Counted from the stretch's first letter, positions 1-11,258 are shown. The stretch: 11,258 nucleotides of DNA from Candidatus Wukongarchaeum yapensis (GCA_016840425.1 JAEOSI010000055.1:1-11258), one strand, 5' to 3'. Numbers and translations: made by a program. Notes: generated by a model not told the origin, from the letters alone.

Positions 1-53
1 CTCGCCTGATTTGTACCAAAAATGAAACGATGGAGGATTTAACCATAATCAAA

Positions 54-551
54 TCATTCATAATATTTACTGATTTTCTTATGACCTTTTATCATATACC
101 TCCCTTTTAACGTATCTTCATCCGCCTTGTACGGTATTTTATCAGCTATACCAAGTTTTCTAAGCTCCTCCCTTATCCTCCTCGCATCCTCCTCATCAGT
201 CCAATCATAAGTATAAACACAAATAACCTTCATATCCGGACTAACAGCAAGCGGACTAGGCTTTGCCGTCGAAACCTTCGAACAACCCCCCAACCTCCCC
301 TCTTCCGTAGCCTTCTTAATCTTAGCCCAAACCTCATCCACATTCTTTATATCCACGAACACGAGCCACTTCCCACTACGAGGCGTCGGCTTTGGATACT
401 CGCCCTTTTTACTCCAAGCATAAATCCAATAAACATCCGCCACCTCAGAAGGCTTAGCACCAGAATACGGCGACGATACCTCTCTTTGCCCTTTTTTTCC
501 TTTAACCAAACTAATTTTGTCCGTATCTTCCGAGATTAATGTGTTTTTCAT
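54..551 (-). CDS. DUF1917/Bles03-like protein (eIF4E-like fold family; sometimes labelled putative phosphothreonine lyase domain)
   Basis: Motifs PSEVADVYWIYA, SGKWLVFV, VDEVWAKIKKATEEGRLG, KVST, VICVYTYDWTDEEDARRIREELRKLG and IPYKADEDT match my recollection of DUF1917. The ORF is open to 629, but ATG at 551 has an SD-like AAGGAAG upstream, and the extension overlaps a probable opposite-strand gene remnant. Confidence 0.75.
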   Translation of the reverse strand: MKNTLISEDTDKISLVKGKKGQREVSSPYSGAKPSEVADVYWIYAWSKKGEYPKPTPRSGKWLVFVDIKNVDEVWAKIKKATEEGRLGGCSKVSTAKPSPLAVSPDMKVICVYTYDWTDEEDARRIREELRKLGIADKIPYKADEDTLKGRYMIKGHKKISKYYE

Positions 552-568
552 TGGAAAAACTTCCTTAA

Positions 569-712
569 CAAAAAGTTCCATCAAAACTTTATTTAGTTTT
601 AGTCCATTTTGATAAAAGCGGAAAACCACTTTTCATGGAAATACTTAGAGCCAGTAAAATAATTCCACTAATGGTTGAAGGCTTAGCTAGAAAAGAAGTA
701 ACAGTGCCTTAA
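569..712 (+). pseudogene. Probable C-terminal remnant of a DUF2283-family protein
   Basis: Hand translation between stop 566-568 and stop 710-712 gives QKVPSKLYLVLVHFDKSGKPLFMEILRASKIIPLMVEGLARKEVTVP. LVHFDKSGKPLFMEILRASK resembles the DUF2283 C-terminal pattern (hhhDhDxxGxhhxhEILxAS). There is no start codon or N-terminal half. Not in the supplied ORF track. Confidence 0.5.
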
Positions 713-728
713 TCATGCAACAAACTAC

Positions 729-750
729 AAAAAAAGGGCTAATCTAGCCC
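729..750 (-). terminator. Hairpin plus U-tract (intrinsic-terminator-like) on the - strand
   Basis: Perfect 6-bp inverted repeat GGGCTA-atc-TAGCCC (736-750) preceded by A7 (729-735), which reads as hairpin + T7 on the - strand. The transcript it would end is not identified. Confidence 0.3.
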
Positions 751-944
751 ACCATCCTTCATCCTTAACTTAAAAGTGTCTATTTCTACCTTTTTCTTTT
801 TCAAATTGAAAACATAACACTCAACTTTAAACGGGAATGACAATCCCCTTTTTTTCCTCTTTTCTATGTTTTTCCCTTATAGGGGTGTTTTTAAACCGTT
901 CTCCAACACAAGATAGAAAGAAAAGATTTGTGGAGGGGAAAACT

Positions 945-1880
945 ATGAGTGTTCAAAAAATTGATTCGAGTGAAAACCTCGATCTAAAGCTAAAAAAAGA
1001 AACAAAAGAAGCAGAAGAAAGAAAGAAAAACTACCCCTACAACTATTTGAAAAGAATTCTTGGCAAGTCTCCTGAAGAGTTGGATAAACAGATTAAAGAA
1101 TGGAAAAAAGTAAAAGAAAAGGCTTGGAAAATACCCCTTGAAGCGATAGAAAAAATCATCCCCATAGAGCCATACGATCACGACCCATATAACAGAAAAG
1201 TAATCATCGTAAGAGGGAGAAAATTCCCAACAAGCTACAAAATAGGAGGAACAATATACAGACTAACAGAAAAAGAAACCTTACAACGCGGAAAATGGGC
1301 GATGTGCAAGATCATATACTTCAACAGTATTAGAGTGGGAACGGGAGAAATGCAACTAAGACACCTGAAAAAAGGAATAGAAGAAGCTGTAAAATTAGAA
1401 CACCGAGAAAAAATAAGAAAAGCCCTTGAAGAAAGAAGAAGAGTTCCAGAAAACGTTTTAAAAGACTATCCCAACCTTAAAAGATTAGAAGAACAACTAG
1501 ACTTTAACAAAGGATGGAAAAAACAAACACTAGAAGGACTAGAAAAAATAGCAAAACAATGCAGCAGTGCAGAAGAGTTTGAAAAAAAGGTAAGAACCCC
1601 TGACAAAAAGGATCTCATCTATGGTCCCATATATATTTTCGGCAAAGAAGAATACAGACTAAGAAAATTTAGAGTAAGTAAAAAATTCGATGATAAGTGG
1701 GGCGTCTTACGAATAGCCTATTACGGACAAAAAAATAACTCAGTAGAAAGAGAAAAAGCCCCAGCTTGGTTCGCTCCCCCCATTCACACTTCCCAAAAAG
1801 GAGCCTTAGATGCTTTGTTTAAGAGTCTAGGTATAGAAGACCTGAAAGATTATTGGAGAAAAGTAAACAGGAAAGAGTAA
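945..1880 (+). CDS. Lys/Glu-rich hypothetical protein (311 aa) with motifs resembling phage/MGE polyvalent-protein modules
   Basis: Long open frame. ATG 945 has GGAGGGG at 932-938, whereas the 36 codons from ATG 837 are low-complexity T-rich. Contains EHREKIRKALEERRRVPENVLKDYPNL, IAKQCSSAEEF and LKDYWRKVN. Confidence 0.7.
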   Translation: MSVQKIDSSENLDLKLKKETKEAEERKKNYPYNYLKRILGKSPEELDKQIKEWKKVKEKAWKIPLEAIEKIIPIEPYDHDPYNRKVIIVRGRKFPTSYKIGGTIYRLTEKETLQRGKWAMCKIIYFNSIRVGTGEMQLRHLKKGIEEAVKLEHREKIRKALEERRRVPENVLKDYPNLKRLEEQLDFNKGWKKQTLEGLEKIAKQCSSAEEFEKKVRTPDKKDLIYGPIYIFGKEEYRLRKFRVSKKFDDKWGVLRIAYYGQKNNSVEREKAPAWFAPPIHTSQKGALDALFKSLGIEDLKDYWRKVNRKE

Positions 1881-1988
1881 GAGGGTTCATGAAACCACTA
1901 ATTTCCTGTTTTTAAGTGAAAAATGCTTGGTTGTAACATGTGAGTTAGAAAGCAGAGACATTCACTACTCATCCCCCTTTATAATTGC

Positions 1989-2037
1989 GTTATAGAATAG
2001 TGTTAGAGAACAGTTATAGCGTTAGAGAACAGTTATA
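1989..2037. repeat. Direct repeat GTTAGAGAACAGTTATA x2 plus a degenerate partial copy
   Basis: Exact 17-mers at 2002-2018 and 2021-2037. GTTATAGAATAGT at 1989-2001 matches the first 13 nt at 11/13. Confidence 0.85.
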
Positions 2038-2141
2038 AATTTTCAAAAAGTTCTTTTCAAAACATTCCTTCCCATTTTTCAAAACGTTCTTTGCATGCTT
2101 GACAGACCTTCTGTTTGAAATATTGTCCGTTTGGCAATCTT

Positions 2142-2474
2142 TCAATATAGTATAAGAGGTGTAAATTTTTCACGACAATATTTACAGTCTCCAAATTTTT
2201 GATAGCAATCTAAGCAGAGTGCTGCGACTTCGTATAATCTCCTTGGTTGGTATCCTTTTTCTTCACTTAGTTGTTCCCATTCCCGCGTATCAATTGTTTT
2301 GATTTTACCAGTTGTTATCCATTCTTTTGGTATCTTGAGTTTTGTTGGGTGGAGTATCGTGTCAGCTCCATCTTCTCTTTCTCCATCTGGACAGATTATT
2401 CTCTCTCCTTCTTTGACCTTTTTGCCACACCACCAACATTTATCAATTGTCAGCCTGATTTTTTGAGGAAGCAT
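2142..2474 (-). CDS. Cys-rich putative zinc-finger protein; probably continues to 2057 in the +1 frame
   Basis: ATG 2474 has an SD-like GGTTGAGGGA upstream. CWWC, CLDC and CKYC pairs are present, and a fourth pair (CQAC) lies just downstream in another frame. Confidence 0.6.
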   Translation of the reverse strand: MLPQKIRLTIDKCWWCGKKVKEGERIICPDGEREDGADTILHPTKLKIPKEWITTGKIKTIDTREWEQLSEEKGYQPRRLYEVAALCLDCYQKFGDCKYCREKFTPLILY

Positions 2475-2684
2475 GAGGTATCCCTCAACCTAATGTGCAG
2501 TATTTATTTAAACGAATCTGTTTCGCTTTTTATTACTATAATTTTAACAAATCCTCGTATAATAACTTGGAAGGGATTTATCCTATTAAAAACTTTTAAT
2601 CACCTTTTTTTCTTCAAAATCATCCTCTTTATACTAACAAAAAATTAAAACAAAAAACTTCATATAGAACGAAAAGTTTTTCCA

Positions 2685-2702
2685 CGTAAACTTTTATAAA
2701 AA
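2685..2702. promoter_or_regulatory. Candidate archaeal TATA box in the divergent AT-rich spacer
   Basis: CGTAAAC followed by palindromic TTTTATAAAA (2692-2701), between the divergent Zn-finger gene and psmA. The spacer is AT-rich, so chance occurrence is possible. Confidence 0.35.
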
Positions 2703-2843
2703 TACAAAAGGACTTAAATAATGCGTGTTATCTTAAAAAAAAGAAAAAGAAAAGAAAAACGAAAAAAACTTGATTTTATTATATTCAAATTAAAAAGATA
2801 ATTAAGAGATTTTGTTCTTTATTAAAGGAAGGTGAAAGAAAAA

Positions 2844-3590
2844 ATGTTCAGTCCCCAAGGATTAGGATACGACAGGGCAGTAAGCGTTTTTAGCCCAGAC
2901 GGTCGCCTCTTCCAAGTAGAATACGCAATAGAAGCCGTAAGAAGAGGCACAACCGCATGCGGAATCAAATGCAATGAGGGATGCGTACTCGCAGTCGAAA
3001 AAAGACTGCACTCAAAACTAATGGAACCAGAAACAGTAAGAAAAATATTCATGATCGACTCCCACATCGGAGCAGCCATATCAGGCCTAACCGCAGACGC
3101 AAGAGTCTTAATAAACTACGCAAGAATCCAAGCTCAGATATACAGGCTTACTTACGACGAAGCAATGCAAGTGGAGACTCTAACACGGAAATTAGGCGAT
3201 CTCCTCCAGTTATACACCCAACACGGCGGTGTGCGTCCTTTTGGTGTTTCGTTGTTGATTGCTGGTGTTGATATGACTGGTTCTCAGTTGTTTGCTAGTG
3301 AGCCTAGTGGTTCTTATTGGGGTTATCGTGCTGTTAGTATTGGTGGTGGTTCTCAGGTTGCTACGGAGATTTTGGAGGGTAATCATAAGAATGAGATGGC
3401 GTTGGATGATGCTACTGTTATGGCTTTGAGGTCTATTAAGACGGCTATTGAGGGTCCTTTGGATCCTGAGAAGGTTGAGATTGCTGTTATTCCTGCGGAT
3501 GTTATGGTTTTTAAGAAGTTGTCTTTTGGTGAGGTTTCGGAGTATATTGGGAGGCTTGGTGGTGAGGAAGAGGAGAAGGAGGAGGAGTAG
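2844..3590 (+). CDS. psmA: 20S proteasome alpha subunit
   Basis: GYDRAVSVFSPDGRLFQVEYAIEAV N-terminal signature, EKI-like VRKIFMIDSHIGAAISGLTADAR, and RPFGVSLLIAG. ATG 2844 follows the SD AGGAAGGTGA. Confidence 0.98.
   Translation: MFSPQGLGYDRAVSVFSPDGRLFQVEYAIEAVRRGTTACGIKCNEGCVLAVEKRLHSKLMEPETVRKIFMIDSHIGAAISGLTADARVLINYARIQAQIYRLTYDEAMQVETLTRKLGDLLQLYTQHGGVRPFGVSLLIAGVDMTGSQLFASEPSGSYWGYRAVSIGGGSQVATEILEGNHKNEMALDDATVMALRSIKTAIEGPLDPEKVEIAVIPADVMVFKKLSFGEVSEYIGRLGGEEEEKEEE
3227..3228. other. Abrupt amino-to-keto (A/C to G/T) strand-composition switch point inside psmA
   Basis: About 105 of 128 psmA codons before 3228 end in A/C, while 120 of 121 codons from 3228 to the stop end in G/T (hand count). 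Confidence 0.95.
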
Positions 3591-3681
3591 GGTATTGGTT
3601 TTTTGTTTTGTTTTTTTTGAGGTATAGTTGGTTGTTGTAGGTTTTTGGGTTGGGGGGGGTTTGTAGGTTTGGTGATGGTTT

Positions 3682-4410
3682 ATGGCTACTATTCGTGGGG
3701 AAAAGCATGTTGATTTGGGTAAGCGTGCTTTGGCTAGGGTTGTTAGGGATGGGGAGCATTTTGAGGTTATTGTGGATCCTGTTTTGGCGTGGCGTTATCG
3801 TAGGGGTGATGAGAGTGTTGATATTCGTGATGTTCTTGAGGGTTGGGTTGTTTTTAAGAATGCTTTGAAGGGGGAGAGGGCTGGTGAGGAGGTGTTGGTT
3901 AAGGCTTTTGGGACTGATGATGGTTTGAAGGTTGCGGATGTTATTATTAGAGAGGGTGAGGTGCAGCTTACTGTTGAGCAGCGTAGGAAGATGGTTGAGG
4001 CTAAGAGGAAGCAGATTGTTGCGTGGATTAGTAGGAATTGTATTGATCCTGGGAGGGGGGCGCCTCATCCTCCTACTCGTATTGAGAGGGCTATGAATGA
4101 GGCTAGTGTGATTATTGATCCGTTTAAGGATGTTGAGGAGCAGGCTGTTGATGTTGTTAAGGCTTTGATGCCTATTATTCCTATTAGGTTGGAGCGTATG
4201 CTTGTGGAGATGACTTTTCCTCCGCAGTTTTCTGGGAAGGCTTATGGTGTTGTGAGTAAGTATGGTGTTATTAAGGAGGATAAGTGGTTGTCTAATGGGG
4301 CTTGGAATGTTCAAGTGGAGTTGCCTGCTGGTTTGAAGGCGGAGTTGTCTGATGAGGTTAGTAAAATGACGAGGGGAAAGGTTGAGGTTAAAGTTGTTGA
4401 GAGAATGTAA
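3682..4410 (+). CDS. sdo1: Ribosome maturation factor SBDS/Sdo1
   Basis: [67 protein letters not shown] and C-terminal ferredoxin-like domain. GGTGA SD at 3671-3675. Canonical position after psmA. Confidence 0.97.
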
Positions 4411-4653
4411 TAAATATGGGATAGATGAGGTTGTATTGGGTGGTTAATATTTGTGTTGGTGATGTGTTGGGATTTAATCTTTGGAATTTTTTTGTTGCAA
4501 TTTTAGTTGTTATCCGTGTTGGTTTTGTTTTGAAAGTGATATGATGTATGTTTATTTGTTGTTTGTTCGTTGGTTTGTTTGTTATTGATTTTTGGTGTTT
4601 TTTTGTGTAGGTGAAGTGTTTTTGTGTTTTGTTTTTTGAGAGGTGTTTGAGCG

Positions 4654-5433
4654 ATGGGTTATAATAATGGTAATAATGATGATGATGAGGTTGAAGGTAT
4701 TGTCCATGTTGTGGAAACGGAGGAAGGGAAGTTTTTTTTTGAGCGTTTTCAGATTGTTATTCCAGGGACGCTTTTAGGTAAGGGTAGGTTTAAGGCTGGT
4801 GAGGGTTGTTATAGGGAGAATGATGATTTTTATGCTTCTGTTGTGGGTCTTGCGGATTTTAGGGAGGGTTTTATTATGGTTGTTCCTTTGGAGGGTATTT
4901 ATATTCCTAAGGAGGAGGATATAGTTATTGGGACGATTATGGATACCCGTATTACGTCTTGGAGGGTGGATATAAGGGCGCCTTATGAGGCTATATTGAC
5001 GGCGAGCAATTTTTTAGATAAGCCTTTTAGTCCTGTTTATGATGATGTTAGGGATATTTTAAGTATTGGTGATGTTATAGTTGCAAAGATTTTGTCTTTT
5101 GATAGGACTAGGGATCCTATTTTGATGGCTAAGGGGCAGGGTTTGGGGAGGCTTCATTCGGGGCGGATTATTGAGATTCGTCCGACGAAGGTTCCTCGTG
5201 TTATTGGTAAGCGGGGTAGTATGATTAATCTTTTGAAGAGAGAGACAGGATGTAGGATTGTTGTGGGTCAGAATGGTCGTATTTGGGTTAGTGGTAGGAG
5301 TTTTGAGGATGAGTATTTGGTTGTTCAGGCTTTGAAGAAGATAGAGAGGGAGGCGCATACTAGTGGGCTTACTGATCGTGTTAAGGATTTGATAAGGAAC
5401 GAAAAAGAAAGGAGGCATAAGGAGAGTGAATAA
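4654..5433 (+). CDS. rrp4: Exosome RNA-binding cap subunit Rrp4 (S1 + KH)
   Basis: VIPGTLL, YIPKEEDIVIG, S1 region WRVDIRAPY, KH motif VPRVIGKRGSMI, and GQNGRIW. GAGGTG SD at 4640-4645. Confidence 0.97.
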   Translation: MGYNNGNNDDDEVEGIVHVVETEEGKFFFERFQIVIPGTLLGKGRFKAGEGCYRENDDFYASVVGLADFREGFIMVVPLEGIYIPKEEDIVIGTIMDTRITSWRVDIRAPYEAILTASNFLDKPFSPVYDDVRDILSIGDVIVAKILSFDRTRDPILMAKGQGLGRLHSGRIIEIRPTKVPRVIGKRGSMINLLKRETGCRIVVGQNGRIWVSGRSFEDEYLVVQALKKIEREAHTSGLTDRVKDLIRNEKERRHKESE

Positions 5434-6199
5434 CGTGACGTTGGTTAGGAAGGAACCGTCTGAGAGTTTATTTAGGGAAGATGGTTTGAGGTTGGATGGT
5501 CGTGGTTTAGATGAGTTGCGTCCTATAAGGATGGAAGTTGGTGTTTTGAATAATGCTGATGGTTCTGCTTATGTTGAGCATGGGAAGAACAAGATTGTTG
5601 CGGCGGTTTATGGTCCGAGAGAGTTGCATCCGAAGCATTTAGCGTTGCCTGATAAGGCTTTGGTACGTTGTGAGTATCGTATGGCTACTTTTAGCGTGGA
5701 AGAGAGGAAAAGCCCGGCTCCGGGTAGGCGTGAGGTTGAGCTTTCTAAGGTTATCAGGGAGTCTTTAGAGCCGGCGATTTTTGTTTATAAGTATCCTAGG
5801 GCTACTATTGATGTTTTTGTTCAGATACTGCAGGCTGATGGTGGTACGAGGTGTGCTAGTATTACTGCTGCTGCTCTTGCTTTGGCGGATGCTGGTGTGC
5901 CTATGAGGGATTTAGTTGTAGGGTGTGCTGTTGGAAAAATTGAAGGCAAGGTTGCTGTTGATCTGTCTGATGTAGAGGATAAGCTTGGAGAGGGGGATAT
6001 ACCTATGGCTTTAATGCCTACGAAAAAAGTTATAACTTTGCTTCAGTCTGATGGTGATTTTACTCCAGAAGAGTTTAAACAGGCACTGGAGATGGGTATA
6101 GCTGCTTGTGAGAAGATATATGAAATGCAAAGAGATATTTTAATCGAGAGGTATTCAAAGGTTCGTGAAGAAGTTGCTGAGGAACAAGAAGAAGAGTAG
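5426..6199 (+). CDS. rrp41: Exosome catalytic RNase PH subunit Rrp41
   Basis: RLDGRGLDELRPI, ADGSAYVEHGKNKIVAAVYGPRE, RREVELSKVI, QADGGTRCASITAA, and the acidic catalytic segment EDKLGEGD. GTG start (5426 or 5435) overlaps or abuts the rrp4 stop. Confidence 0.98.
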   Translation: MNNVTLVRKEPSESLFREDGLRLDGRGLDELRPIRMEVGVLNNADGSAYVEHGKNKIVAAVYGPRELHPKHLALPDKALVRCEYRMATFSVEERKSPAPGRREVELSKVIRESLEPAIFVYKYPRATIDVFVQILQADGGTRCASITAAALALADAGVPMRDLVVGCAVGKIEGKVAVDLSDVEDKLGEGDIPMALMPTKKVITLLQSDGDFTPEEFKQALEMGIAACEKIYEMQRDILIERYSKVREEVAEEQEEE

Positions 6200-6283
6200 T
6201 TAAAATCGGTTGAAGATTGAGTATTTGTTTGTTTGTTTGTTTTCTTTATTGTTTTTTTGAGTACTATTAGGAGGTAATTTGTT

Positions 6284-7117
6284 TTGGTAGGTTTGAGTGA
6301 AGTTACTTCGGCGATTGAAAGGGAGCATATTTCTTCCCTTCTGGTTCATGGTAAGAGGATAGATGATCGTGGTCTTTTTGAGTTTCGGAATATTGAAGTT
6401 GAGGTTTCCCCTATAGAGAAGGCTGAAGGTTCTGCTCAGGTTGTTTTGGGGGGAACAAAAGTAGTTGCGGGGGTAAAGGTTGATGTAGGCCCTCCTTTTT
6501 CTGATACCCCGAATAAAGGAGTTTTAACTTGTAATGCGGAATTGACCCCTATTGCTTCTCCTTTTTTTGAATCTGGTCCGCCTGATGAGCAAACGGTGGA
6601 GTTAGCTAGAGTTGTTGATAGAGGAATAAGGGAATCGAAGGCTGTGGATTTAGAAAAACTTGTTTTGATCCCGGGTGAAAAAGTTCGGGTTTGTTTTGTA
6701 GACGTTTACGTTCTCGATTATGATGGGAACCTTTTTGATGCTTCAGAAATTGCAGCAAGCGTGGCCTTGATGGCTGCGAAAGTGCCTGAAGTAGAGGTAA
6801 ACGAAGACACTGGCGAGATAACTGTACTGGATAAAAAGCAATTATTGCCTATAAGTAATATACCTGTATCTGCTACCTTTGCAAAAATTGATGGTGTTTT
6901 AGTTTTAGATCCTTGCTTAAAAGAGGAGCGAGTTCAAGATGCTCGTATCACTATGACATCCACTCAGGAGGGGAATATTTGTGCTTTCCAAAAGGGAGGT
7001 ATAGGCACAATAACATTAGAGGATGTTGATACTGTTATAGAGGTAGTAAAAGAAAAAGCAGAACCTGTAAGAGATCTTATAAGAGAGTTAACAAAGGAAG
7101 TAAGAGGAGAAATTTGA
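6284..7117 (+). CDS. rrp42: Exosome RNase PH-like subunit Rrp42
   Basis: GKRIDDRGLFEFR, AEGSAQVVLGGTKVVAGVK, PFSDTPNKG, ELARVVDRGIRES, and VLDYDGNLFDA. TTG start with AGGAGGT at 6269-6275. Confidence 0.98.
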   Translation: MVGLSEVTSAIEREHISSLLVHGKRIDDRGLFEFRNIEVEVSPIEKAEGSAQVVLGGTKVVAGVKVDVGPPFSDTPNKGVLTCNAELTPIASPFFESGPPDEQTVELARVVDRGIRESKAVDLEKLVLIPGEKVRVCFVDVYVLDYDGNLFDASEIAASVALMAAKVPEVEVNEDTGEITVLDKKQLLPISNIPVSATFAKIDGVLVLDPCLKEERVQDARITMTSTQEGNICAFQKGGIGTITLEDVDTVIEVVKEKAEPVRDLIRELTKEVRGEI

Positions 7118-7135
7118 ACCCATTCCATATTTTTT

Positions 7136-7151
7136 CCGAAAATTTAAAAAA
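7136..7151 (+). promoter_or_regulatory. Candidate internal BRE-TATA promoter for rpl37ae
   Basis: CCGAAAA followed by TTTAAAAAA, about 35-45 nt upstream of ATG 7186 and directly after a T-run that follows the rrp42 stop. Confidence 0.5.
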
Positions 7152-7185
7152 TAAAGCGATCTCCATTTGTTAAAAGGTGTTGTCC

Positions 7186-7470
7186 ATGGGGCGTGCTAAG
7201 AAGATAGGCATAGCTGGAAAGTTTGGAACCCGTTACGGGTCAACGCTTCGTAAACGGTTCCGCGACATAGAGGAAAAGATGAAAAAGAAACACACGTGTC
7301 CGTCTTGTTTCACTCGGACGGTGAAAAGAGTTTTTGCTGGAGTTTGGAAATGTAAAAAATGCGGAAGAACCTTTGCAGGTGGCGCCTATTTACCCTTTAC
7401 GGCTGTTGGAAAAAGCATAAAAAGGACTGTAAGACGGATAGAAGAAGAAAAAGAAGAAGAAGAAAAGTGA
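7186..7470 (+). CDS. rpl37ae: 50S ribosomal protein L37ae (eL43)
   Basis: GKFGTRYGSTLRKR, zinc finger CPSC...GVWKCKKC, and FAGGAYLP. ATG 7186 follows AGGTG. Confidence 0.98.
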   Translation: MGRAKKIGIAGKFGTRYGSTLRKRFRDIEEKMKKKHTCPSCFTRTVKRVFAGVWKCKKCGRTFAGGAYLPFTAVGKSIKRTVRRIEEEKEEEEK

Positions 7471-7561
7471 AAAACAAAAAAATGCATGCCTCTTTTCCCG
7501 TTATTTCTGGGTTTTTTCCATGTTTAAGGGATTAGTTTTTCTATATTGAAGTAGGAGGGGT

Positions 7562-7846
7562 TTGGAGCTATTGGGTTCCCTGAATAACGTTAAAAATGAA
7601 TGCCTTATTAAACTCGATTTTGATGATGATTTCGTTGCAAAGTTGATGTTTAAAGCGCTTGGTCCTGAGGCTTCAAGTGTTCTCTTTGAAAGAGTTAAGG
7701 TTTTTTTATCTCTTGAAGGTTGTTCCCTTTTAGTTGCGCTTTCTGCTTCGGATACTGTAGCTCTTAGAGCTGCTATTAATTCTTGGTTAAGGTGGATAAG
7801 CACTTTGGAGAAAGTTTATAACTTATTCGTTAAAAATAAAACGTGA
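7562..7846 (+). CDS. pcc1: KEOPS complex subunit Pcc1
   Basis: ALGPE and C-terminal ASDTVALRAAINSWLRWI motif, size, and conserved position before pfdB. Start is TTG 7562 or 7571, after AGGAGG. Confidence 0.9.
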   Translation: MELLGSLNNVKNECLIKLDFDDDFVAKLMFKALGPEASSVLFERVKVFLSLEGCSLLVALSASDTVALRAAINSWLRWISTLEKVYNLFVKNKT

Positions 7847-7914
7847 ATTTGTTATTTAAGAGGTTTAGACTTCTTTTATGTTGTGTTTATTAGTTGAGTG
7901 AGTGAGTGATGAAG

Positions 7915-8295
7915 ATGGCAACTCCGCAAATATCTCCAGCTTTACAGCAACAGGTTAAGAAGTTTCAAGAGTTACAGATGCAGCTTAACGATCTTAGGGC
8001 TGTTATTGTGCAGCTTGAACAGCAAGTTCGCGAGATTGACCGTTCTTTAAAGGAGCTTGAAAAGCTTCAGTCTGATGATTCTGTGTACAAATCTGTTGGC
8101 GCAATTCTCATCAAATCAAATGTTGAAGACGTTAAAAAAGAGTTAATTGACAGTAAAGAAACAATGGAACTTAGGTTAAAAACGTATAGCAAACAGTTTG
8201 AGAACGCAAAAACCCAGCTGACTTCTTTGAGAGAGAAAATCGTTCAACAGGCCCCACCCTTTGAAGGAGTAGACGGTCCTGATATGGGCGGTTAA
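7915..8295 (+). CDS. pfdB: Prefoldin beta subunit
   Basis: Coiled coil - VYKSVGAILIKS hairpin - coiled coil (ETMELRLKT). Start uncertain among 7906, 7909 and 7915. Confidence 0.95.
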   Translation: MATPQISPALQQQVKKFQELQMQLNDLRAVIVQLEQQVREIDRSLKELEKLQSDDSVYKSVGAILIKSNVEDVKKELIDSKETMELRLKTYSKQFENAKTQLTSLREKIVQQAPPFEGVDGPDMGG

Positions 8296-8299
8296 AATC

Positions 8300-8629
8300 T
8301 TGGTTGCTGATTCGCCTATTCTGCAAAATAAAAAGAAACCCTCTAAGGATTTTGAGATTCTTTTTGAGATCGCGGAAAACGCAGTAAAAGAGCATATTTT
8401 TGCGTGTGTAAAAAAGGTTGAAATAAAAAACCTACAAATAAGTTGTGAATTTGTAATTAATGAAGGCGTAGACCTAACTATTGATGTCAATTTCTCTTTA
8501 GCTAAAGATTCCAAAATTGATGAAAAAAAGCTTGCTAAAGAATCAGTAAACTATGCTTTGAAAAAGATGGATCCAGCTATTGGTGAACTGCTTGAAAAAC
8601 TTAGAAAAAATAAAAGCATTTCTCGATAA
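8300..8629 (+). CDS. DUF3194-like protein
   Basis: EIAENAVKEHIF...IKNLQISCEF...DLTIDV...LAKESVNYA pattern, and the typical position between pfdB and the DHH gene. Confidence 0.7.
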   Translation: MVADSPILQNKKKPSKDFEILFEIAENAVKEHIFACVKKVEIKNLQISCEFVINEGVDLTIDVNFSLAKDSKIDEKKLAKESVNYALKKMDPAIGELLEKLRKNKSISR

Positions 8630-9623
8630 GTTTCGAAACAGTCTAGAAAAAATAAAAAGCAGTTCAAAAGCTTTTATAGGCGTCTCATGCCACCAAAACG
8701 CGGATCCTGACGCGCTAGGATCAGCAATAGCTTTAAAAGAACTCCTAGAGAACCTAAACCCCCAAGTTAGTGTTGAAATTTTCGCCGACTCAATTAACAA
8801 CCCTGCTTCCTACTTAAAAGATTATACAGATACGAAAGTGACAACAGAACCCCTTGAAAAAAACTTAGACCTTCTTTTTATTGTAGACGCTAACAACCTA
8901 GTCCAATTAGGATCCATGTCCCCTCTAGTAGAACTTGCTGAAGAAACAGTGATAATTGATCATCACGAACCCCACTCACAAACTCCTAAAATAACTGACT
9001 ATTTTATAATCTTAGAAGAACTATCCTCCACCTCCGAAATTATTTACCAGCTATTCAAAATGCTAGGAGTAAAAATCTCTCCAAAAAGCGCTTTCGCCTT
9101 AATTGCGGGAATAATTTTTGACACCCGCCGTTTTAGCTTCGCAAGTTCTAACACTTTTTCCATAGTTTCAGACCTCATTCTAAGTGGAGTTAATTATGAT
9201 GACGCCCTATCTCTCTTTGTTTCAGAGATGGATATATCCGAAAAAATCGCCCGTCTAAAAGCAAGTCAAAGAACAAAAATTAAGAGAATCAACGATCTAC
9301 TACTTGTAACATCTGAAGTAAGCACTTACGAAGCTTCCGCCGCAAGAGCTCTCATAGATCTCGGAGCAGACGTCGCAATCATAATCGCAGACAAAGGAAA
9401 AAATGAAGTAAGAGCAAGCTCAAGAGCAAACCCAAAAATGAAAAAAATACAAGGATTTAGCCTAGGAAAAATCATGGAAAAAGCAGGAGAAAAGTTTCAA
9501 GGCGGAGGAGGAGGACACATCTTAGCAGCAGGATTCAAAGGAAAAGGAGACCCAAAAGAAATCATGAAAGAAATAACGGAAAAAATAGAAAAAATAATAA
9601 AAAACTCCCAAAAAAACGCTTAA
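8592..9623 (+). CDS. DHH/DHHA1 phosphoesterase (NrnA/exopolyphosphatase-related family)
   Basis: HQNADPDALGS, VD, IIDHH, GIIFDT and DHHA1 GGGGHILAAG. ORF is open from 8580; TTG 8592 has a GGTGA SD at 8582-8586. Overlaps the end of the DUF3194 gene. Confidence 0.93.
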   Translation: MKNLEKIKAFLDKFRNSLEKIKSSSKAFIGVSCHQNADPDALGSAIALKELLENLNPQVSVEIFADSINNPASYLKDYTDTKVTTEPLEKNLDLLFIVDANNLVQLGSMSPLVELAEETVIIDHHEPHSQTPKITDYFIILEELSSTSEIIYQLFKMLGVKISPKSAFALIAGIIFDTRRFSFASSNTFSIVSDLILSGVNYDDALSLFVSEMDISEKIARLKASQRTKIKRINDLLLVTSEVSTYEASAARALIDLGADVAIIIADKGKNEVRASSRANPKMKKIQGFSLGKIMEKAGEKFQGGGGGHILAAGFKGKGDPKEIMKEITEKIEKIIKNSQKNA

Positions 9624-9668
9624 AACAAATACAAAAAACTAAGAGAATACTAGTAAAAATTTAGAAGA

Positions 9669-10280
9669 CTAAGCAGTCTTTTTATTTTTAACCAGGAAAA
9701 ACTCTACAAGTTTTTTCGATACACCCGTCTCTAATAAAACCTTTTCTATCTCCTTTTCCTCCCCTCCTTCAGCTTTCATCTTCTCATAAAGGAGATGCAA
9801 TGTCTCTAAAACTTCCCAAGGAAAGATCACCCAAACTTCTGTTTCCTTAGCATAATAGTCAGGATCAATTATAGTCCAAGGCTTTTTATACAAAGTTAAA
9901 ATTTTAACCTCTTTTGCCCCTCTCTCTTTCAGCAAAGAATAAATCAAGGCAAGACTCTTACCAGTATCTGCAACATCATCCACAAGTAAAACACTCTCGC
10001 CTCTCACATCTACCCGAAGTCCTTCGCTTATAACAGGCTTATCCCGTGTTTTTGCAACATCTGAGTAAAACTCCACCTTAACGATAGTAAGGTGAATATC
10101 CCGACCAAAATAATCAGAAGCTATCCTAGCAGGAACAAGACCCCCCCTAGAAATACCTACAATCAAAGAAGGTTCAAACCCATCTTCCCTCAACTTCACA
10201 CAAAGGTTTAAAGTCAATTCATACGCTTCATTCCACCCCAAACACTCAAAATTCTGATCTTCCACCAGAAAAAACCCCAC
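9669..10280 (-). CDS. Type I phosphoribosyltransferase, archaeal hypoxanthine/guanine/xanthine PRTase-like
   Basis: IVGISRGGLVPAR, PRPP-binding VLLVDDVADTGKSL, TLYKKP, PDYY and WVIFPWE. Start uncertain (GTG 10280 or 10265). Confidence 0.92.
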   Translation of the reverse strand: MGFFLVEDQNFECLGWNEAYELTLNLCVKLREDGFEPSLIVGISRGGLVPARIASDYFGRDIHLTIVKVEFYSDVAKTRDKPVISEGLRVDVRGESVLLVDDVADTGKSLALIYSLLKERGAKEVKILTLYKKPWTIIDPDYYAKETEVWVIFPWEVLETLHLLYEKMKAEGGEEKEIEKVLLETGVSKKLVEFFLVKNKKTA

Positions 10281-10352
10281 TATTTTTAAAATCCAAACTA
10301 ATTAAAAATAAAAATAAATATTAATCTTTTTTTGGTTTAGAGGTCGAAAAAC

Positions 10353-10934
10353 TTGGAAAAGATAACCGTTACAGGGTTTGAAAACGCAAAAATAGAAGAC
10401 GTTGAAACCTTATTAAAAGAGCTTCAAAAGATAGAAAAAACCCACTCTACAACAATTCAACTCTTTAACAGCAACCTAATCGCCACAAAACAACACCTCT
10501 ATATTAGCGCCTACCACGCCCTCAAAGCCTTTAAAGAAAAAAGAAACATCGCAGATAAAATCAACATGGAAATAATGCTTTACGCCTCAGGACAGCGCCA
10601 AATAGGGAAAGCTATAAGCCTCTTAGGAGTAAAACCAGAAAACAAACAAATAGCAGCAATCATAATCACCAAAGAAAAAAAAGAAAACAACAACAACAAT
10701 AGTAAAGACCATAAAAACGTGATAAAAAAGCTTTTACAACTTTTAAAAGCAAAAGAATCACAAAAAGTTTTAGAAATAACAGAAAAAAAACGAAACATTA
10801 TACTTAAAAAATTCAACATAACAGAAAAAATGCTCGAAGCAACAGCAAAAGAAAAAACAGAAAAAGCCTTAAACAAAGCAATAACCGAACTTATACTAGA
10901 AAAAATAGCCCTTCTAGCCCTAGAAAAAGCATGA
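10353..10934 (+). CDS. cgi121: KEOPS complex subunit Cgi121
   Basis: QLFNSNLIATKQHL...AYHALKAF...EIMLYASGQRQIGKAISLLGVK signature and C-terminal ILEKIALL. TTG start with GAGGT at 10340-10344. Confidence 0.93.
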   Translation: MEKITVTGFENAKIEDVETLLKELQKIEKTHSTTIQLFNSNLIATKQHLYISAYHALKAFKEKRNIADKINMEIMLYASGQRQIGKAISLLGVKPENKQIAAIIITKEKKENNNNNSKDHKNVIKKLLQLLKAKESQKVLEITEKKRNIILKKFNITEKMLEATAKEKTEKALNKAITELILEKIALLALEKA

Positions 10935-11000
10935 AAAAACTGAAAAAAACGAATACTTTTGCTGGTTTAAAAACACCAAAAACAAATAATCTTAATAATC

Positions 11001-11258
11001 TTATGTTTTACGTACTGAAAGTTCTTCTTCTGGTGAATGTATACTGATGCCCGCCCAACCCCCCATTATCTCTATTCTTAGAATTTTATCAGGATTTTTA
11101 AGATCGACCACCCCCCAGTCTATAAGATCCGCAACCTCTCTTATCACCTCATCACTCTCAAGACCCGTAAACCGCTTCCTTAAAGTAACCCTCCACCTCT
11201 CATCCCGAGAAATCTTATGCTTAAGCTTCTCAACACCTTCCTTAATCCTATCCAAATT
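11001..11258 (-). CDS. 3' end of a THUMP-domain RNA-binding protein (Tan1-like), truncated by the window edge
   Basis: Frame is open to the window end. WRVTLRKR...EVIREVADLI...VDLKNPDKILRIEIMGGWAGISI matches the THUMP C-terminal pattern. Confidence 0.8.
   Translation of the reverse strand, partial: NLDRIKEGVEKLKHKISRDERWRVTLRKRFTGLESDEVIREVADLIDWGVVDLKNPDKILRIEIMGGWAGISIHSPEEELSVRKT

What the first reader, a model, noticed from the sequence alone, without database searches (positions are those of the whole stretch)
2844..11258. Kilobase-scale sawtooth strand skew: a one-codon jump inside psmA, then a slow decay
Seen (hand counts of codon third positions ending G/T on + strand genes): about 18% in psmA before 3228, 120/121 after it, about 33/40 at the start of rrp41, about 23/51 at the end of rrp42, about 8/71 at the end of the DHH gene, and about 5/51 at the end of cgi121. 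Spacers follow the same pattern (3591-3681 and 4411-4653 nearly pure G/T; 9624-9668 A-rich). In the A/C zones, minus-strand genes (DUF1917-like, PRTase, THUMP) end codons in G/T, so the bias tracks chromosome strand, not transcription or codon choice. Established: C->T and A->G deamination on exposed single-stranded DNA makes that strand G/T-rich, an A/C to G/T jump has the polarity of a replication origin, and jump-plus-ramp (N-shaped) profiles are known at megabase scale in mammals. Inference: a fixed site near 3228 repeatedly exposes the + strand to the right and the - strand to the left, with variable tract length. Candidates are dense origin firing, recombination-dependent initiation, or a site-loaded helicase/nuclease acting under near-saturating mutation pressure. 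I see no canonical ORB motif or AT-rich unwinding element at the jump itself; the nearest AT-rich tract is about 2490-2830.
Basis: partly seen in the sequence, partly recalled or inferred. Interest (0 to 1): 0.88.

Follow-up and report, generated by a model that had tools for sequence, protein, structure and literature searches.

The report
Kilobase strand-skew sawtooth in Asgard archaeon
Inside an essential proteasome gene of an uncultured Asgard archaeon, the silent DNA positions flip within a few codons from almost only A/C to almost only G/T and drift back over about 6 kb. This is a real, inherited mark of an extremely one-sided mutation process whose cause is still open.

Summary
psmA third positions are 24/132 G/T before 3228 and 119/120 after it (Fisher p 7e-46). 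G/T stays at 0.8-1.0 to about 5900, crosses 0.5 near 7000-8500 and reaches about 0.1 by 9500.

It is not an assembly join. Contigs from three other studies bridge 3228, and a congener (91% identical) has the same jump, about 35 nt further right. Both psmA halves have the same ancestry.

The pattern is genome-wide. Sharp upward jumps outnumber downward ones about 4:1. Jumps average zero between abutting operon genes, grow with spacer length, and are largest between convergent genes and smallest between divergent ones. psmA is a rare mid-gene case.

The trait is lineage-specific among 34 Asgard genomes sampled (two families clearly positive). I found no anchoring motif and no repair-gene loss that tracks it.

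My best reading is C>T plus A>G pressure, at least about 30-fold, on the strand running 5'->3' away from fixed start points. I favour a replication-linked cause (0.35) over R-loops or gene conversion.

The nearest thing in print is GRINS, but this region is not a repeat. This scan has noted similar sawtooths before on other archaeal and bacterial DNA.

The parts
3224..3230 (.). Jump point inside psmA, at codons for QHGG|VRPFG. The + strand switches here from A/C-ending to G/T-ending codons.
   Evidence: Maximum-likelihood change point 3224. Third positions 24/132 versus 119/120 G/T. Bridged by independent contigs. The congener's boundary lies about 35 nt to the right.
2832..3227 (+). 5' half of psmA; A/C-rich at silent sites on the + strand.
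   Evidence: Third-position G/T 0.12-0.25. Four-fold sites A29 C18 T6 G4; two-fold T:C 4:23 and G:A 6:29.
3228..5900 (+). G/T-saturated zone: psmA 3' half, SBDS, rrp4, most of rrp41 and the two spacers 3591-3681 and 4411-4653.
   Evidence: Third-position G/T 0.82-1.00. For 3228-4410, four-fold sites T125 G31 A1 C0 and two-fold T:C 56:0, G:A 101:7. GC skew reaches 0.87.
5901..8600 (+). Decay zone (end of rrp41, rrp42, L37ae, pcc1, prefoldin beta, DUF3194) with small upward resets at spacers.
   Evidence: Third-position G/T falls from about 0.7 to about 0.5, with resets at 6200-6283, 7118-7176 and 7471-7561.
8601..10934 (.). A/C-rich zone (DHH +, PRTase -, cgi121 +), the complement-mirror of the saturated zone.
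   Evidence: Third-position G/T 0.06-0.40 on the + strand whatever the gene strand. For 8630-9623, four-fold sites A68 C31 T33 G7.
9624..9668 (.). Convergent spacer (DHH | PRTase) with a small upward reset.
   Evidence: 0.11 before and 0.38 after. This fits the genome-wide rule that convergent spacers carry the largest jumps.
10935..11000 (.). Convergent spacer (cgi121 | THUMP) with an upward reset.
   Evidence: 0.06 before and 0.53 after.
2076..2475 (-). Segment inverted relative to the congener. It still carries the skew of its former orientation.
   Evidence: blastn: window 2076-2475 matches G001 5471-5067 in reverse. Third-position G/T is 0.52-0.70 inside an A/C zone.

Best explanation
The window records a strongly strand-asymmetric transition pressure: C>T together with A>G on the strand that runs 5'->3' away from a fixed start point. 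At 3228 the pressure ratio flips from about 0.2 to at least about 30-40. To the right it favours the + strand, weakens over about 3-4 kb, and reverses towards the next start point. Selection keeps first and second codon positions, so only silent and spacer sites saturate.

My committed mechanism is replication-linked. DNA synthesis repeatedly starts or restarts at fixed points, most of which lie at the 3' ends of transcription units. From each point, one of two things happens to the outgoing strand. Either it is left single-stranded longest (as lagging-strand template or displaced strand, as in the mitochondrial D-loop) and deaminates, or it is laid down by a low-fidelity enzyme that makes G.T mispairs. 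The chance that a position is copied by a fork from that point falls with distance, which gives a sharp rise and a slow fall.

Shown here: the composition, its polarity, its sharpness, its inheritance, its genome-wide recurrence and its link to the ends of transcription units. Inferred: that the cause is mutation on exposed or newly made DNA. Not shown: that replication, rather than RNA or break repair, supplies the third strand.
For: Both transitions shift together and by similar log-odds. Two-fold T:C is 4:23 and G:A 6:29 left of 3228, against 56:0 and 101:7 to the right. The genome baseline is T/C 1.86 and G/A 0.52. Spacers share the bias. The bias ignores gene sense. The jump is sharp and the decay slow. 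Genome-wide, upward jumps exceed downward ones 153:34, and the jump statistic has positive skewness from 100 to 1600 nt. The jump is present in a second species, with the boundary shifted by about 35 nt and raised divergence at the boundary. An inverted segment keeps its old skew, so the bias depends on position and is written slowly. Jumps are absent between abutting operon genes (0.008 +/- 0.013) and rise with spacer length to 0.17. They measure 0.17-0.27 at convergent spacers and 0.02-0.07 at most divergent spacers (81-600 nt). Budding-yeast origins show the same placement rule: near gene 3' ends, between convergent or tandem genes (PMC4991242; PMC10945306). The sense strand is A/C-rich in or beside the most highly transcribed units, namely the 16S upstream region, the L4 operon and actin. 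That argues against simple deamination of the non-template strand.
Against: There is no AT-rich unwinding element, repeat family or significant hairpin at 3228. No palindromic 4- or 6-mer anchors jumps. Spacers next to the three orc1/cdc6 genes show only ordinary jumps. The implied density, about one clear jump per 13 kb, has no precedent in archaea, where 1-4 origins are the norm (my own knowledge). Genes are not co-oriented with the implied fork direction (mean sense G+T 0.48). The polarity is equally predicted by the rival mechanisms. No replication or repair gene tested tracks the trait.
Confidence: 0.35

Rival explanations
1. Transcription-linked displacement (R-loops). Untranslated RNA, such as read-through past terminators, antisense transcripts and leaders, re-anneals to its template and leaves the non-template strand single-stranded from a fixed 5' start to variable 3' ends. 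That strand deaminates. G enrichment of the displaced strand may stabilise further R-loops, producing self-reinforcing domains with sharp walls.
For: Resets follow transcription-unit architecture and not translation units: zero at abutting operon genes, rising with spacer length. The order convergent > tandem > divergent fits read-through from a neighbour running antisense into a gene's 3' end. It could explain a mid-gene start and a boundary that drifts by tens of nucleotides. RNA-library contigs do cover parts of 3726-5454. The organism lives in sediments, where slow growth (my own knowledge) would make non-replicative damage dominant.
Against: The largest saturated zone in the window is sense-strand G/T over translated genes. 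Highly expressed units show the opposite, with sense A/C in the 16S upstream region, the L4 operon and actin. There is no overall excess of G+T on the sense strand (0.48). Promoter-bearing divergent spacers have the smallest jumps. G/U-rich RNA is not the purine-rich type that forms the most stable hybrids (my own knowledge). RNase HII is present, and RNase HI is absent from positive and negative genomes alike.
Confidence: 0.25
2. Break repair or gene conversion between chromosome copies, with a GRINS-like origin. Recurrent nicks or breaks at fixed sites are resected, and the resected strand is refilled 5'->3' away from the break by an error-prone polymerase that favours G.T mispairs. The result spreads among genome copies by conversion.
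For: The composition matches GRINS: intense, correlated GC and TA skews, strongest at third positions, changing abruptly inside functional genes (window values 0.53 and 0.23, r 0.43). The GRINS authors propose G.T-type misincorporation and gene conversion, and they note skewed regions present in only one copy. A hot spot of structural variation lies just upstream: a 2.1-kb presence/absence difference among strains and an inversion. Two intragenic jumps sit in the most conserved protein motifs, where recombination junctions would concentrate.
Against: The region is single-copy in the assembly. Deamination of the resected 3' tail would give the opposite polarity, so the model needs the misincorporation assumption. 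Polyploidy is unknown for this lineage. The Y-family polymerase is absent from the closed positive genome G037.
Confidence: 0.2
3. Recombinant patch. The right part of psmA and the downstream genes were imported from another lineage or paralogue, or were inverted between paralogues, and the donor had the opposite skew.
For: The junction is razor-sharp in G000 and lies in a conserved motif. Half-gene trees place the genus differently, with weak support of about 0.70.
Against: Both halves are closer to paralogue A than to B in most of the genomes that carry both (seven of ten: N half 0.69-0.73 versus 0.60-0.63; C half 0.44-0.53 versus 0.41-0.44). The C/N identity ratio is 0.71 against 0.76 among other Asgard genomes. 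Gene order is the conserved superoperon order. This does not explain the decay, the mirror zone or the genome-wide asymmetry.
Confidence: 0.03
4. Selection on codon usage or mRNA properties, or an assembly or sequencing artefact.
For: Third positions carry most of the signal. Within genes, sense G+T falls 5'->3' by 0.10 on average.
Against: Spacers share the bias. Minus-strand genes follow the + strand. No reset occurs at translation starts inside operons. One gene carries both extremes. The sequence recurs in contigs from other studies and in a second species, and runs of 14 studies hold at least part of the stretch.
Confidence: 0.02

Closest known systems
[quoted passage not shown]
   Same: Intense, positively correlated GC and TA skews (G+T versus A+C). 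They are strongest at third codon positions, change abruptly within about 1 kb, occur inside functional genes and shift amino-acid use slightly. The mechanism is unknown.
   Different: GRINS are defined as duplicated regions (>80% identity to another copy) and are tied to gene conversion in PKS genes, transposases and bacteria. Here the region is single-copy, consists of core housekeeping genes of an archaeon, includes spacers, and is organised as a genome-wide sawtooth locked to transcription-unit ends. The paper does not mention archaea.
Mammalian skew N-domains (Touchon 2005 and Huvet 2007, cited from my own knowledge)
   Same: Sharp upward skew jumps with origin polarity, followed by a gradual decline to the next jump. 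The pattern does not depend on gene orientation.
   Different: The scale here is about 5-10 kb rather than about 1 Mb. The amplitude is saturating (silent sites 99% G/T) rather than a few percent. No replication data exist for this organism.
Vertebrate mitochondrial H/L strand asymmetry (my own knowledge; related work PMC8565317, listed)
   Same: C>T and A>G on the same strand, graded with position, and attributed to time spent single-stranded after displacement from a fixed start.
   Different: That is one gradient per 16-kb circle with a known replication mode. Here there are many bidirectional centres in a 2-Mb chromosome. The local asymmetry (at least about 30-fold by my estimate) appears larger than in mitochondrial DNA.
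Placement of budding-yeast replication origins (PMC4991242, PMC10945306)
   Same: Sites lie in spacers near gene 3' ends, and are preferred between convergent or tandem genes over divergent ones.
   Different: In yeast the sites are mapped origins with ORC and Mcm binding. Here only a compositional footprint is known, and the flagship site is inside a gene.
Published view of archaeal skews (Paravel et al. 2026, PMC12999951)
   Same: It addresses codon-position-specific and non-coding skews in archaeal chromosomes.
   Different: [quoted passage not shown] It mentions neither Asgard archaea nor kilobase-scale saturated zones. The present pattern is a strong local counter-example.

Membership tests
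GRINS | Mean absolute GC and TA skews above 0.15 over more than 500 bp | tested here: met
   For 3228-7000, mean |GC skew| is 0.53 and mean |TA skew| is 0.23 in 150-nt windows.
GRINS | GC and TA skews positively correlated, strongest at third codon positions of functional genes | tested here: met
   Pearson r 0.43. Third positions are 119/120 G/T in an intact psmA.
GRINS | Duplicated region, >80% identity to another copy in the same cluster or genome | tested here: not met
   blastn of the window against the whole assembly finds only a 246-nt and a 43-nt match elsewhere, neither in 2844-7400. The assembly is 92% complete.
Archaeal replication origin (oriC type) | Skew jump with origin polarity (A/C to G/T on the + strand) | tested here: met
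Archaeal replication origin (oriC type) | AT-rich unwinding element and repeated origin-recognition boxes at the site | tested here: not met
   GC is about 0.45 at 3000-3450. Only low-complexity A/T repeats occur 400-600 nt upstream, with no repeat family at the jump and no significant fold (z -0.57).
Archaeal replication origin (oriC type) | Adjacent orc1/cdc6 gene | tested here: not met
   No such gene in the window. The three orc1/cdc6 loci of the genome show only ordinary jumps.
Archaeal replication origin (oriC type) | Physically mapped initiation of DNA synthesis | not testable with these tools
   Only assembled contigs of public runs were available.
Skew N-domains | Sharp upward jumps and gradual declines, genome-wide | tested here: met
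   Up:down 87:18 to 169:49 at 150-300 nt. Positive skewness at 100-1600 nt.
Skew N-domains | Jumps coincide with replication initiation zones | not testable with these tools
   No replication profiling exists for this uncultured organism.
Transcription-associated strand asymmetry | Excess of G+T on the coding strand of transcribed genes | tested here: not met
   Mean sense-strand G+T at third positions is 0.484 and the distribution is symmetric. The 16S upstream region, L4 and actin are sense A/C-rich.
Transcription-associated strand asymmetry | Jump located at transcription start sites | tested here: not met
   Divergent spacers of 81-600 nt give the smallest jumps (0.02-0.07) and convergent spacers the largest (0.17-0.27).
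Enzymatic DNA deaminase footprint (CDA fold) | A zinc-deaminase gene with the H/C-A-E ... P-C-x-x-C motif in the genome | tested here: not met
   A six-frame motif scan of the whole assembly gave four chance-like hits, none deaminase-like. A motif scan cannot exclude other folds.

The most novel reading that the evidence does not exclude
Some Asgard archaea replicate, or restart replication, from hundreds of dispersed sites that sit mainly at the 3' ends of transcription units, as budding-yeast origins do. On this reading the kilobase sawtooth is a fork-direction profile written into the genome by extreme single-strand damage during very slow growth. Eukaryote-like dispersed initiation would then predate eukaryotes and could be read from sequence alone.
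Probability: 0.15. Interest if true: 0.95.

Novelty: new variant of a known kind. Interest (0 to 1): 0.72.

Why it matters
Recent literature holds that archaea barely make strand-specific mutations (PMC12999951). This Asgard lineage instead shows local strand asymmetry of at least about 30-fold, strong enough to fix every silent site of several essential genes.

The pattern is a free, sequence-only map of where one DNA strand is habitually exposed or newly made in an uncultured relative of eukaryotes. Its link to transcription-unit ends makes concrete models testable with existing raw reads and enrichment cultures. The models are dispersed initiation, transcription-replication conflict, R-loops and gene conversion.

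There are practical consequences too. Such zones distort codon-usage, dS and phylogenetic analyses, create long spurious antisense ORFs (for example 3511-4314 on the minus strand), and may fragment assemblies.

The finding also extends the unexplained GRINS phenomenon from bacterial repeats to single-copy archaeal core genes.

Tried and rejected
- The search for related loci on genome contigs found no psmA relative. Relatives were obtained with the genome search instead.
- Chimeric join: rejected.
- Recombinant or paralogue-chimera origin of psmA: both halves are paralogue-A type. The half-gene trees differ, but only with weak support.
- Motif anchoring: no palindromic 4- or 6-mer is associated with jumps beyond AT-rich words. 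GGCC is slightly negative in this genome.
- Hairpin at the boundary: not significant. Repeats near it are low-complexity only.
- Loss of deamination or mismatch repair: UDG, EndoV and NucS are present in positive genomes. PolY, RNase HI, RNase HII, PolD and Orc1/Cdc6 copy number do not track the trait. Only five genomes were compared.
- CDA-fold deaminase motif: none found.
- Functions of genes in saturated zones: no common theme.
- tRNA metagene: my parsing returned only 4 tRNAs, so it is uninformative.
- Divergence around orthologous jumps: only 6 pairs, with a slight rise at the boundary that is confounded with spacers.
- RNA-library contigs do not cover 3009-3384, and only trace depth lies on the rest of psmA's 5' half. 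Absence in contigs is not evidence.
- My first amino-acid-composition gene caller failed and was replaced. The final set covers 73% of the genome and misses short genes, so some "intergenic" calls are uncertain.

Full report
**What the window is.** The window is the whole of contig C6 of a 2.16-Mb, 277-contig, 38% GC metagenome-assembled genome. Pfam identifies the conserved archaeal proteasome/exosome superoperon. On the + strand it reads psmA 2832-3590, SBDS 3682-4410, rrp4 4654-5433, rrp41 5426-6199, rrp42 6284-7117, L37ae, Pcc1, prefoldin beta, DUF3194, a DHH phosphoesterase and Cgi121. A Bles03-like gene, a phosphoribosyltransferase and a THUMP gene lie on the minus strand. Notes from other windows of the same genome (actin, cofilin) and the kinship table place it in the Asgard archaea.

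**Check of the observation.**
- psmA third positions are G/T in 24/132 before 3228 and in 119/120 after it (Fisher p = 7e-46).
- In 40-codon blocks the value is 1.00 over 3314-3551 and 0.90-1.00 through SBDS. It is about 0.9 in rrp4 and 0.6-0.97 in rrp41. It falls through 0.5 in rrp42 to DUF3194, and reaches 0.11 at the end of DHH and 0.06 at the end of cgi121.
- Spacers share the bias: 3591-3681 has no C and only 7 A.
- Minus-strand genes follow the + strand value.
- Left and right zones are complement mirrors. Four-fold sites are A29 C18 T6 G4 on the left and T125 G31 A1 C0 on the right.
- From the two-fold classes (T:C 4:23 and G:A 6:29 left; 56:0 and 101:7 right; genome baseline 1.86 and 0.52) I estimate the strand-asymmetry factor. 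Taken as the square root of the product of the two ratios, it goes from about 0.2 to at least about 30-40 within a few codons. This estimate is my inference from those counts.

**It is real DNA, and inherited.**
- Runs from 14 studies of marine sediment, mangrove and marsh hold at least part of the stretch; six runs hold half or more of its sampled words.
- Contigs from three other studies bridge 3228: X3 covers 2795-3556 with no difference, X6 covers 2905-3501, and X7 covers 2828-4839.
- A second species of the same genus (G001, about 91% nucleotide identity) has the same profile.
- In G001 the boundary is fuzzier and lies about 35 nt further right. Divergence is high over 3140-3260 and very low just after it, as expected when silent sites are locked by the bias.
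- Eighteen other Asgard psmA loci show nothing comparable.
- The two psmA halves have the same relatives and the same paralogue type, so a recombinant patch is not supported. The half-gene trees differ, but only with weak support.
- Window 2076-2475 is inverted relative to G001 and still carries the opposite skew. The bias therefore depends on position and is rewritten slowly.

**Genome-wide context.**
- Sharp upward jumps outnumber downward ones about 4:1 at 100-800 nt, and the jump statistic is positively skewed up to 1.6 kb. This asymmetry is unchanged by reverse complementation, so it is a true sawtooth.
- Gene sense does not predict skew: mean sense G+T is 0.484.
- Of 93 strong upward jumps, 77 are intergenic and most of the rest lie at gene edges. 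psmA is the only clearly mid-gene case among the top 60.
- The average jump decays within about 500 nt.
- Kilobase-scale saturated zones are few. They include 4.3 kb upstream of the 16S rRNA gene, the L4 region of a ribosomal-protein operon, and actin. All three are A/C-rich on the sense strand.

**The most informative result.** I measured the mean jump across gene boundaries at third positions, 50 codons each side.
- Tandem genes that abut or overlap: 0.008 +/- 0.013.
- Tandem genes with spacers: rising to 0.17 at 151-300 nt.
- Convergent pairs: 0.17-0.27 at any spacer length.
- Divergent pairs: 0.02-0.07 for spacers of 81-600 nt, which are most of them (0.14 in the 14 pairs with 31-80 nt).

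So the resets are not tied to translation or codon ramps, and they are not centred on promoters. They sit at the 3' ends of transcription units.

**Distribution and candidate causes.**
- I scored a sawtooth index on samples of 34 Asgard genomes: the sd of G+T skew in 300-nt windows, plus the up:down jump count. It is high in the window's genus (0.146-0.149) and in another family that includes a closed 3.6-Mb genome (0.130-0.135). It is intermediate in two genomes. It is near baseline (0.06-0.10) in the rest, including the only other member of the same order.
- No palindromic word anchors jumps, and GGCC does not.
- Among the five genomes compared, UDG, EndoV, NucS, RNase HII and PolD are present in the positive genomes. 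PolY, RNase HI and Orc1/Cdc6 copy number do not track the trait.
- No CDA-fold deaminase motif exists in the assembly.
- Spacers beside the orc1/cdc6 genes show only ordinary jumps.
- At 3228 there is no AT-rich element, repeat family or significant fold.

**Mechanism.** What the data require is C>T plus A>G pressure on the strand running 5'->3' away from a point with a sharp start and variable reach. Several processes have that geometry:
- the lagging-strand template, or a displaced strand, beyond an initiation or restart site;
- the leading-strand template behind a fork arrested at the site, after nascent-strand resection;
- error-prone fill-in (G.T mispairs) after resection from a break;
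- the non-template strand of an R-loop.

I favour a replication-linked cause (0.35) for three reasons. The bias ignores gene sense and is even reversed at the most transcribed units. Promoter-bearing divergent spacers are the weakest sites. [quoted passage not shown]

R-loops from untranslated read-through or antisense RNA (0.25) explain the same order and a mid-gene start. They fit poorly with a sense-G/T zone over translated genes and with sense-A/C zones at highly expressed genes.

Break repair or gene conversion of the GRINS type (0.20) is kept alive by three points. The composition is identical. A structural-variation hot spot lies just upstream. Two intragenic jumps sit in highly conserved protein motifs: QHGG|VRPFG in psmA, and apparently DEPT|GDLD in an ABC ATPase, the latter by my hand translation only.

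**Comparison with what is known.**
- GRINS (PMC8256042) is the nearest thing in print. It shows the same correlated GC/TA skews at third positions of functional genes, and its mechanism is unknown. Its defining repeat criterion fails here, because the region is single-copy. The paper does not treat archaea, spacers or a sawtooth.
- N-domains share the shape, but not the scale or amplitude.
- Mitochondrial asymmetry shares the two transitions and the gradient.
- A 2026 survey concludes that archaea have little strand-specific mutation, which this lineage contradicts locally.
- This scan has already noted similar sawtooths in other archaeal and bacterial genomes. The present window is therefore a very clean instance of a recurring and still unexplained phenomenon, not a unique object.

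**Verdict.** I class the finding as a new variant of a known kind, with high but not maximal interest because the mechanism remains unresolved.

Noticed in passing
window 509-2640: Strain-level structural variation just upstream of psmA. Contigs from two other samples join 508/510 directly to 2640/2641, skipping about 2.13 kb. The congener lacks gene 837-1880 (347 aa, no Pfam match) and has 2076-2475 inverted.
   Followed up: partly
L026 (G000 contig C165) 8700-13038, next to 16S rRNA at 13039-14575: About 4.3 kb upstream of the 16S gene is almost pure A/C at silent and non-coding sites on the rRNA sense strand (GatD third positions 0.00-0.08 G/T). This includes the immediate 5' flank. The 3' flank of the 16S gene is G/T-rich, as the two arms of a processing stem would be.
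   Followed up: partly
L029 (G000 contig C147) about 1931, and window 3224: Two intragenic jumps fall in highly conserved protein motifs: apparently the ABC ATPase Walker B/D-loop (DEPT|GDLD, by my hand translation only, not checked with a tool) and proteasome alpha QHGG|VRPFG. This may be coincidence or a recombination-junction effect.
   Followed up: no
G000, all contig ends: Contig ends more often carry jump-consistent skew. In the last 1 kb, 7.6% of contigs are below -0.2 and 1.1% above +0.2, against about 4% each in contig interiors. Assemblies may tend to break at jumps.
   Followed up: partly
window 3511-4314, minus strand: A 267-aa ORF with no Pfam match lies antisense to psmA and SBDS. 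It is an artefact of the A/C-only complement strand, which lacks stop codons. Saturated zones will generate spurious long ORFs in automatic annotation.
   Followed up: yes
window 3726-5454, 6259-6537, 7146-7389, 9315-9583, 10636-10846: Contigs from a metatranscriptome library (95-99% alike) lie on parts of the operon. Strand and transcript ends cannot be read from contigs.
   Followed up: no
window 5426-5433: rrp4 and rrp41 overlap by 8 nt. Across this junction third-position G/T goes from 0.65 (last 20 codons of rrp4) to 0.82 (first 40 of rrp41). Genome-wide, abutting genes average no reset.
   Followed up: yes
G037 (closed 3.6-Mb Asgard genome of another family), five 20-kb samples L071-L075: The sawtooth statistics are similar to this genome (sd 0.135, 5 up and 0 down strong jumps in 100 kb). 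The phenomenon is therefore not an artefact of fragmented bins.
   Followed up: partly
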